A DNA stretch of 64,000 bases from assembly GCA_964652895.1 (NCBI GenBank), contig CAZZCH010000001.1, forward strand, positions 4,814 to 68,813. Reading direction: 5' to 3'. Shown here piece after piece: positions 1 to 64,000 of the stretch (position 1 is the first letter of the stretch; each line of letters opens with the position of its first letter). Origin of the DNA: an uncultured Eubacteriales bacterium (GTDB lineage: Bacteria; Acidobacteriota; Aminicenantia; Aminicenantales; Saccharicenantaceae). A program made the translations under genes and the position numbers. Below the pieces are notes generated by a model, which saw nothing but the letters and a program-made list of their open reading frames with translations, was not told where the DNA came from and ran no database searches.

Positions 1-786
1 CCGGACGCGGACCGAAAGGAGCTTCTGCATGAGCCGCCGCATCACCGCGGGGTCGTCGTTGACGCCCTTGAGCAGCACGGTCTGGTTCCCCAACGGGATA
101 CCGGCGTCGGCCAGCATATTCAGGGCGCGCGACGATTCCGGCGTGATCTCGTCGGGGTGGTTGAAATGGACGTTCACGTAGAGCGGGTGGTACTTCTTGA
201 GCATGGCCACGAGCTTTTCGGTGATCCGTTGAGGCAGGACGCACGGGACGCGCGTTCCGATGCGGATGATCTCGACGTGAGGGATGGCCCGGACGGCCTT
301 GACGATCGCCTCGAGCTTGCGGTCGCTCAACATGAGCGGGTCGCCGCCCGAGATGACGACGTCCCGGATCTCTGAATGGTCCCGGATGTAGGCCAGGCCG
401 TCCCCGATGTAGCGGGGGTGGATCTTCGACGGATCTCCGACCATCCGCTTCCGGGTGCAGAAGCGGCAATACGAAGCGCAACTGTGCGAAACCAGGAAGA
501 GGCAGCGGTCGGGGTAGCGGTGGACGATGCTCGGCACGGGCGAATCCTCGTCCTCGAGGAGGGGGTCCGCTTCCCCGGTGTTTTCCCGGAGTTCGGCCGT
601 GTCGGGCACCATCTGGCGCCACAACGCGTCGCCGCGCTCCTTGATCAGGCCGGCGTAATACGGCGTGATCTGGATCTTAAAAACGCGGGCGATCCGGCGG
701 ACGTCCTCGACGTCCAACCCGAAACGTTGGGCGATCTCCTCCGGTTTCCGGAGACTGCCCTGAAGCAATCGTTGCCAGTCGTCCAT
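1..786 (-). CDS. kamA: L-lysine 2,3-aminomutase (radical SAM, KamA/AblA family). Partial: 3' end runs off the window start.
   Basis: I translated the minus strand myself. It reads MDDWQRLLQGSLRKPEEIAQ...ITPYY...SPVPSIVHRYPDRCLFLVSHSCASYCRFCTRKRMVGD...VISGGDPLM...HFNHPDEIT...GNQTVLLKGVND. The CxxxCxxC cluster and flanking motifs match lysine 2,3-aminomutase nearly position by position. The supplied ORF track misses it because there is no stop inside the window. ATG at 786. Confidence 0.85.
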   Translation of the reverse strand, partial: MDDWQRLLQGSLRKPEEIAQRFGLDVEDVRRIARVFKIQITPYYAGLIKERGDALWRQMVPDTAELRENTGEADPLLEDEDSPVPSIVHRYPDRCLFLVSHSCASYCRFCTRKRMVGDPSKIHPRYIGDGLAYIRDHSEIRDVVISGGDPLMLSDRKLEAIVKAVRAIPHVEIIRIGTRVPCVLPQRITEKLVAMLKKYHPLYVNVHFNHPDEITPESSRALNMLADAGIPLGNQTVLLKGVNDDPAVMRRLMQKLLSVRVR

Positions 787-803
787 CTCCTCTGTACTCC
801 TCG

Positions 804-1277
804 TCAACGGAAATATTTCGCGTATATGACGCGGTCGTCCCCGGCCCGGTAATAATCCGGGACCCGGGCGACTTCCTTATAGTCAAAATCGATGTAAAAC
901 TGTCGCGTGCCGCGGTACTTCGGCTGCGACGACGTCTCGATAATGATCATCCGGCCGGCGAGCCGCCGGACCTCGTCCTCGACCCAGCGGATGAGCGCCT
1001 TGCCCCGCCCCCGGCCCTGCTCGCTCGGCGCGACGGCCATCCAATAAATGTCATAGGCGTCCTCGGCCAGCGGCGTCGGTCCCCAGGTCATATAGCCCAC
1101 AGCGTCCTTCCGGTCGTTCTCGGTGACGACGATGCGATAGTCCTTCTGCTCCGGATCCTCGAGATAGACGTCGATGAGCTCCTCGGCCACGTCGACCTCG
1201 GCGGGCGTGAAAAAGCCGGTCGCCCGGATGAGGTCCATGACCGGCCCCTTATCACGCAGTTCCATCGGCCGGATCAC
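804..1277 (-). CDS. GNAT family N-acetyltransferase, a candidate beta-lysine N-acetyltransferase (AblB/YodP-like by context)
   Basis: 157 aa with an acetyl-CoA binding motif (QGRGRGKALIRWVEDEV). It lies immediately upstream of kamA in the same orientation. GTG start at 1277 with a GAAAGG SD. An alternative ATG is at 1265. Confidence 0.7.
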   Translation of the reverse strand: MIRPMELRDKGPVMDLIRATGFFTPAEVDVAEELIDVYLEDPEQKDYRIVVTENDRKDAVGYMTWGPTPLAEDAYDIYWMAVAPSEQGRGRGKALIRWVEDEVRRLAGRMIIIETSSQPKYRGTRQFYIDFDYKEVARVPDYYRAGDDRVIYAKYFR

Positions 1278-2283
1278 GGACGACCTTTCTCTTCATGGCA
1301 TTGTCGATCATCGTGCCCCAAAACGAGGCGTAGGCGATCCCGGCCGCTTTGAGGGCCCGGGCGTAGCCGGCGTTGGTGCTGATGTCGGGATTCGGATTGA
1401 CTTCGAGGATGAACGGCCGGCCCTTGGCGTCCATCCGGAAGTCGATCCGGGCATAGTCCCGGCAGCCCATGATCCGGAACGCGTCGGCGGCCAAACCCTG
1501 GAGCTTGGCGCGAAGATCTTCGTCGATGGGCGCCGGGCAGACCGGGGGAGTCTTCTGATAGAGCGGATCGTCTTCGAACCACTTGGCTTCGTAACCCAGG
1601 ATGCGCGGCAGGCCCTTGGGCATGGCCGAGAAGTCGATCTCGGAGACCGGCAGGGGTGTCACGGCGCCGTTCTCCAGGACCGAGACGTTGAACTCCCGGC
1701 CGTCGATGAACGCTTCGGCGAGGACCGGCTGCTTGTAATTATCGAGACAGCGCCAGACCTGGCGGCGGAAGGCCTCCTCGTCACGGACGACGGAGTCCGG
1801 GTAGATGCCCAGGCTGGCGTCCTCGGTGTTCGGCTTGACGATGAGGGGGAATTTCAGCTCGAGGGGCTCCTCCCCCGTCAACATGAGCTGGGCCGGAGCC
1901 GTCGGCAGGCCGGCCGCGCGCAGGACGGCCTTGGCCTTGAACTTGTCCTGGCAAAAGGCCAGGGTCTTGGATGTGCTCCCGGTGAACGTGAGGCCGAGGA
2001 GCTCGAAGATGCCGGCGACATTCGACTCCCACTGCGGCCGGCCGTAATACCCTTCGCAGAGGTTGATCAGGGCGTCCGGGTTGAGCTCCCGGACCCGCCC
2101 CAGGAAATGGAGGAGGCTCTTCTGGAGCGGAATGAGCGTCACGTTGTAGCCGCCGGTGCGGATGGCGTCGTGGGCTTGCTGGGCCATCTCGGCCACGGAC
2201 TCTTCGGATAGACGTTCCCCCATCGCCGTCGGTCTCGGTTCGTAGGCGTTGAAGACGATGGCTATGTTAGGGGCAGGAGTCAT
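1252..2283 (-). CDS. ATP-grasp ligase, D-alanine--D-alanine ligase-like (copy 2)
   Basis: 343 aa. Ddl-family hallmarks: N-terminal CQDKFKAK, a central ATP-grasp fold, and C-terminal ARIDFRMD...ILEVNPNPD. The ATGA overlap with the upstream paralog suggests translational coupling. Confidence 0.75.
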   Translation of the reverse strand: MTPAPNIAIVFNAYEPRPTAMGERLSEESVAEMAQQAHDAIRTGGYNVTLIPLQKSLLHFLGRVRELNPDALINLCEGYYGRPQWESNVAGIFELLGLTFTGSTSKTLAFCQDKFKAKAVLRAAGLPTAPAQLMLTGEEPLELKFPLIVKPNTEDASLGIYPDSVVRDEEAFRRQVWRCLDNYKQPVLAEAFIDGREFNVSVLENGAVTPLPVSEIDFSAMPKGLPRILGYEAKWFEDDPLYQKTPPVCPAPIDEDLRAKLQGLAADAFRIMGCRDYARIDFRMDAKGRPFILEVNPNPDISTNAGYARALKAAGIAYASFWGTMIDNAMKRKVVRDPADGTA

Positions 2284-3389
2284 GCACGATCCGCGTGGAC
2301 CACCGGCCGCTCGCTCGCCGCGGGCCGGATGCGCGTGGGACGGAGGCCGTACCGTTTCGAGGCCTCCTCGACGACCTTGTGGATCAGGTCCGAATAGGAA
2401 TACCCGGCCGTCCGGGCCGCCTTGGGCAGACAGGAATTATCCTCGGGATTGGGTAGGATGCCCGGCAGCGGATTGACTTCGAGGATGTTGGGTTCCCCTT
2501 TTTCGTCGAGCCTGATGTCGACACGGCACCAGTCCCGGATGCGGAGCACGGCGCAGGTCCGTGTGATGTAGCTCTCAATCTTGGCCTTGAGCACGGGGCT
2601 GACGGGCGCCGGGCACTTGAAGATTTTCAGGGGTTTCTCCCGCGTGTCCCAGATCCACTTCGCTTCGTAGGAATAGATCGGCGCCGCCCCGGAGGGCAGC
2701 TGGCTGTGATCGATCTCTACGATGGGTAGGATCTCGTGGTTTGGCGTGTTGCCGAGGACGCCGACGGTGAACTCGCGGCCGGATAGGAAGCGCTCGACGA
2801 TGACCGGCTGGTTGTAGGTCGCAATGACCTCCTCCACGCGCTCGTAGAGGTCGCCCAGGGTCTGGATGAGGGAGTTGTTCTTGATGCCTTTGCTCGATCC
2901 CTCGAAGAGCGGCTTGACGATGGCCGGGAGACGGACGCCGGACGGGATGTCGGCCGCGGACTCGACGATCCAGAAAGCCGGGTTCGGGATCCTGTGGTAG
3001 GACAGGATCTCCTTGGCCCGCGACTTGTCGAGGCAGAGCCCGAGGGTCAGCGGGTCGGAGCCGGTGTACGGGATGTCCAGCATCTCGCAGATCGTCGGGA
3101 TGTGGGACTCGCGGTTCGGGCCGACGACGCGTTCGGCGATGTTGAAGACGAGATGGGGGCGCTGGCGCTTCAGGCGCGCGTAGGCCTTCTCATCGGACTC
3201 GATGAAAACAACTTGGTGCCGTTCCTGGAGCACCCGCCCGACGGCCGCGATCGTTTCTTCCGAATCGCATTCCGCGAGCAGATCGACTGGCGATGGGGGT
3301 TCGTCTTCCTCGTCGCGTCGTTCGTCGGGGCGATGAGAGAGCGTCGCTTCCATCCCCTCTTTCGAACTGAAAAGCAATGCTACTTTCAT
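2280..3389 (-). CDS. ATP-grasp ligase, D-alanine--D-alanine ligase-like (copy 1)
   Basis: 369 aa. Motifs: CLDKSRAKEIL, VKPLFEGSSKGI, CRVDIRLDEKGEPNILEVNPLPG. It is a paralog of 1252..2283. AAGGA SD upstream of the ATG at 3389. Confidence 0.75.
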   Translation of the reverse strand: MKVALLFSSKEGMEATLSHRPDERRDEEDEPPSPVDLLAECDSEETIAAVGRVLQERHQVVFIESDEKAYARLKRQRPHLVFNIAERVVGPNRESHIPTICEMLDIPYTGSDPLTLGLCLDKSRAKEILSYHRIPNPAFWIVESAADIPSGVRLPAIVKPLFEGSSKGIKNNSLIQTLGDLYERVEEVIATYNQPVIVERFLSGREFTVGVLGNTPNHEILPIVEIDHSQLPSGAAPIYSYEAKWIWDTREKPLKIFKCPAPVSPVLKAKIESYITRTCAVLRIRDWCRVDIRLDEKGEPNILEVNPLPGILPNPEDNSCLPKAARTAGYSYSDLIHKVVEEASKRYGLRPTRIRPAASERPVVHADRA

Positions 3390-3671
3390 CGCTCGATTCC
3401 TTCTTTCATCTCATGCCTTCAGATTTTTTGATGGCCGTGATCACTTTATTCATTTTCATTTATAGACCATTCTAACTAAATGTCAAGTTTTTTTCTCGCC
3501 GATCGACCACTTTTATTTGTAGGACGAAGAACAGTCCACACCATTAGTAGTGTCGTTTCGTCCCGTCGTGCGCGTTTCTCAAAACCGCCGGATCCCCCAA
3601 ATGACAAAGAAGAACAGCACGGAACCGGCGGCGTGGCGAGGGTGGAATTCATCGCGGGATACCGTTGATCT

Positions 3672-4922
3672 TTACCTGAAAAAAAGGAGAGTGGTGACAA
3701 CGTAGAGCGGGATGAGGATGGCGAAGGAGTAGGCCATATAGCCGAAGAACGAGGGCATCTTCAGTTTGTATTCCTCGGCGATGACCTTGACCATGAAGTT
3801 CGGGCCGTTGCCGATGTAGGAGTTGGCGCCCATGAAGACGGCACCGGCGCTCATCGCCTTGAGGAAGATCGTTGGGATGCCCATCACGTCGCCGTTGAGG
3901 CCGAGGCCCTGTCCCATGGAGAAGAAAGCCAGATAGGTCGGCGTGTTGTCGAGGAAGGACGAGAGGCAGCCCGTGGCCCAGAAGAACTGCCACGGTCGGG
4001 TGATGCCGAGCGCCGCCGCCCGGGCGTTGAGGATGAGCAGGGCCGGCACCATCGTGATGAAAATGCCGGCGAAGAGGATGGCCACCTCCAGAATGGGGTT
4101 GTAGTTGAACTTGTTGTCGGCCCGGCACTGGCGCTTGGTCGTCAGCAGGGACGTGACGGACATGAGGATGAAGACGCCTTCGCGGCGCGGGAAAGGCAGG
4201 AACATACCGGCGATGACCCCGGCGATCCAGAGGAAGTTGATGGTCCCAGTCATGTGCAGGGGGACGACGCGGCGCCGGTCGCGGATGAGGTCGCGGCTCT
4301 CTTCCTTACGGTACTGCAAGCTGTCGAAGAGGTAGAACATCAGCAGCACACCGCCGACCATGACGGCCCACATGGGCAAAAGCCGGAGGGTCCAGAAGAA
4401 CGGCACGCCCTTGATGAAGCCCATGAAGAGCGGCGGATCGCCGAGCGGCGTCAGCAGGCCGCCGATGTTGGAGACGAGGAAGATAAAGAAGATCGGAACG
4501 TGGAGCGTATGCCGGCGCTCGGAGTTCGTCTGGAGGAGCGGCCGGATGAGGAGCATGCTCGCCCCGGTCGTACCGATGAAGTTGGCCAGGACGGCGCCGA
4601 CAAGGAGGAACAGCGTGTTGACCTCGGGGGTCGCTTTGAGGTCTCCCTTGAGGACGATGCCGCCGGAGATGATGAACAGGGCCGTGAGAAGGAGGAGAAA
4701 GGAAGCGTAGTCCTTCATCGACAGGACGAGTTCGTGCGGTGCCTGGAACAGAAAGTAGACCGCTATGGGCAGGGACCACAGGAAGGCGACGAGGGCCTTG
4801 TTCTTGTGGTTCTCCCAGAAGTGCGGCGCGCGGAGAGGAAGGAAGGCGATGGACAACAGAAGTCCCGCGAACGGGACTACGGCCCACAGCGACAGCGATT
4901 GACCGAGTTCATGCGCGTTCAT
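3672..4922 (-). CDS. ArsB/NhaD-superfamily permease (putative Na+/H+ antiporter NhaD-like)
   Basis: 416 aa polytopic membrane protein. It has repeated halves with the GxxP / NTPTYLAF-type motifs typical of the ArsB/NhaD ion-transporter superfamily. Confidence 0.6.
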   Translation of the reverse strand: MNAHELGQSLSLWAVVPFAGLLLSIAFLPLRAPHFWENHKNKALVAFLWSLPIAVYFLFQAPHELVLSMKDYASFLLLLTALFIISGGIVLKGDLKATPEVNTLFLLVGAVLANFIGTTGASMLLIRPLLQTNSERRHTLHVPIFFIFLVSNIGGLLTPLGDPPLFMGFIKGVPFFWTLRLLPMWAVMVGGVLLMFYLFDSLQYRKEESRDLIRDRRRVVPLHMTGTINFLWIAGVIAGMFLPFPRREGVFILMSVTSLLTTKRQCRADNKFNYNPILEVAILFAGIFITMVPALLILNARAAALGITRPWQFFWATGCLSSFLDNTPTYLAFFSMGQGLGLNGDVMGIPTIFLKAMSAGAVFMGANSYIGNGPNFMVKVIAEEYKLKMPSFFGYMAYSFAILIPLYVVTTLLFFR

Positions 4923-4999
4923 GAGATTCGTATTGTAGCGGAAGAGCAGTTTTTTTCAAGAGAAATCGGGGACCCCATGTTCCCCCCCCTATCGGACAC

Positions 5000-5860
5000 T
5001 CACGGCATAAAAGCCGTGGAGAGAAAGTACGCCCGCGCCGGCACCTTCCGTCTCGCCGCGCGCGTTTCGATGGGACGAAGCAGGGACCGATCGTCGCTCG
5101 GCGGCGTCAGGAAGAGGAGTGCCGCGCCCGCGGTCCAAAGTTCTTCGAGGACCTCGAGCGGCAGGCCGCGCTCGACGCGGACGACGGCCCGGACTCCGGC
5201 CGCCGCGCCGGCGCGGGCGGTCCCGGCAGCGAGCCCGGCCCATGTCTCCTCCGCGGAACCGCCGTCGGTCAGATGGACCCATGCGCCCCGGCCCGCCGGC
5301 GCACCGAGCTCCGGCGCGAGCGGTCCATGATGGTAATAGACGAAATAGCCCCGGCCGGATCTTGACGCGGCCGCGAGCTCGGCCAGGAGTACGAGGTCGC
5401 GCCGCGCGTTCAGGTTCGAAACGTGGAAATCCATCCCTCGCGCCAGAAGGTCCTCGAGCGTTTGGAGGGGAATACCGCCGGTTCCCTCCGCCGACGGAAG
5501 CGGGCCGTTCCAGAACACCGACAAGAACGTCCGGGAAGTCCGGCAGGCTTCGAGGAGGATCTGCCATTCGTCGGCCCGCGGACGGGCTTCATCCGAAGTG
5601 AGGACGCGGACGCCCTCGCCAACGAGGGCTTCGAGATCGGTGAGGCCTAGCCGACCGGTGTCGAGCAGGCTCAGCCGGATGCGCCGGCGCCGACCGTAGC
5701 GGGCCGCGTCGAGCAGGGCTTCGTAGTCGAACTGGTCGTCGCGGATGACGAGGTCCTGCCGCGTCCGGACGCGGTCGAGGAGTTCGTAGGTCCCGACGAC
5801 CCCGGCGATACCCTTTTCGATCGGATGTTCACTCATTTTTCGAATTTCAAGATATACCAT
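5000..5860 (-). CDS. hypothetical protein
   Basis: 286-aa ORF in the same orientation as the downstream permease. Codon bias is coding-like. I recognise no motif. Confidence 0.4.
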   Translation of the reverse strand: MVYLEIRKMSEHPIEKGIAGVVGTYELLDRVRTRQDLVIRDDQFDYEALLDAARYGRRRRIRLSLLDTGRLGLTDLEALVGEGVRVLTSDEARPRADEWQILLEACRTSRTFLSVFWNGPLPSAEGTGGIPLQTLEDLLARGMDFHVSNLNARRDLVLLAELAAASRSGRGYFVYYHHGPLAPELGAPAGRGAWVHLTDGGSAEETWAGLAAGTARAGAAAGVRAVVRVERGLPLEVLEELWTAGAALLFLTPPSDDRSLLRPIETRAARRKVPARAYFLSTAFMP

Positions 5861-5951
5861 CCCGGCCCGGGGGTGTCAACCACACGTCAACTGCGGTCGT
5901 ATTGAAAATCCGGGCCGGCTCGATTATCATCGTGTTCGGAGGAAAGCCGCG

Positions 5952-6647
5952 GTGACATCCTGCATGGTCCTGTTTTCGGGCGGGCTCGATTCGACGACCG
6001 CCCTGGCCTGGGCCCGGACCCGCTATGACCGGGTCCACGCCCTGACCTTCGACTACGGCCAGCGGCACCGCGTCGAGGTCTCTCTCGCCCGGAAAGCCGC
6101 CCGCCGGTTGGGCGTCCCCTGTACCGTCCTCAAGGTCGACCTTCGGCAGATCGGCGGGTCGGCGCTGACCGACCCGCTCATCCCTCTCCCCCGCTCCACC
6201 CGGCCGCCGAAAAAGACGCCCGGCCCTCCGGCGACCTACGTCCCGTTCCGCAACGGGATCTTCCTCGCCCTGGCCGCGGCCTGGGCGGAGGCGCGCGGTG
6301 TCCAGGACCTCGTCTGCGGCTTCCATGTGGCCGACTCCCCCGACTATCCGGATACAACGCCGCGTTTCGTTCGGGCCATGGAGCGGGCCATCCGCGAGGG
6401 GACGAAGGCCGCTTTCGGCGGACCGCAATCGCGCGTCCGCGCGCCGCTTGTCGGCCTGGGCAAGACGGACATCATCCGGAACGGCCTGGCTCTCGGCGTC
6501 GACTATTCCTATTCGGTCTCCTGTTACTCCGGAAACGAGGCTCCCTGCGGGACCTGCTCGGCCTGTCGGCTTCGCGCCAGGGCCTGGAAGGCCGTCGGCC
6601 GCGAAGATCCCCTCCTCGTCCGTCTTCGAAAGGAAGGAAAACGATGA
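5952..6647 (+). CDS. queC: 7-cyano-7-deazaguanine synthase QueC
   Basis: N-terminal SGGLDS PP-loop and C-terminal CGTCSACRLR zinc motif. GTG at 5952 with a GGAGG SD; an alternative ATG is at 5964. Confidence 0.9.
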   Translation: MTSCMVLFSGGLDSTTALAWARTRYDRVHALTFDYGQRHRVEVSLARKAARRLGVPCTVLKVDLRQIGGSALTDPLIPLPRSTRPPKKTPGPPATYVPFRNGIFLALAAAWAEARGVQDLVCGFHVADSPDYPDTTPRFVRAMERAIREGTKAAFGGPQSRVRAPLVGLGKTDIIRNGLALGVDYSYSVSCYSGNEAPCGTCSACRLRARAWKAVGREDPLLVRLRKEGKR

Positions 6648-6991
6648 GCTGGACACTCAAGGTCCGTGACAAGTTCTCGGCCGCCCACTATCTCAAGGAA
6701 TACCGGGGCAAGTGCGAAAAGATCCACGGCCACACATTCCAGGTCGAGGTCGAGATCGCCGTCCGCGAGCTCGACCGGATCGGCATCGGAGTCGACTTCA
6801 TCGAGGTCAAGAAGGTCCTGGCCGCGGCGCTTCCTGACCATTCCCTTCTCAACGAGGTCTTCCCGTTCAATCCGTCCGCGGAGAACATCGCCCGCCATCT
6901 CTACGGCGAGCTAAAAAAAACCTACCCGGTCAAGGCGGTCACGGTCTGGGAATCCGAGGATGCGTCGGCCTCCTACGCTGAAGACGACTGA
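6644..6991 (+). CDS. queD: 6-carboxy-5,6,7,8-tetrahydropterin synthase QueD
   Basis: 115 aa with the CEKIHGHTF motif (PTPS/QueD family). ATGA overlap with queC. AGGAAGG SD. Confidence 0.85.
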   Translation: MSWTLKVRDKFSAAHYLKEYRGKCEKIHGHTFQVEVEIAVRELDRIGIGVDFIEVKKVLAAALPDHSLLNEVFPFNPSAENIARHLYGELKKTYPVKAVTVWESEDASASYAEDD

Positions 6992-7589
6992 GATCTTCGC
7001 CTCGGTCCAGGGCGAAGGCCTGCGCCAGGGCGAGCCGACGATCTTCGTCCGCCTCTCCGGATGCAACCGCCGCTGCGCCTTTTGCGACACGAAAAAGGCC
7101 TGGCGCGGCGGCCGGGAGATGCCGGTCGAAAGGATCGTGAAAGAAGTCCTCCGGCTCCGGCGCGGCTTCCCGGCCTCCTGGGTTTGCCTGACCGGGGGCG
7201 AGCCCCTGGCCCAAGACGTCCGCCCTCTCCTGCGGCGCCTCCACGAAACAGGACTCAAGGTCCAGGTCGAAACGAACGGAACGTTCCCCCCGGAACAAGG
7301 GGCGGATTGGATCACCGTATCGCCCAAGCCGCCGGATTATGACTTCCACCCCGGATTCCCGGAGCGGGCGCGCGAAGTGAAGCTCGTGGTTTGCCGGACG
7401 CTCACGCTCGACGCCGTCAGGAATGTGAGAAGATCCTTCCCTCGGGAGGTCCCCCTCATCCTTCAGCCGCAGTCGAACGCTCCCTGGAGCCGAAAAAAAG
7501 CCCTGAAGATCCTCGAAGACGCCTATCGGACGGGACTATCCAATATCCGCGTGTCCGTCCAACTCCACAAGGTCTACGGACTGCGCTAG
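6960..7589 (+). CDS. queE: 7-carboxy-7-deazaguanine synthase QueE (radical SAM)
   Basis: EIFASVQGEG...FVRLSGCNRRCAFCDT matches the QueE signature. It overlaps queD by 32 nt. The exact start is uncertain. Confidence 0.85.
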   Translation: MRRPPTLKTTEIFASVQGEGLRQGEPTIFVRLSGCNRRCAFCDTKKAWRGGREMPVERIVKEVLRLRRGFPASWVCLTGGEPLAQDVRPLLRRLHETGLKVQVETNGTFPPEQGADWITVSPKPPDYDFHPGFPERAREVKLVVCRTLTLDAVRNVRRSFPREVPLILQPQSNAPWSRKKALKILEDAYRTGLSNIRVSVQLHKVYGLR

Positions 7590-7673
7590 GCTGGTCCATT
7601 CATAACAACGCCGACTCGTCGGCTAATTTCAAGCTCGTCAAAGACAGCCCGGTGATTCTGTGAATAGAGCAGG

Positions 7674-8582
7674 CTAATCCGACTTGGCGGCGTCCAGGAC
7701 GTCGTTGCCCCGCTTCCGCTCGAAGAGCCTGTAGCCGGACCGCGTCAGGTAGACGCCGAACAAGGTGATGGCCGTGCCGACGGCCTGGAGCATGGTCAGC
7801 CGCTCGCCGAGCGCGACCCCCGCGAAGAGGATGGCCAGGACGGGGGTCAGGTTGCCGTAGACGCCCGTCTTGGAGCTCCCGACCGCCTTGACGGACTGGT
7901 ACCAGAGGACGAAACAGAGGAATATGGCCACCAGGCCGGAATACAGGATGGCCCCCCAGCCTTGCCAGGGGATCCGCGCCCAATCGACCGCGGCCAGCCC
8001 CTTCGCCGCGAACGGCAGATAGACCAGGGTCCCGGCGATCGTCCCGACGGCGGCCAAACGGAACGCCGAATTCCGCCCCAAGACCGGTTTCGAGAATACG
8101 GTGTAAGCGGCCCAGAAAGCGTTGGCGATGAGGATCATGACCGCCCCACCCATGACTTCCCAAGTCAAGACGAGACCCCCGTTCTCTCCGGAGACGACGA
8201 GAAGAAAGCCGGCCACGGAGATGGCGATGCCGGCCCATCCGGCAAGCGAGATCCGTTCTTTCCCGACCGCGGTGGCCAGTAGGGCGATGAAGATGGGGCT
8301 CGTCCCCATGACGACGGAGGCCGTCGATGCGTTCATCCGGGCCAGGGCCTGGATAAAAACGATCTGATAGCCCGTGATGCCCAACAGCCCGAGTCCGGCC
8401 GCCTTCCACCCATCCCCCTTCCGGGCCAGGGAGAACTTGCCCGGGCTCACCACGAGCACGGCCAGATAAGCGATCGAAGCCAGGGCCAGCCGGACGGCAT
8501 TGAAGCCGTGGGGCGGCATCGTCCTCAGTCCGATTTTTAGGACCGAGACGTTGATGGCCCAGAGCAGAACGGTCAGGAACAT
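7674..8582 (-). CDS. EamA/DMT-family transporter
   Basis: Ten predicted TM helices in two EamA-like halves. I place the start at the internal Met (MFLTVLLWAINVSVLKIGL) at 8582. The 353-aa ORF in the track carries a non-membrane N-terminal extension. Confidence 0.65.
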   Translation of the reverse strand: MFLTVLLWAINVSVLKIGLRTMPPHGFNAVRLALASIAYLAVLVVSPGKFSLARKGDGWKAAGLGLLGITGYQIVFIQALARMNASTASVVMGTSPIFIALLATAVGKERISLAGWAGIAISVAGFLLVVSGENGGLVLTWEVMGGAVMILIANAFWAAYTVFSKPVLGRNSAFRLAAVGTIAGTLVYLPFAAKGLAAVDWARIPWQGWGAILYSGLVAIFLCFVLWYQSVKAVGSSKTGVYGNLTPVLAILFAGVALGERLTMLQAVGTAITLFGVYLTRSGYRLFERKRGNDVLDAAKSD

Positions 8583-8783
8583 CAACAGGTCGGTCCGGCC
8601 CAACCGCGGGCCGTTCGTCGACACGCTCAACGCCGCCAATCCCGTTTTTTTTGAACGGGGTGGACGGGGCTCAAGTTCAACCCTGAGCATACCCGGGGCT
8701 TCGGACCGGAGATGCGAATGGGTTAGCTGGAACACTTCGGCTTTTCCTCGGGGGGGGAATTCGCGGAATGGCGAGAGCGGCCT

Positions 8784-9182
8784 TTAGCGCCCGCGGGTCC
8801 GGGGGCGGGGGTAACGGGCCTCGACGACCGACCGGAGTCCGCCGCGCGGGTTGAACTCGCCCCTGACAACGGCGCTCGACGGGCGGCAGGCCCGAACGAT
8901 GTCCTCGAGGACCCGGTTGACCACGTTCTCGTAGAAAATGCCCAGGTTGCGGTAGGCCAGGAAATACCCCTTCAGGGACTTGAGTTCGAGGACGCTTTTA
9001 GCGGGGACGTAGCGGAGGATGATCGTCCCGAAATCCGGCAGTCCCGTCTTGGGGCAGACCGAGGTGAACTCCGGGCACTCGATGGCGATCTCATAATTCG
9101 GGAACTGGTTGGGGAAGGTTTCGAGGGCCGGCAGTTTCGTCTTGAGGCCGGCCTCGGCCTCCCTGTCGATGTATCGCGCCAT
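8784..9182 (-). CDS. queF: NADPH-dependent 7-cyano-7-deazaguanine reductase QueF (type I)
   Basis: ECPEFTSVCPKTGLPDF, which includes the catalytic Cys, and the ELKSLKGYF QueF motif. ATG at 9182 preceded by a GAGGAG SD. The track ORF begins 4 codons upstream at a GTG. Confidence 0.85.
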   Translation of the reverse strand: MARYIDREAEAGLKTKLPALETFPNQFPNYEIAIECPEFTSVCPKTGLPDFGTIILRYVPAKSVLELKSLKGYFLAYRNLGIFYENVVNRVLEDIVRACRPSSAVVRGEFNPRGGLRSVVEARYPRPRTRGR

Positions 9183-9605
9183 GGAACTCCTCACTAACCT
9201 CTTGAAGCTCTACGGACTTACGTCCGTGGAATCCCGCGGAGGGGATTGAAGATGGATATGATACATGAAAGCCGCGGCCTCGACAACGTGGGCCTCGGGG
9301 AGAACCGGCACGAACTCCAACGATTATCGCTCGTGTCGTTCCTTTCGTCAGCCGCTATACGCCGCCCGTATTGGCTGTGATGGGGACCACCCATATCCCC
9401 CGGCCCCCGGGAACCAGTCCCGGCGGTTCCCCCATCCTGCTTCGAGAGAAGCGGGATAGGCCCCCTACGCGTTGTGGATTGGCAATGGCTATCTCTCAGC
9501 CCGGCCCTGAGGCGGCCGCGGCTTTCCTGCGAGGATGGTTTCTTTGTGGTCAGGGAAATCCTATAATAGAAGGAGAGCTATATTCCTTTAGGGAGAGAGC
9601 TGCAT

Positions 9606-9809
9606 ATGAGCGAGTGTCAGAGCGCGAAAAACAAGGCCCGGTGCAACTGCAGTTGGGAGCCTTGCGACCGCAAGGGGCTCTGTTGCGATTGTCTGGCTTA
9701 TCACTGGAGCCTTCGGGAGCTCCCGGCCTGCCTGTTCCCAGATGCCGAGGAGAAAACCTACGACAGGTCCCTCCGGAAGTTCATCGAGATCTACAAAGGG
9801 AAGGCCTGA
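9606..9809 (+). CDS. small cysteine-rich protein (8 Cys in 67 aa), unknown function
   Basis: MSECQSAKNKARCNCSWEPCDRKGLCCDCLAYHW... A strong GGGAGAG SD sits 8 nt upstream. Its TGA overlaps the ATG of the next gene (cTGATGg), which suggests translational coupling. Confidence 0.5.
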   Translation: MSECQSAKNKARCNCSWEPCDRKGLCCDCLAYHWSLRELPACLFPDAEEKTYDRSLRKFIEIYKGKA

Positions 9810-10753
9810 TGGGCGAGCGCCGCCATATCTACGGCCCCGTGCCCTCGAGGCGCCTGGGCTTCTCCCTGGGGGTGGACATCATCCCCTTCAAGACCTGCAC
9901 CCTGGACTGCATATATTGCCAGCTCGGATCGACGCCGAAAACCGTCAGCCGGAGGGGGAGCTGGTTTCCCCCCGGGGAGATCCTGGCCCAGATCAAGGAG
10001 GCCGTGGAATCGGGGCAGCAGATCGATGTCATCACCTTCTCCGGCTCGGGCGAACCGACCCTCAATCGGGACATCGGCCGCATCATCCGGGCCATTAAAA
10101 AGATGACCCGGATCCCCGTCGCCGTCCTGACCAACGGGACCCTGCTCACCCGGAAAGAGGTGCGGCGGGACCTGGCCGCCGCGGACATCGTCGTGCCCTC
10201 GCTCGACGCCGCTCACGGTAACTTGTTCCGCCGCGTCAACCGGCCCAACAGGGCTCTCGATTCCAAAAGGATCATTGACGGCCTGGTCCGCTTCCGGAAA
10301 GAATTCCGGGGCGAGATTTGGCTCGAAGTCATGCTCATCAAGGGCGTCAACGATTCCCCGGCCCACATCGAAGCCCTCCGGAGGGCCGCGAACAGGATCC
10401 GCCCCGACCGCATTCAGCTGAACACGGTCGTCCGACCGCCGGCCGACGTCAAGGCGAAGCCGTTGAGCCCCAGAGCGATGCGCAAGATCCGCGATGCCCT
10501 CGGCCCCAGGGCTGAGATCATCGCCTCGTTCGAAAGGCGGGGACAAGCGCCGGCGGCCGGCGACTTCGAAGCGGCCCTCCTGACCGCTGTTGGGCGCAGG
10601 CCCATGACAGTCGAGGATATTTCTCTCTCCCTGGGCCGCCACCGCGACGAGGTCCTCAAAGCCCTGTCCTCACTCCTCGGCCGGCGGGAAGTCCGGAAGA
10701 CCGTCCATGGAGACAAAACGTACTTCGCTCGGGCACGCAGCCGGCTTTACTAG
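9808..10753 (+). CDS. radical SAM enzyme (MoaA/NifB-like core, no SPASM/twitch domain) with a C-terminal winged-helix-like domain
   Basis: MGERRHIYGPVPSRRLGFSLGVDIIPFKTCTLDCIYCQLG has a CxxxCxxC motif 30 aa from the start. A GSGEPTL glycine-rich SAM motif follows. The C-terminal ~70 aa is Cys-free and wHTH-like. The track's 460-aa ORF is an N-terminal extension in the same frame. Confidence 0.75.
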
Positions 10754-10798
10754 GCCCATTCGGCTGTGATAGCATGGATTTTCTTTAAGGAGTCATCC

Positions 10799-11764
10799 AT
10801 GTTTCTTAACACTCATTTTCCCAAGGCCAAGAAATACTGGTATATGGGAAAATTCTACGACTGGTCCGAGGCGGGCTGCCACCCCATGATGCACGCCCTC
10901 CACTACGGGACATCGACCTTCGAGGGGATCCGGGCCTACGGCACGGCCAAAGGACCCGCGATCTTCCGCTTGCCGGAGCACGTCGACCGGTTCATCCTGT
11001 CGGCGGGCGTGCTCAAGATGAAGCCCCCCTACAGCAAGGACGAGATCACCGATCTTATCAAGCTGACCGTCCGGGAGAATAAGCTCGAAAGCTGTTACAT
11101 CCGGCCCCTGCTCTTCTTTTCCTATGGCAACCTCGGGCTCGTGCCCAAGGCCTGTCCGGTGGAACTGGTCATCAGCGCCTGGGAGTGGGGGGCCTACCTC
11201 GGCGAGAAAGCGGGCGCCGGCATCCACGCCTACATCGTTCCCTGGCGTCGTGTCCACCACACCCAGTTCAATATGTCCGCCAAACTCGGCGGCGTCTACG
11301 TCCAGTCGACGATCTGCGGCCTCGAGGCCCGCGAAGAGGGTTTCGACGAGGCCGTCTTCCTGAACTTCGAGGGCCGCGTCGCCGAAGGGCCCGGACAGAA
11401 CATCACCATCGTCAAGAACGGGACGCTCGTGACGAATGACCGGAAGGAATCCGTCCTCGAAGGGATCACCCGGACGAGCCTCCTCGAGATCGCCCGCGAC
11501 CTCGGATTCAAGACGCTCGTCGGGCCCATCCGCAAGGAGGATTTCTTCGGGGCCGACGAGGCTTTTTTCTGCGGGACGGCGGTCGAGGTCATCCCCATCA
11601 TCTCCGTCACCGACGGGTCCGATCCGGCCGGTCCGAGAACAAAGCACACCATCGGAAAGGGCGTGCCCGGGCCGATCGCGCTGAAGATGATAGAGGCCTT
11701 CAAGGAGGCCGTGACCGGCCGCTCCCCCCGCTATGAGAAATGGCTGACGCGCGTCAACGGCTGA
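10799..11764 (+). CDS. ilvE: branched-chain amino acid aminotransferase (fold type IV)
   Basis: GTSTFEGIRAY...EAVFLNFEGRVAEGPGQNI is a class IV aminotransferase signature. AAGGAG SD 7 nt before the ATG at 10799. Confidence 0.85.
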   Translation: MFLNTHFPKAKKYWYMGKFYDWSEAGCHPMMHALHYGTSTFEGIRAYGTAKGPAIFRLPEHVDRFILSAGVLKMKPPYSKDEITDLIKLTVRENKLESCYIRPLLFFSYGNLGLVPKACPVELVISAWEWGAYLGEKAGAGIHAYIVPWRRVHHTQFNMSAKLGGVYVQSTICGLEAREEGFDEAVFLNFEGRVAEGPGQNITIVKNGTLVTNDRKESVLEGITRTSLLEIARDLGFKTLVGPIRKEDFFGADEAFFCGTAVEVIPIISVTDGSDPAGPRTKHTIGKGVPGPIALKMIEAFKEAVTGRSPRYEKWLTRVNG

Positions 11765-12228
11765 CGGGCGCCGTCCGGCTTCGGCCGGTGGGAGTCGTCA
11801 GGTCGCGTTTCAAGGAGCCGGCCGACCTGCCGCCCCCGACCTTCGCCCCGCCCCGCTTTCTCGAACGCGTCACCGGCCAGATCGAGATCTTCCCCGAATT
11901 CGCCGACGGCCTCGATGACCTCGAGGATTTTTCGCATCTCATCGTCCTGTTCTATTTCCATCGATCCACGGGGTTCAAGCTCAAGACCGTCCCGCCGGGC
12001 CAGTCCAGGCCGCGGGGGATCTTCTCGACCCGGTCGCCGCATCGGCCGAATCCGCTGGGCATGACCGTCGTCAAGCTGCTCGGAAGAGACGCCCGGATCC
12101 TCGAGGTTTCCGGGCTCGACCTCGTCGATGGTACGCCGGTCCTCGACCTCAAACCCTACACGACCCGGGACCGGAAATCGCGGATCCGGACGGGCTGGCT
12201 CCTAAAAAGGGGCCACCCCTCGCGATAG
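11740..12228 (+). CDS. tsaA: tRNA (adenine37-N6)-methyltransferase TsaA/TrmO family
   Basis: RPNPLGMTVVKLL...VLDLKPY is the conserved YaeB/TsaA core. The start is uncertain: the ATG at 11740 overlaps ilvE by 25 nt, and an alternative GTG lies at 11788. Confidence 0.7.
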   Translation: MADARQRLTGAVRLRPVGVVRSRFKEPADLPPPTFAPPRFLERVTGQIEIFPEFADGLDDLEDFSHLIVLFYFHRSTGFKLKTVPPGQSRPRGIFSTRSPHRPNPLGMTVVKLLGRDARILEVSGLDLVDGTPVLDLKPYTTRDRKSRIRTGWLLKRGHPSR

Positions 12229-12258
12229 CCCGCCCCTAAACCGCAATGGGCCGGGATT

Positions 12259-13671
12259 TCAGGTCCTCAGGACGTCCCCGGCCGCGGCGGAGATGATATC
12301 CCAGGCGCCCCGGACGTGGCGTTCCTCGGTCGTCCTCTGGCCCACGACCAGCCGGATGGTGTATTTTCCCCGGAGCGTCGTGTGGGTCAGGAAGACGCGT
12401 CCCGAAGCGTTAACCCGCTCGAGCAGCCTGCGATTGAGCGCGTCGAGCCCGCTTTCTTCCCGGCCGTCGTCGAGACGGAAGCAGACGAGGCCCAAGTCGA
12501 CGGGGGCCAGGAGCGCGAAGCGCCTGTCCGCCTCAACCCAGTCCTTGAAGAGCGTCGCCAGGCGGAGGTGCTCGCGGACCATAGTCTGGAGCCCTTCGAC
12601 GCCGTAGGAGCGGATGACGAACCAGAGCTTGAGGGCCCGGAAGCGCCGGCCCAGCTGAATGCCCCAGTCGCGGTAATTTTTAACCTTGGCATCGACGCCG
12701 GTCTTAAGGTACTCGGGATGGATCTCGAAGGTCCGGACGAGCGTCGCCGGGTCCTTTACGAAATAGGCCGAGCAGTCGAAGTTTGTCGCCATCCATTTGT
12801 GAGGATTGAAGACGAACGAATCGGCCATCTCGACGCCGTCGAGGATCCAGCGCTTTTCGGGGAGCAGGGCGGCCGTCCCGGCCCAGGCCGCATCGACGTG
12901 GAACCAGGCGCCGTGCCTGCGGCAGATCTCTCCGACCGCCTTCAAGGGGTCGATGGCCCCGGATGACGTCGTGCCGACCGTGGCCACGACGCAAGCCGGC
13001 ACGAACCCGGCGGCCCGATCCCTGGTCATGGCTTCCTCCAGTTTTTCGGGGATAACGGCGAAGCGCCCGTCCGTCGGGACGCGGCGCAGGTTCTCCTTCC
13101 CAAAGCCGGCGATCCTGACGCCTTTATCGACACTCGAATGGGCCTCCTCGGAAGCATAAACGGTCAGGGGAGCCCGAAAGCCGGTCTCGTTCGATCGGAA
13201 CCCGGTCGACCTTTCCCTCGCCGAAAGCAAGGCGCAGAGGGTGGCCGTCGAGGCTGTGTCCTGGATGACGCCGGAAAAGCCCTCGGGGAGCCCGGTCATC
13301 TGCCTCAGCCAATCGAGAACGACTTCCTCCAGCTCGGCCGCCGCCGGCGAGGTCTGCCAGATCATACACTGGGCGCCGAGGCCTGCGGTGAGGAATTCCC
13401 CCAGGACCGAGGCCGGGCTGTTATTGGCCGGGAAGTAGGCGAACCAGCCGGGGTGCTGCCAGTGGGTGACCCCGGGCAGGATGACCCTCTCGAAATCCCG
13501 AAAGATCCCCTCCATGGCCTCACCCTTCGCGGGCGGGGCGGCGGGAATATTTTTCTTGATCTCGCCCGGCTCGACAGGGGAAAGTATGGGGAATTTTTCG
13601 ACATTCCCGAAATAGTCGGCAATCCAGTCCACAAATTGGTGTCCGACAACCCGAAAATCCTCGTTTTTCAT
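12259..13671 (-). CDS. pyridoxal-dependent aromatic L-amino acid / tyrosine decarboxylase (group II)
   Basis: FVFNPHKW (PLP-lysine motif) and overall group II decarboxylase architecture. The ATG at 13671 is preceded by a GGAGAAAGG SD. The track ORF is extended by 26 codons. Confidence 0.8.
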   Translation of the reverse strand: MKNEDFRVVGHQFVDWIADYFGNVEKFPILSPVEPGEIKKNIPAAPPAKGEAMEGIFRDFERVILPGVTHWQHPGWFAYFPANNSPASVLGEFLTAGLGAQCMIWQTSPAAAELEEVVLDWLRQMTGLPEGFSGVIQDTASTATLCALLSARERSTGFRSNETGFRAPLTVYASEEAHSSVDKGVRIAGFGKENLRRVPTDGRFAVIPEKLEEAMTRDRAAGFVPACVVATVGTTSSGAIDPLKAVGEICRRHGAWFHVDAAWAGTAALLPEKRWILDGVEMADSFVFNPHKWMATNFDCSAYFVKDPATLVRTFEIHPEYLKTGVDAKVKNYRDWGIQLGRRFRALKLWFVIRSYGVEGLQTMVREHLRLATLFKDWVEADRRFALLAPVDLGLVCFRLDDGREESGLDALNRRLLERVNASGRVFLTHTTLRGKYTIRLVVGQRTTEERHVRGAWDIISAAAGDVLRT

Positions 13672-13866
13672 CCCTTTCTCCTCGAAAACTGGCCTTGTTA
13701 TCCTTTTTAAGGGCATCCCCACTATATATTTTTTCAGGGGAAATCTCAAAATGATGGCCCTTGCCTGATCACTTTTGTAAAAACCGCGATCTAGGGCTGT
13801 TTTTTATGTAAAAATCTGTCGCGGATCCGTCCATTCCAGTATTTTCAAAAAGATCGAAAAAAAGCA

Positions 13867-13895
13867 TTGCTTTCCTTGCGTCCCTGTGGTATAAT
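13867..13895 (+). promoter_or_regulatory. sigma-70-like promoter with an extended -10 (TTGCTT, 17 bp spacer, TGgTATAAT)
   Basis: Near-consensus extended -10 inside a strongly AT-rich intergenic island. The nearest + strand gene is 480 bp downstream. A 13-bp perfect hairpin lies 175 bp downstream. Confidence 0.4.
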
Positions 13896-14069
13896 TGAAA
13901 ATGGTCATCAGGGGGAATTAGAAAAACTTCAAAAAATAGTTGTCTGTTTTATTTCGCCCGCCCCGCCCCAAACGCAACCCTTTCGCTGTGCCGATCGTAT
14001 GACATTATGGAAGACAGCGATGGACAACCAAGACCTCCTTTTGGCCGCCCATAGATCCATTCCCCTGAC

Positions 14070-14108
14070 GAGGCTGCCCTGATCTTTATCCCGGGTCAGG
14101 GCAGCCTC
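14070..14108 (+). terminator. perfect 13-bp inverted repeat (GAGGCTGCCCTGA / TCAGGGCAGCCTC, 13-nt loop) followed by a T-rich tract
   Basis: Seen directly in the sequence. It could end a short transcript from the promoter at 13867, or act as an operator just upstream of the riboswitch promoter. Confidence 0.35.
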
Positions 14109-14125
14109 CCTCCTGTTGTTTGAAC

Positions 14126-14154
14126 TTGACCTCTCCTTTCTTTTAGATTAATAT
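14126..14154 (+). promoter_or_regulatory. sigma-70-like promoter (TTGACC, 17 bp spacer, TAATAT) driving the riboswitch-btuB transcript
   Basis: Good -35, 17-bp spacing and an AT-rich -10 located about 10 nt before the riboswitch starts. Confidence 0.45.
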
Positions 14155-14164
14155 TCCCGGCGGC

Positions 14165-14340
14165 TTATTCGAAGGGAAGTCCGTCGGATGCGGACACAGC
14201 CCCCGCTACTGTAACCGGGGACGAATCCCAAGAGACGCCACGGCCGCGAGGCTGGAAGGCTTGGGAGGAGGACGATCCGGGAGTCAGGAGACCTTCCGTA
14301 AGCCAGGGTCGACCGGTCTTCGGGCGGAAGACGGAATACT
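14165..14340 (+). ncRNA. cobalamin (B12) riboswitch
   Basis: Conserved elements of the B12 element: GAAGGGAAG...CCGC.ACUGUAACCGGGG...GCCAC and the B12-box AGUCAGGAGACCUUCC at 14282-14297. It sits immediately upstream of a TonB-dependent receptor gene. Confidence 0.75.
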
Positions 14341-14373
14341 CAAAGCGGCGGGGGCGGCTGCGGAGCTCCTGCC

Positions 14374-16317
14374 ATGGACAGACGAACGCTCGCCCTCGTC
14401 GGCGTGCTCGCACTCATTCCGGCCGGCCTTCGGGCCGACGGCACCCAGGACAAAACCAGCCCGCCCCAGCGGCACGACATCGTCGTCACGGCCACTCGGC
14501 TGGAGACCCCGGAGAAGAAGGTCGGGAGCTCCCTGACGGTCATAACGAGCGAGGAGTTGGCCCGCAGCCACAAGACCTTCGTCCTCGAAGCCCTGGAGGA
14601 TGTCCTGGGCCTATCGACCCTCCGGAACGGGGGGCCAGGCGCGACGTCCTCCGTCTCCATTCGAGGGGCCGGGAGCGAGCACACGCTATTCCTTCTCGAC
14701 GGCCTTGAGCTCAACGACCCGATCAACCCCTCCCGCTCTTACGACCTGGCCCATTTGTCCCTCAGCCATGTCGAGCGCATCGAGATCCTCCGCGGCCCCC
14801 AGGGCCTCCTCTACGGTTCGGACGCGCTCGGCGGCGTCGTCAATATCATCACCCGGGCCGGGCGCGGCAAACCCCGCCTGACCCTTGCCTCGTCGGCGGG
14901 AACGCGCCAAACGCTCACCTCCGACCTCGGGCTCTCGGGTTCGGGCCGGAAGACGGACTACTCGCTCTCCCTGTTCCACGAACGGACCGCGGGCATATCC
15001 GCGGCCTCGTCCGCCTATCCGGGCAACATCGAAAAGGACGGCTATCGCAATCTGTCTCTCGCCGCCCGGTTCGGATATGCTCCCCGGCCGACGGAGAGCC
15101 TGACCTTGACGGTCAAAGCCGTGGAAGCCCGGACCGAGCTCGACAACTTCGGCGGGCCCGGAGGGGACGATCCGAACAACCGACAGGATTACGGGACCCT
15201 TCTCGTCCGCGGGCAATATCGCGGCCTCGCCGCCGGCGGCCGCTGGGAACACGCCCTCTCCGTTTCCTGGCTGGGCGCCGAGCGCGAGAACAGGAACCCG
15301 GTCGACGACGCCCATCCCCAGGACCGGGACGAGGGCCTCTATCGGAGCGACCTCTTCAAACTCGATTGGCAGAACAATTTTTTCCTCCACCCGGCACACA
15401 CGCTCACGGCCGGCCTCGAGCTCGAGCAAGAAAGAGGGCGTTCCGATTACGTTTCGGAAAGCGCTTGGGGGACCGTTGAATCCCGCTTCCCGTCCGTCCG
15501 GGCAGGGTCGGCCGGTGTTTATCTCCTGGACCGCTGGGAACACGGAGAGCGGTTTTTCATCACGGCCGGCGTCCGGGTCGACCGCCACAGCCGGGCCGGG
15601 ACGGCGGCGACGTTCCGCGTCGCTCCGGCGTATCTCATCGCCGCGACGGGGACGAAACTCAAGGCCTCGTTCGGCACCGGCTTCAAATCGCCCTCCCTTT
15701 ATCAACTTTTCGCGCCGGCGACTTCCTGGGGACCTGTGGGCAACCCGGCCCTGCGGCCGGAGAGGGCCTCGGGCTGGGACGCAGGACTCGAGCAGAGCTT
15801 CATGAAGGAGCGGTTCACATTCGGGCTGACCTGGTTCGAAAACGTCTTTCGGGACCTCGTCGACTTCGACTTCGCGGCCGGTTACGTCAACATCGGCCGG
15901 GCCCGGACGCGCGGCTTCGAGGCCTCGGCTAAAACACGGTTTGCCGGCGGGGTCCGTCTGGGGGCCTCCTACACGCGTCTCGTGGCCAGGGACGAAGGCA
16001 CCGGGACGGACCTCCTCCGCCGGCCCCGCGACAAGTTCTCCGTCGATTTCAGCGCGCGCCTGGCCGGCCGCTTCGATCTGACGGTGACGTCCCTCACCAT
16101 CGGACGCCGGCTCGACATGGACTTCAGCGCATATCCCTATCAGACCGTCCGGCTCCCCGGGTATGTCCTTTTCGGCGCCGTCCTATCGACGGCCATCGGG
16201 CCCCGGCTCGAGCTCTTCGCCCGCCTCGACAACATCCTCGGCGCCCGCTACGAACAGGTCTGGGGCTACGGCGCTCCGGGCTTCTCGCTGACAACGGGCG
16301 TCCGGTGCGTCCTCTAG
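14374..16317 (+). CDS. btuB: TonB-dependent outer-membrane receptor, BtuB-like vitamin B12 transporter
   Basis: Signal peptide, then a TonB-box-like DIVVTATR, a plug domain and a long beta-barrel with TonB-dependent-receptor motifs. It is under a B12 riboswitch. Confidence 0.85.
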   Translation: MDRRTLALVGVLALIPAGLRADGTQDKTSPPQRHDIVVTATRLETPEKKVGSSLTVITSEELARSHKTFVLEALEDVLGLSTLRNGGPGATSSVSIRGAGSEHTLFLLDGLELNDPINPSRSYDLAHLSLSHVERIEILRGPQGLLYGSDALGGVVNIITRAGRGKPRLTLASSAGTRQTLTSDLGLSGSGRKTDYSLSLFHERTAGISAASSAYPGNIEKDGYRNLSLAARFGYAPRPTESLTLTVKAVEARTELDNFGGPGGDDPNNRQDYGTLLVRGQYRGLAAGGRWEHALSVSWLGAERENRNPVDDAHPQDRDEGLYRSDLFKLDWQNNFFLHPAHTLTAGLELEQERGRSDYVSESAWGTVESRFPSVRAGSAGVYLLDRWEHGERFFITAGVRVDRHSRAGTAATFRVAPAYLIAATGTKLKASFGTGFKSPSLYQLFAPATSWGPVGNPALRPERASGWDAGLEQSFMKERFTFGLTWFENVFRDLVDFDFAAGYVNIGRARTRGFEASAKTRFAGGVRLGASYTRLVARDEGTGTDLLRRPRDKFSVDFSARLAGRFDLTVTSLTIGRRLDMDFSAYPYQTVRLPGYVLFGAVLSTAIGPRLELFARLDNILGARYEQVWGYGAPGFSLTTGVRCVL

Positions 16318-16350
16318 AAAGAGGATGCCGGCGGCCGAGAACACGGGCGA

Positions 16351-18156
16351 TTATTCCAGGGTCGTGAAGCCGCGGACGGGCGCCGGCCGGAGAACGTGCA
16401 TGTCAAAGACGACGATCTCGTTCTCCCCGCGCTTCAGGAACGGGGCCGGACAGTAGAGCCGCTTCTGGGGCCCGATCTCCCAGTAGCGGCCGAGGTTGTG
16501 TCCGTTGACCCAGACGACCCCTTTCTTCCATCCGCTCATGTCCAGGTAGGTGTCGCCCGTCTCCCGGAGCTCGAACCGGCCGCGGAAGAAGTTGGCCGGC
16601 CGGTCGGCCGGCCTCCCGCCGAATTTCAACAGGCGCAAGTCGTCCTCCCGCATGGGTAGGCCGTGGACGTCCCAGGTCATGAGCGTCATGGAGTTCAGGG
16701 TCACCCGCTCGGTGATGCCCTTGCGATCGATGAGCCGGGGGCCGAAGTTGATCCGGCCCATTCCCTCGACGAGGATGTCGAGCGTCTCGTTGGCCGGCTC
16801 GGCCTTGGGGATGTCGACGGCCGTCTCTTTTTTTGTCCGGTCGATCGTCGCCAGGAATTTCCCGTCCACGTAAACGCTGGCGTAGTCGTGGACGTCCGTG
16901 ACCGTCAGCTTGCCGCCCCGATGGCCGAGGAGCTTCGTCCGGTAGAGGATGAAGCCGTGGTCCTGCCCGTAGGACTCCATCGGCCCGGGCTGAGGGCTGG
17001 GAACCGGAGGCGGGAGGTTGTCGAAAAGCGAAGCGCTTTCGTCGAGCGTGATCGCCGGGATCTCGATCGTCGGGATCGGCCGGGGAAGGTCGGGCAGCCG
17101 GGTCCCCTTCGGCAGGGTGCCCAGGAGAAGGTCGCGGATCGCGAAATACTTGGCCGTCGGCTGCCCCATTTCGTTCAGGGGAGCGTCGTAGTCGTAGCTC
17201 GTCACGTCGGGCTCGTACTTGTCGCTGAAGTTGGCGCCGGCCCAGAAGCCGAAGTTCGTCCCGCCGTGGAACATATAGAGGCTGAAGGATTTCCCGTGGT
17301 CGAGGAGCCAGCGCAGGTCGGCCAGGACGTCCTCGGCCTTGACCCGGGCCCAGGCCTCTCCCCAGTGGGTCAGCCAGCCCGGATAGAGCTCGCTGCAGAA
17401 GACGGGCACGCCGCGCTCGAGCCGGGCGGCCACGGCGAAATCCTTTTCGTTCGTCCCGGGGTCGAGGCCGATGGCCGCGCCGGGCAGGCTTCCGGCCTCG
17501 AGCATGTACGGCGTCGCGCCGTCGGCCGTGTACAGGGGGACTTCGATCCCGGCTTTGTTCCAGAACCCCTGGAGGGCGAGCATATAATCCCGGTCATTGC
17601 CGAAGCTCCCATACTCGTTCTCGACCTGGACCATCAGGACCGGCCCGCCGCGCTGCACCTGGAGGTCGCGGACGACGTCGGCGATCTTCAGGATGTACGA
17701 CTCGCAGGCGGCGAGATAGCGCGGGTCGGAACAGCGCACCTTGATGTCCGGCGTCCGCAGGAGCCAGATGGGCAGGCCGCCGAAATCCCACTCGGCGCAG
17801 GCGTAAGGGCCTGGCCGGACGATGACCCAGAGCCCCAGCCGCTCCGCCGTCCGGATGAAAGCCGCCAGGTCGTTCCCGCCGGAGAAATCCCATTGGCCCG
17901 GCTCCGGCTCCAGGGCGTTCCAGAAGATGTACGTCGCGACTGTATTGAGGCCCGCGGCCTTTATCTTGAGAAGCCTGTCGGCCCAGTATTCCCGCGGAAT
18001 GCGCTGGTAGTGGATCTCGCCGGCCATGATCCGGAAGGGTTTGCCGTTGAGGAGGAAATCCTCCTTTCCCAGCCGGAAATCACGGCGCTGGCCGAAGAGG
18101 CCGGGACAGAGCGATAGGGCGAGGAGACCGAGGAGGACTTTCTTGGCGATTCTCAT
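16351..18156 (-). CDS. secreted beta-galactosidase, glycoside hydrolase family 35
   Basis: Signal peptide. GH35 signatures GPYACAEWDFGGLP and VQVENEYGSFG (catalytic Glu). GGGAGAA SD. Confidence 0.85.
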   Translation of the reverse strand: MRIAKKVLLGLLALSLCPGLFGQRRDFRLGKEDFLLNGKPFRIMAGEIHYQRIPREYWADRLLKIKAAGLNTVATYIFWNALEPEPGQWDFSGGNDLAAFIRTAERLGLWVIVRPGPYACAEWDFGGLPIWLLRTPDIKVRCSDPRYLAACESYILKIADVVRDLQVQRGGPVLMVQVENEYGSFGNDRDYMLALQGFWNKAGIEVPLYTADGATPYMLEAGSLPGAAIGLDPGTNEKDFAVAARLERGVPVFCSELYPGWLTHWGEAWARVKAEDVLADLRWLLDHGKSFSLYMFHGGTNFGFWAGANFSDKYEPDVTSYDYDAPLNEMGQPTAKYFAIRDLLLGTLPKGTRLPDLPRPIPTIEIPAITLDESASLFDNLPPPVPSPQPGPMESYGQDHGFILYRTKLLGHRGGKLTVTDVHDYASVYVDGKFLATIDRTKKETAVDIPKAEPANETLDILVEGMGRINFGPRLIDRKGITERVTLNSMTLMTWDVHGLPMREDDLRLLKFGGRPADRPANFFRGRFELRETGDTYLDMSGWKKGVVWVNGHNLGRYWEIGPQKRLYCPAPFLKRGENEIVVFDMHVLRPAPVRGFTTLE

Positions 18157-18369
18157 GGAGTTCTCCCGTTTCAGACGCTTTCGAAAATCATGGGGATTTT
18201 ATCACATCTTCGATATTCCCTCGCGCCCCGCTTGGATCTCCACTCGCCTGGCGGGACTCCCCCCGGTTTTATATCCATAGCGGTATGTAACAATATCTTA
18301 CATTCCGGCGTATATATCTACGCGGCCGAGGATCGTTCCCTGTCGAGAAGGCCGTTTTGACGTGGCATG

Positions 18370-18384
18370 TGGCATGAGAATTGC
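18370..18384 (+). promoter_or_regulatory. candidate sigma-54 promoter (TGGCAT-N5-TTGC)
   Basis: A -24 GG / -12 GC pair with correct spacing, about 105 nt upstream of the ATG at 18491. Confidence 0.3.
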
Positions 18385-18490
18385 TGCATTCAAGACCAGA
18401 TTGGCCGATATCAACGAAAAGATGCCCGCCCGGCGGGAAGAGATGAGCCGTTCGGCAGCCCCGCCAACAGGCTTAGAAAAGGAGCTCGGC

Positions 18491-19780
18491 ATGCGAAGAC
18501 ACCTCGGAATACTGCTCGTCCTGGTCCTGGGCGTTTCGAGCCTGGCCGCCGCCATTAGGCAGGACCAGCCCGCCATCGACGAGCTGAAGAAGACCGCGCT
18601 CAAGGTCTACCTGGATTGTGACAGCTGCGACCTCGCCTATATCAAGACCGAGATCACCTTCGTCAACTACGTCCGGGACCGGCTCGAAGCCCAGGTCCAC
18701 GTCCTGATCACGACCCAGGCGACGGGCGGGGGCGGGCGGGAATACACCCTGACTTTCATGGGCCAGAACAGCTGCCGGGACCTCACCGACGTCCAGAAAT
18801 ACTTTTCGATGAAAACGGACACCGAGGACGACGTCCGGCGCGGCCTGGTCAAAACCCTGAAGCTGGGGCTGATGAGCTTCGTCGGCCGGACGCCGATCTC
18901 CTGCCGCATCGCCGTCGACTACTCCCGGCCCGACGCGGCCGGGCCGAGCCGAGACCGCTGGAATTCCTGGGTCTTCAGCCTCACGGGCAGCGGGTACTTT
19001 TCGGGCGAGGAGACTTATATGAGCCGGATGGCCGACGTCTCCTTCTCGGCCAACCGGATCACTCCGAAATCGAAGGTCCGGCTGGGGATGTCCGTCGACA
19101 CGTCGAAGACACAATACGACATCGATGACGAGATCATCACCGGCACCAAATCGAGCTGGGACGGGAGCGGCCTCTACGTCAAGAGCCTGGGCGAGCACTG
19201 GTCCACGGGCGTCTTCTTCGAGGCCGCGTCCTCCCTCTACAGCAACATCGACCTCGGCGTCACGGCCGCGCCCGCCCTCGAATACAATGTTTTTCCCTAT
19301 TCCCAGTCGACGCGAAGGCAGCTCCGCCTCCTTTACAAGCTGAGCGTGAACCCCGTCAAATACCGGGAAGCGACGGTCTTCGACAAGACCCGGGAAATCC
19401 TCTTCAAGGAGTCCCTGGAGACCAGTCTGGACCTCCGCGAAAAGTGGGGCACGATCAGCGTCAGCGCCGCGGGCTCCCATTACTTCCATGATCTCAGCAA
19501 GTACCACGTGGACTCCTTCGGCATCGTCAGCCTCCGGCTCTACAAGGGTTTCAGCGTCTTTATCTTGGGGGGGTACTCCTGGATCCATGATCAGCTCTCC
19601 CTGCTCGGCCGGGAGCCGACCTTTGAGGAGCAACTGCTCCGGCTGCGCGAGCTGCCGATGAACAGCAACTATTTCGTCTCCTTCGGCTTCCAGTTCACTT
19701 TCGGCTCCATCTTCACCAACGTCATCAACCCCCGCTTTGGATCGTCCGGCAGCGGCGGCATGAGCATCAGCATCCAATAG
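18491..19780 (+). CDS. secreted protein of unknown function (putative outer-membrane beta-barrel), paralog A
   Basis: AAAGGAG SD and a signal peptide (MRRHLGILLVLVLGVSSLAAA). The C-terminal ~250 aa has alternating amphipathic strands and ends NPRFGSSGSGGMSISIQ. It is 45-50% identical over long stretches to the next gene. Confidence 0.6.
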   Translation: MRRHLGILLVLVLGVSSLAAAIRQDQPAIDELKKTALKVYLDCDSCDLAYIKTEITFVNYVRDRLEAQVHVLITTQATGGGGREYTLTFMGQNSCRDLTDVQKYFSMKTDTEDDVRRGLVKTLKLGLMSFVGRTPISCRIAVDYSRPDAAGPSRDRWNSWVFSLTGSGYFSGEETYMSRMADVSFSANRITPKSKVRLGMSVDTSKTQYDIDDEIITGTKSSWDGSGLYVKSLGEHWSTGVFFEAASSLYSNIDLGVTAAPALEYNVFPYSQSTRRQLRLLYKLSVNPVKYREATVFDKTREILFKESLETSLDLREKWGTISVSAAGSHYFHDLSKYHVDSFGIVSLRLYKGFSVFILGGYSWIHDQLSLLGREPTFEEQLLRLRELPMNSNYFVSFGFQFTFGSIFTNVINPRFGSSGSGGMSISIQ

Positions 19781-19807
19781 AGCGATATGAGCGGCAAGGA
19801 TATGACC

Positions 19808-21094
19808 ATGAAAAACCCGAACCTAAGGATCGCGGCCCTCCTCACGGCGCTCGTCTTTTCCTTCGTCATCCCCGCGGGCGCGCAAGTCCCCCCGCCCAAG
19901 CCGGCCAGCCCTCCGCCCGTGCCCAGGATCTTCCTCGACTGGCCCGGCGCGGACATGGAGTTCTTCCGGAGCGAGATTCCCTTCGTCGAATTCGTCGCCG
20001 GTCTCGAAGAGGCCCAGGTCCACGTCGTCGTCAGGCCGGAGAGGGTCGGCGACCGGGATGGTTTCGCCGTGGACTTCTCCGGCCTTCGGGAGTTCCAGGG
20101 TGAGAACAACACCCTGCCTTATGTCCCTCTTCCATCGGATAAGCCCGAGGACGTCAAGAAGGGCCTGGCCGGCATCGTCAAGATCGGCCTGTTGCGCTAC
20201 GCCACAAAGACGCCCGTCGGAAAGGACCTCTCGGTCCGGTTCCTGGACCAGACGAAACCGACCTCCGTCGTGGACAAGTGGGATTTCTGGGTCTTCAGCC
20301 TCAGCGCCAACTCCTTCCTCATGGGCGAAACACAATATCGGGATTCGTCGTACTATGGCTCTTTCTCGGCCAGCCGGGTGACGCCTGAACTCAAGATCCG
20401 GACGTCCGTCTATGGCAACCTCTCGAAATCATGGTTCGACCTCGGCGACGAGATCTACGAAAGTTCGTCCCACGGCTACGGCTTTTCCGGCCTCGTCGTC
20501 AAAAGTCTGGGCAAGCACTGGTCGGCGGGGGCTTTCCTCAGCGTCGAGTCCTCGACCTATTCCAACCTCAAGTTCAGCATCAGCGCGGCCCCGGCCCTCG
20601 AATTCAACGTCTTTCCCTACGACGAATCGACGAAAAGGCAGCTCCGGGCCCTCTACCGGATCGGTTACACGGGAACCCGATACAACGAGGAGACGATCTT
20701 CTTCAAGACGTCCGAAAGCCTCCTCCAGGAATCCCTCTCCTGGGTCTACGAGGTCGTCCGGCCCTGGGGGAACGCCACCATCCAGCTCGAAGGCTCTCAC
20801 TTTTTCCACGATTTCAGCAAGAATAGGGTCCAGTTAGAAGGCGAGGTGTCGTTCCGGGTCTGGCGGGGCCTGAGCTTCGAGGTCGGCGGCCGCTATTCCC
20901 TGATCCACGACCAGCTCACCCTGCCGAACGGCGGGGCGACCTACGAGGAGATCCTCCTGCGCCAGAAACAACTGGCCACCGGCTACGACTACTCGGTCTC
21001 CGTCGGGGTGAGTTTTTCGTTCGGCTCGACGCGGAGCAACGTCGTCAACCCGCGCTTCGGCAACGGGGGCAGGGGCATTTCGATCAGCATGTAA
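19808..21094 (+). CDS. secreted protein of unknown function (putative outer-membrane beta-barrel), paralog B
   Basis: AAGGA SD and a signal peptide (MKNPNLRIAALLTALVFSFVIPAGA). It shares the conserved block SS.YSN....I.AAPALE(Y/F)NVFPY..ST.RQLR.LY and the NPRFG...ISI C-terminus with 18491..19780. Confidence 0.6.
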   Translation: MKNPNLRIAALLTALVFSFVIPAGAQVPPPKPASPPPVPRIFLDWPGADMEFFRSEIPFVEFVAGLEEAQVHVVVRPERVGDRDGFAVDFSGLREFQGENNTLPYVPLPSDKPEDVKKGLAGIVKIGLLRYATKTPVGKDLSVRFLDQTKPTSVVDKWDFWVFSLSANSFLMGETQYRDSSYYGSFSASRVTPELKIRTSVYGNLSKSWFDLGDEIYESSSHGYGFSGLVVKSLGKHWSAGAFLSVESSTYSNLKFSISAAPALEFNVFPYDESTKRQLRALYRIGYTGTRYNEETIFFKTSESLLQESLSWVYEVVRPWGNATIQLEGSHFFHDFSKNRVQLEGEVSFRVWRGLSFEVGGRYSLIHDQLTLPNGGATYEEILLRQKQLATGYDYSVSVGVSFSFGSTRSNVVNPRFGNGGRGISISM

Positions 21095-21198
21095 AAGACC
21101 CGTGTCCAGCCGGGGGCCTTGTTTTCATCGGGCTAAGTCTTTACCATAAACGGCGAATCGGCTTCAGCCGGAACGACCCGATGGAGGAGGTCTGAGAT

Positions 21199-23088
21199 AT
21201 GTCCGTGAAACCCGTCAAGCCCGTCCCGAGCGACATCGATATCGCCCAGGCCACCGAGCTCCTCCCCATCGTCAAAGTGGCCGCCGAACTCGGCCTCGGC
21301 GAGGACGACCTGGACCTTTATGGCAAAACCAAGGCCAAGATCCACCTCGACGTCCTCGATCGGATGAAGGACCGCCCCCGGGGCCACTACGTCGACGTGA
21401 CGGCCATCACGCCGACGCCGCTCGGCGAAGGCAAGACGACGACCACGGTCGGTCTCGGCCAGGCCCTCGGCGCCCACCTCGGGAAAAAAGTCGTCACCGT
21501 CGTCCGCCAGCCCAGCATGGGGCCGACCTTCGGCATCAAGGGCGGGGCGGCGGGAGGCGGCTATTCCCAGGTGGTCCCGATGGAGGACTTCAACCTCCAT
21601 CTGACGGGCGACATCCATGCTGTCACGGTCTCCAACGACCTCCTGGCCGCAGCCATCGACGCCCGCATCCTCCACGAGTATTACCAGGATGACGACAAGC
21701 TGTTCGGCGCCTTCTGTCCGGCCGACAAGCAGGGCCGGCGGCGGTTCTCTCCGACAATGCTGCGGCGCCTCAAGAAATTGGGCATCGCCAAGACGAATCC
21801 CGCCGACCTGACGCCGGAGGAGAAGCGCCGCATGTTCCGGCTCGACATCGACCCGGCCAGCATCACCTGGAACCGCGTCATCGACGTCAACGATCGTTTC
21901 CTCCGGAGGATCAAGATCGGACTCGGCCCGGAGGAGCTGGGACTGGCCAGGGAGACGGGTTACGATATTTCCGTGGCCTCCGAGATCATGGCCGTTCTGG
22001 CCCTGACGACGGGCCTCGAGGACATGCGCGAAAGGTTGGGTCGCATGGTCATCGGCACCAGCCGGGCCGGCGAACCGGTCACCGCCGAGGACCTGGGCGT
22101 GGCCGGCGCCCTGGCCGTCCTGATGAAGGACGCCCTCCTTCCCAACCTTATGCAGACGATCGAGAACACGCCGGCCATCGTCCATGCCGGGCCCTTCGCC
22201 AACATCGCCCACGGCAACTCATCGATCATCGCCGACCAGATCGCCCTGCGTCTCGTCGGCAAGGACGGTTTCGTCGTCACGGAATCGGGCTTCGGGGCCG
22301 ACTGCGGCATGGAAAAGTTCATGAACATCAAATGCCGGACGAGCGGGCTCGTCCCGGACTGCGTCGTCATCGTGGCCACCATCCGCGCCCTCAAGATGCA
22401 CGGCGGCGGGCCCAAGGTCCTGGCCGGGAGGCCCCTCGCCCCCGAATACACGGACGAAAACCTTGGATTGCTGGGCAAAGGGCTGCCCAATTTGGCGGCC
22501 CACATCAAGAACGCGATCGGCTTCGGCGTTCCCGTCGTCGTCGCCATCAACCGGTTCACCTCGGACACGGACGCCGAGATCGAGATGGCGCGGAAGTCCG
22601 CCCTCGAGGCGGGGGCCGAGGATGCCGTCATGTCCGACCACTGGGCCGAAGGCGGGGCCGGAGCCGTCGCCTTGGCCGAGGCCGTCATCGCGGCCTGCGC
22701 CAACCCCGGGCACTTCCGCTTCCTCTATCCGCTCGACTGGGACATCAAGAAGAAGATCGAGACGATCGCGACGCGGATCTACGGCGCCGCCGGCGTCGAT
22801 TACACGCCGGCGGCCGAGGCCAAGATCAAGCTCTACACCCGGCTGGGCTTCGACAAGCTGCCGATCTGCATGGCCAAGACGCACCTCAGCCTGAGCCACA
22901 ATCCAGCCTGGAAGGGTGTTCCCAAGGATTACCGGCTTCCCGTCCGCGATATCAAGGCGAGCGTCGGCGCCGGCTTTCTCTACCCCCTCTGCGGGAACAT
23001 CAGGACCATGCCCGGGCTGCCGACCCGGCCGGCGTTCTATGACGTCGACATCGACCTCGCGACCGGAAAGGTGACCGGGCTGTTCTGA
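21199..23088 (+). CDS. fhs: formate--tetrahydrofolate ligase
   Basis: [16 protein letters not shown]-loop and full-length FTHFS similarity. It has the ~70-aa insertion ([14 protein letters not shown]...) also found in eukaryotic C1-THF synthase and a subset of bacterial Fhs. GGAGGAGG SD. Confidence 0.9.
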
Positions 23089-23124
23089 ACTCGAAAAAAA
23101 AAGAGGAGGAGTGAAGCGCGCGGC

Positions 23125-23895
23125 CTACCGGGAGCGGATGACCCGGCCCTTGACTCCTGAGACGTCGACGCCGCCGCTTCCCGTATTGATCAGGCGAACG
23201 TCCTTGTCCACATCCTTGATGTCGATGCCGCCCGACCCGTCGTCCACGGTCACGATCCCGCCGACCCGGCGGACGAGGATCTCGCCAGACCCGTCGTCGA
23301 TCGTGACGTCACCCGTCACGTCCCGGATTTCCATCCCGCCGGAGCCATCGTCGATCTCCAGGTTCCCCTCGATACGCTCGACGGTCATTTCTCCCGAACC
23401 GTCGTCGATCCGGACGTTGCCGGCGACGCGAGCGACGCGGATCCCGCCGGAGCCGTCCTCGATCCGGACGGTGGAGGCCAGGTCCTCCACGACCATGTTG
23501 CCCGAGCCGTCGTCGATATCGAGGGCCATGGTTTTCGGGACCATAACGGTCAGGTCAATCCGTGCGTTATCACCGAAGTGGAAGAGCCGGTTGCTATCAC
23601 GGATACGGCCTGTAAGGACCGCGACATCTCCCTTTTTTTCGAGGGTCAGTTCGACGCGGTCGCGAAGATATTCCTCCATGTCCTTGTCCCGGACGCCCGG
23701 TGCGACCACCTCGGCCTTGACCTCGATCGCGGCCAGCCCTTCGCGGCCCGTGATCGCAAGCGAGCCGGCGCCCGCCCTGACGTCGAGGCGCAGGATGCCC
23801 TGGGCCGGCAGGTTCAGGGTCTTCGTCGTCTCGAAAGCGGACAACGCCCCTGCCGAAGCCACGCCAAGCATGATGAGAACGAGTGTTTTTTTCAT
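23125..23895 (-). CDS. DUF4097-like repeat protein (YvlB-type putative adhesin) with a signal peptide
   Basis: Eight or more tandem ~19-aa repeats with the core IDDGSGG(I/M). The ATG at 23895 is preceded by a GGAGG SD. Confidence 0.6.
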   Translation of the reverse strand: MKKTLVLIMLGVASAGALSAFETTKTLNLPAQGILRLDVRAGAGSLAITGREGLAAIEVKAEVVAPGVRDKDMEEYLRDRVELTLEKKGDVAVLTGRIRDSNRLFHFGDNARIDLTVMVPKTMALDIDDGSGNMVVEDLASTVRIEDGSGGIRVARVAGNVRIDDGSGEMTVERIEGNLEIDDGSGGMEIRDVTGDVTIDDGSGEILVRRVGGIVTVDDGSGGIDIKDVDKDVRLINTGSGGVDVSGVKGRVIRSR

Positions 23896-23987
23896 GGAAA
23901 CCTCCATCCGTCAACCTTATAGACGGGAGGCGCGACGCAAAGGTTCCCCTCCAGGAGCGGAGAAAAGCGGAATCGGGAGAAGAACCG

Positions 23988-24021
23988 AAAAAAAAGGGGC
24001 CGGCCCCGGAAGGACCGGCCC
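23988..24021 (-). terminator. Rho-independent terminator downstream of the carboxypeptidase gene
   Basis: On the minus strand, a GGGGCCGG...CCGGCCCC stem is followed by eight U. It lies 20 nt after the stop at 24041. Confidence 0.55.
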
Positions 24022-24040
24022 CCCGTAAAGAAGGGGAGAA

Positions 24041-25825
24041 CTATTTGAGAGTGATCGTTTTGGAGGCTTTCCCGCCCTTGACGCTGTCATAGGCCACCGT
24101 CACCGTCCCGGCCCCCTTGACAAGCAGCATGGCCGTCCGGGTGGTCTTCCCCGGGTGCCCGTTGCGGATGATGATCCGCTTGAGGTCCTTCTGGTCGATG
24201 AGCTGCGTCACAGAAGGGTTAATCTTGTAGAGCGTCTTGTTGTCGATGAAGCTGGCCGCGATGACCTCGACGCTTTTGCCATCGACGAGCAGGAGGTCCG
24301 GCCGGACGACGTTGTTCTGGGCGGCCCGGGCCATGATCGTCGGCGTTACCTTGGGGTTGGTGATATCGACGAAGACCCGGTAGACATCGCCGCCGATCTT
24401 CTCCACCGAAGTCTCGCCCATCTGGATGAGCGGCATCTCGTCGGCCTGATAGAGGGAGAAGGCCATATTGCGGTGACAGAGCTCCTCGTTCATGAACCGC
24501 GGCGGAACACGTCCCTGGTATTTTTTCCAGACGCCGCCCATCTCGACCTTGCCGAACTGGGGGTGATCGAAGGGTTTCCACTCAACGTATTCATCTCCGA
24601 ACTCGAGATATTTATCGAAATAATACCGGGAGACGTTCGGGGCGATGGGGCTCCGGGGATCGGCCTGTTGCGCCTTGAGCTCGGGGCTCGTGAAATACTG
24701 CTCGCCGTTCCACAGCTCATTCGAGAACGAGGGGATGCCCAACCCGTCGTTCGTCCAGTCGATAAAGCCGCCGTGGACCGTATAGAGGCCGCTCCAGATG
24801 ACGACATAGTTGTAGAAGGGCAGAATGCGCTCTCCGTTCTGGCCGAGTTCGTCGTAGAAGCGGACGTCACTCATCGGGTATTCGCCGGCGGTCTCGGAGC
24901 CGGGGCCGCGGAGGATCATGCCGGCGCTGTTGTGGTAGGATTGGACGCCGCAGATGTTCGGGTGGGCCATCAGGAAATTATTGACCGCCCGGGCCTCGGG
25001 GAGCTGGAAGGGGTAGTCCATGGCCCCGCTCTGGATATAGTCCGGCTGCCAATCGCTCGCCCAGTTCCGATTGGGGTCGTAGCTGCCCGGGCCGTCCTCG
25101 TTGACCCTCCCGTCGCCGTCGTTGTCGATGCCTTCGGAGCCGAGCAGGATATAATCTCCTGTTTCGCCGAAGGGCACGGGTTCGAGGACGTTCGGGTTCG
25201 TCCGGCTGATCCGATAGTTGCCGCGGCCGGGAACGAGCATCCGGATCTGCTCGACGATGCCATTGCCGTTGATGTCTTCCGCCGGATCTTCGTCGACGAG
25301 GCCGTCATTGTCGTCGTCGACGGGGACGTGCCCCGTGCGGGCGTTGCCCCCGGGCCCTTCCATGAAATACTGCCGCCCGTCGGGGTTGACCGTCGGGATG
25401 ATGTAGAAGACGCGCTCGTCGACGAGCCGGGTGACGTCGTCGATCCGGCCGTAGTTTTCCATGAGGTACCAGATCGTATAGAGACAGATCTCGCCGCCCT
25501 GGATCTCGTTGCCGTGGACGTTGGCTTCGATGTACATGGCCGCCTTGCCCGCCTCCGGGCCCGTGGCCGGGTTGTTGATGGTCATAAGCATCAGGTCGCG
25601 GCCCTCGAAGCTCTTGCCGATGGACTCGAGTTTGAGAAATTTGGGGAAGGCGGCCTGGAGCCTTTTCATGTCCGCGGAAAGTTCGCCAACGTCGTGCCAG
25701 CGGTTGAAATCGAGCTTGACCTTAAAGGCCGGGTCCGAGGCCTTTTGGGCGGGAGCCGGGCCGGCCATCAAGGCCAATCCGGCCGCGCCGGCCAGGACGA
25801 GGGACAGGATCTTGCGTGTTTTCAT
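24041..25825 (-). CDS. secreted zinc carboxypeptidase, peptidase family M14
   Basis: Signal peptide. The HGNE zinc-binding motif (HxxE) sits in YIEANVHGNEIQGGE. It has the M14 core and a long C-terminal domain. GAGGAGG SD. Confidence 0.8.
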   Translation of the reverse strand: MKTRKILSLVLAGAAGLALMAGPAPAQKASDPAFKVKLDFNRWHDVGELSADMKRLQAAFPKFLKLESIGKSFEGRDLMLMTINNPATGPEAGKAAMYIEANVHGNEIQGGEICLYTIWYLMENYGRIDDVTRLVDERVFYIIPTVNPDGRQYFMEGPGGNARTGHVPVDDDNDGLVDEDPAEDINGNGIVEQIRMLVPGRGNYRISRTNPNVLEPVPFGETGDYILLGSEGIDNDGDGRVNEDGPGSYDPNRNWASDWQPDYIQSGAMDYPFQLPEARAVNNFLMAHPNICGVQSYHNSAGMILRGPGSETAGEYPMSDVRFYDELGQNGERILPFYNYVVIWSGLYTVHGGFIDWTNDGLGIPSFSNELWNGEQYFTSPELKAQQADPRSPIAPNVSRYYFDKYLEFGDEYVEWKPFDHPQFGKVEMGGVWKKYQGRVPPRFMNEELCHRNMAFSLYQADEMPLIQMGETSVEKIGGDVYRVFVDITNPKVTPTIMARAAQNNVVRPDLLLVDGKSVEVIAASFIDNKTLYKINPSVTQLIDQKDLKRIIIRNGHPGKTTRTAMLLVKGAGTVTVAYDSVKGGKASKTITLK

Positions 25826-25838
25826 TGTCGTCCTCCTC

Positions 25839-27941
25839 TCACTTCAGGGTGACTTTGGCCGTGTCCGTCCCGCCTTTTTCCGATTGGACGACAAGTTCCA
25901 CGACCTCGCCGGTTTTTCCCCGGATGAGCCATTCGTACTCCGCCCGCGCCCCCGAACCGGCCAGGACGGGCAGGAAATTGGTTTTAGCGCTTCCCGAAAG
26001 GATCTGCTTCGGGTCCACGCCGAGCTGGACCATGGTCGGCTTGACCGCCCGGGCCGTTTGTCCCTGGGCGAGAGAAGTCGGCCAGAAGCCGGTGTTCTCG
26101 ACCTCCGCCTTGATCCGGAAAATGCCGCCGCCATGGTTGACCGTCTCGATCTTCGCCACCTTCACGCGGGGGAAGAGCGAAGCCAAGTAGAGCGCGAACT
26201 TGGCGTGGGCGCCGCCGAGCTCGGCGATCTTCCCCGCCGGAGCGTTGGTCGCCGCGTAGGGCTTGAACCCGCCGATCTCCACCTCCCCGAGGTCGGGGTG
26301 GTTCGTCTTCGTCCACTTGACGAAACCGTCGATCTTTTCGGCATCCATCCACCTGAGGATTTGCCTGTCGACGCCGGGAGGTCCGGCCTCGGAGGCGCCG
26401 CCGGCCTGCCCCTGGAACATCCGGGCCATGTCGCCGCCGCGCCCGGATTGCATCACTTGCACGGTCTCCTGCCCGCTTCCCGCTCCGGACACAACAACGG
26501 CCGTGACGGAGCCGCCCGCCCTCGACTGCTGCCGGCCTGCCTGTCCGCCCTGAACCTGCTGACCAGCCTCGCCGGCAACAGCCGGGGGCACCGTGCCCAT
26601 GCGGCGCGGACCGGAGGATTCGACTGTCGACAGGCCAAATCCCGGCGTCGAGAAGGAGGGTACGCCGAACTGGAAATAGCCGTACTGGAAGAAAGCGCCT
26701 TGCGGTTCGCGAACGAGGGCCGCTTGACGGATGCCGGTCATTTCGATGTATTTGTCGCTCACGGCCTTGAAGTAATCATAGTCGGCCGGGTTGACCGTCG
26801 TCGCCGGACGCCGGTCGGGCATCTGCATCCGACCGGACGAGGCGGGTTGACCCTGGCGGCTCGATTGACGGCCGCCGCCCATCAGCATTTCGAAGGAAAA
26901 CTCGCCCATGGCGAACCGGCCGCCGCGGCCGAAGCCTCCCCCTGTCTGGATCATGCCTACCGTCCGGGCGCCGACCATCGAAGCGTCCGCGAAACGGACG
27001 AGGTCGAGTTCCCGCGCCGGTCCCAACCGGCCCGCGCTCGTCGGCGGGACGATGAGGTTGTCGCTCTCGCCGAAGGTCAGGATCGCGGCCACGTTGCGGT
27101 GGGCGACAATCCAGTCCATCACGGCCCGGGACTCGGCCTCGCTGACCATGTAGGACCCCGCCTCCGGCTTATAGTAGGGATACTCGTGCGTGAAATTCCG
27201 GTTGATGTCGGTCCCGCCGGGGGGATCCTCGTTGATAAAGCCGTCGCCGTCGTTGTCCTTGCCCTCCCAGAATATCTTGTAGGCGCCGGACTCGCCCTTT
27301 TTCGGGTCGGCTTTTTTCATCAAGCGCGGCTCGTCGGGGTCGATCATGTATTCCCCGTCGTCGGCCTTGACCCTCATGATCGTGATGAAGCCGTCGTTGT
27401 TCAAGTCCTCGGGCCCGTCTTCGTCGATCCGGCCATCGTTGTCGTCGTCACGAGGGTTGGTGTTGGCCTTCTGTCCGGTCTTGACGGGGGCGAAGTAGCC
27501 TTCGGCGCCGTCGGGATTGACCCGGGGAATGACATAGATCGTGGAGTTGTCGAGCCTGTCTTTGACCTCGGCGTTCCCGGGGTAATTATTTAGCAGGAAT
27601 TCGACGGCGGAGAGGGCGATCTCGCTCCCGATGAGGTGGTCGCCCTCGAAATTGGCCGCCACGAGCAGGGCCGGCCGTTTGGCCGGCGGGACGCCGGCCG
27701 GGTTGGCGATCTCCACGGCCCAGATGTCCCGGCCGCCGCGCGTTTTCCCAATGGACGCGACCCGGGCAATCGTCTTATGGGCGCCGGCCAGCGACTGGAG
27801 CGCCGCCGTCATCTCCGCGTAGGTGTGATACCTCGGCGGATCCTGGGCGGCGGCGAAGCCGGCCGCGGCCGCGAACCCCAATACCATTAGGACCGGCAGG
27901 ATCGCCGCCGGACGGTTGAACCTGGCTAGAATTCGACGCAA
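25839..27941 (-). CDS. M14 carboxypeptidase-like paralog with an altered zinc site
   Basis: Homologous to 24041..25825 along its full length. The aligned zinc motif reads ANFEGDHLIGSE (E-x-x-H) rather than H-x-x-E. The likely start is the TTG at 27941, preceded by AAGGAGG, which gives a classic signal peptide (M)RRILARFNRPAAILPVLMVLGFAAAAGFAAA. The track ORF extends to an ATG at 27995. Confidence 0.7.
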   Translation of the reverse strand: MRRILARFNRPAAILPVLMVLGFAAAAGFAAAQDPPRYHTYAEMTAALQSLAGAHKTIARVASIGKTRGGRDIWAVEIANPAGVPPAKRPALLVAANFEGDHLIGSEIALSAVEFLLNNYPGNAEVKDRLDNSTIYVIPRVNPDGAEGYFAPVKTGQKANTNPRDDDNDGRIDEDGPEDLNNDGFITIMRVKADDGEYMIDPDEPRLMKKADPKKGESGAYKIFWEGKDNDGDGFINEDPPGGTDINRNFTHEYPYYKPEAGSYMVSEAESRAVMDWIVAHRNVAAILTFGESDNLIVPPTSAGRLGPARELDLVRFADASMVGARTVGMIQTGGGFGRGGRFAMGEFSFEMLMGGGRQSSRQGQPASSGRMQMPDRRPATTVNPADYDYFKAVSDKYIEMTGIRQAALVREPQGAFFQYGYFQFGVPSFSTPGFGLSTVESSGPRRMGTVPPAVAGEAGQQVQGGQAGRQQSRAGGSVTAVVVSGAGSGQETVQVMQSGRGGDMARMFQGQAGGASEAGPPGVDRQILRWMDAEKIDGFVKWTKTNHPDLGEVEIGGFKPYAATNAPAGKIAELGGAHAKFALYLASLFPRVKVAKIETVNHGGGIFRIKAEVENTGFWPTSLAQGQTARAVKPTMVQLGVDPKQILSGSAKTNFLPVLAGSGARAEYEWLIRGKTGEVVELVVQSEKGGTDTAKVTLK

Positions 27942-28081
27942 GCGGACCTCCTTGATTTTGACGGGGATGTCGGAAGAAGGACACAAATCCATCATTCATA
28001 TTTTTAGACGGGCATCTTATCGCAATCTTCCGGAAAATGATAATATAATGTCCGCGAATGTCCCCAGGAAAGGATCGTCCC

Positions 28082-29353
28082 ATGTCCCACTCCCATAAGA
28101 TCTCCCGCCGGCAATTCATTCGGACAGGCGCCGCCGCCGCGGCCTCCCTGGCCATCGTCCCCCGGCACGTTCTGGGCGGCCAGGGTTACCTCGCCCCGAG
28201 CGATACCCTGACCAAGGCGGTCATCGGGGTCGGCGGCATGGGCCGGGGCCACCTCAGCTACCCCGGATCCGTTCTTCGGGCCGTCTGCGACGTCGACAGC
28301 GGGCACCTGGCCTCGGCCCTGGAGATATCCGGGCCCGGCGTCGCCGGCTACGCGGATTTTCGGGAAGTGCTGGAGCGCCCCGATATCGACATCGTCCACA
28401 TCGCGACGCCACCCCATTGGCACGCCCTGATCTCCATCGCCGCCGCGGCCGCCGGAAAGGATATCTGGTGCGAGAAGCCGATGACCCGCACGATCGCCGA
28501 AGGCCGCGCCGTCGTCGAGGCCGTCAAGCGCAACGGCCGCATCTTTCGTGTCAACACCTGGTTCCGCTTCGAAGACCGCTTCTACGGCTTCGGGACCGAT
28601 GTCAAGCCGATCAAGAAGGTGGTCCAGAGCGGGCTCCTGGGGTGGCCGCTGAAAGCGACGGTCGGCGCGGCGACCGGTTTCGATTGGAAGTTCTACTGGA
28701 GCGGGCTGACCAACCTGAGGCCCGAGCCCGTTCCACCCGAGCTCGACTACGATTTCTGGCTGGGCCCCGCGCCCTACAAGCCCTACAACCTCCACCGTGT
28801 CCACGGCACGTTCCGCGGCTATTGGGACTACGACGGCGGCGGCCTCGGAGACATGGGCATGCACTATCTCGACCCGGTCCAATACCTGCTCGACAAGGAC
28901 GGCACGAGTCCCGTCGAGATCTCGGCCGACTGCCCGCAGCAGCACCCTGACGCCTGCGGCGCCTGGCGGCGGATCGAGATGAAATATGCCGACGGCTGTG
29001 TCATCGTCCTCGACGGGGAGAACAGGGACAGGGACGCGCCCTTCCTTGAGGGCCCGGACGGGAAGCTCTTCCGGGGTTTCGAGTCGGACATCCCCAACCT
29101 CAGGACCGTCCTGGCCACCCTGCCGGACCCCGAGTCCCAGGTCACAGACTTCGCAGAGGCCGTCCGGACGAGGCGCCGTTTCGCCCTCAACGAGCGGAAC
29201 GCCCATCGCTCCTGCACCCTCGTCAACCTGGGGAAGATCGCGGTCCGGCTCGGACGGCGACTCCGTTTCGACCCGGATAAAGAGCGCTTCGTCGGCGACG
29301 AGGAAGCCAACCGCCTCATCGACCAGCCCATGCGGGCGCCCTGGCATATCTGA
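28082..29353 (+). CDS. Gfo/Idh/MocA-family NAD-binding oxidoreductase with a twin-arginine signal (GH109-like architecture)
   Basis: SRRQFIRTGAAAAASLA is a TAT motif. It is followed by a Rossmann motif, AVIGVGGMGRGH. ATG at 28082 with an AAAGGA SD. Confidence 0.8.
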   Translation: MSHSHKISRRQFIRTGAAAAASLAIVPRHVLGGQGYLAPSDTLTKAVIGVGGMGRGHLSYPGSVLRAVCDVDSGHLASALEISGPGVAGYADFREVLERPDIDIVHIATPPHWHALISIAAAAAGKDIWCEKPMTRTIAEGRAVVEAVKRNGRIFRVNTWFRFEDRFYGFGTDVKPIKKVVQSGLLGWPLKATVGAATGFDWKFYWSGLTNLRPEPVPPELDYDFWLGPAPYKPYNLHRVHGTFRGYWDYDGGGLGDMGMHYLDPVQYLLDKDGTSPVEISADCPQQHPDACGAWRRIEMKYADGCVIVLDGENRDRDAPFLEGPDGKLFRGFESDIPNLRTVLATLPDPESQVTDFAEAVRTRRRFALNERNAHRSCTLVNLGKIAVRLGRRLRFDPDKERFVGDEEANRLIDQPMRAPWHI

Positions 29354-29375
29354 GCGCCCCATGAGGAGAGAAAAG

Positions 29376-32300
29376 ATGAAAAAGATCCTGATCGCATGTC
29401 TCGTCCTCGCGGTTTCCTCCGGCGGACTGGCGGCCTCCGGGCAGGTCCCCGGCCCCGGGAGGGGGAGGGATCTGAAGCCGCTCGTCTCGTCGATCCTCGA
29501 GCGCTTCCCGGCCGAGACGTCCTCGGCGAGGGACGGGCTCTGCGCCGAGATCCTGAAGCTGGGCCCGGCCGCCATCCAAGAGGTCTGCGGCCGTGTTCTC
29601 GCTCCGGGGGCGGGCGACGACGCCAAGGCCCGGTTCGCCGTCAACGGTCTCGCCTTCTATGTCACGCGGCCCGGGGCCGAGGGCGAGCGCACCCTCTTCA
29701 TCCGGTCCCTCCTCGCCTCTCTGGCCGGGAGCCGGGACAAGAATATCGCCGCGTTCTTCCTGTCCCAGGTCCAAGCGGCCGGCAAGAAGGAATCCATCAA
29801 GCCCCTGGCCGGCTACCTCGTCGACGAGACGCTCGCCGGGCCGGCCGCGGCCGCCCTTCGGACGATCGGGGGCCCGGAAGCAGCCCGGGCGCTCTTGAAG
29901 TCGCTCGACGCGGCGCCCTTGATCGCCCGCCTGGTGATCATCAAGTCGCTCGGTGAGCTCCGAAGCCGCAAAGCGGTGAAAAAGATCCTCCGCTTTGCCG
30001 AAAGCGGCGTCGAAGGGCTGCGTCGGACGGCCCTATTCGCCCTGGCCAACATCGGCGACCCCGCGGCGGGTCCCGTTCTCACGAGATCACGCGTGGCCGC
30101 GTCGTTCCGGGAGAGGTCCGAAGCGCCCTCGCTCTATCTCCTCTACGCGCGCCGGCTGGCCGAGTCCGGGAAGACATCCGAAGCCCTGACTGCAGCCAGG
30201 GCCGTGCTCGATACGTATGTCAGGCCTGAAGAAAGTTCTATCGCCGCCGAGGCCCTGGCTCTCATCGTCTCGGCCCTCGGAGAACGCGCCCTGCCCGACC
30301 TTCTCCGGGCCATGGATAGCTCTCTCCTCGACTTTCGCGGCGCCGCCCTCGCCTTGGCCCCGTCGCTCCCGGGAAGTGACGCGACGGCCCGATGGGTCGA
30401 AAAGGCCGCCCAGTGCGGGCCCGCCGTCCGGGCCGAGATCACCGAAATGCTCGGCCGGCGCGGCGATGTCTCGGCCCTGCCCTTCGTCCGGGACGGTCTT
30501 CTCAGCGGGGACAAGGTCGTGCGGCTGGCCGCCATACCCGCCGCGACCCTCCTCGGCGGCGAGGCCGTTCTTCCCGACCTCCTCCGGCTGGCCGGTCCGG
30601 CCGATGAAGATGAGGCCGCGGCACTGAGGACAAGCCTTCTCGGCTACCGGGCCGACTTGGTCGTCCCCGAATGCGTTCGTCTCCTCGACTCCACTCCCCT
30701 GCCGGCCAAGGCCGTCCTCATCGAGGTCCTCGGTGAGAAGGGCGCGCGGCATGAGATCGACCGCGTGTTCATGCTGGCCCAAGACCCGGAACCGGCCGTC
30801 CGCTCGGCCGCCGTCGGAGCTCTGGCCAATCTCGCCGGCGAAAAGGATCTGCCGCGCCTCGTGGCCATGTTGGAGGCAGCCGTTGACGGCAACGACATCC
30901 TGCGTCTGCAGGAGGCCGTCGCGTCGGCGGTCCGCCGCAATCCCGACCCCACGAATAGGGCCGACGCCCTCCTTGTCCTCTTGAAAAACGCTACGCCCGC
31001 CGGGAAGATCGCCGTTCTTCGCCTCCTGCCGAAGATCGGCGGGGCCAGGCCGCTTCAAGCGGCCCTCGAGGAATACGGGACGACGGACGCCCAGGTGCAG
31101 TCCGTCGCCGTCTACGCCCTTTCGCAGTGGCCCGATTATCAAGCGGCCGATGAACTTCTGCGCATCGTGAAGACGACGCGGACTAAGAAGCATCTTCTCC
31201 TGGCCGTCGAAGGCTATGTCCGGCTCGTCGGCCGGGCCAACATGTCTCATCCGAAAAAGCTCGAGCGTCTTCAGGCCCTCCTCGCCCTGCCCATGGACGA
31301 TGCCGATCGGAAGGCCGTCCTCGCCGGTGTCGCGGCCATCCGCGAACCGGAGTCGCTCCGGCTCCTCGCCGGATACCTGGCGAACCCCTCCCTCCGCGAG
31401 ACCGCGGCGGCGGGGCTTCTGGACCTTGCGTCGGAACAGGAGCCCTCTGAACGCTGGCTCTCGGGCCACGAGGCCACCACGGTGCTCCGGCGCGTCGAGG
31501 CTTCCCTCGCCGACCCGGCCGAGAAAGAGCGGGTGGCCAAGATCATCATCGAGCGCCTGCGCCAGGGCGGTTTCGTCCCGCTTTTTGACGGCCGCGGACT
31601 CGGCGGCTGGAAGGGGCTCGTCGCCGACCCGCCCGCGCGGGCTAAGATGACGCCCGCGGAACTGGCCACGGCCCAGGCCGAGGCCGACGGGCGCATGCGG
31701 GCCCACTGGAAGGTCATCGACGGCGTCCTCGTCTTCGACGGCAAGGGCGAGAGCTTGTACGCTCTCGGCGACTACGCCGACTTCGAACTCCTCGTCGACT
31801 GGAAGATCGAGAAGGGCGGTGACAGCGGCCTCTATCTCCGGGGATCGCCGCAGGTCCAGATCTGGGACGCCGCGGCTAACCCGGCGGGCTCGGGCGGCCT
31901 CTACAACAACCAGAAGGGGCCGAGCCAGCCCCTGGAAAAGGCCGACCGTCCCGTCGGCGAATGGAACACGTTCCGCATCTTCATGATCGGCGAGCGCGTC
32001 ACCGTCTATCTCAACGACCGGCTGGTCGTCGATAACACCGTCCTCGAAAATTATTGGGAAAGGGACAAGTCGATCTATCCCTCGGGTTCGATCGAGCTCC
32101 AGGCCCACGGCAACCCGCTCTATTTCAGGAACATCTTTATCCGCGAGATCCCCCGCGATACCCGTGTCCCGCAACTTGCCGAAGCCGAGACGGCCGACGG
32201 GTTCGTGCCTCTCTTCAACGGCCGCGACCTCGAAGGCTGGACGGGCGACACCCAGGGCTATGCCGCCGCGGCCGGGAAGATCGTCATCCATCCCGAGCTC

Positions 32301-32771
32301 GGCAGCGGCAACCTCTACACCGTGAAAGAATACGCGGACTTCGTCCTCCGCTTCGAATTCAAGCTGCCCCCCGCCGCGAATAACGGACTGGGCGTCCGCG
32401 CCCCGCTCGAGGGCGACGCCGCCTATGCCGGCATGGAGATCCAGATCCTGGAAGACGGATCACCCGTCTACTGGGGCCTCAAGCCCTATCAGTATCACGG
32501 CTCGATCTACGGCGTCGTGCCGGCACGCCGCGGCGTGCTGAAGCCCGTCGGGGAGTGGAATGCCGAGGAGGTCACCGTCCAGGGCCGGCATGTCGCTGTC
32601 GTCGTCAACGGGACCACTATCGTGGACGCCGACATCGACGCCGCCGCCGCGGGCGGGACGATCGACGGCCACGACCATCCCGGCTTGAAACGCGAGTCCG
32701 GACACATCGGGTTCCTCGGCCACGGCGCGATCGTCGAGTTCCGGAACATCCGGATCAAAGAGTTGAAATGA
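29376..32771 (+). CDS. large secreted protein: N-terminal HEAT/PBS-lyase repeat array plus two C-terminal DUF1080 (3-keto-disaccharide hydrolase / LamG-like) domains
   Basis: Signal peptide MKKILIACLVLAVSSGGLAASG. HEAT-like repeats occupy residues ~150-700. The two DUF1080 copies are (FVPLF(D/N)GR(G/D)L.GW...W.V.DG.L...G...L....Y.DFEL..DWK...GDSG...RG...Q) and (HGNPLYFRNIFIREI). The ATG at 29376 is preceded by a GAGGAG SD. The track ORF is N-terminally extended. Confidence 0.75.
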   Translation: MKKILIACLVLAVSSGGLAASGQVPGPGRGRDLKPLVSSILERFPAETSSARDGLCAEILKLGPAAIQEVCGRVLAPGAGDDAKARFAVNGLAFYVTRPGAEGERTLFIRSLLASLAGSRDKNIAAFFLSQVQAAGKKESIKPLAGYLVDETLAGPAAAALRTIGGPEAARALLKSLDAAPLIARLVIIKSLGELRSRKAVKKILRFAESGVEGLRRTALFALANIGDPAAGPVLTRSRVAASFRERSEAPSLYLLYARRLAESGKTSEALTAARAVLDTYVRPEESSIAAEALALIVSALGERALPDLLRAMDSSLLDFRGAALALAPSLPGSDATARWVEKAAQCGPAVRAEITEMLGRRGDVSALPFVRDGLLSGDKVVRLAAIPAATLLGGEAVLPDLLRLAGPADEDEAAALRTSLLGYRADLVVPECVRLLDSTPLPAKAVLIEVLGEKGARHEIDRVFMLAQDPEPAVRSAAVGALANLAGEKDLPRLVAMLEAAVDGNDILRLQEAVASAVRRNPDPTNRADALLVLLKNATPAGKIAVLRLLPKIGGARPLQAALEEYGTTDAQVQSVAVYALSQWPDYQAADELLRIVKTTRTKKHLLLAVEGYVRLVGRANMSHPKKLERLQALLALPMDDADRKAVLAGVAAIREPESLRLLAGYLANPSLRETAAAGLLDLASEQEPSERWLSGHEATTVLRRVEASLADPAEKERVAKIIIERLRQGGFVPLFDGRGLGGWKGLVADPPARAKMTPAELATAQAEADGRMRAHWKVIDGVLVFDGKGESLYALGDYADFELLVDWKIEKGGDSGLYLRGSPQVQIWDAAANPAGSGGLYNNQKGPSQPLEKADRPVGEWNTFRIFMIGERVTVYLNDRLVVDNTVLENYWERDKSIYPSGSIELQAHGNPLYFRNIFIREIPRDTRVPQLAEAETADGFVPLFNGRDLEGWTGDTQGYAAAAGKIVIHPELGSGNLYTVKEYADFVLRFEFKLPPAANNGLGVRAPLEGDAAYAGMEIQILEDGSPVYWGLKPYQYHGSIYGVVPARRGVLKPVGEWNAEEVTVQGRHVAVVVNGTTIVDADIDAAAAGGTIDGHDHPGLKRESGHIGFLGHGAIVEFRNIRIKELK

Positions 32772-32777
32772 TGGAGC

Positions 32778-34388
32778 TCAGGACCCCCGGGCAGAGCGGC
32801 GTCCGAGAGCGCCGAGGCCCAGGGCCTCACGAAGCGCGGCGTTGATCTGGGTGTTGTCGATGATAAGCCCCGGATACCAGGTCCCGCGGTATTTCATGAG
32901 ATAGCCGGCCGCGGCGCCGGCCACCGTCAGGCCGACGAGTTCGTTCGTGTGCCCCGCCGTGCCGAAAAAAACGTCCCCGTCGGGATAGACGTTGGGAGAG
33001 GCAAAGACGGGGGTCTTGAGCGTGACCCCGTTCGCGGCCACTCCCCTGTCGCTGCCCACGGGAGGCGGAGCTTCCGGATAGGCGACCCGCGGTTCCTGGC
33101 GGGGAAGGTCCCCGAGGCCGAGACGTTTCGCGCTATCGATGACAAGCCCGCCGGTGGCATGGTCGGCGGTCACGACCAGGACGGTGTTCGTCCAGTCTAT
33201 GGCGTCCCCCGGACGGTCGACGAAGGCCGTCGCCGCCCGAACCGCCCCGTCGAGATCGGCGACACAGCCGATCATCCCACGGAAATCGTTGTCGTGGCTG
33301 GCCCAGTCGATATCGCCCTGCTCGACCATCAAGAAAAACCCGTCGGGGTCTCCGCCGAGATAGTCGAGCGCGGCGAGCGTCGCTTCGGCGAGCGTCGGAT
33401 TCTCTTTGTTTCCGGGAACGACGCGGGGTCGCCCGGGGGCGTCCTCGGCCAGGGGAACCTCGAAGTTGCCGCCCCTGCCGCCGAACAGGCCGAAAAGCTT
33501 CTTGCCGGCCCGGCGGGCGGCCGCCGCGCCATCGACGATGGCCCGGCCTCCGTCGCCGCCGGGTATCCTTTCCACCAGCAGATAGTCCGGGGACGTCTTG
33601 AGGCCGAGATACAGGGATTCCGATATGTAACCCCGTTTGGGATTGAAGTCGGGGTTGTCGAGGAGCGGATGTCCGCCGCCGATGACGACGTCGGGCTTGA
33701 CACGGAGGATGATCTCGTCGGCGATGCCCAGGCCCTTGTATCCCTTGAGGCCGGTGTAGTAGGAGTTGCGGCTGGTGTTGTGGCTGACGAAGCCGGCGGG
33801 GGTGGCGTGGTCGAAGGGGACGGTACTGACGACGCCGATCCCGGCGCCGGTCCTGGCCCGGTATTCTTCGGCGATCGTGGTCAGCTGGCCGTCCGGAGGG
33901 TCTCCCGGGAGCCAGGCGAGGTTGCCGGAGTCGGTCTTGAAGCCCGTGGCCAGGGCCGTCGCCGCCGAGGCCGAATCCGTGGCCGGCCCGGGCGGGAAGG
34001 GATGTCCGGAGTCCCGGTCCGTGTGCGGCCTGGTGCCGTCCGCTTTCACATCATAGCCGAGCAGGGGCGTGAACGACGATCGAGAATAAGGAGGGCGGCG
34101 GGCCTTTCGGGCGTTCCCGTTGTAGACGTTGACATCCCACGTCGCGACATAGGCTTTGGCCGGGAACTTCTGCCAGGCGAGGCCGTCGTCGGTCCCGTAG
34201 AGGTAGCGGCTGGCCGCGACCTCCGACTCGGCCGACATCCCATCGCCGATGAAGAAGATGACGTGCTTCAGGGCTGGGTTGCGCCTGCCGCAGGCGGGAG
34301 AAACGACGATGCCGGCGCCGAGCAGGATAACGGCGAGGACCGCCAGGGCGGCTCGTCGGATTCCCGAACGATCTTTGGTCATAGCCAT
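32778..34388 (-). CDS. alkaline phosphatase (PhoA family)
   Basis: FFIGDGMS and TDSASAATALATG motifs (including the active-site Ser region), plus a signal peptide. Confidence 0.8.
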   Translation of the reverse strand: MAMTKDRSGIRRAALAVLAVILLGAGIVVSPACGRRNPALKHVIFFIGDGMSAESEVAASRYLYGTDDGLAWQKFPAKAYVATWDVNVYNGNARKARRPPYSRSSFTPLLGYDVKADGTRPHTDRDSGHPFPPGPATDSASAATALATGFKTDSGNLAWLPGDPPDGQLTTIAEEYRARTGAGIGVVSTVPFDHATPAGFVSHNTSRNSYYTGLKGYKGLGIADEIILRVKPDVVIGGGHPLLDNPDFNPKRGYISESLYLGLKTSPDYLLVERIPGGDGGRAIVDGAAAARRAGKKLFGLFGGRGGNFEVPLAEDAPGRPRVVPGNKENPTLAEATLAALDYLGGDPDGFFLMVEQGDIDWASHDNDFRGMIGCVADLDGAVRAATAFVDRPGDAIDWTNTVLVVTADHATGGLVIDSAKRLGLGDLPRQEPRVAYPEAPPPVGSDRGVAANGVTLKTPVFASPNVYPDGDVFFGTAGHTNELVGLTVAGAAAGYLMKYRGTWYPGLIIDNTQINAALREALGLGALGRRSARGS

Positions 34389-34436
34389 CTATTATAATCC
34401 AACGCGCAAGCCGGCATGAATTTTGGCGATGCGATC

Positions 34437-35684
34437 TTATATCCCGTACTTGGCGATGATCTCCTGCTTCGTCTTGCCGAGGATGTCGAACTTCCGGCCG
34501 ACCTTGGTGAAAGCGGCGAGGGCCTTGTCGAGATGGTGGATCTCGTGCCCGGCCGAGATCTGGGTCCGGATCCGGGCCTGGCTCTGGGGAACGACCGGAA
34601 AAAAGAAGCCGATGGCGTAGATGCCCTCGTCGTAAAGGGCCCGCGAGACGTCCTGGGCCAGCTTGGCGTTGAAGAGCATGACCGGGACGATGGGCGTGTC
34701 CCCTTCCCTGAGGACGAATCCCGCCTCGGTCAGGCCTTTACGCCAATAGGCCGCGTTCTTCTCCAGCTTGTCCCGCCGCTCGGTCGACTTGGAGATGATG
34801 TCCATGACCTTGAGGACGCCGGCGACGACGACCGGGGCGATGGTGTTCGAGAAGAGATAAGGCCTGGCCCGCTGGCGGCACAGCTCGACGAGTTCCTTGC
34901 GTCCGCTGACACAGCCGCCGGAGGCCCCGCCGAGCGCCTTGCCGAAGGTCGTCGTGATGACGTCCATCTTGCCGACGACGCCGCACTTCTCGTGGGTGCC
35001 ACGGCCGGTCCTGCCGATGAACCCGGACGCGTGGGAGTCGTCGACGAGGAGCATGGCGTCATATTTTTCGCAGAGGGCGGCCATCTCGTCGAGCTTGGCC
35101 GTGTCGCCGTCCATGGAGAAGACGCCGTCGGTGACGACGAGCTTGAAGCGCTTGTCGGCGTGGAGCTGGAGCTTCTCCTCGAGGTGGCCCATGTCGGAGT
35201 GCTTGATCGTGTCGTGCATGGCGCTGCAGAGGCGGATGCCGTCGACGAGCGAAGCATGGACGAGCCGGTCGGAGATGATGACATCGTCCTTGGTCAGGAT
35301 GGCCTCGAAGACGCCGGCGTTGGCGTCCATGCAGGAGGGGAAGAGGAGGGTGTCTTCGGTCCCCAGGAACTCGGTCATCTTCCGCTCGAGCTCGCGGTGG
35401 ATGTCCTGGGTGCCGCAGATGAAGCGGACCGACGACATGCCGTAGCCGCGGCTCTCGAGGCCCTCGTGGGCGGCCTTGACCACATCGGGATGGCTCGACA
35501 GCCCGAGGTAGTTGTTGGCGCACATATTGATGACCTTCTTGAGAGGCGAGCCGGTCGGGAATTCGACCTCGATATCGGCCGCCTGGGGCGAGTGGATGAA
35601 CCGCTCCTGTTTGAACAGCCCGGCGTCCTGAATGCCCTTGATCTGGGCCTGGTACGTGCCGCGGATCTTGTCGCTGTAAGCCAT
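34437..35684 (-). CDS. alpha-oxoamine synthase of the glycine C-acetyltransferase (Kbl, 2-amino-3-ketobutyrate CoA ligase) type
   Basis: 415 aa. The Kbl-type motifs are nearly invariant: CANNYLGL, SVRFICGTQD, VTDGVFSMDGD, HASGFIGRTGRG, TFGKALGGASGG (PLP-lysine), RPYLFSN, ARIRTQISAGH. AAGAAGGGG SD. Confidence 0.85.
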   Translation of the reverse strand: MAYSDKIRGTYQAQIKGIQDAGLFKQERFIHSPQAADIEVEFPTGSPLKKVINMCANNYLGLSSHPDVVKAAHEGLESRGYGMSSVRFICGTQDIHRELERKMTEFLGTEDTLLFPSCMDANAGVFEAILTKDDVIISDRLVHASLVDGIRLCSAMHDTIKHSDMGHLEEKLQLHADKRFKLVVTDGVFSMDGDTAKLDEMAALCEKYDAMLLVDDSHASGFIGRTGRGTHEKCGVVGKMDVITTTFGKALGGASGGCVSGRKELVELCRQRARPYLFSNTIAPVVVAGVLKVMDIISKSTERRDKLEKNAAYWRKGLTEAGFVLREGDTPIVPVMLFNAKLAQDVSRALYDEGIYAIGFFFPVVPQSQARIRTQISAGHEIHHLDKALAAFTKVGRKFDILGKTKQEIIAKYGI

Positions 35685-35688
35685 GGCC

Positions 35689-35946
35689 TTACCCCTTCTT
35701 CGCCAGGAATCTTTGGACGAGAGAGACGATCTTGTTGACCGAGTCGAAGGCCTCGGGCGTGGCCTCGTCGTCCGGGATGGAGATCCCGTACTTGTTCTCG
35801 AGAAAACGCTTCAGGGAGACCATCGAGAACGAATCGACGATGCCGCCGGAAATGAGGGGCGTCTCGTAGGTCAGGGGATCGCTGTCGTCCTCGAGGTACT
35901 CTTTCGTGACGTAGTTCAGAACGATGTCTTTTAATTCGTCGGCCAT
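35689..35946 (-). CDS. acyl carrier protein (dedicated, cluster-associated)
   Basis: 85 aa, acidic, with a GGIVDSFSMVSL phosphopantetheine-attachment serine motif. AAAGGAG SD. Confidence 0.7.
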   Translation of the reverse strand: MADELKDIVLNYVTKEYLEDDSDPLTYETPLISGGIVDSFSMVSLKRFLENKYGISIPDDEATPEAFDSVNKIVSLVQRFLAKKG

Positions 35947-35961
35947 AATTTATCTCCTTTA

Positions 35962-37665
35962 TCAATCGTTTTCGAGGGTGGACGTGTCGCCGATCTCCTC
36001 GCCCCACTCCTTGGCGTGGAGGATGCGGCGCATGATCTTGCCGCTCCGCGTCTTGGGGAGCGACGGGACGAACTCGATCTCCTGGGGCATGGCCAGGGGC
36101 GAGAGCTTCTTGCGGATGAAGTTCATGATCTCGAGGTCGAGGTCCTTGCTGGCCGTAAAGCCGGGCTTGAGGGTGACGAAGGCTTTGACCACCTCGAGGT
36201 TGATCGGGTCGGGCTTGCTGACGACGGCCGACTCGGCCACGGCCGGGTGCTCGAGGAGGGCCGATTCGACCTCGAACGGGCTGACGAGATGGCCGGCCGT
36301 GTTGATGATGTCGTCGTCGCGGCCGGCGAACCAGAAGTAGCCGTCCTTATCGATCTTGGAGCGGTCCCCGGTGATATACCAGCCGTTGCGAAACTTCTTC
36401 TGGAAGGCTTCTTCGTTGTTCCAGTACGTGCGCATGCGTGACGGCCAGTCGAACTTGAGGGCGACCAGGCCGATCTTGCCGTGCGTCGCGTAGGGCTCGT
36501 TCTTGACCGGGTCGAGGACGGTCCCGGTGATGCCCGGGAAGGGCTTGCCCATCGAGCCCGGCCGGACCTCCATGTCCGGGTAGTTGCTGATGACGATCGA
36601 GCCGGTCTCGGTCTGCCAGTAGGTATCATAGAACGGCATCCCGAAGACTTTCTGCGACCAGACGACGGCCTCGGAGTTGAGGGGCTCGCCGACGCTTGCC
36701 AGATGGCGGAGGGAGGACAGGTCGAATTTTCTAATGATCTCGTCGCCGGCCTTCATCAGGGAGCGGATGGCCGTCGGCGCCGAGTACCACATCGTCACCC
36801 GGCGCTTCTCGATCCACCTGTACCATGCTTCGGCGGAGAACCCGGCGTCGAGGACGCACTGGGTGACGCCGATGGCGAATGGCGCGATGATCCCGTATGA
36901 AGTGCCCGTGACCCAGCCCGGGTCGGCCGTGCACCAGTAGATGTCGTCTTCACGGAGGTCGAGGGCCCACTTGGCCGTCAAGTACTGAGAGATCAGGGAG
37001 TAATGGACGTGCTGGACGCCCTTGGGCATGCCCGTCGTACCCGATGTGTAGTGGAGGACGGAGGCCGACTCGGCCTTGGTCGGATGGATGTCGAGGTGCT
37101 CGACCGGAGCGGCCTTCTCGAGCGAGAAGGCGACCTCGCGGTCCTTGAGCGGGGTGACGCCGTCGTGGTCGACAAGGATGATGTGACGGATGTGGGGCAG
37201 TTTCTCGAGGATCTTGCGGACCTTGGGGGCGTGTTTCTTCTGGGTGATGACGGCGGAAGTTTCGGCGTTGGAGAGACGGACGAAGAGCGATTCGTCACCG
37301 AAGGCCGAGAACAGCGGCTGGGCGATGGCCCCGATCTTCAGGATGCCGAGGAAGCCGAGGTAGAGCTCGGGGATCTTGTCCATGAACAGGCAGACGCGCT
37401 CGCCGTCCTTCAGGCCGAGACCGCGGAGGAAAGCGCCGACGGTGTTCGAGGCCAGGCGGATGTCGTTGTAGGTATAGGTCTTTTCGGCGCCGGTGTGGCC
37501 TTCCCAGTGGAGGGCGACCTTCGAGCCTTTCCCCTGCTGGCAGATCCGGTCCGTGCAGTACCAGCCGATGTTGATGACGTCGCCCGGCCTGTAGCCGAGT
37601 TCATTTTCGGCGATCGTCCAGGAGAAATTCTTGACGCGTTCGTCGTACGATCCGATGTTCGACAT
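35962..37665 (-). CDS. AMP-forming acyl-activating enzyme of the acetyl-/propionyl-CoA synthetase subfamily
   Basis: YTSGTTGMPKG (A3), DTYWQTETG (ACS-family signature), GWYITGD, and the C-terminal SGKIMRR (A10 lysine). 567 aa. GGAGAGGAA SD. Confidence 0.8.
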   Translation of the reverse strand: MSNIGSYDERVKNFSWTIAENELGYRPGDVINIGWYCTDRICQQGKGSKVALHWEGHTGAEKTYTYNDIRLASNTVGAFLRGLGLKDGERVCLFMDKIPELYLGFLGILKIGAIAQPLFSAFGDESLFVRLSNAETSAVITQKKHAPKVRKILEKLPHIRHIILVDHDGVTPLKDREVAFSLEKAAPVEHLDIHPTKAESASVLHYTSGTTGMPKGVQHVHYSLISQYLTAKWALDLREDDIYWCTADPGWVTGTSYGIIAPFAIGVTQCVLDAGFSAEAWYRWIEKRRVTMWYSAPTAIRSLMKAGDEIIRKFDLSSLRHLASVGEPLNSEAVVWSQKVFGMPFYDTYWQTETGSIVISNYPDMEVRPGSMGKPFPGITGTVLDPVKNEPYATHGKIGLVALKFDWPSRMRTYWNNEEAFQKKFRNGWYITGDRSKIDKDGYFWFAGRDDDIINTAGHLVSPFEVESALLEHPAVAESAVVSKPDPINLEVVKAFVTLKPGFTASKDLDLEIMNFIRKKLSPLAMPQEIEFVPSLPKTRSGKIMRRILHAKEWGEEIGDTSTLEND

Positions 37666-37682
37666 GAGTGATTCCTCTCCGT

Positions 37683-38072
37683 TCAGGGTTGTGACGATTT
37701 CATTTCGAGGACGACGACGGCCGAGGCCAGGTCCTTGATATGGGTAAGCGAGACCTCCATGGACGAGATGCCGTGGGCCTCGCAGAACTCCTTGACCTTG
37801 CCGTGGATGAAAAGCTCGGGCTTGCCCAGGGCGTTGTTGACGACCTCGATCTCGGAGAACTTGTGGCCGCCGCTCCAGCCCGTGCCCATGGCCTTGAGGA
37901 AGGCCTCCTTGGCCGCGAACCGGGCGGCGAAATGCATGGCCGGGCGGTGTTTGGATTCGCAGTAGGCGATCTCGGTCGGAGTGAAGAGCTTTGTCTTGAG
38001 GCTCTCCGTGCGGACGAGCTTCTCCTCGACCCTTTGGACCTCGATGATGTCCGTTCCCGCCCCGAAAATCAA
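37683..38072 (-). CDS. acpS: holo-[acyl-carrier-protein] synthase (4'-phosphopantetheinyl transferase, AcpS type)
   Basis: 129 aa. The N-terminus (M)IFGAGTDIIEV and the core FAAKEAFLKAMG match AcpS. TTG start. Confidence 0.8.
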   Translation of the reverse strand: MIFGAGTDIIEVQRVEEKLVRTESLKTKLFTPTEIAYCESKHRPAMHFAARFAAKEAFLKAMGTGWSGGHKFSEIEVVNNALGKPELFIHGKVKEFCEAHGISSMEVSLTHIKDLASAVVVLEMKSSQP

Positions 38073-38194
38073 CGACTTGTGCGCCTTTCGTCCATGGAGT
38101 GCGGGCCCCGCGACACTTGGCCGGCCTCGAGGCGGCCGCGTTGACCGTCGGCCCGTAAAGACGGACCTTTATTATAGATAAGCGCCCTGAAATG

Positions 38195-38665
38195 TCAAAG
38201 AGGGATGCTGTTTCCTATCAGGATTCCAAGCAACATCTTATCTAGAAGATCAGCCGGACTGACCGTCTTAAAGGGAAAGCCACCCTTTTGGCCGATCTGA
38301 GAGATCAGATTTTTATCGCCCGTCACGAAATAATCGGCCTTCCCGTTGACGACCGAAACTAGGACAGGCAAATCCTTGTCCCCCACGGCGCCCCTAAAAG
38401 GGGCCAACTCCTCAGGGGCAGGTACGGAAATGACCTCGAGCTTCAGTTTGGGCAGAAATCGGCGGTAGGCCGGGAGTGCCTCGGGCATTTTCTTCCCGAT
38501 ATTCCGCTCGATCTCGATGAGATTGTAGCATCCCGTCAAGCCCGTCAGGGCCGGAAGATCCAGGCTCAGAATATCGAGGATCAGGCGCGGCGCTCCCCTC
38601 CATGATACCAGGCCGGATAGGATCACGTTCGAATCGAGGAAGATCCTAAGACTTCTTTTCGCCAT
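38195..38665 (-). CDS. PIN-domain toxin (VapC-like) of a type II toxin-antitoxin pair
   Basis: MAKRSLRIFLDSNVILS, a conserved Asp near the N-terminus, and a later D...D pattern. Its start overlaps the end of the upstream antitoxin gene by 20 nt. Confidence 0.65.
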   Translation of the reverse strand: MAKRSLRIFLDSNVILSGLVSWRGAPRLILDILSLDLPALTGLTGCYNLIEIERNIGKKMPEALPAYRRFLPKLKLEVISVPAPEELAPFRGAVGDKDLPVLVSVVNGKADYFVTGDKNLISQIGQKGGFPFKTVSPADLLDKMLLGILIGNSIPL

Positions 38666-38933
38666 AGGTCTCCTCGAAGAGGGCACGCCTCTCGTCCTCG
38701 AGGCCTTCGATCAGCTCCTCGAGCGTTGCACCCGAGGCCTTCATGATCCTGCCCAGCTCCCGGCGCGCTTCATCGAGTTCGAGTTTTCGCGGAGTGACCA
38801 GAATGGAGTCGCCAATGGGGATGATGGAAACGTTTTCTCCGTCATATAGGGTTCCCTTTTCCCGCACTTTCTTTGGGATGGTCAATTGCCCGCGTTCTCT
38901 TATCTGAGATTTATATGGTTTGGCATTGTCCAT
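38646..38933 (-). CDS. AbrB/MazE/SpoVT-family antitoxin
   Basis: 95 aa. QLTIPKKVREKG is a swapped-hairpin beta-barrel DNA-binding motif. The C-terminal half is acidic. Confidence 0.65.
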   Translation of the reverse strand: MDNAKPYKSQIRERGQLTIPKKVREKGTLYDGENVSIIPIGDSILVTPRKLELDEARRELGRIMKASGATLEELIEGLEDERRALFEETYGEKKS

Positions 38934-38962
38934 GGCGGCTCTCCCGTCGTAAATTCTGTATT

Positions 38963-38985
38963 CAGATTATCAGATATCTGATTAT
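38963..38985. promoter_or_regulatory. palindromic operator candidate (perfect 14-bp core ATCAGATATCTGAT) upstream of the antitoxin gene
   Basis: The palindrome is seen directly. It lies about 35 bp upstream of the ATG at 38933, where an autoregulated TA operator is expected. Confidence 0.4.
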
Positions 38986-39038
38986 TATGTCAAGGGGGAA
39001 TTCAATCAGTTTAGCGTATGGGCAGGACGTTCTCTCGT

Positions 39039-40565
39039 TCAGCGTCTGGCGCGCAACGTCGCCAGCGCTTCGGCGACCTCTTGGCCTTTGGCTTCGATCT
39101 CGTCCAGGATCTGCTCTGGGGTCCGTTCGTCCACGACGACCTTACGGTTGGGATTGACCGCCTTGAGGTCATAGCCCCGTTCCTCGATCTCGGCCCGGGT
39201 GACCGTCCAGCTCCGCTCGCTTTCGGCCCGCTCCGGCAGCAGTTTGAAGAATTCCTCAAAATGCGCCACCGTGAGAGGTGACTTTTTCCCTACCTTAATG
39301 TCCGAAAGGTCGAAATACCAAATCTGCTCCGTCGGTTTTCCCCTGGTGAAAAAGAGTAGATTAGTTTTGACGCCGGCCCCCGCGTTGACGAACGCCCCGC
39401 CGGAGAGGCTGATCAGGGCCCATAGGTCGCAGTCATCGAGCAATTTGCGCTTGGTTTGGACGAAGGCCGTTTCATTCGTCCGAAAAAGAACCCCCTCGTC
39501 GAGAACGATCCCGCATCGTCCGCCCGGCTTGAGCGAATCGATAACGTGTTGGAGGAAGAGGACCTGTGTCGCTCCCGTCTTGTAGGCGAAACGAGTTTGG
39601 GCCTCTTTGCCTTCCTTGCCCCCAAAAGGAGGGTTCGTCAGGACGACGTCGAAGAGAGCCGGCGCGTCCTGATAGAGCCCGCCGTAGATTTCATTCCCCG
39701 TGAGAGTGTTGCCGTGCCAGAGCCGCGGCTCGTCGATGCCATGCAAGATCAGGTTAGCCAGGGCGATCGGATAGATGAGATTTTCCTTCTCCCGGCCATA
39801 GAAGGTCCGTTGAGCGAGGGCATCGATCTTGTCGGGGGTCACGCCAGCTTTCGAATGCTCCCGCATGTAGAGGAACGACTGGACAAGGAAGCCGCCTGTT
39901 CCGCAACAGGGGTCATAAACCGTCTCTCCGGTTTTCGGGCCGATCGCCCTGACCATGGCCCGGATGACCTCACGGGGCGTGAAAAACTGCCCCCCGTCGT
40001 TGCCCTTCTCTCCCATCTTAAGGAGAAGTCCCTCATAGACCTGGGAAAGCGGAAAAACGTGAGTGGGGTCGATGGATTCGTTTGTGATTTCGTCGACTTT
40101 GTCCAAGACGTCGAGGAAGTTTCGCTCGGTATCGATGCGAACACGCTCGACGCCGGATAATATTTCGCTGATAACTTTCTGCCTGGAGGATGCGTTGGGC
40201 CGCTCTCGGAGCCCCCGCAAATGGGGTAAAAGCTCGCCGTTGACGAAGCCGAAAAAACCGCCTAAAGCCCCGTTCTGAAGTTCTACGCGCTTGGGCCCCT
40301 TAGGGTCGGCCCAATCCTTCCAGCGGAAAGGAGATTCAAGCGAGGGTATGTATTCCGCGCTAACGGCCTCCGACTCCTCCGCCTCCCGGGCCTCTTTTTC
40401 GTCCAGGATCCGAAGGAAAAGGAGCCAAGTCAGCTCCGGCACGTATTGCAGGGCGCCGGCGCAGTTCGAACGCCGCATGACATCGCATATGGACTTGACG
40501 GCAGAATTTACGGATCCCTGCGAATTCAGCCGCTTGCCGTTTCCATTTTTCCTCGCTCTGGCCAT
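39039..40565 (-). CDS. hsdM: type I restriction-modification system, N6-adenine DNA methyltransferase subunit
   Basis: N-terminal HsdM_N region, a DPCCGTGGFL SAM motif and an NPPFG catalytic motif. Confidence 0.9.
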   Translation of the reverse strand: MARARKNGNGKRLNSQGSVNSAVKSICDVMRRSNCAGALQYVPELTWLLFLRILDEKEAREAEESEAVSAEYIPSLESPFRWKDWADPKGPKRVELQNGALGGFFGFVNGELLPHLRGLRERPNASSRQKVISEILSGVERVRIDTERNFLDVLDKVDEITNESIDPTHVFPLSQVYEGLLLKMGEKGNDGGQFFTPREVIRAMVRAIGPKTGETVYDPCCGTGGFLVQSFLYMREHSKAGVTPDKIDALAQRTFYGREKENLIYPIALANLILHGIDEPRLWHGNTLTGNEIYGGLYQDAPALFDVVLTNPPFGGKEGKEAQTRFAYKTGATQVLFLQHVIDSLKPGGRCGIVLDEGVLFRTNETAFVQTKRKLLDDCDLWALISLSGGAFVNAGAGVKTNLLFFTRGKPTEQIWYFDLSDIKVGKKSPLTVAHFEEFFKLLPERAESERSWTVTRAEIEERGYDLKAVNPNRKVVVDERTPEQILDEIEAKGQEVAEALATLRARR

Positions 40566-40567
40566 AT

Positions 40568-41578
40568 CTACTTCCTTTTGCTGATGAGATTCATGACAAT
40601 GCGGATTATCGAATTCTTTTCCCGCGGCGAGCTCTCCGCAATGAGGAGCGTTATGGCCACAAGAGCGGTATCGGCAATTCGCTTCGTGCCGTCTTGATGA
40701 TAAAGCGAACCATTTTTCTCCATGAACCAGAGGAATAGCGCCGCCGCGATTCGTTTGTTGCCGTCCACGAAGCTGTGGTTTTTGACCAGGAAATAGAGGA
40801 GATGGGCCGCCTTCTCTTCGAGACCGGGATAAACGTCCTTCCCGTCGAACGTCTGCATGACGGCGTTAAGTGAACTATGGAGGCTGTCGTCCTTCTCGCG
40901 GCCGAAAATGTCCGAAGCGCCGAATTTCTCACGGAGCCGCTCGATAATGCTTTGAGCCTCGTCGTAGGAAATCGAATTCGCCCGGCCTTTTTGAACGGGC
41001 GCGGCAGGGATCTTCTGATGGTCGTAATCGTCGAGAAGGTCCAAGGCATAGGCGTAGTCCGTGACCACGCGCAACAGTGCTTTGGCCTCATCCGACGTAA
41101 CTTCGTAATGGTCCAGGACGTGCTCGACGAGCTGAAGCGACTGCCGAAGCTCCTTGAGGCGGTGCTCATTCGCCGTGTACCCCTTGACGATATGGTCCTT
41201 CAGAACGTTTGTGGCCCAGATACGGAACTGGGTCCCACGCTTGGAATTCACCCGGTAGCCGACGGAGATTATCATGTCAAGGCTGAAAAGGTCGATCTGG
41301 CGGATCTTGCCATCAGCAGCAACCTGTGCATTTTTTGCACAGGTTGATTTCTCGGCTAACTCATTGGTAGAGTAGATGTTGTGGATGTGTTTAAGGATAA
41401 CGGTACGATCACGCCCGAATAGGGCAGCCATCTGATGCGCGTCAAGCCAGACAGTATCCCGCTCAAGGCGTACCTCTAAGGCCGCAGGGCCGCCGGCTGT
41501 CCGATAGAGGACTATTTCCCCCTTTCTTTCACCAGGAATCCACCTATCTGCTTTTTCTTGGATTTTATTCTTTGCCAT
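40568..41578 (-). CDS. RhuM-family protein fused to a Fic/DOC domain
   Basis: The N-terminal 200 aa are RhuM-like (virulence protein family). The C-terminus carries the Fic motif HSFVDGNKRIAAALF, i.e. HxFx(D/E)GNKR. It is embedded between hsdS and hsdM. Confidence 0.8.
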   Translation of the reverse strand: MAKNKIQEKADRWIPGERKGEIVLYRTAGGPAALEVRLERDTVWLDAHQMAALFGRDRTVILKHIHNIYSTNELAEKSTCAKNAQVAADGKIRQIDLFSLDMIISVGYRVNSKRGTQFRIWATNVLKDHIVKGYTANEHRLKELRQSLQLVEHVLDHYEVTSDEAKALLRVVTDYAYALDLLDDYDHQKIPAAPVQKGRANSISYDEAQSIIERLREKFGASDIFGREKDDSLHSSLNAVMQTFDGKDVYPGLEEKAAHLLYFLVKNHSFVDGNKRIAAALFLWFMEKNGSLYHQDGTKRIADTALVAITLLIAESSPREKNSIIRIVMNLISKRK

Positions 41579-41580
41579 GG

Positions 41581-42795
41581 TCAGGGCTCTCCATTAAACG
41601 CCCTTCTTAATAACGCCGCAGGCAGGGAATTTATCTCATGGAGTTGTTTCTCGATATCGTTCCGGAGCCGTTCCGTGGATGCCATTTGCTCATTCAGAAC
41701 GGCCGCGATATGTTTTTGCTCGGCCATTTCACATACTGGGACTTGGAGGTTCTCTATATGCGGCCGCGTTATTTTTTTCATCGATCCACTGGCTCCACCA
41801 GCCTTCGATCTCCAATATCCGCTTATGAATAAAAAAGAAAGATAGTTTGTGAGAAATTCCGGATGTACATCATGGGCTGTTCTTATCCTGATCGTGAGAT
41901 CCGAGGCGACGATCTGATTGGCAGCACCTTTATAAAGAGAAACCCGGCCAACAAGCTCGGCCGTGTTGCTTCGAGCGATAAGAATTTCGCCCGGGTTCAA
42001 AATACACATTGGTACGTCTTTTGCCCTCATGTGGCCAGTTTTTATGCCATCATAAGAAAATCCGCCTTCCGTGAGACACGCGGTGGTAACTGCTTGGACT
42101 TCGACGTCCCCTTCAGTAGCAATGGATTTCGATGGCAAGAGTGTTGCAGTATTTCCTAATCTAGCCCACCGCCAGTCGGGAGGCAATTCCTGTCCTTCCT
42201 TAGGAAAGACCTGACCCAGATAAGCTGCCGGGAGCGCCTTTGCCGCCTCAAGCTGAGCCTCAGCGGCGGCTCGCGCTTTTTCCACAGCCCCCGTCTGCTC
42301 ATCGAGAATGGCAGCAATGCGCTTTTGCTCGGATAGGGGCGGGAGGGGTACGGCGAAGTCTTCAAGCTCCTTGCGATTGATTGCCCCGAAGGTGCTTCCA
42401 CTTCCCTTTCTCTCTAGGTTACTTTCTTCTTTTTTTATCCAGAACAAAAGGAAGTCCATTTCAATGCTATTCCCACACCGAACAGCAGCAAGCCCTCTCC
42501 CGATACAGCATTCTTGGTTGGCAACATTAGTTGGCCCAACGGGTGCTCTTACTGATATGAGTATGTCCTTTGCTTTTGCTAACTTTGTTGGCTCGACACA
42601 CCAGGCTCGAGGAATCGGATGCCGCTGGCCGAAATCAGCTTTTCCTTGAAAAAACGGGAGGCCCTCTGGGGCTTTTCGATAAGTATGACCAGGGGGAGAC
42701 TGACCTGCAATAATTTCACACACCTCCCCTAGTTCCACCCACCGCCAGCCGGGGGGTAAAGTTGGCTGCTCTTTCAATCTTCTATTGACATTCAT
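41581..42795 (-). CDS. hsdS: type I restriction-modification system specificity subunit (two target-recognition domains)
   Basis: Two TRD halves separated by the conserved LPPLSEQKRIAAILDE and (END) LPAALLRRAF coiled-coil spacers. Confidence 0.85.
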   Translation of the reverse strand: MNVNRRLKEQPTLPPGWRWVELGEVCEIIAGQSPPGHTYRKAPEGLPFFQGKADFGQRHPIPRAWCVEPTKLAKAKDILISVRAPVGPTNVANQECCIGRGLAAVRCGNSIEMDFLLFWIKKEESNLERKGSGSTFGAINRKELEDFAVPLPPLSEQKRIAAILDEQTGAVEKARAAAEAQLEAAKALPAAYLGQVFPKEGQELPPDWRWARLGNTATLLPSKSIATEGDVEVQAVTTACLTEGGFSYDGIKTGHMRAKDVPMCILNPGEILIARSNTAELVGRVSLYKGAANQIVASDLTIRIRTAHDVHPEFLTNYLSFLFISGYWRSKAGGASGSMKKITRPHIENLQVPVCEMAEQKHIAAVLNEQMASTERLRNDIEKQLHEINSLPAALLRRAFNGEP

Positions 42796-42906
42796 AGGTT
42801 TGTCTTAGATATTATAGCCAATCCGGTTATCCGGAGGTGGATGGCGAAGGCCATCGGGCCCATTTGGGCCTTTTTATTTCCGGGCTCCCGCTGTGTTTTC
42901 TTGGGC

Positions 42907-43533
42907 TCATGCCTTGGAAAGTCCTCGGAGACGCCGGTTCACGGCCTCAAGATTGAAGAACGAGGGGTTGAATCTTCCGCCCATCCACTCTTTGATCTCT
43001 TCGTGTTCAGGATGATTGGTGTCCTTGATGATTTCCAGTTTCCCGTAGTATCCGTAAAGGCCGCCGCTGTCCTCGGGCGGACAGGCATTCTCTCCTTCAA
43101 GGCACCGGGGATACGATGCCCCTTCATTTGGGAGATCGGCTTTCTCTACCGTGATTTCGTGGATCCAATCGTCTCCGAAATCATAGATATAGCGGAACGA
43201 TTTCCCGGTCGCGGGAATAACGTCCTTCGCCCTGACCCGGCTTTCATCGCGCATCTCGGGCGCGAACAGATTGTCCGACGATGCCGAAGGCCCATAATTG
43301 GTCCCGCCGATGACGAATTCATGAAGATGGTCATCCTCCCAGCCCATCGCCCACTGTAAAACTTTGTGCAAGACCGCCAGCCTGAGGCTGCCGGGGACTT
43401 GGATCCGGCGCCAGATCGGAGGTTTGGAGCCCGCCAAGACGACTTTTAGTTGGTATATGCCATCCTTCGTTACGGCTGAAGCCTGCCGCGCGCTCTTCGA
43501 GTGTCCGGAAGGAAGCCTCGTCTTGGTTTTCAT
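42907..43533 (-). CDS. pRiA4b ORF-3-like family protein (PF07929), unknown function
   Basis: YQLKVVLAGSKPPIWRRIQVPGSLRLAVLHKVLQWAMGWEDDHLHEF is the family signature. ATGA overlap with hsdR. Confidence 0.6.
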   Translation of the reverse strand: MKTKTRLPSGHSKSARQASAVTKDGIYQLKVVLAGSKPPIWRRIQVPGSLRLAVLHKVLQWAMGWEDDHLHEFVIGGTNYGPSASSDNLFAPEMRDESRVRAKDVIPATGKSFRYIYDFGDDWIHEITVEKADLPNEGASYPRCLEGENACPPEDSGGLYGYYGKLEIIKDTNHPEHEEIKEWMGGRFNPSFFNLEAVNRRLRGLSKA

Positions 43534-45896
43534 GTCTCGAACATCCTTTCCTTGGTCTCCATGAGGATTTCGGAGGGCTTGCCCATCGCTTTCAGGGCGG
43601 CCAGGCCGCCGGCGCCGACGACCTCGGGCGTCTGGAATACGGCCGGATTCTCCAGCCCTTCGGTGCCGGCCCGGGCGAATTGTCCAGCGACGGCGCGGAT
43701 GACGGCTGCCGTCTCCGTCGGCATCCCTTTCAGCCAGGCCTCGTGCTTGTAGGTGAAGGAATCAGCCCGCTCTCCTCGGGTTTTGGGTGCCATACCGTAG
43801 CCGAGCTCGGCTAGGACATCATAAAGGTCATAATCGAGCATGCCCTCGAGACTGCGGACCATGGGAGCGGACCGTCCGGCGTCGGGCAGATGGGAAATCA
43901 GATCCCGGCGCCTGGGCGGGACGACCCAGACCGAACGGAACTTCTCGAGCGTCGGCGCTTCCTTAACCAACCGGGCGGCCAGCCGTTCCTTGTATTCTTC
44001 GACGGTCACTGGCATGGCCTTTCCGTCTTCGTCAGTCACAATATAGCGCCCGGCAGCAGTGACCCGGACCTGGAAGCCTTCGACCAGAAGCACGCGCTCA
44101 GCTTCTCCCTCCGCTGAAGGCTTGTACTTGCGCTCGCGAGGCGGCCTATATTTCTCGCGGAACTCCTCACCGAAGAGCCGCGTCGCGTCGGTATAATCGA
44201 AGACACGGAACATGAGCTTGCCGTCCGGGGCATAGAGCCGGGTCCCGCGCCCGACCATCTGATAAAATGCGATCGGCGAGCGGACATATTTGAAAAAGAC
44301 GATATTACGAACGCATGGAACATCGACACCCGTGCTCAGCAAATCCACAGTCGTGGCGATAAAATAGCGGCGCGAAGCTCCGCGCAGGTCAGCCAGGTAC
44401 TCGTTGCCGCCTGAGGCCGCGGTGCATTTGAAAGCATACGGCTCGGCCCGTTGACGTTTCTTGCCGGCACACCAATCGGCGTAGAGATTGTTCAACGTCG
44501 CCGCGACGTCATCGGCATGCCTATCCCTGCGGCAGAAGATGATCGTCTTCTGCTCGGGCTCGCCGACGGCCAGGAGTTGTTCGAAAAGGCTCTCGCACAT
44601 CGCCGCGACGCGCTCGGGCATCAGGAGATGGTCCTCCAGACTGGGTGCGTCATAGTAGTCGCGGGCTTCGTCTTTAGTGAGCCCTTCTCCTGTAGAAGCA
44701 TCCTTAAGTTTCTTCCCGGCCAGGTCGTCTCGCGAAACGCCGCTCTCCCGCTCATTCACTTTCTTGTTGTCATGAAAGAGGTCGAACCGGCGTATTTCGC
44801 AAGCGGCAAGATAGCCGTCCTCGATGCCCTGGGCCATGTCATATTCATAGACCGGCTTGCCGAACCAGCGGATGTTGTCGGCCGTGATCTGAGCATCGTT
44901 ACGGAACTCCTTGGTCTCTTCCCTGATGTCGAGGCGTCGAGGTGTCGCGGTCAACCCGACTTGGATGGCCAGGGGATTACGGGTGAGAACCTGGGACCAC
45001 TTGCCCCAGGCGGAACGGTGGCACTCGTCGATGACGATGTGGCTGAAGTAGTTCTCGGGATAGTGGGTCAGGAGGAAGTTCGCGTCGGCGTCGTCCGTGT
45101 CCACGTCGAGCGTTTGATAGGTAGCGACGAGAATTCGAGCGTTTTTCTGGGGATTATCACCCGTGACCGCGGCGGCGTCGGCCCCAAACACGTTCTGGAA
45201 GGCTGAAAGTCCCTGGGACCGGAGTTCGTCCCGGTCGCAGACGAACAGGGCGCGACGGAGCTGGCCGGCATCGGCGATCCGTTTGAGAAGATTTACGGCG
45301 ATGAACGTCTTGCCCGAGCCCGTTGCCAGAGCAAGCAGGGCACGTTTTTCGCCGCGAGCAGTCTTTTCAAGGACAGCGCGGATCGCGGCGTCCTGGTAAT
45401 AGCGCCGCGTGGCTTCCCCACCGGCATAGCGGACGAGGAGCGGGCGCGCGGCCGGAAGATCCAGAGTAAAACCCATGTGCTTTTCATAACGGGCGCGCAG
45501 GTCGGCCGGGGCGGGGAAATCGGTCAAGGGCGCTGGCGCAGATGTCTGGCCGGTGAACCTATCGAATTCGACAAAAAGGTGTCCGTTGCTCGAGTAGACG
45601 AATGGGACGTTAAGCCGCTTACAGGCGGCATAGAGCTTAGCCTGTTCGAGCCCGTGAGTTGGGGGCAGATGCTCGGCCTTGGCTTCGATGAGGGCGACGG
45701 CGACCGGCTGGCTATCCAGAGTGGCCTTGACCCTGAGGACGTAGTCGATACGGCCTCGGGACCGGCGGCGCGGGCCGCTGTCCCCGATTTCTATGGCGCC
45801 AGCGGTTTCTTCCCGCCGAATGAGGTCTTCCGTCCAGCCGCGCCTGTGAATGGCGGGGTCGATTAGCTTCGCCCGAGTATCGGATTCGGTCAGCAT
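43530..45896 (-). CDS. hsdR: type I restriction enzyme R subunit
   Basis: N-terminal restriction-endonuclease-like domain, Walker A LATGSGKTF, a DEAH-box VIDECHRS, and helicase motifs up to QMVGRGTR. Confidence 0.9.
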   Translation of the reverse strand: MLTESDTRAKLIDPAIHRRGWTEDLIRREETAGAIEIGDSGPRRRSRGRIDYVLRVKATLDSQPVAVALIEAKAEHLPPTHGLEQAKLYAACKRLNVPFVYSSNGHLFVEFDRFTGQTSAPAPLTDFPAPADLRARYEKHMGFTLDLPAARPLLVRYAGGEATRRYYQDAAIRAVLEKTARGEKRALLALATGSGKTFIAVNLLKRIADAGQLRRALFVCDRDELRSQGLSAFQNVFGADAAAVTGDNPQKNARILVATYQTLDVDTDDADANFLLTHYPENYFSHIVIDECHRSAWGKWSQVLTRNPLAIQVGLTATPRRLDIREETKEFRNDAQITADNIRWFGKPVYEYDMAQGIEDGYLAACEIRRFDLFHDNKKVNERESGVSRDDLAGKKLKDASTGEGLTKDEARDYYDAPSLEDHLLMPERVAAMCESLFEQLLAVGEPEQKTIIFCRRDRHADDVAATLNNLYADWCAGKKRQRAEPYAFKCTAASGGNEYLADLRGASRRYFIATTVDLLSTGVDVPCVRNIVFFKYVRSPIAFYQMVGRGTRLYAPDGKLMFRVFDYTDATRLFGEEFREKYRPPRERKYKPSAEGEAERVLLVEGFQVRVTAAGRYIVTDEDGKAMPVTVEEYKERLAARLVKEAPTLEKFRSVWVVPPRRRDLISHLPDAGRSAPMVRSLEGMLDYDLYDVLAELGYGMAPKTRGERADSFTYKHEAWLKGMPTETAAVIRAVAGQFARAGTEGLENPAVFQTPEVVGAGGLAALKAMGKPSEILMETKERMFET

Positions 45897-46180
45897 GGTC
45901 CCTTGGCGTCTCTTGCCTCAGGTGTTTGATAACATAGGGCAGACGGATGGTCAAGGCCGCGGTCGCCGCCGTCGGACATGAACGGCTGTTTCTCGCCGTC
46001 GCGCAATTGGACGGCCATCACCTGCTGGGGCGTGGCCAGGACGTGGTTATCCTCGGTGCCGAACTTCTGAGTGAAGAGGTTGGCGATGCCGCTCCCCCGG
46101 TCGGAGACGAAGTACATCAGGCCCCCGGCCCCTTGCATCCCCGGCCCATCTATCGGAGAATAACCCGGACAGGTGGACGG

Positions 46181-47380
46181 ATGACCAAGCGGCAGGCCTT
46201 GTATCTCATATCCCTGGCGGAATTGTTGGCGATGTCGGTCTGGTTCTCGGCGTCGGCGGTCGTGCCCGCCCTCGCCGCGGCCTGGAAGCTGACGGGGGCC
46301 GGCCAGGCCTGGCTGACCATGTCTGTACAACTCGGGTTCGTTATCGGCGCGTTCGGCTCGGCCGTCCTCAACCTGGCCGACCGAATTCCCTCCCGCAGGC
46401 TTTTTCCCATGTCGGCCCTGCTCGCAGGCGCCGCGACCTTTCTCATCCCGGCCATGGGTTCAAACCTGACGGCCGTTCTGCTCCTCCGCTTCCTCACCGG
46501 GCTCTTTCTGGCCGGCGTTTATCCGGTCGGAATGAAGATCATGGCCACCTGGACCAAAGATGACCGCGGCTGGGGCATCGGTCTCCTGGTCGGGGCCTTG
46601 ACCCTCGGCTCCTCCGCCCCGCATCTCATTAAGGTCCTGGGCGGGGTTTCGGACTGGGGATTCGTGCTCCGCGCGAGCGGCCTCCTCGCGGCCGGCGGCG
46701 GCCTCGTCGCCTTCCTCTTCGTCCATGAAGGACCTTCCCGGGCCGCATCCCCGCGGTTCGATTGGAGGTACTCGGGCGAGATCTGGCGCGACAAGGCGAT
46801 CCTTTTCGCCAACCTGGGCTACTTCGGCCACATGTGGGAGCTCTACGCTGCCTGGACCTGGGTCCCGGTTTTCCTAGTCGCGAGCTTCCGCGGCTCGGGG
46901 ATCGCCGAGAGATGGGCCGGCCTGGCCGGCTTCGCTTTTATCGCGGCCGGCGCGGCCGGGTGCCTCGCCGCGGGGAGGCTGGCCGACCGTCTCGGCAGGA
47001 CCGCGGTGACGTCGGGGGCGATGGCCCTGAGCGGACTGAGCTGTCTTCTCGCGGGCCTTTTCTTCGGCCGGAATCCCTGGCTTCTCTCTGCCCTCTGTCT
47101 CGTCTGGGGTTTCGCCGTGGTCGCCGATTCGGCCCAATTTTCGGCCGGTGTCAGTGAACTTTGCCCGGCCGATAGAACGGGAACGGTCCTGACGCTTCAG
47201 ACCAGCCTGGGTTTCTTGCTGACGCTCGCAACCATCTGCCTCGTCCCGGCACTCGAGCGTCTCGTAACATGGCGCTGGGCGTTTGTCCCGCTGGCCATCG
47301 GACCCGTGCTTGGGATCTGGGCCATGCTCCGTCTCCGCCGCCTCCCCGCCTCGGCCCGGATGGCCTCCGGCCGCCGCTAG
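46181..47380 (+). CDS. MFS transporter
   Basis: 12 TM helices, with an MFS-type D/R-rich loop between TM2 and TM3. The ATG at 46181 follows an AGGTGGA SD. The track ORF is N-terminally extended. Confidence 0.7.
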   Translation: MTKRQALYLISLAELLAMSVWFSASAVVPALAAAWKLTGAGQAWLTMSVQLGFVIGAFGSAVLNLADRIPSRRLFPMSALLAGAATFLIPAMGSNLTAVLLLRFLTGLFLAGVYPVGMKIMATWTKDDRGWGIGLLVGALTLGSSAPHLIKVLGGVSDWGFVLRASGLLAAGGGLVAFLFVHEGPSRAASPRFDWRYSGEIWRDKAILFANLGYFGHMWELYAAWTWVPVFLVASFRGSGIAERWAGLAGFAFIAAGAAGCLAAGRLADRLGRTAVTSGAMALSGLSCLLAGLFFGRNPWLLSALCLVWGFAVVADSAQFSAGVSELCPADRTGTVLTLQTSLGFLLTLATICLVPALERLVTWRWAFVPLAIGPVLGIWAMLRLRRLPASARMASGRR

Positions 47381-47391
47381 TTGCTAATTCG

Positions 47392-47469
47392 GGGACACAA
47401 TACCAATTTCCGAATTTCGTCGCTGTTTGATGGAAGCCCGAAGAATTTCGGAAATTGGTATTGTGTCCC
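47392..47469. repeat. 78-bp element formed by two perfect 23-bp inverted repeats (GGGACACAATACCAATTTCCGAA) separated by 32 bp
   Basis: Seen directly. It sits exactly between the stop codons of two convergent genes (47380 and 47471). Confidence 0.6.
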
Positions 47470-47470
47470 T

Positions 47471-48241
47471 CTATTTCCGGTGAACTAGCGTCGCCGAGGC
47501 CTGGGCCGTGGGCATGACCACGACCTCGCTGACGTTGACGTGGAGCGGCCGCGTCGCGCACCAGACGACCGCATCGGCGATGTCGTCCGGCCCGAGCGGC
47601 GTCAGGCCCTGGTAGACCTTGCCCGCCCGCTCCGCGTCGCCGTGGAAGCGGACGAGGCTGAATTCCGTTTCGACCATGCCCGGGTCCACCTCGCTCACCC
47701 GTATGGGCGTTCCGCTCAGGTCGAGCCGGAGCCCTTTCGACAGGGCCCGGACGGCGAACTTCGTCGCGCAGTAGACGTTCCCGCCGGGATAGACCTCGTG
47801 CCCGGCGATGGAACCGATGTTGATGATGTGGCCCCTTCCCCGCTCGATCATCCCCGGGATGACGGCCCGGCTGACAAATAGAAGCCCTTTGACGTTCGTG
47901 TCGATCATCTCCTCCCAGTCGTCGATCTGGCCCTGGGGGAGCTTGTCCAGACCCCGGCTGAGCCCGGCGTTGTTGACCAGGATCTCGATCGCACGCCATT
48001 CCGGGGGAAGGCCGGCCACGGCTTTTTCGACGGCCGGTTGGTCCCGGACGTCAAGCCGAAAATAGTGGGCGGCGACGCCGTACTCGAACTCGAGGGTTTG
48101 GGCCAGCTTTTCCAGTTTTTCGGCGCGCCGTGCGCACATCAATATTCTCGCGCCCTGGGCGGCGAAGGACTGGGCCGTGCTCTCTCCTATTCCCGAGCTG
48201 GCGCCGGTGACGAAAACGATCTTGCCTTTCAAGGACAACAT
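47471..48241 (-). CDS. SDR-family NADP-dependent oxidoreductase (YdfG-like 3-hydroxy acid / serine dehydrogenase)
   Basis: TGASSGIG cofactor motif, NNAG, and the YCATK catalytic tetrad. Confidence 0.8.
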   Translation of the reverse strand: MLSLKGKIVFVTGASSGIGESTAQSFAAQGARILMCARRAEKLEKLAQTLEFEYGVAAHYFRLDVRDQPAVEKAVAGLPPEWRAIEILVNNAGLSRGLDKLPQGQIDDWEEMIDTNVKGLLFVSRAVIPGMIERGRGHIINIGSIAGHEVYPGGNVYCATKFAVRALSKGLRLDLSGTPIRVSEVDPGMVETEFSLVRFHGDAERAGKVYQGLTPLGPDDIADAVVWCATRPLHVNVSEVVVMPTAQASATLVHRK

Positions 48242-48390
48242 GTTCTTTCTCCTATGGGCCGGGCTACTCCGTTCAAGCGTCCGGGAGAATAAGCATATGA
48301 ACGGGCCGCCCCGAAGTCAACCCCTGGACTCCGCGGCATGAATGCCGGAGATTTTTGCCGGATTCCTAGGCTTGTGGTATACATCCGGAC

Positions 48391-49344
48391 ATGCCTGAGG
48401 CCCCTTCGCGAGCGACCAAAAGGACAACTTTGAAAAAGTGGCTGGTCGCCGTCCGGCCTTGGGCCCTTCCGGCCTCAACTATGCCCGTCGTCTTCGGGAC
48501 GGCCCTGGCCGTCGTCATCGGCGGGGCCAGGTTCTCACCCCTCCTCTTCCTCTGGGCCCTGGCCACGATGATGGTCCTCCACTCCGCCGCCAACATGCTC
48601 AGCGACGTCTTCGATTTCCGTCGCGGCCTGGACCGCGACGTGACGCCGGTGAGCGGAGCCATCGTTCGGGGCTGGCTCACCGACCGGCAGGTCTTCCGCG
48701 GCTCCCTCGTCCTCTTCGCTTTCGGAGCGGGCTCGGGCCTCCTCATCGCCCGCGCGACCGGGAAGTCCCTACTCATCGTCGGAGGCATCGGCGTGGCGGT
48801 GGGCGCCCTCTACTCGCTCCTCAAGGCCCGCGCCCTCGGGGACCTGGCCGTCTTCTTGAACTTCGGCCTGCTTGGAGCGGCCGGCGCCTGGGTCGTCCAG
48901 ACGAATTCCTTCTCCTGGCTGCCCGTCCTCTGGACCGTGCCCATGGCCTTGCTCGTGATCGCCATCCTCCATGCCAACAACTGGCGGGACATCCTCACGG
49001 ACGGCGAAAAGCGCGTGACCACCGTCGCCGGAGTCCTCGGCGACAAGGGATCGACTGCCTACTACGGATGTCTCGTCTTCGGCCCGTTCGTCATCGACCT
49101 CGCTTTCATCTCCGTCCCCCGCCTGACCGGGGGGTTGCTGCGCCCCATGCCCCTGACGTTCCTCGTCGTTTTCATGGCCCTCCCGAGCGCCCTCCGGCTC
49201 TGGGGACGGGCCGTGCGCCGGGCCGCACCGCGTTCGCCGCTCGACTTCATCGTTCTCGACGGGGCGACAGCCAAGCACAACCTTGTCTTCGGCCTGCTCA
49301 GCACGGCCGCCGCCATCCTCGAAGGGATCGTCAGATGGGGATAA
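48391..49344 (+). CDS. UbiA-family aromatic prenyltransferase (MenA-like)
   Basis: Polytopic membrane protein with NMLSDVFDFRRGLD (the first Asp-rich motif) and a second Asp-rich region, NNWRDILTD. Confidence 0.75.
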   Translation: MPEAPSRATKRTTLKKWLVAVRPWALPASTMPVVFGTALAVVIGGARFSPLLFLWALATMMVLHSAANMLSDVFDFRRGLDRDVTPVSGAIVRGWLTDRQVFRGSLVLFAFGAGSGLLIARATGKSLLIVGGIGVAVGALYSLLKARALGDLAVFLNFGLLGAAGAWVVQTNSFSWLPVLWTVPMALLVIAILHANNWRDILTDGEKRVTTVAGVLGDKGSTAYYGCLVFGPFVIDLAFISVPRLTGGLLRPMPLTFLVVFMALPSALRLWGRAVRRAAPRSPLDFIVLDGATAKHNLVFGLLSTAAAILEGIVRWG

Positions 49345-49994
49345 ACAGCGAACGAGCGCGGCTCAAACCCGCGGTCGTTGCGACGTGCGGCGCGGTCGCG
49401 GCCGTTCTATTCATGGCCCTGTTCCGCCTGAGGCGTCTCGGCCCGCTCGACTTCTGGGCCGGGCTGGCGGCGAGCGTCGCCCTTGTCGTCGCCCTGAGCT
49501 TCGTCATCGACGGAGGCTACGGACGCAGGCTTCGGGACGACCTCCGTTCAGGCGTCCTCCGCAAGATCGGGATCGGGGTCGCCTCGGCCGCGGTGCTCTA
49601 CGCCGTCTTCGCCGTCGGGCGCGTGGCGGCCCTCCGTCTTTTTCCCTTTGCGGCGGCCGGGATCGGGAACGTCTATGCCTTAAAATCCGGAGTCCCTCTC
49701 CTCCGCGTCGTCCTCCTCATCACCCTCCTCATCGGCCCCGGAGAAGAGCTCTTCTGGCGAGGTTTCTTCCAGGAGAACGCCGGGGCGGGCCCCGGACGCG
49801 CGGCGGGCTTCATCCTGGCGTCGCTGCTTTACACGTCGGTCCACCTGGCCAGCGGGAATATCATGCTCTTCCTCGCCGCGGCCGTGTGCGGCCTCTTTTG
49901 GGGATGGCTCTACTTGCGCTTCCGCTCTCCGCTCCTCAACATCGTCAGCCACACGCTGTGGGACCTTCTCGTTTTCATCATTCTGCCTTTTTAA
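49335..49994 (+). CDS. CPBP-family intramembrane metalloprotease (CAAX protease / Abi family)
   Basis: EELFWRG (motif 1), FxxxH-type motif 2 (YTSVHLASG) and a later H (SHTLWD). The ATG at 49335 overlaps the UbiA stop by 10 nt. GAAGGGA SD. Confidence 0.7.
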   Translation: MGINSERARLKPAVVATCGAVAAVLFMALFRLRRLGPLDFWAGLAASVALVVALSFVIDGGYGRRLRDDLRSGVLRKIGIGVASAAVLYAVFAVGRVAALRLFPFAAAGIGNVYALKSGVPLLRVVLLITLLIGPGEELFWRGFFQENAGAGPGRAAGFILASLLYTSVHLASGNIMLFLAAAVCGLFWGWLYLRFRSPLLNIVSHTLWDLLVFIILPF

Positions 49995-50069
49995 CCAGCG
50001 CGCGCCCTCGGCATCTCTTTCCAGTTGCATGAAAGAAGGGGGACACGTACCCGAGGTACATGTCCCCAA

Positions 50070-50636
50070 TCAGCGGGCGAGATGTTCGATCAAGATCTTC
50101 ACGCCGATCCCGATCAGGATGAGCCCGCCGAGGAACTCGGCGCGCCGGCCCACGATCCGGCCAATGACCGGGCCGAGCTTAGCGCCGATGACCGTCAGGA
50201 CGAAGCTCGTCGCCCCGATGACCGTCGCCGGGAAGAAGATGCTCGTTTGGACGACGCCCAGGCCCAGCCCGACGGCCAGGGCATCGATGCTCGTGGCCAG
50301 GGCCAGGATGACGAGCCGCATCCCCTGTGTCTGGTCCGGTCGGCAGGCCTTCTCTTCTTCGCTCAGGCCGAACGACTCGTAGATCATCCGGCCGCCGATC
50401 ACGGCCAGTAATCCGAAAGCGACCCAGTGGTCGAAACTCTTGATGAAAGCGAGGAGCTTGTCCCCCGCGAACCAGCCGGCGACGGGCATGACGAACTGGA
50501 AGCCGCCGAAAAACGCCGCCATCCGGACGGCCTGTTTCATCGTCAGGCCCCTGGCTCCGCAGGCTATGCCCAATGTTGCGGCGAAGCAGTCCATGGCCAG
50601 GGCTACCGCGACTCCCAAAATTAAAATTAGCGACAC
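50070..50636 (-). CDS. mntP: manganese efflux pump MntP
   Basis: 188 aa, six TM helices, with the duplicated DUF204 halves and conserved acidic residues (AMDCFAA / SIDALAVG). GTG start with a GGAGAA SD. Confidence 0.8.
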   Translation of the reverse strand: MSLILILGVAVALAMDCFAATLGIACGARGLTMKQAVRMAAFFGGFQFVMPVAGWFAGDKLLAFIKSFDHWVAFGLLAVIGGRMIYESFGLSEEEKACRPDQTQGMRLVILALATSIDALAVGLGLGVVQTSIFFPATVIGATSFVLTVIGAKLGPVIGRIVGRRAEFLGGLILIGIGVKILIEHLAR

Positions 50637-50812
50637 GTGTATTCTCCGAGTCGGTCATTATAACAGAACCGGGATATCACTTCCTGAGCTGGGGGCGCCA
50701 CTGCGGGGTGACGGGTAACCGTCCGAATCCCCCGTAGCGGGGGGGGGAACCGCCGGGACTGGTCCCCGGGGGGCCGGGGGAAAGGATGGTTACCTGTCAC
50801 ACCAAAAAGCAC

Positions 50813-50841
50813 GTGGCGTCCCCAGCTAGCCATGCTATAAT
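50813..50841 (+). promoter_or_regulatory. candidate uvrA promoter with an extended -10 (TGcTATAAT)
   Basis: TGCTATAAT at 50833-50841, 20 nt upstream of the uvrA ATG. The -35 is weak. Confidence 0.4.
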
Positions 50842-50860
50842 AGGCAATTCGGTATCAGCC

Positions 50861-53653
50861 ATGGCGACGACAGACAGCATCATCCTCCGCGGCGTGAAGG
50901 TGCACAACCTCAAGGGGATCGACCTCGACGTCCCCCTCAACAAGCTCATCGTGATCACCGGGGTCAGCGGCTCCGGGAAGTCCTCCCTAGCCTTCGACAC
51001 GCTCTACGCGGAAGGCCAGCGCCGCTATATCGAATCCCTGTCCTCCTACGCCCGGCAGTTCCTCGAAAGGATGGACAAGCCCGACGCCGATACGATCGAT
51101 GGCATTCCGCCGGCGATCGCCATCCAGCAGAAGGGCGCCGCCAAGAACCCGCGCTCGACCGTGGCCACGGTGACCGAGATCTTCGACTTCCTCAGGGTCC
51201 TCTTCGCCCGGCTCGGGACCGTCCACTGCCTCCAGTGCGGCCGACCGGTCCTCCGGGACACGATCGACGGCATGATCGCGGAGCTCGCCACCCTGCCGCA
51301 CGGCACCCGGGCCCTCGTCACCTTCGCCTGGCCCCGTGAGAAGAATCTGGCCTCGCTCAAGAAGGACGGCTTCACCCGGGCCGTCGCTGCCGGCGCCGTC
51401 GTGGACATCGACGCGGCGGCCAAGCGGACCGGACCCCTGGACATTCTTGTCGACCGCATCACTCTCGGCGTCGACGAACGCGAGCGCCTGGCCGATTCCC
51501 TCGAGATGGGCCTGAAGAAGGGCGACGGACGCGTCCTCGTCCGGACCGAGGACGGCCGGGAGTTCCCCTTCTCCGAAAAGCTCGAGTGCAAAGCCTGTCG
51601 CCTTCCGGCCGACGACCCCTATCCCAACCTTTTCTCCTTCAACAGCCCGCACGGCGCGTGCCCCGAGTGCCACGGTTTCGGCGACCTGGCCGTCGTCGAC
51701 GAGGACAAGGTCGTCCCCGACACATCGAAGTCCCTGGAGCAGGGCGCGGTCGAGCCCTGGACGAAACCCCTGTCCAAAGGCATGCAGAAGGAGCTCCTGG
51801 CCGAGGCCCGTCGGCGGAAGATCCCGACCAACGTCCCCTTCCGGGACCTCAAGAAAGAGCATCAGCGCTTCGTCCTCGAGGGCGGCGACGGTTATTACGG
51901 CGTCAAGGGCTTTTTCGATTGGCTCCAGTCCAAGAAGTACAAGGTCCAGGTCCGGGTCCTGCTCAGCCGCTACCGCAAGTACATCGCTTGCCCGGCCTGC
52001 GCCAAGACCCGCCTTAACGCCCGGGCCCTGAACGTCAGGATCAAAGGCCTCAACATCGGCGAAGTCGTCCGGATGACCGTCCGCGAGGCCTCCGAGTTCT
52101 TCGACGGCCTCCGGCTCGAGCCGTTCGAACGCCAGGTGGCCGATAAGCTCGTCCATGAGGTCCGTGGCCGTCTCAAGTTCCTTCTCGAGGTCGGGCTGGA
52201 TTACATCGCCCTCGACCGCATGACCTTCACGCTGAGCGGCGGAGAGGCCCAGCGCATCAACCTGGCCGCGGCCCTCAGCGCTTCGCTCGTCGGGACCCTG
52301 TTCGTCCTCGACGAGCCTTCGATCGGGCTCCACCCCCGCGACAACCACCGCCTCGTCCAGATCCTCGAGTCGCTCCGGGACATCGGGAACACGGTCGTCG
52401 TCGTCGAACACGACCCCGACATCGTCCGGGCCGCGGAACACGTCATCGATATGGGCCCGCGCGCCGGCGAGGCCGGCGGCGAGGTCGTCTTCGCCGGTCC
52501 CTGGCCCGGCTTCCTCCGCAGCAAGGACTCGCTCACCGCCCAATACGTGCGCGGCGATAAGGAGATCGCCCTCCCGGCGGCGCGCCGGTCATCGAAGTCG
52601 TTCCTCGAGATCCGCGACGCGCACAAGCACAACCTCAAGCACATCGACGTCCGCATCCCCCTCGGCGTTTTCACCTGCGTCACCGGCGTATCCGGCTCGG
52701 GCAAGAGCACGCTCCTCCACGACGTCCTCTACCAGGGCTTTAAAGGCGTCTCCGACAACGGCTTCCGCGAGATCCGGGGCCGGGACAAGGTCAATAAGGT
52801 CATCATGGTCGACCAGTCCCCCTTGAGCGCCTCGCCGCGATCGATCCCGGCCACCTACACCAAGGCGATGGATGGGATCCGCGACCTCTTCAGCCAGACC
52901 CGAGAGTCCAAGCTCATGGGCTTCCGGCCCGGCTATTTCTCCTTCAACACCGCCGGCGGACGGTGCGAGGACTGTAAAGGCGCCGGCGTTCAGGTCGTCG
53001 AAATGCAGTTCCTCTCCGATGTCAGCCTGGTCTGCGACGCCTGCAAGGGAAAGCGGTTCAAAAAGGAAATCCTCGAGGTCCGCTGGAATGGCAGGAATAT
53101 CGACGAAGTCCTCAACCTGAGCGTCACCGAGGCCTGCCTCTTTTTCGCCGGGCGGTCCGAGATCACGAAAAAGCTTTATCCCCTGGTCGAAGTCGGGCTC
53201 GGCTACCTCAAGCTCGGCCAGCCGACAACGACCCTCTCCGGCGGCGAACTGCAGCGGATCAAACTCGCCTATCACCTCGTTCACGAGAAGGGGAAAAAAA
53301 CCCTCTACCTCTTCGACGAGCCCACGATCGGCCTTCACCCGAACGACGTCGCCGTCCTCCTGCGCTCCTTCCAGAAACTCGTCAACGAAGGTCACACGGT
53401 CGTTGTCATCGAGCACAACCTCGACGTCGTCAAAAGCGCCGACCATGTCATCGACCTCGGCCCCGAGGGCGGCGAGGCCGGCGGCCGTGTCGTCGCCCAA
53501 GGGACCCCGGAGAAGATAGCCCAAAGCCGCCGCTCCATCACCGCCATGTACCTGAAGGAATCTCTCGGGCGGGCAAGCGGCGGGCAATATGAGGCGAGTC
53601 CGGGGAAGAAAACAGGGCTCAGAGGACGAACGGCTTCCAGGCCCAGCGAGTGA
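50861..53653 (+). CDS. uvrA: excinuclease ABC subunit A
   Basis: Two ABC modules (GVSGSGKSSLAFDT and GVSGSGKSTLL), zinc-finger cysteines, and full-length UvrA architecture. The ATG at 50861 sits within the longer track ORF. Confidence 0.9.
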   Translation: MATTDSIILRGVKVHNLKGIDLDVPLNKLIVITGVSGSGKSSLAFDTLYAEGQRRYIESLSSYARQFLERMDKPDADTIDGIPPAIAIQQKGAAKNPRSTVATVTEIFDFLRVLFARLGTVHCLQCGRPVLRDTIDGMIAELATLPHGTRALVTFAWPREKNLASLKKDGFTRAVAAGAVVDIDAAAKRTGPLDILVDRITLGVDERERLADSLEMGLKKGDGRVLVRTEDGREFPFSEKLECKACRLPADDPYPNLFSFNSPHGACPECHGFGDLAVVDEDKVVPDTSKSLEQGAVEPWTKPLSKGMQKELLAEARRRKIPTNVPFRDLKKEHQRFVLEGGDGYYGVKGFFDWLQSKKYKVQVRVLLSRYRKYIACPACAKTRLNARALNVRIKGLNIGEVVRMTVREASEFFDGLRLEPFERQVADKLVHEVRGRLKFLLEVGLDYIALDRMTFTLSGGEAQRINLAAALSASLVGTLFVLDEPSIGLHPRDNHRLVQILESLRDIGNTVVVVEHDPDIVRAAEHVIDMGPRAGEAGGEVVFAGPWPGFLRSKDSLTAQYVRGDKEIALPAARRSSKSFLEIRDAHKHNLKHIDVRIPLGVFTCVTGVSGSGKSTLLHDVLYQGFKGVSDNGFREIRGRDKVNKVIMVDQSPLSASPRSIPATYTKAMDGIRDLFSQTRESKLMGFRPGYFSFNTAGGRCEDCKGAGVQVVEMQFLSDVSLVCDACKGKRFKKEILEVRWNGRNIDEVLNLSVTEACLFFAGRSEITKKLYPLVEVGLGYLKLGQPTTTLSGGELQRIKLAYHLVHEKGKKTLYLFDEPTIGLHPNDVAVLLRSFQKLVNEGHTVVVIEHNLDVVKSADHVIDLGPEGGEAGGRVVAQGTPEKIAQSRRSITAMYLKESLGRASGGQYEASPGKKTGLRGRTASRPSE

Positions 53654-54020
53654 TGTTCACGCCGCCCCGGCACTGCCGGATCGCCTTTCTGAGCTCGTGC
53701 TGGCAAATCGCGGCGGCGTGATCGCACGGCCCCCCGGTCGCCAGGCGTTCAAGCGACGGCAAGCCCCGCGGATCTCCCAATTGCCCGAGAGCCCAAACCG
53801 CCAGGTTTCTGTCCCTAAGAGGCATGTCGTTAGAGTTCATCATGGCGATTAGCACATTCGTGTCTTTTCCGGAAAACCCACCGCGGGCCTTTTCAAGAAC
53901 GCCGCCGACGCCGGCGCCGACCGCCAAACACATGGCCCCATAGGCCAATAGGAGAAGGCCTGTCCCGGCCATGAGCCAGAGGCTGAGGGCCGGACGCCTG
54001 ATCCGGGCTTTCGGGTTCAT
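53619..54020 (-). CDS. small membrane-anchored HEAT/PBS-lyase repeat protein (hypothetical)
   Basis: An N-terminal TM segment and an NLAVWALGQLGDPRGLPSL HEAT-like repeat. AAGAAGGAGA SD. It overlaps the uvrA 3' end convergently. Confidence 0.4.
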   Translation of the reverse strand: MNPKARIRRPALSLWLMAGTGLLLLAYGAMCLAVGAGVGGVLEKARGGFSGKDTNVLIAMMNSNDMPLRDRNLAVWALGQLGDPRGLPSLERLATGGPCDHAAAICQHELRKAIRQCRGGVNITRWAWKPFVL

Positions 54021-54319
54021 CCGCATTCTCCTTCTTTGCTAATACACTACCGAAGAACGTCGATGTTGTCCATGCACATCCCGGCCAAGCACGGCCTATT
54101 TAGTGTCCATTTAAAGGTCATGCTAAATTAGGTAAATCAAAATAAATGACCATTATTGATACACTGCAATGAATAATTGTTTTATTTATTATATATGTAC
54201 CTCTTACAACGCTGTTGTCGATTTATTGTGTTCTGTTTATAGACTATACAGAATACGTATATTTCTGCCAATATAATTCTATCCTATTCTAAATAATACG
54301 CTTACACGGTAATCTATTT

Positions 54320-54338
54320 CTTGGCACTGTTCTTGCTT
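54320..54338 (+). promoter_or_regulatory. sigma-54 promoter (TTGGCAC-N5-TTGCT), a near-consensus -24/-12 element
   Basis: TGGCACtgttcTTGCT at 54322-54337, about 40 nt upstream of the ATG at 54376. It lies at the edge of a 280-bp AT-rich island. Confidence 0.55.
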
Positions 54339-54375
54339 TAAAACGTTGTGTGAAAAAGGAAAAGGAGCGGCGCCA

Positions 54376-54933
54376 ATGAAAAGAAAATCCATCCTCATCG
54401 TCCTGGCCACCCTCGTACTCTCGGTCGGATCGTTCGCGACTTTCAAACCCGCAAGCAAGGTCCTTATCTTCACGGCCCTCGAGCCGTCCGCATCGCGTGA
54501 CCTTCTTCCCCTCCCCGTCGCCGGGCCCGTGGAACTTCTCTTCGAAGAGGCCGTCCCCGCGCCGGCTCTCCGTTTTTCCATCCCCGCCACTATTCCGGTC
54601 TTTAAACCGACCGCGAAGTCGGGAAAGGCCCTCTTCGATGCCAACCTCGTCCTCATGGTCGGGCTCAACGTCGCCGACTACATTTCGACCCGCGAGGCCT
54701 TAAAATACCCGGGTCTGGCCGAGACCAATCCCCTGATGAAGCCCTTCGTCAAGAGCCCCGTCGCCTTCGCCGCCATCAAGCTCGGCACGACGGTCCTGTC
54801 CTACTGGAGCATGAAGGCCATTTTTAAGAGGAGCAGGACGGTCGCCTGGATCATGACCACGGCTTCCAACGCCCTGTTGTCCTACGTCGTGGCCAACAAC
54901 ATGAGGTTGATCCAGGGCACCCGCGCCCGTTGA
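54376..54933 (+). CDS. secreted/membrane protein of unknown function
   Basis: AAGGAG SD and a signal peptide (MKRKSILIVLATLVLSVGSFA). The C-terminal half has two hydrophobic segments with a conserved-looking N..D...T.E....GL.ETNPLM pattern. Confidence 0.55.
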   Translation: MKRKSILIVLATLVLSVGSFATFKPASKVLIFTALEPSASRDLLPLPVAGPVELLFEEAVPAPALRFSIPATIPVFKPTAKSGKALFDANLVLMVGLNVADYISTREALKYPGLAETNPLMKPFVKSPVAFAAIKLGTTVLSYWSMKAIFKRSRTVAWIMTTASNALLSYVVANNMRLIQGTRAR

Positions 54934-54942
54934 GGTTCGGCG

Positions 54943-55179
54943 ATGAACGTTTATCTCCAGCGTTACCTGGGGCTGGATGAAAGCCGCGAGTATACCAAGC
55001 CCGCTGGCTTTCCGACCCTGAAAGACCTCGAAAAGGACTACATCGGATTCCTTCTTGAGATCACCGACCACAACAGGGCCGAGGTCTCGCGGATCCTGGC
55101 CATCTCCCGGTCCACCCTTTATCACAAGCTGCGCCGGTACGAACTCGGCGACGAAAGCGTGGGCACACTCCTTTTTTAG
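54943..55179 (+). CDS. Fis-like small DNA-binding protein (standalone HTH_8 domain)
   Basis: 78 aa. LEITDHNRAEVSRILAISRSTLYHKLRRY matches the C-terminal HTH of NtrC/Fis-family proteins. GAGG SD. Confidence 0.6.
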   Translation: MNVYLQRYLGLDESREYTKPAGFPTLKDLEKDYIGFLLEITDHNRAEVSRILAISRSTLYHKLRRYELGDESVGTLLF

Positions 55180-55207
55180 CGCTCCCGCAGGTCCCCCGGG
55201 ACCGGCC

Positions 55208-56272
55208 TCAGAGCCACTTTTTCCTGCGGAAATAGGAAACCATCACCCCGACGACCGCGAGGATGAGCACCCAGACCAAGGCATAGCCCCAGCGCCACTT
55301 GATCTCCGGCATGAACTGGAAATTCATGCCGTAGACGCCGACGAGGAACGTGATCGGAATGAAGATCGTGGCGATGATGGTCAGGACCTTCATGACCTCG
55401 TTCATCCTGTTCGAGACGCTCGAGAGGTAGGTCTCGAGCATGCTGGTCAGGATCTCCCGGGAGGACTCGACCGTGTCGATGACCTGAATGGCGTGGTCGT
55501 AGACGTCGCGGAGAAAGATGCCGGTCGTCTTTTTGACGAGCGGCGATTCCAGGCGTTCGAACCCGCTGACGACCTCGCGCAGGGGCCAGACGGCCTTGCG
55601 CAGGTCGATCATCTCCCGTTTCATGCTGTGGATCTCGTGGAGGAGCTCCCGGCGGGGCTCGGCGATCAGGCGTTCCTCGAGGTCGTCGATCCTTTCCCCG
55701 AGCCCCTCCAGCACAAGGAAGTAGTTGTCGACGACCGCGTCGATCAGGGCGTAGGCCAGATAGTCCGGGCCGAGCTTGCGGATGCGGCCCTTGCCGCCGC
55801 GGATGCGCTGGCGCACCGGGTCGAGGCAGTCGCCGGGTGTCTCCTGGAACGAGAGGACGTAGTTGGGGCCCAGGATGAGACTGAGCTGGTCGGTCGTCAG
55901 GCCCAGCCCTTGGCCTCCGTCCTCGATCATCCGCAGAACGATGAAGACCGCACCCCCCAGGTCCTCGATCTTCGGGCGCTGGGTCGTCGTCATGATGTCC
56001 TCGAGGACGAGGGGGTGGATGTCGAACTGCCCGCCGAGCTTTTCGATGACCGAGGCGTCATGGACGCCGTCGACGTTGATCCAGGTGACGCTGGGCGTCT
56101 CCTTGAACGGGAAGCATTCTTCGACCGTGCCGACCTCTTTTTCGACGAACCCGGCCGGGTCGTAATCGATGACCGTGATACGCGTCTTCTCGGTCTTTTT
56201 CTCCCCGACATGCAGGAGCGTCCCCGGCGGAAGCCCCAGCTTGTCCGAACGCTTGGTCTCTTCGCTATCCAT
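55208..56272 (-). CDS. corA: magnesium/cobalt transporter CorA
   Basis: The YGMNFQFMPE signature (GMN motif) precedes the last TM helix. It has the typical CorA cytoplasmic domain. Confidence 0.85.
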   Translation of the reverse strand: MDSEETKRSDKLGLPPGTLLHVGEKKTEKTRITVIDYDPAGFVEKEVGTVEECFPFKETPSVTWINVDGVHDASVIEKLGGQFDIHPLVLEDIMTTTQRPKIEDLGGAVFIVLRMIEDGGQGLGLTTDQLSLILGPNYVLSFQETPGDCLDPVRQRIRGGKGRIRKLGPDYLAYALIDAVVDNYFLVLEGLGERIDDLEERLIAEPRRELLHEIHSMKREMIDLRKAVWPLREVVSGFERLESPLVKKTTGIFLRDVYDHAIQVIDTVESSREILTSMLETYLSSVSNRMNEVMKVLTIIATIFIPITFLVGVYGMNFQFMPEIKWRWGYALVWVLILAVVGVMVSYFRRKKWL

Positions 56273-56451
56273 GCGGGCCTCCTCCCTCGAGTTTTCCCCA
56301 GGATAGCCGGTTTCGAAGAGAATTGCCAGCGGCGGGCGCGAAGGTCAGCGAGGAGCCAGGGATCCGATTTTCCGGACGTAGGCGTCGGCGTCGAACTTGC
56401 GGCGGATGCCGGGACGGAACGGGCCGTTACGAATGTTCTTCGAAAGAACCT

Positions 56452-57147
56452 TTATTTGAGCCTCGAAGCAACGGCGGCCCAATCGATGTTCTTGAAGAAG
56501 GCCTCGATGTAATCGGCCTTCTTCAGTCCGTAGTCGAGCATGAAGGCGTGCTCGAAGACGTCCATGATAAGCAGCGGCTGGCATCCGGCCGGGTGGCCGA
56601 CGTCGTGCTCGTTGACCCAGAAGTTGATCAGCCGGCCGTTAGTCAAGTCCTCATAGAGGACGACCCAGCCGATGCCCCGCATGGCGCCCGTCGCCCGGAA
56701 ATCCTTCTCCCAGGACTCGATGTCGTCGAACTGCCCGACGATCTTCCGGCCAAGCTTGCCGGCCGGGTCGAGCGCGACCTTCCCGCCCAGGTTCTCGAAG
56801 TAGTACTCGTGCAGCCTCATCCCGTTGAATTCCCAGCCGAGGCGGCGCTTGAGCTCGGCGTACTCAGGGGTCGCCGTCTTGCCGTCCGCGGCCATGAGGC
56901 CCAGGATGTCGAGGACCTTGTTCGTGTTGGTGACGTAGCCCTGGTACAGCGAGAAATGGTTCTTGAGGAGCGTCTCGCTGAACCCGGGCATACCGATGAG
57001 CTTGGAAAAGTCCTTGGCGGTGTAATTCATGGTTTTTCCCTCCTGTGTCAGGATGGACTCCCGAGCTCCCGCAGGCAGGGTTCGTGACGCCGCCCAGGCG
57101 GCCCCTCCGAAACCCGCGATCTTCAGGAAATCCCTGCGCCGAAACAC
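56452..57147 (-). CDS. Fe/Mn-family superoxide dismutase-like protein with a twin-arginine signal peptide
   Basis: DVFEHAFMLDY and FWVNEHD C-terminal SOD motifs. I place the start at the GTG at 57147 (AAGAGGA SD), which gives the signal (M)FRRRDFLKIAGFGGAAWAASR. The N-terminal His motif is degenerate (KNHFSLYQGYV instead of HHSKHHQTYV). Confidence 0.7.
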   Translation of the reverse strand: MFRRRDFLKIAGFGGAAWAASRTLPAGARESILTQEGKTMNYTAKDFSKLIGMPGFSETLLKNHFSLYQGYVTNTNKVLDILGLMAADGKTATPEYAELKRRLGWEFNGMRLHEYYFENLGGKVALDPAGKLGRKIVGQFDDIESWEKDFRATGAMRGIGWVVLYEDLTNGRLINFWVNEHDVGHPAGCQPLLIMDVFEHAFMLDYGLKKADYIEAFFKNIDWAAVASRLK

Positions 57148-57257
57148 GGTTCCTATCCTCTTTCCATTAAATCCTACCAAAAAAGTAGGTTTAATGCAAG
57201 TCCCCTTTGCGACATGCTGCCCGGGCAGTGATGGGGATTATGCATATCCCCCGCTGT

Positions 57258-58310
57258 TCACTTCGAGGCGGGCTTTTCGCCGCCCGTTTTATCCTCGACC
57301 ATGCCGACCTTGACCCGGATCTCCGCGTCGAGCTGGGCGGCCAGCTCCTTGTTCTCCCTGAGCAGCTTCTTGACGTTTTCCCGGCCCTGTCCAAGACGCT
57401 CGCCCCTGTAGGAGTACCAGGTGCCGGCTTTGTCGAGGATCCCGGTCTCGAACCCGAGGTCCACAAGATCGCCCTCCCGGGAAATGCCCTCCCCGAAGAT
57501 GATGTCGAACTGGGCCTCGCGGAAGGGCGGGGCCATCTTGTTCTTGACGATCTTGACCTTGGCCCGATTGCCGACGACAGTATCGCCATCCTTGATCACG
57601 GCCAGCCGGCGGACGTCGACCCGCAAGGACGCGTAGAATTTCAAGGCCCGGCCGCCGCTCGTCGTCTCGGGATTGCCGATGAATATGCCGATCTTCTCCC
57701 GGAGCTGGTTGATGAAGATGAAACAGGTCTTCGACCGGGCGACGATGGCCGTCAGCTTGCGCAAGGCCTGGGACATCAGCCTCGCCTGGAGCCCCATGTG
57801 CGAATCGCCCATCTCGCCTTCGAGTTCGGCTTTGGGGACGAGGGCGGCCACGGAGTCGACGACGATGACGTCGACCGCGCCGCTGCGGACGAGGACCTCG
57901 GCGATCTCCAGGGCCTGTTCCCCGAAATCGGGCTGCGAGATGAGCAGGTTGTCGATGTCGATCCCGATGCGGGCGGCGTAGGCCGGGGAGAGGGCGTGCT
58001 CGGCGTCGATGAACGCCGCCTGGCCGCCGCGCTTCTGGGCCTCGGCGATGACGTGCAGGGCCAGGGTGGTCTTGCCCGTGGCTTCCGGGCCGTAGATCTC
58101 GACGACCCGCCCGCGCGGGAATCCGCCGATGCCCAGGGCCAGATCGAAGGAGATCGAGCCGGTGGGGATGGCTTCGACGGCCACCGCTGCGCCCTTCTGC
58201 CCGAGCTTCATGATCGCACCCTTGCCGAACTGCTTCTCGATCTGGGAGAGCGCGGCGTCGATGGCCTTTTGGCGGGATGTCTGTTTTTCGTCCGTATCGG
58301 CTTCTTTCAT
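57258..58310 (-). CDS. recA: recombinase RecA
   Basis: Walker [13 protein letters not shown]. The N-terminus [37 protein letters not shown] is RecA-like. The ATG at 58310 is preceded by a GGAAGGAGG SD. The track ORF is extended 51 codons. Confidence 0.9.
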
Positions 58311-58459
58311 GGGGCCTCCTTCCCGAGTCGTGTCCTTTTTTGGCATGTCCACTCGCTCCTTCTCAATTTCCTTCCTGTCCCCAAGCACCCTCCCCCTCCC
58401 GAGTTTACCCGGATTGCCCCGATCTTTCAATCCCTTTTCGGCCGCCCGCCGGTCCGCCT

Positions 58460-59200
58460 TCATCTCGGGAAACCGTTGAACATCCGGTCGTAGTCATCGA
58501 TCAGTCCCTGGTCGGCGAAGCTGAAGTAGCGGTTGTGCCCGATGATGATATGGTCGAGGACCTTGATCTGGACGACCCGGGCGGCGAAGATCAGGTCCCG
58601 GGTGACCTCCCGATCGCAGAGCGACGGCTCGGGATCGCCGGACGGGTGGTTATGGGCGAAGATCAGCGCCGACGCCTCGTAGCGGAGAGCGTCCTTGATG
58701 ACCTCGCGGGGATAGACGGCGCTCGAGTCGACCGTCCCCTCGAACAGGGTCTTCTCCTCGACGACCTGATTCTTCGGATCGAGGAAAATGACCTTGAACC
58801 GCTCCTTCTTCAGGTCGCGCAGGGCGTGGCAGAGATAGTCGTAGACCTCCCGGGAGGAATGGCAGACCGGCCGGCTCATCATCTTGTCCTTGAGGAAGCG
58901 GCGGGAGACCTCGTGGACCAGCTTGAGGCCGAAGATGTTCCGGGAGCCGATCCCCGGGATCCTCCGCAGGTCCTCCGGGCAGGCCTCGAGGACGCCGCCG
59001 AAAGTCTTGAATTCCCTCAGGGCCTCGCGGGCCGGCGCCTTGCAGTCGCGCCGGGGCGTGCCCAGGGTCAGGAGCAGCTCGACGATCTCGTAGTCCAGGA
59101 AGGCCGAGAGACCCCCGTTGAGGAACTTCTGGCGCAGGCGATCCCGGTGCCCCGCCCCTTCGGGAGTCCCTTTTTCCAGCCCTTTCGGATTTTCATCCAT
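58460..59200 (-). CDS. radC: DNA repair protein RadC (JAB/MPN domain)
   Basis: [15 protein letters not shown]-like motif and an N-terminal helix-hairpin-helix region. Confidence 0.8.
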
Positions 59201-59274
59201 GGCGTCTGTTAATAATGACGCCGCGGCGGCCGTTTTTTCGCAAACGTAAACAGAAATTGTTGGTACTTCTCCCG

Positions 59275-61050
59275 CTAATCTTTGTAGAGGAGGTCGATCA
59301 GGGCCTTGAAGGTCTTTTCGACGATGTGGCGCTTGACCTTGAGGGACGGCGTCAATTCCGCGTCGACGGCGAAATCGCGGTCGAGAAGGACGACCTTCTT
59401 GATCCGCTCGTAGGACGCCAGGTGGGGGGTCGTCCGGTTGACTTCGGCCAGCATGAAATTGACGATCTCCTCCCGCTCGACGAGGTCCTTGCGGCTCGCG
59501 AAGGGGATGCCGTTCGTCCGGGCGTAGGCCTCGAGCCTCTCGAAATCCGGGACGATGAGGGCCGAAATGAACTTCCGTCCGGCGCCGACGACGACGGCGC
59601 TTTGGATGAGGGGGTTTGTCTTAAGCAAGTTTTCGATGGGCTGGGGGGCGACGTTCTTCCCCCCGGCCGTCACGATGAGGTCCTTTTTGCGGTCGGTTAT
59701 GACGAGGAAGCCCTCCTCGTCGATATGGCCGATGTCGCCGGTGTGGAACCAGCCGCCCTCGAAAGCCTCGCGCGTCTCCTGGTCCTTCTTGTAATATCCT
59801 TTCATCACGTTGGGCCCCTTGGCGAGGATCTCGCCGTCCGACGCGATCTTGAGCTCGACGCCGGGGACGGGGGCCCCGACGGACCCGAATTTCATCTTGT
59901 CGAACGTGTTGCAGGTCAGGACCGGCGATGTCTCGGTCAGTCCGTAGCCCTCGAGGATGGTGATGCCGACGGCGTAAAAGAACTCGGCCACGTCGCTCGA
60001 CAGGGGAGCTCCGCCCGAGACGAAAAAGTGGACCCGTCCGCCCGTTTTTTCGACGATCTTGGAGAAGACGAGCTTGGCGGCCAGGTTGCGCCGGACACCA
60101 AGCCCCCAGGGAATGGACTGGTGGCGGATCTTCCGGGCACCGTATTTCTTGCCGACCTTCAAGGCCCAGAAAAAGATCTTTCTTTTGAGCGGCGACTGGG
60201 TCAGGACGTTGTCCATGACCTTGGCGTAGATCTTGTCGAAGAGCCGGGGGACGCTGACCATGATCGTCGGCCGGACTTCGAGGAGGTTCTCGGCCACGGT
60301 CTCGATGCTCTCCGCGTAGGCGATCGTGGCGCCCTTGTAGAGGAAGGAGAAGGTCGTCATCCTTTCCAGGACGTGGGAGAGCGGAAGGAAGGAGAGGATC
60401 GTGTCCTTATCCGTGAACTCGGTGACGGCGTCGAGCGCCTTGGAATTGGAGACGAAGTTGCCGTGGCTGAGCATGACGCCCTTGGGGACGCCCGTCGTCC
60501 CCGAGGTGTAGATGATCGAGGCCAAGTCGTCGGGCGTGATGGCCAGGGCTCGTCTTTCGAACAGCCCGGGGTCCGCGGCCGCGACCGAGGTCCCCCGGCC
60601 CATGACCTCAGAGAGGCTGAGCGTTCCTTTCGGCCCCTGTTCGTCGATGAGCACGAAGTGACGGACCGAAGGCAAGTCGGGCTTGACCGCTTCGACCTTC
60701 AGCCACAGATCCCGGTTCGAACAGACAACGATCTTGGCGTCCGAATCGTTGATGATGTACTTGATCTGTTCGGGCATGAGCGAGGTGTAGATGGGGACGG
60801 TGACCGCCCCGGCGCAGAGCACGGCGAAGTCCGTCATCGTCCACTCCGGCCTGTTCTCGGAGAGGATGACCAGCTTGTCCCCCGGCCCGAGACCCAGATC
60901 GGCCAGGCCGAGAGAGAGATGTTTCACCCTCCGGGCGACTTCGTCCGTCGAAAGCGGGACGTAACGGCCTTCGACCTTGGCCGTAAGCAGGCTGTCCTTG
61001 ATGTAGGTCTTCGCCGTGTTGAGAAAAAGCTGGCTGAGTGTTTCGACCAT
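59275..61050 (-). CDS. long-chain fatty acid--CoA ligase (FadD-like AMP-binding enzyme)
   Basis: YTSGTTGVPKGVMLSHGN, GYGLTETS, WFHTGDIG and GGKNVAPQPIE motifs. Confidence 0.85.
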   Translation of the reverse strand: MVETLSQLFLNTAKTYIKDSLLTAKVEGRYVPLSTDEVARRVKHLSLGLADLGLGPGDKLVILSENRPEWTMTDFAVLCAGAVTVPIYTSLMPEQIKYIINDSDAKIVVCSNRDLWLKVEAVKPDLPSVRHFVLIDEQGPKGTLSLSEVMGRGTSVAAADPGLFERRALAITPDDLASIIYTSGTTGVPKGVMLSHGNFVSNSKALDAVTEFTDKDTILSFLPLSHVLERMTTFSFLYKGATIAYAESIETVAENLLEVRPTIMVSVPRLFDKIYAKVMDNVLTQSPLKRKIFFWALKVGKKYGARKIRHQSIPWGLGVRRNLAAKLVFSKIVEKTGGRVHFFVSGGAPLSSDVAEFFYAVGITILEGYGLTETSPVLTCNTFDKMKFGSVGAPVPGVELKIASDGEILAKGPNVMKGYYKKDQETREAFEGGWFHTGDIGHIDEEGFLVITDRKKDLIVTAGGKNVAPQPIENLLKTNPLIQSAVVVGAGRKFISALIVPDFERLEAYARTNGIPFASRKDLVEREEIVNFMLAEVNRTTPHLASYERIKKVVLLDRDFAVDAELTPSLKVKRHIVEKTFKALIDLLYKD

Positions 61051-61107
61051 GCCGCGCTTCCTCCAGATTCGAAATGCCCTATTCTATCCTGTTCCCCGGC
61101 CGGGTTG

Positions 61108-61608
61108 TCAGCACGAAGACAGGTCGTTCCCCTCGTGGCGGAGGAGCCACTCTTTCCGCCATAGGCCGCCGCCGTAGCCCGTCAGCCGGCCGTCGCTCCC
61201 GACGACGCGATGGCAGGGAACGATGATCGAAACGGGGTTGCTGTGATTGGCCCCACCGACGGCCCTTGTGCCCGCAGGATTGCCGACGTTCCTGGCAATG
61301 TCCTTGTAGGACACCATCTTTCCGAAACGGACGTCCCGGAGGGCCCGCCAGACCTTCTTCCGGAAGGCCGTGCCGCCGAGGTCGAGCTTGACGGAAAACG
61401 TCCGGCGACGGCCCCGGAAATACTCGTCGAGCTGGGTCAGGCAATCGGCGAGCGGGGCCGGGAGCGGCCCCTTTCCGCCGCGGGCCGACCGCGGCGCACG
61501 GGGCGCGGGTGCGTCGACGAAAGTGACGCCGGAAACTCCCCTGTCGCCACCCCTGACCTCCAGAAGCCCGATCGGGGATTCGTAGTAGGTCACGCGTGAT
61601 TCGGACAT
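61108..61608 (-). CDS. ogt: methylated-DNA--protein-cysteine methyltransferase
   Basis: IVPCHRVV active-site motif and HTH region VSYKDIARNVG. The ATG at 61608 is preceded by a GGAGG SD. Confidence 0.8.
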   Translation of the reverse strand: MSESRVTYYESPIGLLEVRGGDRGVSGVTFVDAPAPRAPRSARGGKGPLPAPLADCLTQLDEYFRGRRRTFSVKLDLGGTAFRKKVWRALRDVRFGKMVSYKDIARNVGNPAGTRAVGGANHSNPVSIIVPCHRVVGSDGRLTGYGGGLWRKEWLLRHEGNDLSSC

Positions 61609-61787
61609 CGAGACCTCCAACCGGCCACATTAATACATTCCGGCGCATCCTTCAACCTCCGTCATAAGGTTCCTGAAGGAGTTGGCGGCGGAAGTGGACT
61701 CCCGGTCCTGCAAGACCGGGGCCCCGGCCGTCGTTGACGGAGCGCCCGCCGTATGCTAAAAACTGGGCTGATAAGAGAGGTGGCACC

Positions 61788-62612
61788 ATGAACGGAAACA
61801 TCCCGACGCTCAGCGTGTCCGGCAAGAATCTCCCCGAGGCCTGGGAGAAAGCCGTCCTGGCCTGCTGGCGGAACGGTGTGGCCATCAAGACTGAATACGA
61901 CAAGCCGGGCGACCCGCCGAGCCGGGACTGCACGATGCTTTGGACCGTCGAGGACCCGTTCGCCGAACCGCGCATCCACCGGGCCTTCCCGGGCGGTCTC
62001 GAAGACCTCGAGGTCTACCGCCAAGAGGTCGTCGACGGCGTCCATGACCATTGGATCTGCCCCGAGGAAGGGAAATGGACCTACACCTACCACAAAAGAT
62101 TGTTCGCCTACGAGATCGAGGGCGAGGCCATCGACCAAATAAGCGCCCTCGTCGATAAGCTCGCCCAGGTGGGCCACACCCGCCGGGCCCAGGCTATCAC
62201 CTGGAATCCCAAGCTCGACCCGCCGACCTACGACCCACCCTGCCTCCAGCGGCTCTGGTGCCGGCTCCTCGAAGACGAGAAGGGGGAGCTCGTCCTGAAC
62301 ATGAACGCCCACTGGCGCTCGCGCGACGCCTACAAGGCCGCTTACATGAACGTCTTCGCCCTGACCGATCTCCAGAGGGTGATCGCCGGCCGGGTGGCGG
62401 AGAAGTCCGGGAGGGCCGTGCGACCCGGCCGCTACGCCGACCTCGTCGACAGCTTCCACATCTACGGCTCGTATTTCAACGAATTCGAGGGATTCCTGAA
62501 AATGGTCGAGAAGCGGTCGTTCGAGGACCGCACCTGGCCGAGCCCCTACGCCGAGCCGATGTTCGAAGAGGCCCGCGAGCGCCTACGCTTGGAAAAAAGG
62601 GAGGGGAAATAG
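61788..62612 (+). CDS. divergent thymidylate synthase-superfamily protein
   Basis: Alignable to ThyA through ITWNP...PPCLQRLWCRL (the catalytic Cys is kept, with His to Leu next to it), NMNAHWRSRDAY (the Arg-Ser-x-Asp box is kept), YMNVFAL (the Asn is kept) and DSFHIY. AGGTGG SD before the ATG at 61788. Confidence 0.6.
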   Translation: MNGNIPTLSVSGKNLPEAWEKAVLACWRNGVAIKTEYDKPGDPPSRDCTMLWTVEDPFAEPRIHRAFPGGLEDLEVYRQEVVDGVHDHWICPEEGKWTYTYHKRLFAYEIEGEAIDQISALVDKLAQVGHTRRAQAITWNPKLDPPTYDPPCLQRLWCRLLEDEKGELVLNMNAHWRSRDAYKAAYMNVFALTDLQRVIAGRVAEKSGRAVRPGRYADLVDSFHIYGSYFNEFEGFLKMVEKRSFEDRTWPSPYAEPMFEEARERLRLEKREGK

Positions 62613-62615
62613 GCC

Positions 62616-63260
62616 GTGGCCGTTCCGACTCCCATCGTCATCCTCTCGGCCTGCGTTCTCTTATCGGCCGTCCTCACCATCTGGTCCGACGCCAAAGGGC
62701 GCGGGGGGTGGTTTTACGTGATGAAACCCGTGACGATGGTCCTGGTCATAACGGTGGCTCTCATCGCCGCGACCCCCGTGCCGGCGGCCTACAAGTCGCT
62801 CGTCCTGGCCGGCCTTCTGTGCTCGCTCCTCGGGGACATCGCCCTGATGTTCTCCGAGAAATGGTTCACGGCCGGACTCGTCTCGTTTCTCGCCGCTCAT
62901 GTCTTCTATATCCTGGCCTTCAAGCCCGGCCCGGAGCGCCCGATTCCCGCGGGCCTGTTTTTCCCCTTCATCATCTTCGGCCTTCTGATGTTCCGGATTC
63001 TGGCGCCGAAGCTCGGCCCGATGAAATTTCCCGTGCTCGTTTATATCGCGGCCATCGCGGTCATGGCCGCATTCGCGGCGGGCCGGTTCGTCGATGGGGG
63101 CGGTACACGCCCGCTGCTGGCGTTTGCCGGGGCGATTCTCTTCTTGATCTCCGATTCCGTCCTGGCCTATGACCGCTTCGCCAAGAAGCTCGGCCCCGCC
63201 CAGGTCATCATCCTCGGGACCTATTTTCCGGCCCAGCTTCTGATCGCCCTTTCCATCTGA
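62616..63260 (+). CDS. YhhN-family membrane protein (lysoplasmalogenase-like)
   Basis: Seven or eight TM helices with a conserved LLGD...HxxY pattern (LLGDIALMF...AHVFYILAF). GTG start 3 nt after the stop of the previous gene. Confidence 0.65.
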   Translation: MAVPTPIVILSACVLLSAVLTIWSDAKGRGGWFYVMKPVTMVLVITVALIAATPVPAAYKSLVLAGLLCSLLGDIALMFSEKWFTAGLVSFLAAHVFYILAFKPGPERPIPAGLFFPFIIFGLLMFRILAPKLGPMKFPVLVYIAAIAVMAAFAAGRFVDGGGTRPLLAFAGAILFLISDSVLAYDRFAKKLGPAQVIILGTYFPAQLLIALSI

Positions 63261-63267
63261 ACCGGCT

Positions 63268-64000
63268 TTAAGCGGCCGGAACGACCTGGCCGTCTATCCC
63301 GACAACGATCTTCTTCATCTCGAGCGGCTCTCCCGCGAGCTCGATGGCCTGCCTGACGATGCGCTCAAGACCGGAACAGCAGGGCACGGTCATGATGGCC
63401 ACGGTCAGTGATCTGAGACCGTTTCTCCGGATGATCTCGGCCAGCTTCTCGACGTAACCTTTTGTCTCATCGAGCTTGGGGCAGGCGATGACGAGCTTTT
63501 TCCCTTTGAGCAGGCCGTCGTGGAACCCTCCGAGGGCAAAGGCCGTACAGTCGGCGGCGACGAGGAGGTCGCTGCCCTCGAAGTAGGGGGCGAGCGGCGA
63601 GATGAGGTGAAGCTGGATCGGCCACTGGGTGAGCCGGGACTTGGCGGACGCGCCGGGCCCGTCATCGCCATCGGGACCGCGGGGGATCGTCCGGGCCAGG
63701 CTCCCGGGACAGCCGGAAGGACCGGCATGCGCGTGCCCGCCGTTGATACCGTGAACGCGTGAGGCCGCGTCGGCCCCCCGCGTCTTGAGGACATGGCTGA
63801 AGGCGGCCCTGGCGTCGTACGTCTCGCCCTCGCGTTCGACGACCTTCAGGGCGCCCGTCGGGCAGACATCGAGGCAGGCCCCCAGCCCGTCGCAAAAGAT
63901 CTCCCGGGCGAGGACGGCTTTGTTCTCGGCGTCAAGAACCAGGGTGCCTTCGGCGCAGGCCGTCGTGCACAGACCGCAGCCATTGCATTTATCACGGTCG
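63268..64000 (-). CDS. 4Fe-4S dicluster domain protein (partial; 5' end beyond the window)
   Basis: I translated the minus strand myself. It reads DRDKCNGCGLCTTACAEGTLVLDAENKAVLAREIFCDGLGACLDVCPTGALKV, i.e. two CxxCxxCxxxCP ferredoxin motifs. A ~180-aa Cys-poor domain follows, ending ...KIVVGIDGQVVPAA. The stop is at 63268-63270. Confidence 0.55.
   Translation of the reverse strand, partial: DRDKCNGCGLCTTACAEGTLVLDAENKAVLAREIFCDGLGACLDVCPTGALKVVEREGETYDARAAFSHVLKTRGADAASRVHGINGGHAHAGPSGCPGSLARTIPRGPDGDDGPGASAKSRLTQWPIQLHLISPLAPYFEGSDLLVAADCTAFALGGFHDGLLKGKKLVIACPKLDETKGYVEKLAEIIRRNGLRSLTVAIMTVPCCSGLERIVRQAIELAGEPLEMKKIVVGIDGQVVPAA

Follow-up and report, generated by a model that had tools for sequence, protein, structure and literature searches.

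A cluster of seven genes from an uncultured Aminicenantes bacterium appears to be a composite defence islet of separable modules, seated in a plasticity hotspot between acpS and an MFS gene, in which a RhuM-Doc fusion protein would constitute a self-contained toxin module; the probability of this reading is put at roughly 60%. The window is the whole stretch of DNA analysed, 64 kb in length. All seven open reading frames lie on its minus strand, in the order hsdR, PRiA4_ORF3, hsdS, RhuM-Fic, hsdM, an AbrB/MazE-like gene and a PIN-like gene. The gene order and domain calls of a first-pass annotation were borne out by the ORF coordinates and by profile searches with Pfam, PADLOC and NCBIfam. In PADLOC hsdS and hsdM were matched and the RhuM-Fic fusion corresponded to the candidate PDC-S23, whereas the search with PRiA4_ORF3 returned no match. 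The locus is a small anti-virus cluster consisting of a type I restriction-modification (R-M) system, a Doc-like toxin gene, a little-studied partner and an adjacent toxin-antitoxin (TA) pair. Most of it belongs to an already described kind, and its sole new element is the translational coupling of PRiA4_ORF3 to hsdR.

The R-M genes are EcoAI-like. hsdR (43530..45896, minus strand) encodes a type IB-like restriction/translocase subunit of 788 aa with the Pfam domains ResIII, SWI2_SNF2, Helicase_C and EcoEI_R_C, and matches NCBIfam restrict_EcoAI over its full length (E 9e-132) with 440.9 bits, which does not reach the equivalog cut-off of 550. Its motifs comprise GSGKT at residue 193, DECH at 290 and a D..ExK nuclease candidate at 51-73, and its omega is 0.05-0.09. 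The specificity subunit HsdS (404 aa; 41581..42795, minus strand) has two target-recognition domains, seen as two Methylase_S stretches in Pfam, and matches PADLOC Specificity_I (E 6e-65). Its gene contains an internal 42-nt repeat with a spacing of 609 bp, and the protein is only 56% identical to its counterpart in a related contig, L004. The methyltransferase subunit HsdM (508 aa; 39039..40565, minus strand) is recognised by Pfam N6_Mtase (E 8e-59) and HsdM_N and by PADLOC MTase_I (E 2e-186), with NPPF at residue 311. Together the three subunits would methylate self DNA and cleave unmodified incoming DNA. Between PRiA4_ORF3 and hsdS the sequence leaves a gap of 111 bp (42796..42906, minus strand) with a GC hairpin (42856-42871) and a TATAAT hexamer (42811-42816). 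No candidate passed a consensus promoter scan of the minus strand of this gap, which is a possible internal start of the hsdS-rhuM/doc-hsdM transcript.

The gene between hsdS and hsdM (40568..41578, minus strand), separated from each by 2 nt, encodes a 336-aa fusion of the N-terminal half of RhuM (Pfam E 4e-24) to a Doc-type Fic domain (Pfam E 2e-13). The RhuM match spans residues 78-188, corresponding to model positions 1-111 of 252, and the Fic match residues 203-286. The protein matches PDC-S23 over its full length (E 7e-133) and the PHROG 'Doc-like toxin' (E 2e-16), and scores 38.1 bits with TIGR01550 DOC_P1, just short of the cut-off of 38.65. Its top Foldseek match is P1 Doc (3k33_A; TM 0.78, rmsd 3.0). 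Degeneracy of the Fic motif, raised earlier as an argument against an enzymatic role, was not observed. Codons 40751..40777 (minus strand) translate to H268-S-F-V-D-G-N-K-R276 (HSFVDGNKR), of which H268, F270, D272, G273, N274, K275 and R276 do not vary among 56 homologues (64-84% identity), and the stretch aligns with HCFYNANKR of the Doc-family chain 9vzc and HIFNDANKR of P1 Doc. By its residues, the HxFxDGNKR motif is of the Doc (kinase) type; an AMPylating GNGR-type Fic was ruled out on the same reading.

P1 Doc is the toxin of the Phd-Doc toxin-antitoxin system and an EF-Tu kinase. By analogy, the C-terminal Doc-type Fic domain would be the effector and would phosphorylate EF-Tu, halting translation, and the N-terminal RhuM region, probably winged-helix-like, would sense or restrain. 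Confidence in the predicted model is low from the N-terminus through the middle (pLDDT 29-60), so that restraint of the Doc domain within the molecule is offered as a proposal only. Upon failed restriction, RhuM-Doc would give an abortive-infection or dormancy backstop. The fusion is no local peculiarity: more than 8000 full-length homologues are found across phyla, named 'virulence protein RhuM/Fic/DOC family protein' by NCBI, the protein is covered by PDC-S23, and RhuM-DOC fusions, together with RhuM and Fic/DOC genes embedded in R-M operons, were already noted in 2013 by Anantharaman, with RhuM and DOC proposed as toxins in a multilevel R-M-linked defence (PMC3710099). The recurrence of such genes within type I R-M operons, also claimed in the first-pass annotation, agrees with that study and with a 14-fold enrichment of RhuM-family genes near invertible hsdS loci (PMC9881135). 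No mention of PDC-S23 was found in the literature, and no experiment on it is on record.

The position of the gene leads to the question whether RhuM-Doc depends on the R-M complex. With gaps of 2 nt on each side it would be co-transcribed with hsdS and hsdM and probably co-translated, and the embedding is kept in L091, L092 and L175. A precedent is EcoprrI-PrrC (and RloC), where a type I R-M locus houses a toxin that acts by abortive infection. RhuM and DOC genes occupy an analogous position in R-M operons (PMC3710099), and the enrichment near invertible hsdS loci points the same way. All this would suit one coupled system, in which RhuM-Doc is latent on the type I R-M complex and is released by a phage anti-restriction protein. 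Such coupling is nevertheless unlikely. The locus contains no ABC-ATPase or HEPN component, and intact RhuM-Doc homologues (65-78% identity) stand alone without any R-M genes, both at the same acpS-MFS hotspot (L011, L012 and L018) and elsewhere, as seen in MAG and metagenome contigs, in which an unlinked antitoxin or partner elsewhere in the genome would go unseen. Cells must thus be able to tolerate the protein where no R-M partner exists, which makes dependence on the complex unlikely and argues for RhuM-Doc as a self-contained toxin module. Conversely, the R-M cassette of L004 lacks the gene.

Adjacent to the R-M operon lie an AbrB/MazE(SpoVT)-type antitoxin candidate (95 aa; 38646..38933, minus strand) and a PIN-domain toxin candidate (156 aa counted from ATG; 38195..38665, minus strand), whose genes overlap by 20 nt. 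The antitoxin candidate scores 25.7 bits with the TIGR01439 AbrB domain (E 7e-6; cut-off 28.3) and matches MazE_antitoxin with E 0.012, and a weak precomputed MazE match exists in L004. The PIN candidate scores 20.7 bits with PIN_3 (E 7e-4; cut-off 27) and 26.7 bits with TIGR00305 (E 5e-6; cut-off 29.15). The matches are genuine, but all these scores are below curated cut-offs, so that the identification of the pair draws on weak homology, arrangement, acidic residues (D11, E50/E52, D95/D97 and D116 in the PIN translation) and conservation in relatives. The antitoxin has an omega of 0.06-0.11. The arrangement and the conserved acidic residues support the AbrB/PIN pair first proposed, but family cut-offs are not reached, and membership in the VapBC-type systems is probable rather than demonstrated. 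A consensus scan gave a sigma-70-like promoter for the pair, TTGACA-16-GATAAT (11/12; 38966..38993, minus strand), and the palindrome ATCAGATATCTGAT (38969-38982, minus strand) overlaps its spacer and -10 hexamer. In an alignment, TCAGAnnTCTGATAwTCTGA is conserved upstream of eight diverged copies of the pair whereas the surrounding sequence is not, in line with the palindromic operator predicted earlier. The pair would repress its own promoter at this inverted repeat. It had been described as adjoining the R-M operon, and it does, but it is not part of the R-M unit: in relatives it occurs alone at the site (L015, L027, L020 and L013), and the side of the R-M genes on which it lies differs between lineages. 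These placements show the pair to be an independent module.

RhuM-Doc and the AbrB-PIN pair might instead mainly stabilise the islet or its carrier by post-segregational killing, their position at a defence operon reflecting hitch-hiking. One RhuM-Doc homologue is a Tn3 passenger, others are found in plasmid gene arrays and in phage or satellite records, and many are labelled 'prophage maintenance system killer protein' by JGI; with these plasmid contexts and names, an addiction role fits as well as defence. The persistence of the TA pair alone in several relatives points the same way, as do RhuM-Doc alleles from the same locus that are 65-74% identical when some homologues labelled as other phyla reach 78-81%, which suggests frequent horizontal replacement. 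However, classic post-segregational killing requires a separate labile antitoxin, and RhuM-Doc is a single polypeptide without one. From the same R-M cassette in L004 the gene is missing through a precise indel (49 bp in place of window 40577-41587), and in L006 only a fragment of it is left; in neither case is a replacement evident. Other copies adjoin TA pairs or, on the defence side, genes for an SLFN helicase and a NERD protein. Addiction as the main role is accordingly judged improbable.

PRiA4_ORF3 (208 aa; 42907..43533, minus strand) is an MM3350-like protein (Pfam PF07929, E 2e-66) that matches PDB 2i1s (E 1e-38, TM 0.88), with an AlphaFold pLDDT of 86.5. The gene starts within the stop region of hsdR, the two sharing 4 nt (ATGA), and this overlap is kept in L004, L089-L092 and L175 while identity drops to 55% and dS is saturated. 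With an omega of 0.17-0.25 the gene is under purifying selection. In the family tree the R-M-linked copies form one exclusive clade, found in Aminicenantes R-M cassettes only and distinguished by a basic extension of about 25 aa at the N-terminus; linkage to hsdR is restricted to this clade. Judged from the reading frames, PRiA4_ORF3 is translationally coupled to hsdR in this clade; it would most likely be made in step with HsdR and would act with HsdR or on the same DNA. That the family rides with defence loci did not hold as a general rule, since of 76 genome loci outside Aminicenantes only about 4 have a type I gene within 9 kb, and most members are transposon passengers. The family travels in ISAzba1-group transposons (PMC3942029), and a 3.3-kb IS66-family element carrying it is present in at least five identical copies in Polaromonas. 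A leftover passenger that landed after hsdR and has no R-M role would match this distribution, as well as the retention of the gene in L006 and L007, where hsdR, hsdS and hsdM are lost. It is a doubtful explanation here, as neither transposase nor inverted repeats were found beside the gene in the window, and the conserved overlap, the omega values and the exclusive clade with its extension all stand against it.

The GC content of the island is 0.563, against 0.635 in the remainder of the window, which served as reference; it is the lowest-GC 7.7-kb stretch in the whole window, with a trough of about 0.50 over hsdS. The AT-richness ascribed to the hsdS and rhuM-fic segment was confirmed, hsdS having the lowest GC of the window (0.505; GC3 0.47) and RhuM-Fic 0.531 (GC3 0.66). 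On the right, a promoter with perfect sigma-70 consensus, TTGACA-16-TATAAT (12/12; 38171..38198, minus strand), reads into acpS. The PIN stop codon falls within its -35 hexamer, and flank homology to L004, L006, L011, L015, L018 and L022 stops at window position ~38200. On the left, a Tricorn/S41 protease gene survives as two short remnants (45961..46131), 85-93% identical to L011 and L089 by blastn, and MFS homology begins at ~46181-46214. The protease gene is intact in relatives between MFS and the variable region (L011 4273-7527; Tricorn_C1, PDZ_Tricorn and Peptidase_S41). The island showed neither a tRNA nor an integrase, and no direct repeats flank it.

In relatives with 85-97% identical flanks, the site is empty, holds the TA pair only, or carries R-M or other cargo. 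Because empty sites exist (L025, L026, L029 and L030), the suggested insertion between the acpS cassette and the MFS gene is supported. A horizontal origin is likewise supported by the variable site, the non-native base composition and a dS of 0.8-2.2 for island genes against 0.24-0.55 for the flanks (2-5 times), although the lower flank dS could partly reflect strong codon bias there (GC3 ~0.9). A recent arrival is not: at least five further Aminicenantes lineages (L004, L089-L092) carry a homologous cassette at this site, so that its position is conserved while its GC is not native, and the island is, on this comparison, a long-standing hotspot occupant rather than a recent one-off arrival. 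Ancestral, vertically inherited chromosome with low GC due to gene function only would account for this shared position and for HsdR and HsdM identities of 82-95% across the cassettes, close to the flanks, but it is already contradicted by the empty sites, and the many alternative cargos in equally close relatives, the TA pair on either side of the R-M genes, the dS difference and the GC3 of 0.47-0.72 against 0.82-0.92 in flanking genes leave it with almost no probability.

Read as an islet of separable modules, the cluster can be compared with known systems part by part. With EcoAI and type IB systems it shares an HsdR combining an N-terminal nuclease candidate, a DEAD/DECH translocase and EcoEI_R_C, an HsdM with NPPF and an HsdS with two target-recognition domains; it differs in the sub-equivalog HsdR score and in the order hsdR-X-hsdS-Y-hsdM, with two additional genes within the operon. 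The AbrB/MazE-PIN pair resembles VapBC-type systems (AbrB/MazE-fold antitoxin plus PIN) in its small upstream antitoxin gene overlapping a PIN-like gene, its acidic residues and the conserved inverted repeat overlapping the promoter, but every family score is under its curated cut-off. PRiA4_ORF3 is a strong member of the MM3350-like family; unlike the ISAzba1-group and IS66-family passengers it has no adjoining transposase, and unlike the family at large it is hsdR-coupled and belongs to an Aminicenantes-only clade with the basic extension. RhuM-Doc shares with P1 Doc the HxFx(D/N)(A/G)NKR motif, the top fold match and sequence matches to Doc-family chains. It differs in that no Phd-type antitoxin gene is present, the Doc domain is fused behind some 200 RhuM-type residues, the DOC_P1 score is marginally low, and target and chemistry are predicted. 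As in EcoprrI-PrrC and RloC, a translation-directed toxin candidate sits inside a type I hsd operon, suggesting two defence layers, but here there is no ABC-ATPase or HEPN anticodon nuclease, and homologues exist without R-M. From PDC-S23 and the described RhuM-DOC fusions (PMC3710099) nothing material separates the protein, which is a typical member in architecture, full-length match and R-M operon embedding; what the analysis adds is a strictly Doc-type motif and members at the same hotspot both with and without R-M.

The open reading frame listing and profile searches (Pfam, PADLOC, NCBIfam) bore out exactly the gene map of the first-pass annotation, which had described a low-GC island at 38195-45896 comprising a type I restriction-modification (R-M) operon with two further genes and an adjacent toxin-antitoxin (TA) pair. 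All genes are on the minus strand, at a site between acpS and an MFS gene. The hsdR gene (43530-45896) encodes 788 residues with ResIII, Helicase_C, and EcoEI_R_C domains and matches an EcoAI-family model with an E-value of 9e-132; its stop codon is overlapped by 4 nt by the start of PRiA4_ORF3 (42907-43533, 208 residues, E 2e-66). The genes hsdS (41581-42795, 404 residues, two recognition domains) and hsdM (39039-40565, 508 residues) enclose a gene for a fusion of RhuM and Fic domains (40568-41578, 336 residues) with a gap of 2 nt to each neighbour. An AbrB/MazE-like gene (38646-38933, 95 residues) and a PIN-like gene (38195-38665, 156 residues), both with sub-threshold family scores, form the TA pair.

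By the same searches HsdR, HsdM, and HsdS are encoded together as a type I R-M system, with the HsdR motifs GSGKT and DECH, the HsdM motif NPPF at residue 311, and two Methylase_S stretches in HsdS all present. Against NF046051 (EcoAI family, type IB), HsdR scored 440.9 bits, below the equivalog cut-off of 550, in an alignment spanning positions 1-751 of the 768 in the model; it is EcoAI-like and not a certified type IB equivalog. A MADS identity was dropped, as hsdM and hsdS matched mad2 and mad5 far more weakly than type I models. A consensus scan gave no support for a promoter internal to the operon ahead of hsdS, and an Rfam search of window positions 36000-49000 returned no match. As defence islets go, the locus is typical; it occupies a lineage-specific hotspot and is composed of a type I R-M system, a catalogued candidate Doc-type toxin, and a probable VapBC-like pair. 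Most of it is textbook or already catalogued and is mainly a well-documented example; the new elements are the clade-specific coupling of hsdR to PRiA4_ORF3 and the natural series of presence and absence at a single site.

The island has a GC content of 0.563 versus 0.635 for the rest of the window and is the lowest 7.7-kb stretch within it. GC3 is 0.82-0.92 in the flanking genes, 0.72 in hsdR and hsdM, about 0.65 in PRiA4_ORF3, RhuM-Fic, and the TA pair, and 0.47 in hsdS, and the GC trough at 41400-42900 corresponds to hsdS and the beginning of rhuM-fic. The deviant GC and GC3 of the island, and its presence in some close relatives and absence from others at one fixed site, support horizontal acquisition. 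As to marks of mobility, no tRNA gene was found in the window, no direct repeats flank the island, and no integrase, transposase, or recombinase is encoded among the ORFs.

Homology of the flank stops sharply at about position 38200, a position that coincides with the -35 hexamer of a sigma-70 promoter of perfect consensus (TTGACA-16-TATAAT, 12 of 12 positions; 38171-38198, minus strand) driving toward acpS. The promoter lies exactly at the island junction, the TGA stop codon of the PIN gene is inside its -35 hexamer, and in six relatives with different cargo the homology to the window ends at this same junction. On the far side, relics of a Tricorn-protease gene were found at 45961-46055 and 46050-46131, an intact Tricorn/S41 gene being present in three related loci (L011, 4273-7527; L089; L175), and homology with the MFS gene of the relatives begins near 46181. 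The MFS ORF of the window has 477 codons, of which the first approximately 78 (45947-46180) cross both relics, and the MFS calls in the relatives are 399 residues long; the ORF is probably over-extended, with its true start near 46181. The MFS and SDR genes are convergent, and the space between them contains a long, near-perfect hairpin (47391-47470) with 31-nt arms that are 94% complementary and an RNA fold energy of -49 kcal/mol (z = -9.9 versus shuffled sequences). It matches no Rfam family and has a related sequence in one other locus (L025); possible identities are a bidirectional terminator and a repeat element.

The flanking genes match Candidatus Aminicenantes/Aminicenantales metagenome-assembled genomes (MAGs) by cluster name, and three independent assemblies carry an identical island. 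Scanning metagenomes with the AMP-binding protein of the flank yielded 80 loci, which were mapped by tblastn and blastn; genes in the cargo of the relatives were called by codon-position GC, given high-GC DNA with antisense shadow ORFs. Among relatives with an 85-97% identical flank protein, the interval between acpS and the MFS gene is highly variable. The site can be empty (about 120-380 bp; L025, L026, L029, L030) or hold only the TA pair (L013, L015, L027, and L020, where an SLFN-group-3 helicase is also found at the site), an amidase (L014), only PRiA4_ORF3 and a 115-residue RhuM fragment (L006/L007), or an intact RhuM-Fic gene that lacks the R-M system and lies amid GNAT, DUF302, TonB_C, MBL, or Tricorn-protease genes (L011, L012, L018). 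In L004/L005/L017 the order is TA-hsdR-PRiA4-hsdS-hsdM, with no RhuM-Fic and with the TA pair on the opposite side. A genome scan recovered the full architecture of the window, hsdR-PRiA4-hsdS-RhuMFic-hsdM-AbrB-PIN-acpS, in two more species (L091, L092), and closer partial copies of the cassette in L089 and L090.

Damaged cassettes were seen in several loci: hsdR, hsdS, or hsdM is fragmented in L090 and L091, and hsdS is split in two in L175. In L006 (8001-8999) and L007, the intact PRiA4_ORF3 (206 residues) and the RhuM fragment stand alone at the hotspot and appear to be what is left of an R-M cassette that has decayed. The helicase gene of L020 (782-3355; flank 92% identical) encodes an 857-residue protein with a Schlafen-group-3, DUF2075-type helicase domain (E 5e-86) and, at this same site proximal to acpS, adjoins the AbrB-PIN pair. 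The locus exemplifies a defence hotspot on the chromosome of members of an uncultured phylum, where one site may be vacant or occupied by a TA pair, a lone RhuM-Doc gene, a helicase of SLFN type, or the complete R-M cassette.

Flanks and island genes were compared for dS within the same genome pairs, in which the flank values are perhaps lowered by strong codon bias: against L004, dS was 0.34-0.51 for the flanks, 0.99 for hsdR, 1.52 for hsdM, 0.82 for PRiA4_ORF3, and 1.1-2.2 for the TA pair; against L092, 0.24-0.42 for the flanks and 1.25-1.8 for the island genes; and against L011, 0.23-0.30 for the flanks and 1.48 for RhuM-Fic. Omega was 0.05-0.26 across all island genes, indicating purifying selection. 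Because dS is higher for the island in the same pairs, its alleles coalesce deeper than the surrounding chromosome. When the empty sites and the varying side of the TA pair are also considered, the data favour repeated replacement at a hotspot over plain vertical inheritance. The observation made in the first-pass annotation was confirmed and its interpretation supported in part. "Recent acquisition" is too strong for a cassette that is a long-term occupant of the acpS-MFS site in the lineage.

PRiA4_ORF3 scored 223 bits against PF07929 (cut-off 26.6), and its model (pLDDT 86.5) has a confident MM3350-like fold (2i1s_A, TM 0.88, E 6e-19; sequence match to 2i1s with E 1e-38). A literature search on PRiA4_ORF3, PF07929, and MM3350 found no functional work. 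Elements of the ISAzba1 group carry PRiA4_ORF3 as a passenger (PMC3942029). In Polaromonas sp. CG9_12, a 3316-bp IS66-family element present in at least five copies of 100% identity (L123, 6325-9640; L124; L125; L127; L131) codes for an HTH_Tnp_1 protein, an IS66 transposase, and, as the last ORF, a PRiA4_ORF3 homologue; an IS66-family element bearing PRiA4_ORF3 is found at 92% in L154. The presence of a homologue inside a multicopy IS66 element marks the family as a transposon passenger.

In a scan of GTDB genomes, hsdR was directly upstream of PRiA4_ORF3 only in four Aminicenantes/Acidobacteria loci, and a type I-like gene was within 9 kb at about 4 of 76 other PRiA4_ORF3 loci. In the family tree, the copies linked to R-M genes group in a clade of their own (8 of 82 tips) and have a basic N-terminal extension and an omega of about 0.2. 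The 4-nt overlap with hsdR is kept while the identity of PRiA4_ORF3 drops to 55% and that of HsdR is above 82%. These sequence features suggest that PRiA4_ORF3 is functionally tied to HsdR. No description of the coupling was found in the literature, and it is the sole such feature at the locus. One of the roughly four other loci with a nearby type I-like gene is in a deltaproteobacterial MAG (L101, 7907-14737), where PRiA4_ORF3 is directly upstream of a distantly related type I hsdR-hsdM-hsdS set (29-38% identity). It falls outside the Aminicenantes clade, so that PRiA4_ORF3 and type I genes have become neighbours independently a second time.

After MM3350, the next Foldseek matches were human SNAPc chains of SNAP50/SNAPC3 (9fso_Z and 7xur_B; E 8e-5 and 2e-4, probability 1.00, TMq 0.44-0.46), and SNAP50 has been stated to have no known homologous structure (PMC9652321). 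From the predicted model, PRiA4_ORF3 is possibly a prokaryotic relative of the SNAP50 beta-barrel domain. Residues His-56, His-69, His-125, and Cys-144 are invariant, His-71 and Cys-151 are conserved in at least 90% of the sequences, and these residues might form a metal site.

A reading to which a probability of roughly one in five is given is that PRiA4_ORF3 acts as a fourth R-M component, coupled in fixed ratio to HsdR, which binds HsdR and/or DNA and tunes restriction. Translational coupling would set the ratio of this small beta-barrel protein to HsdR, whose fold resembles the scaffolding, DNA-contacting beta-barrel of eukaryotic SNAP50, and the tuning could, for example, take the form of restriction alleviation, target handover, or regulation of HsdR. 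If this were true, the same activity could explain the passenger role in unrelated transposons (ISAzba1, IS66), in whose favour it might modulate host restriction or DNA processing, and an orphan family with several thousand members would gain its first lead to a function. The conserved coupling to hsdR provides a concrete, testable setting for a family that elsewhere is known solely from its passenger role in transposons.

Neither protein of the TA pair reached the curated thresholds of VapBC-like families. The PIN-like protein scored 20.7-20.9 bits against PIN_3 (cut-off 27) and 26.7 against TIGR00305 (29.15), and the AbrB/MazE-like protein 25.7 against TIGR01439 (28.3) and 16 against MazE_antitoxin (24.7). 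The layout is VapBC-like: bicistronic, with a 20-nt gene overlap, a putative palindromic operator in the promoter, and the PIN acidic residues Asp-11, Glu-50/52, Asp-95/97, and Asp-116 at the expected positions. On the basis of the sub-threshold scores, the overlapping two-gene layout, and the acidic residues, the pair is called as a probable VapBC-like system. A consensus scan placed a sigma-70-like promoter (11 of 12 positions; 38993 to 38966, minus strand) upstream of the pair, and the perfect palindrome ATCAGATATCTGAT spans its spacer and -10 hexamer. The core TCAGAnnTCTGATAwTCTGA is kept upstream of eight diverged TA copies amid unconserved surrounding sequence, which supports the palindrome as a putative operator.

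The RhuM-Fic protein matches the profile PDLC04965 of the PADLOC phage-defence candidate PDC-S23 over residues 19-334 (E 7e-133) and the Pfam families RhuM and Fic, and is thus a full-length member. More than 8000 full-length homologues from many phyla share the architecture, under the NCBI name "virulence protein RhuM/Fic/DOC family protein". A literature search found no paper naming PDC-S23 and no experimental work on RhuM-Doc or PRiA4_ORF3. The RhuM match extends only from position 1 to 111 of the 252 in the model, and the Doc domain therefore stands where the C-terminal half of RhuM would be. The Fic motif, H268-S-F-V-D-G-N-K-R276, fits the Doc subfamily pattern HxFx(D/N)(A/G)NKR, and its defining residues are invariant in 56 homologues. 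Lysine in place of the second glycine of the AMPylating GNGR marks the Doc subfamily, as in P1 Doc, which phosphorylates EF-Tu and does not AMPylate targets. The protein matched a Doc-family PDB chain (E 1e-5) and the PHROG "Doc-like toxin" (E 2e-16), and scored 38.1 bits against TIGR01550 (DOC_P1; cut-off 38.65). With a Doc domain pLDDT of about 87, the top Foldseek matches were 3k33_A, 3dd7_A, and 3kh2_A (TM 0.74-0.78 on the target, probability 1.00), the best fold match of the predicted model being P1 Doc (TM 0.78). By analogy, PDC-S23, as a Doc-type candidate, is likely a kinase rather than an AMPylase. Inspection by eye revealed no inhibitory helix motif (S/T)xxxE(G/N).

RhuM is often fused to DOC, both are found in R-M operons, and a toxin role has been proposed (Anantharaman et al. 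2013, PMC3710099); RhuM genes are also enriched close to invertible hsdS genes (PMC9881135). A PrrC-like dependence on the R-M complex is disfavoured by stand-alone copies of RhuM-Doc and by a precise indel, L004 having 49 bp in place of window positions 40577-41587. Type I genes were nearby in one of four sampled RhuM-Doc loci. Close stand-alone homologues adjoin MazE-PIN pairs or an SLFN helicase and a NERD gene, and distant ones are found as a Tn3 passenger in Legionella plasmids and in arrays of small same-strand genes in Shewanella, Vibrio, and Pseudomonas plasmids. Intact copies with and without R-M argue that PDC-S23 is self-contained rather than R-M-dependent, and a self-contained module whose N-terminal part would control the Doc effector is favoured, its trigger and target being only inferred. 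This apparent autonomy and the Doc type sharpen the experiment for validating a very common candidate. The homologue in locus L177, away from this hotspot, is one with genes for an SLFN-g3 helicase and a NERD protein close by. Alleles at the same site in sister Aminicenantes (L011, L018, L092) are 65-74% identical and homologues labelled Bathyarchaeota, Atribacteria, and Planctomycetes 78-81%, thus less diverged than the same-site alleles, a pattern that hints at cross-phylum exchange or MAG binning errors.

Compared with known systems, the locus differs from EcoprrI-PrrC and RloC, which feature an ABC-ATPase fused to a HEPN nuclease, both domains being absent from all seven proteins in the Pfam, PADLOC, and NCBIfam searches. 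It differs from Phd-Doc type II TA systems in that no adjacent upstream Phd/YefM-type antitoxin gene or other small antitoxin ORF lies beside RhuM-Fic, the gene being placed instead directly between hsdS upstream and hsdM downstream.
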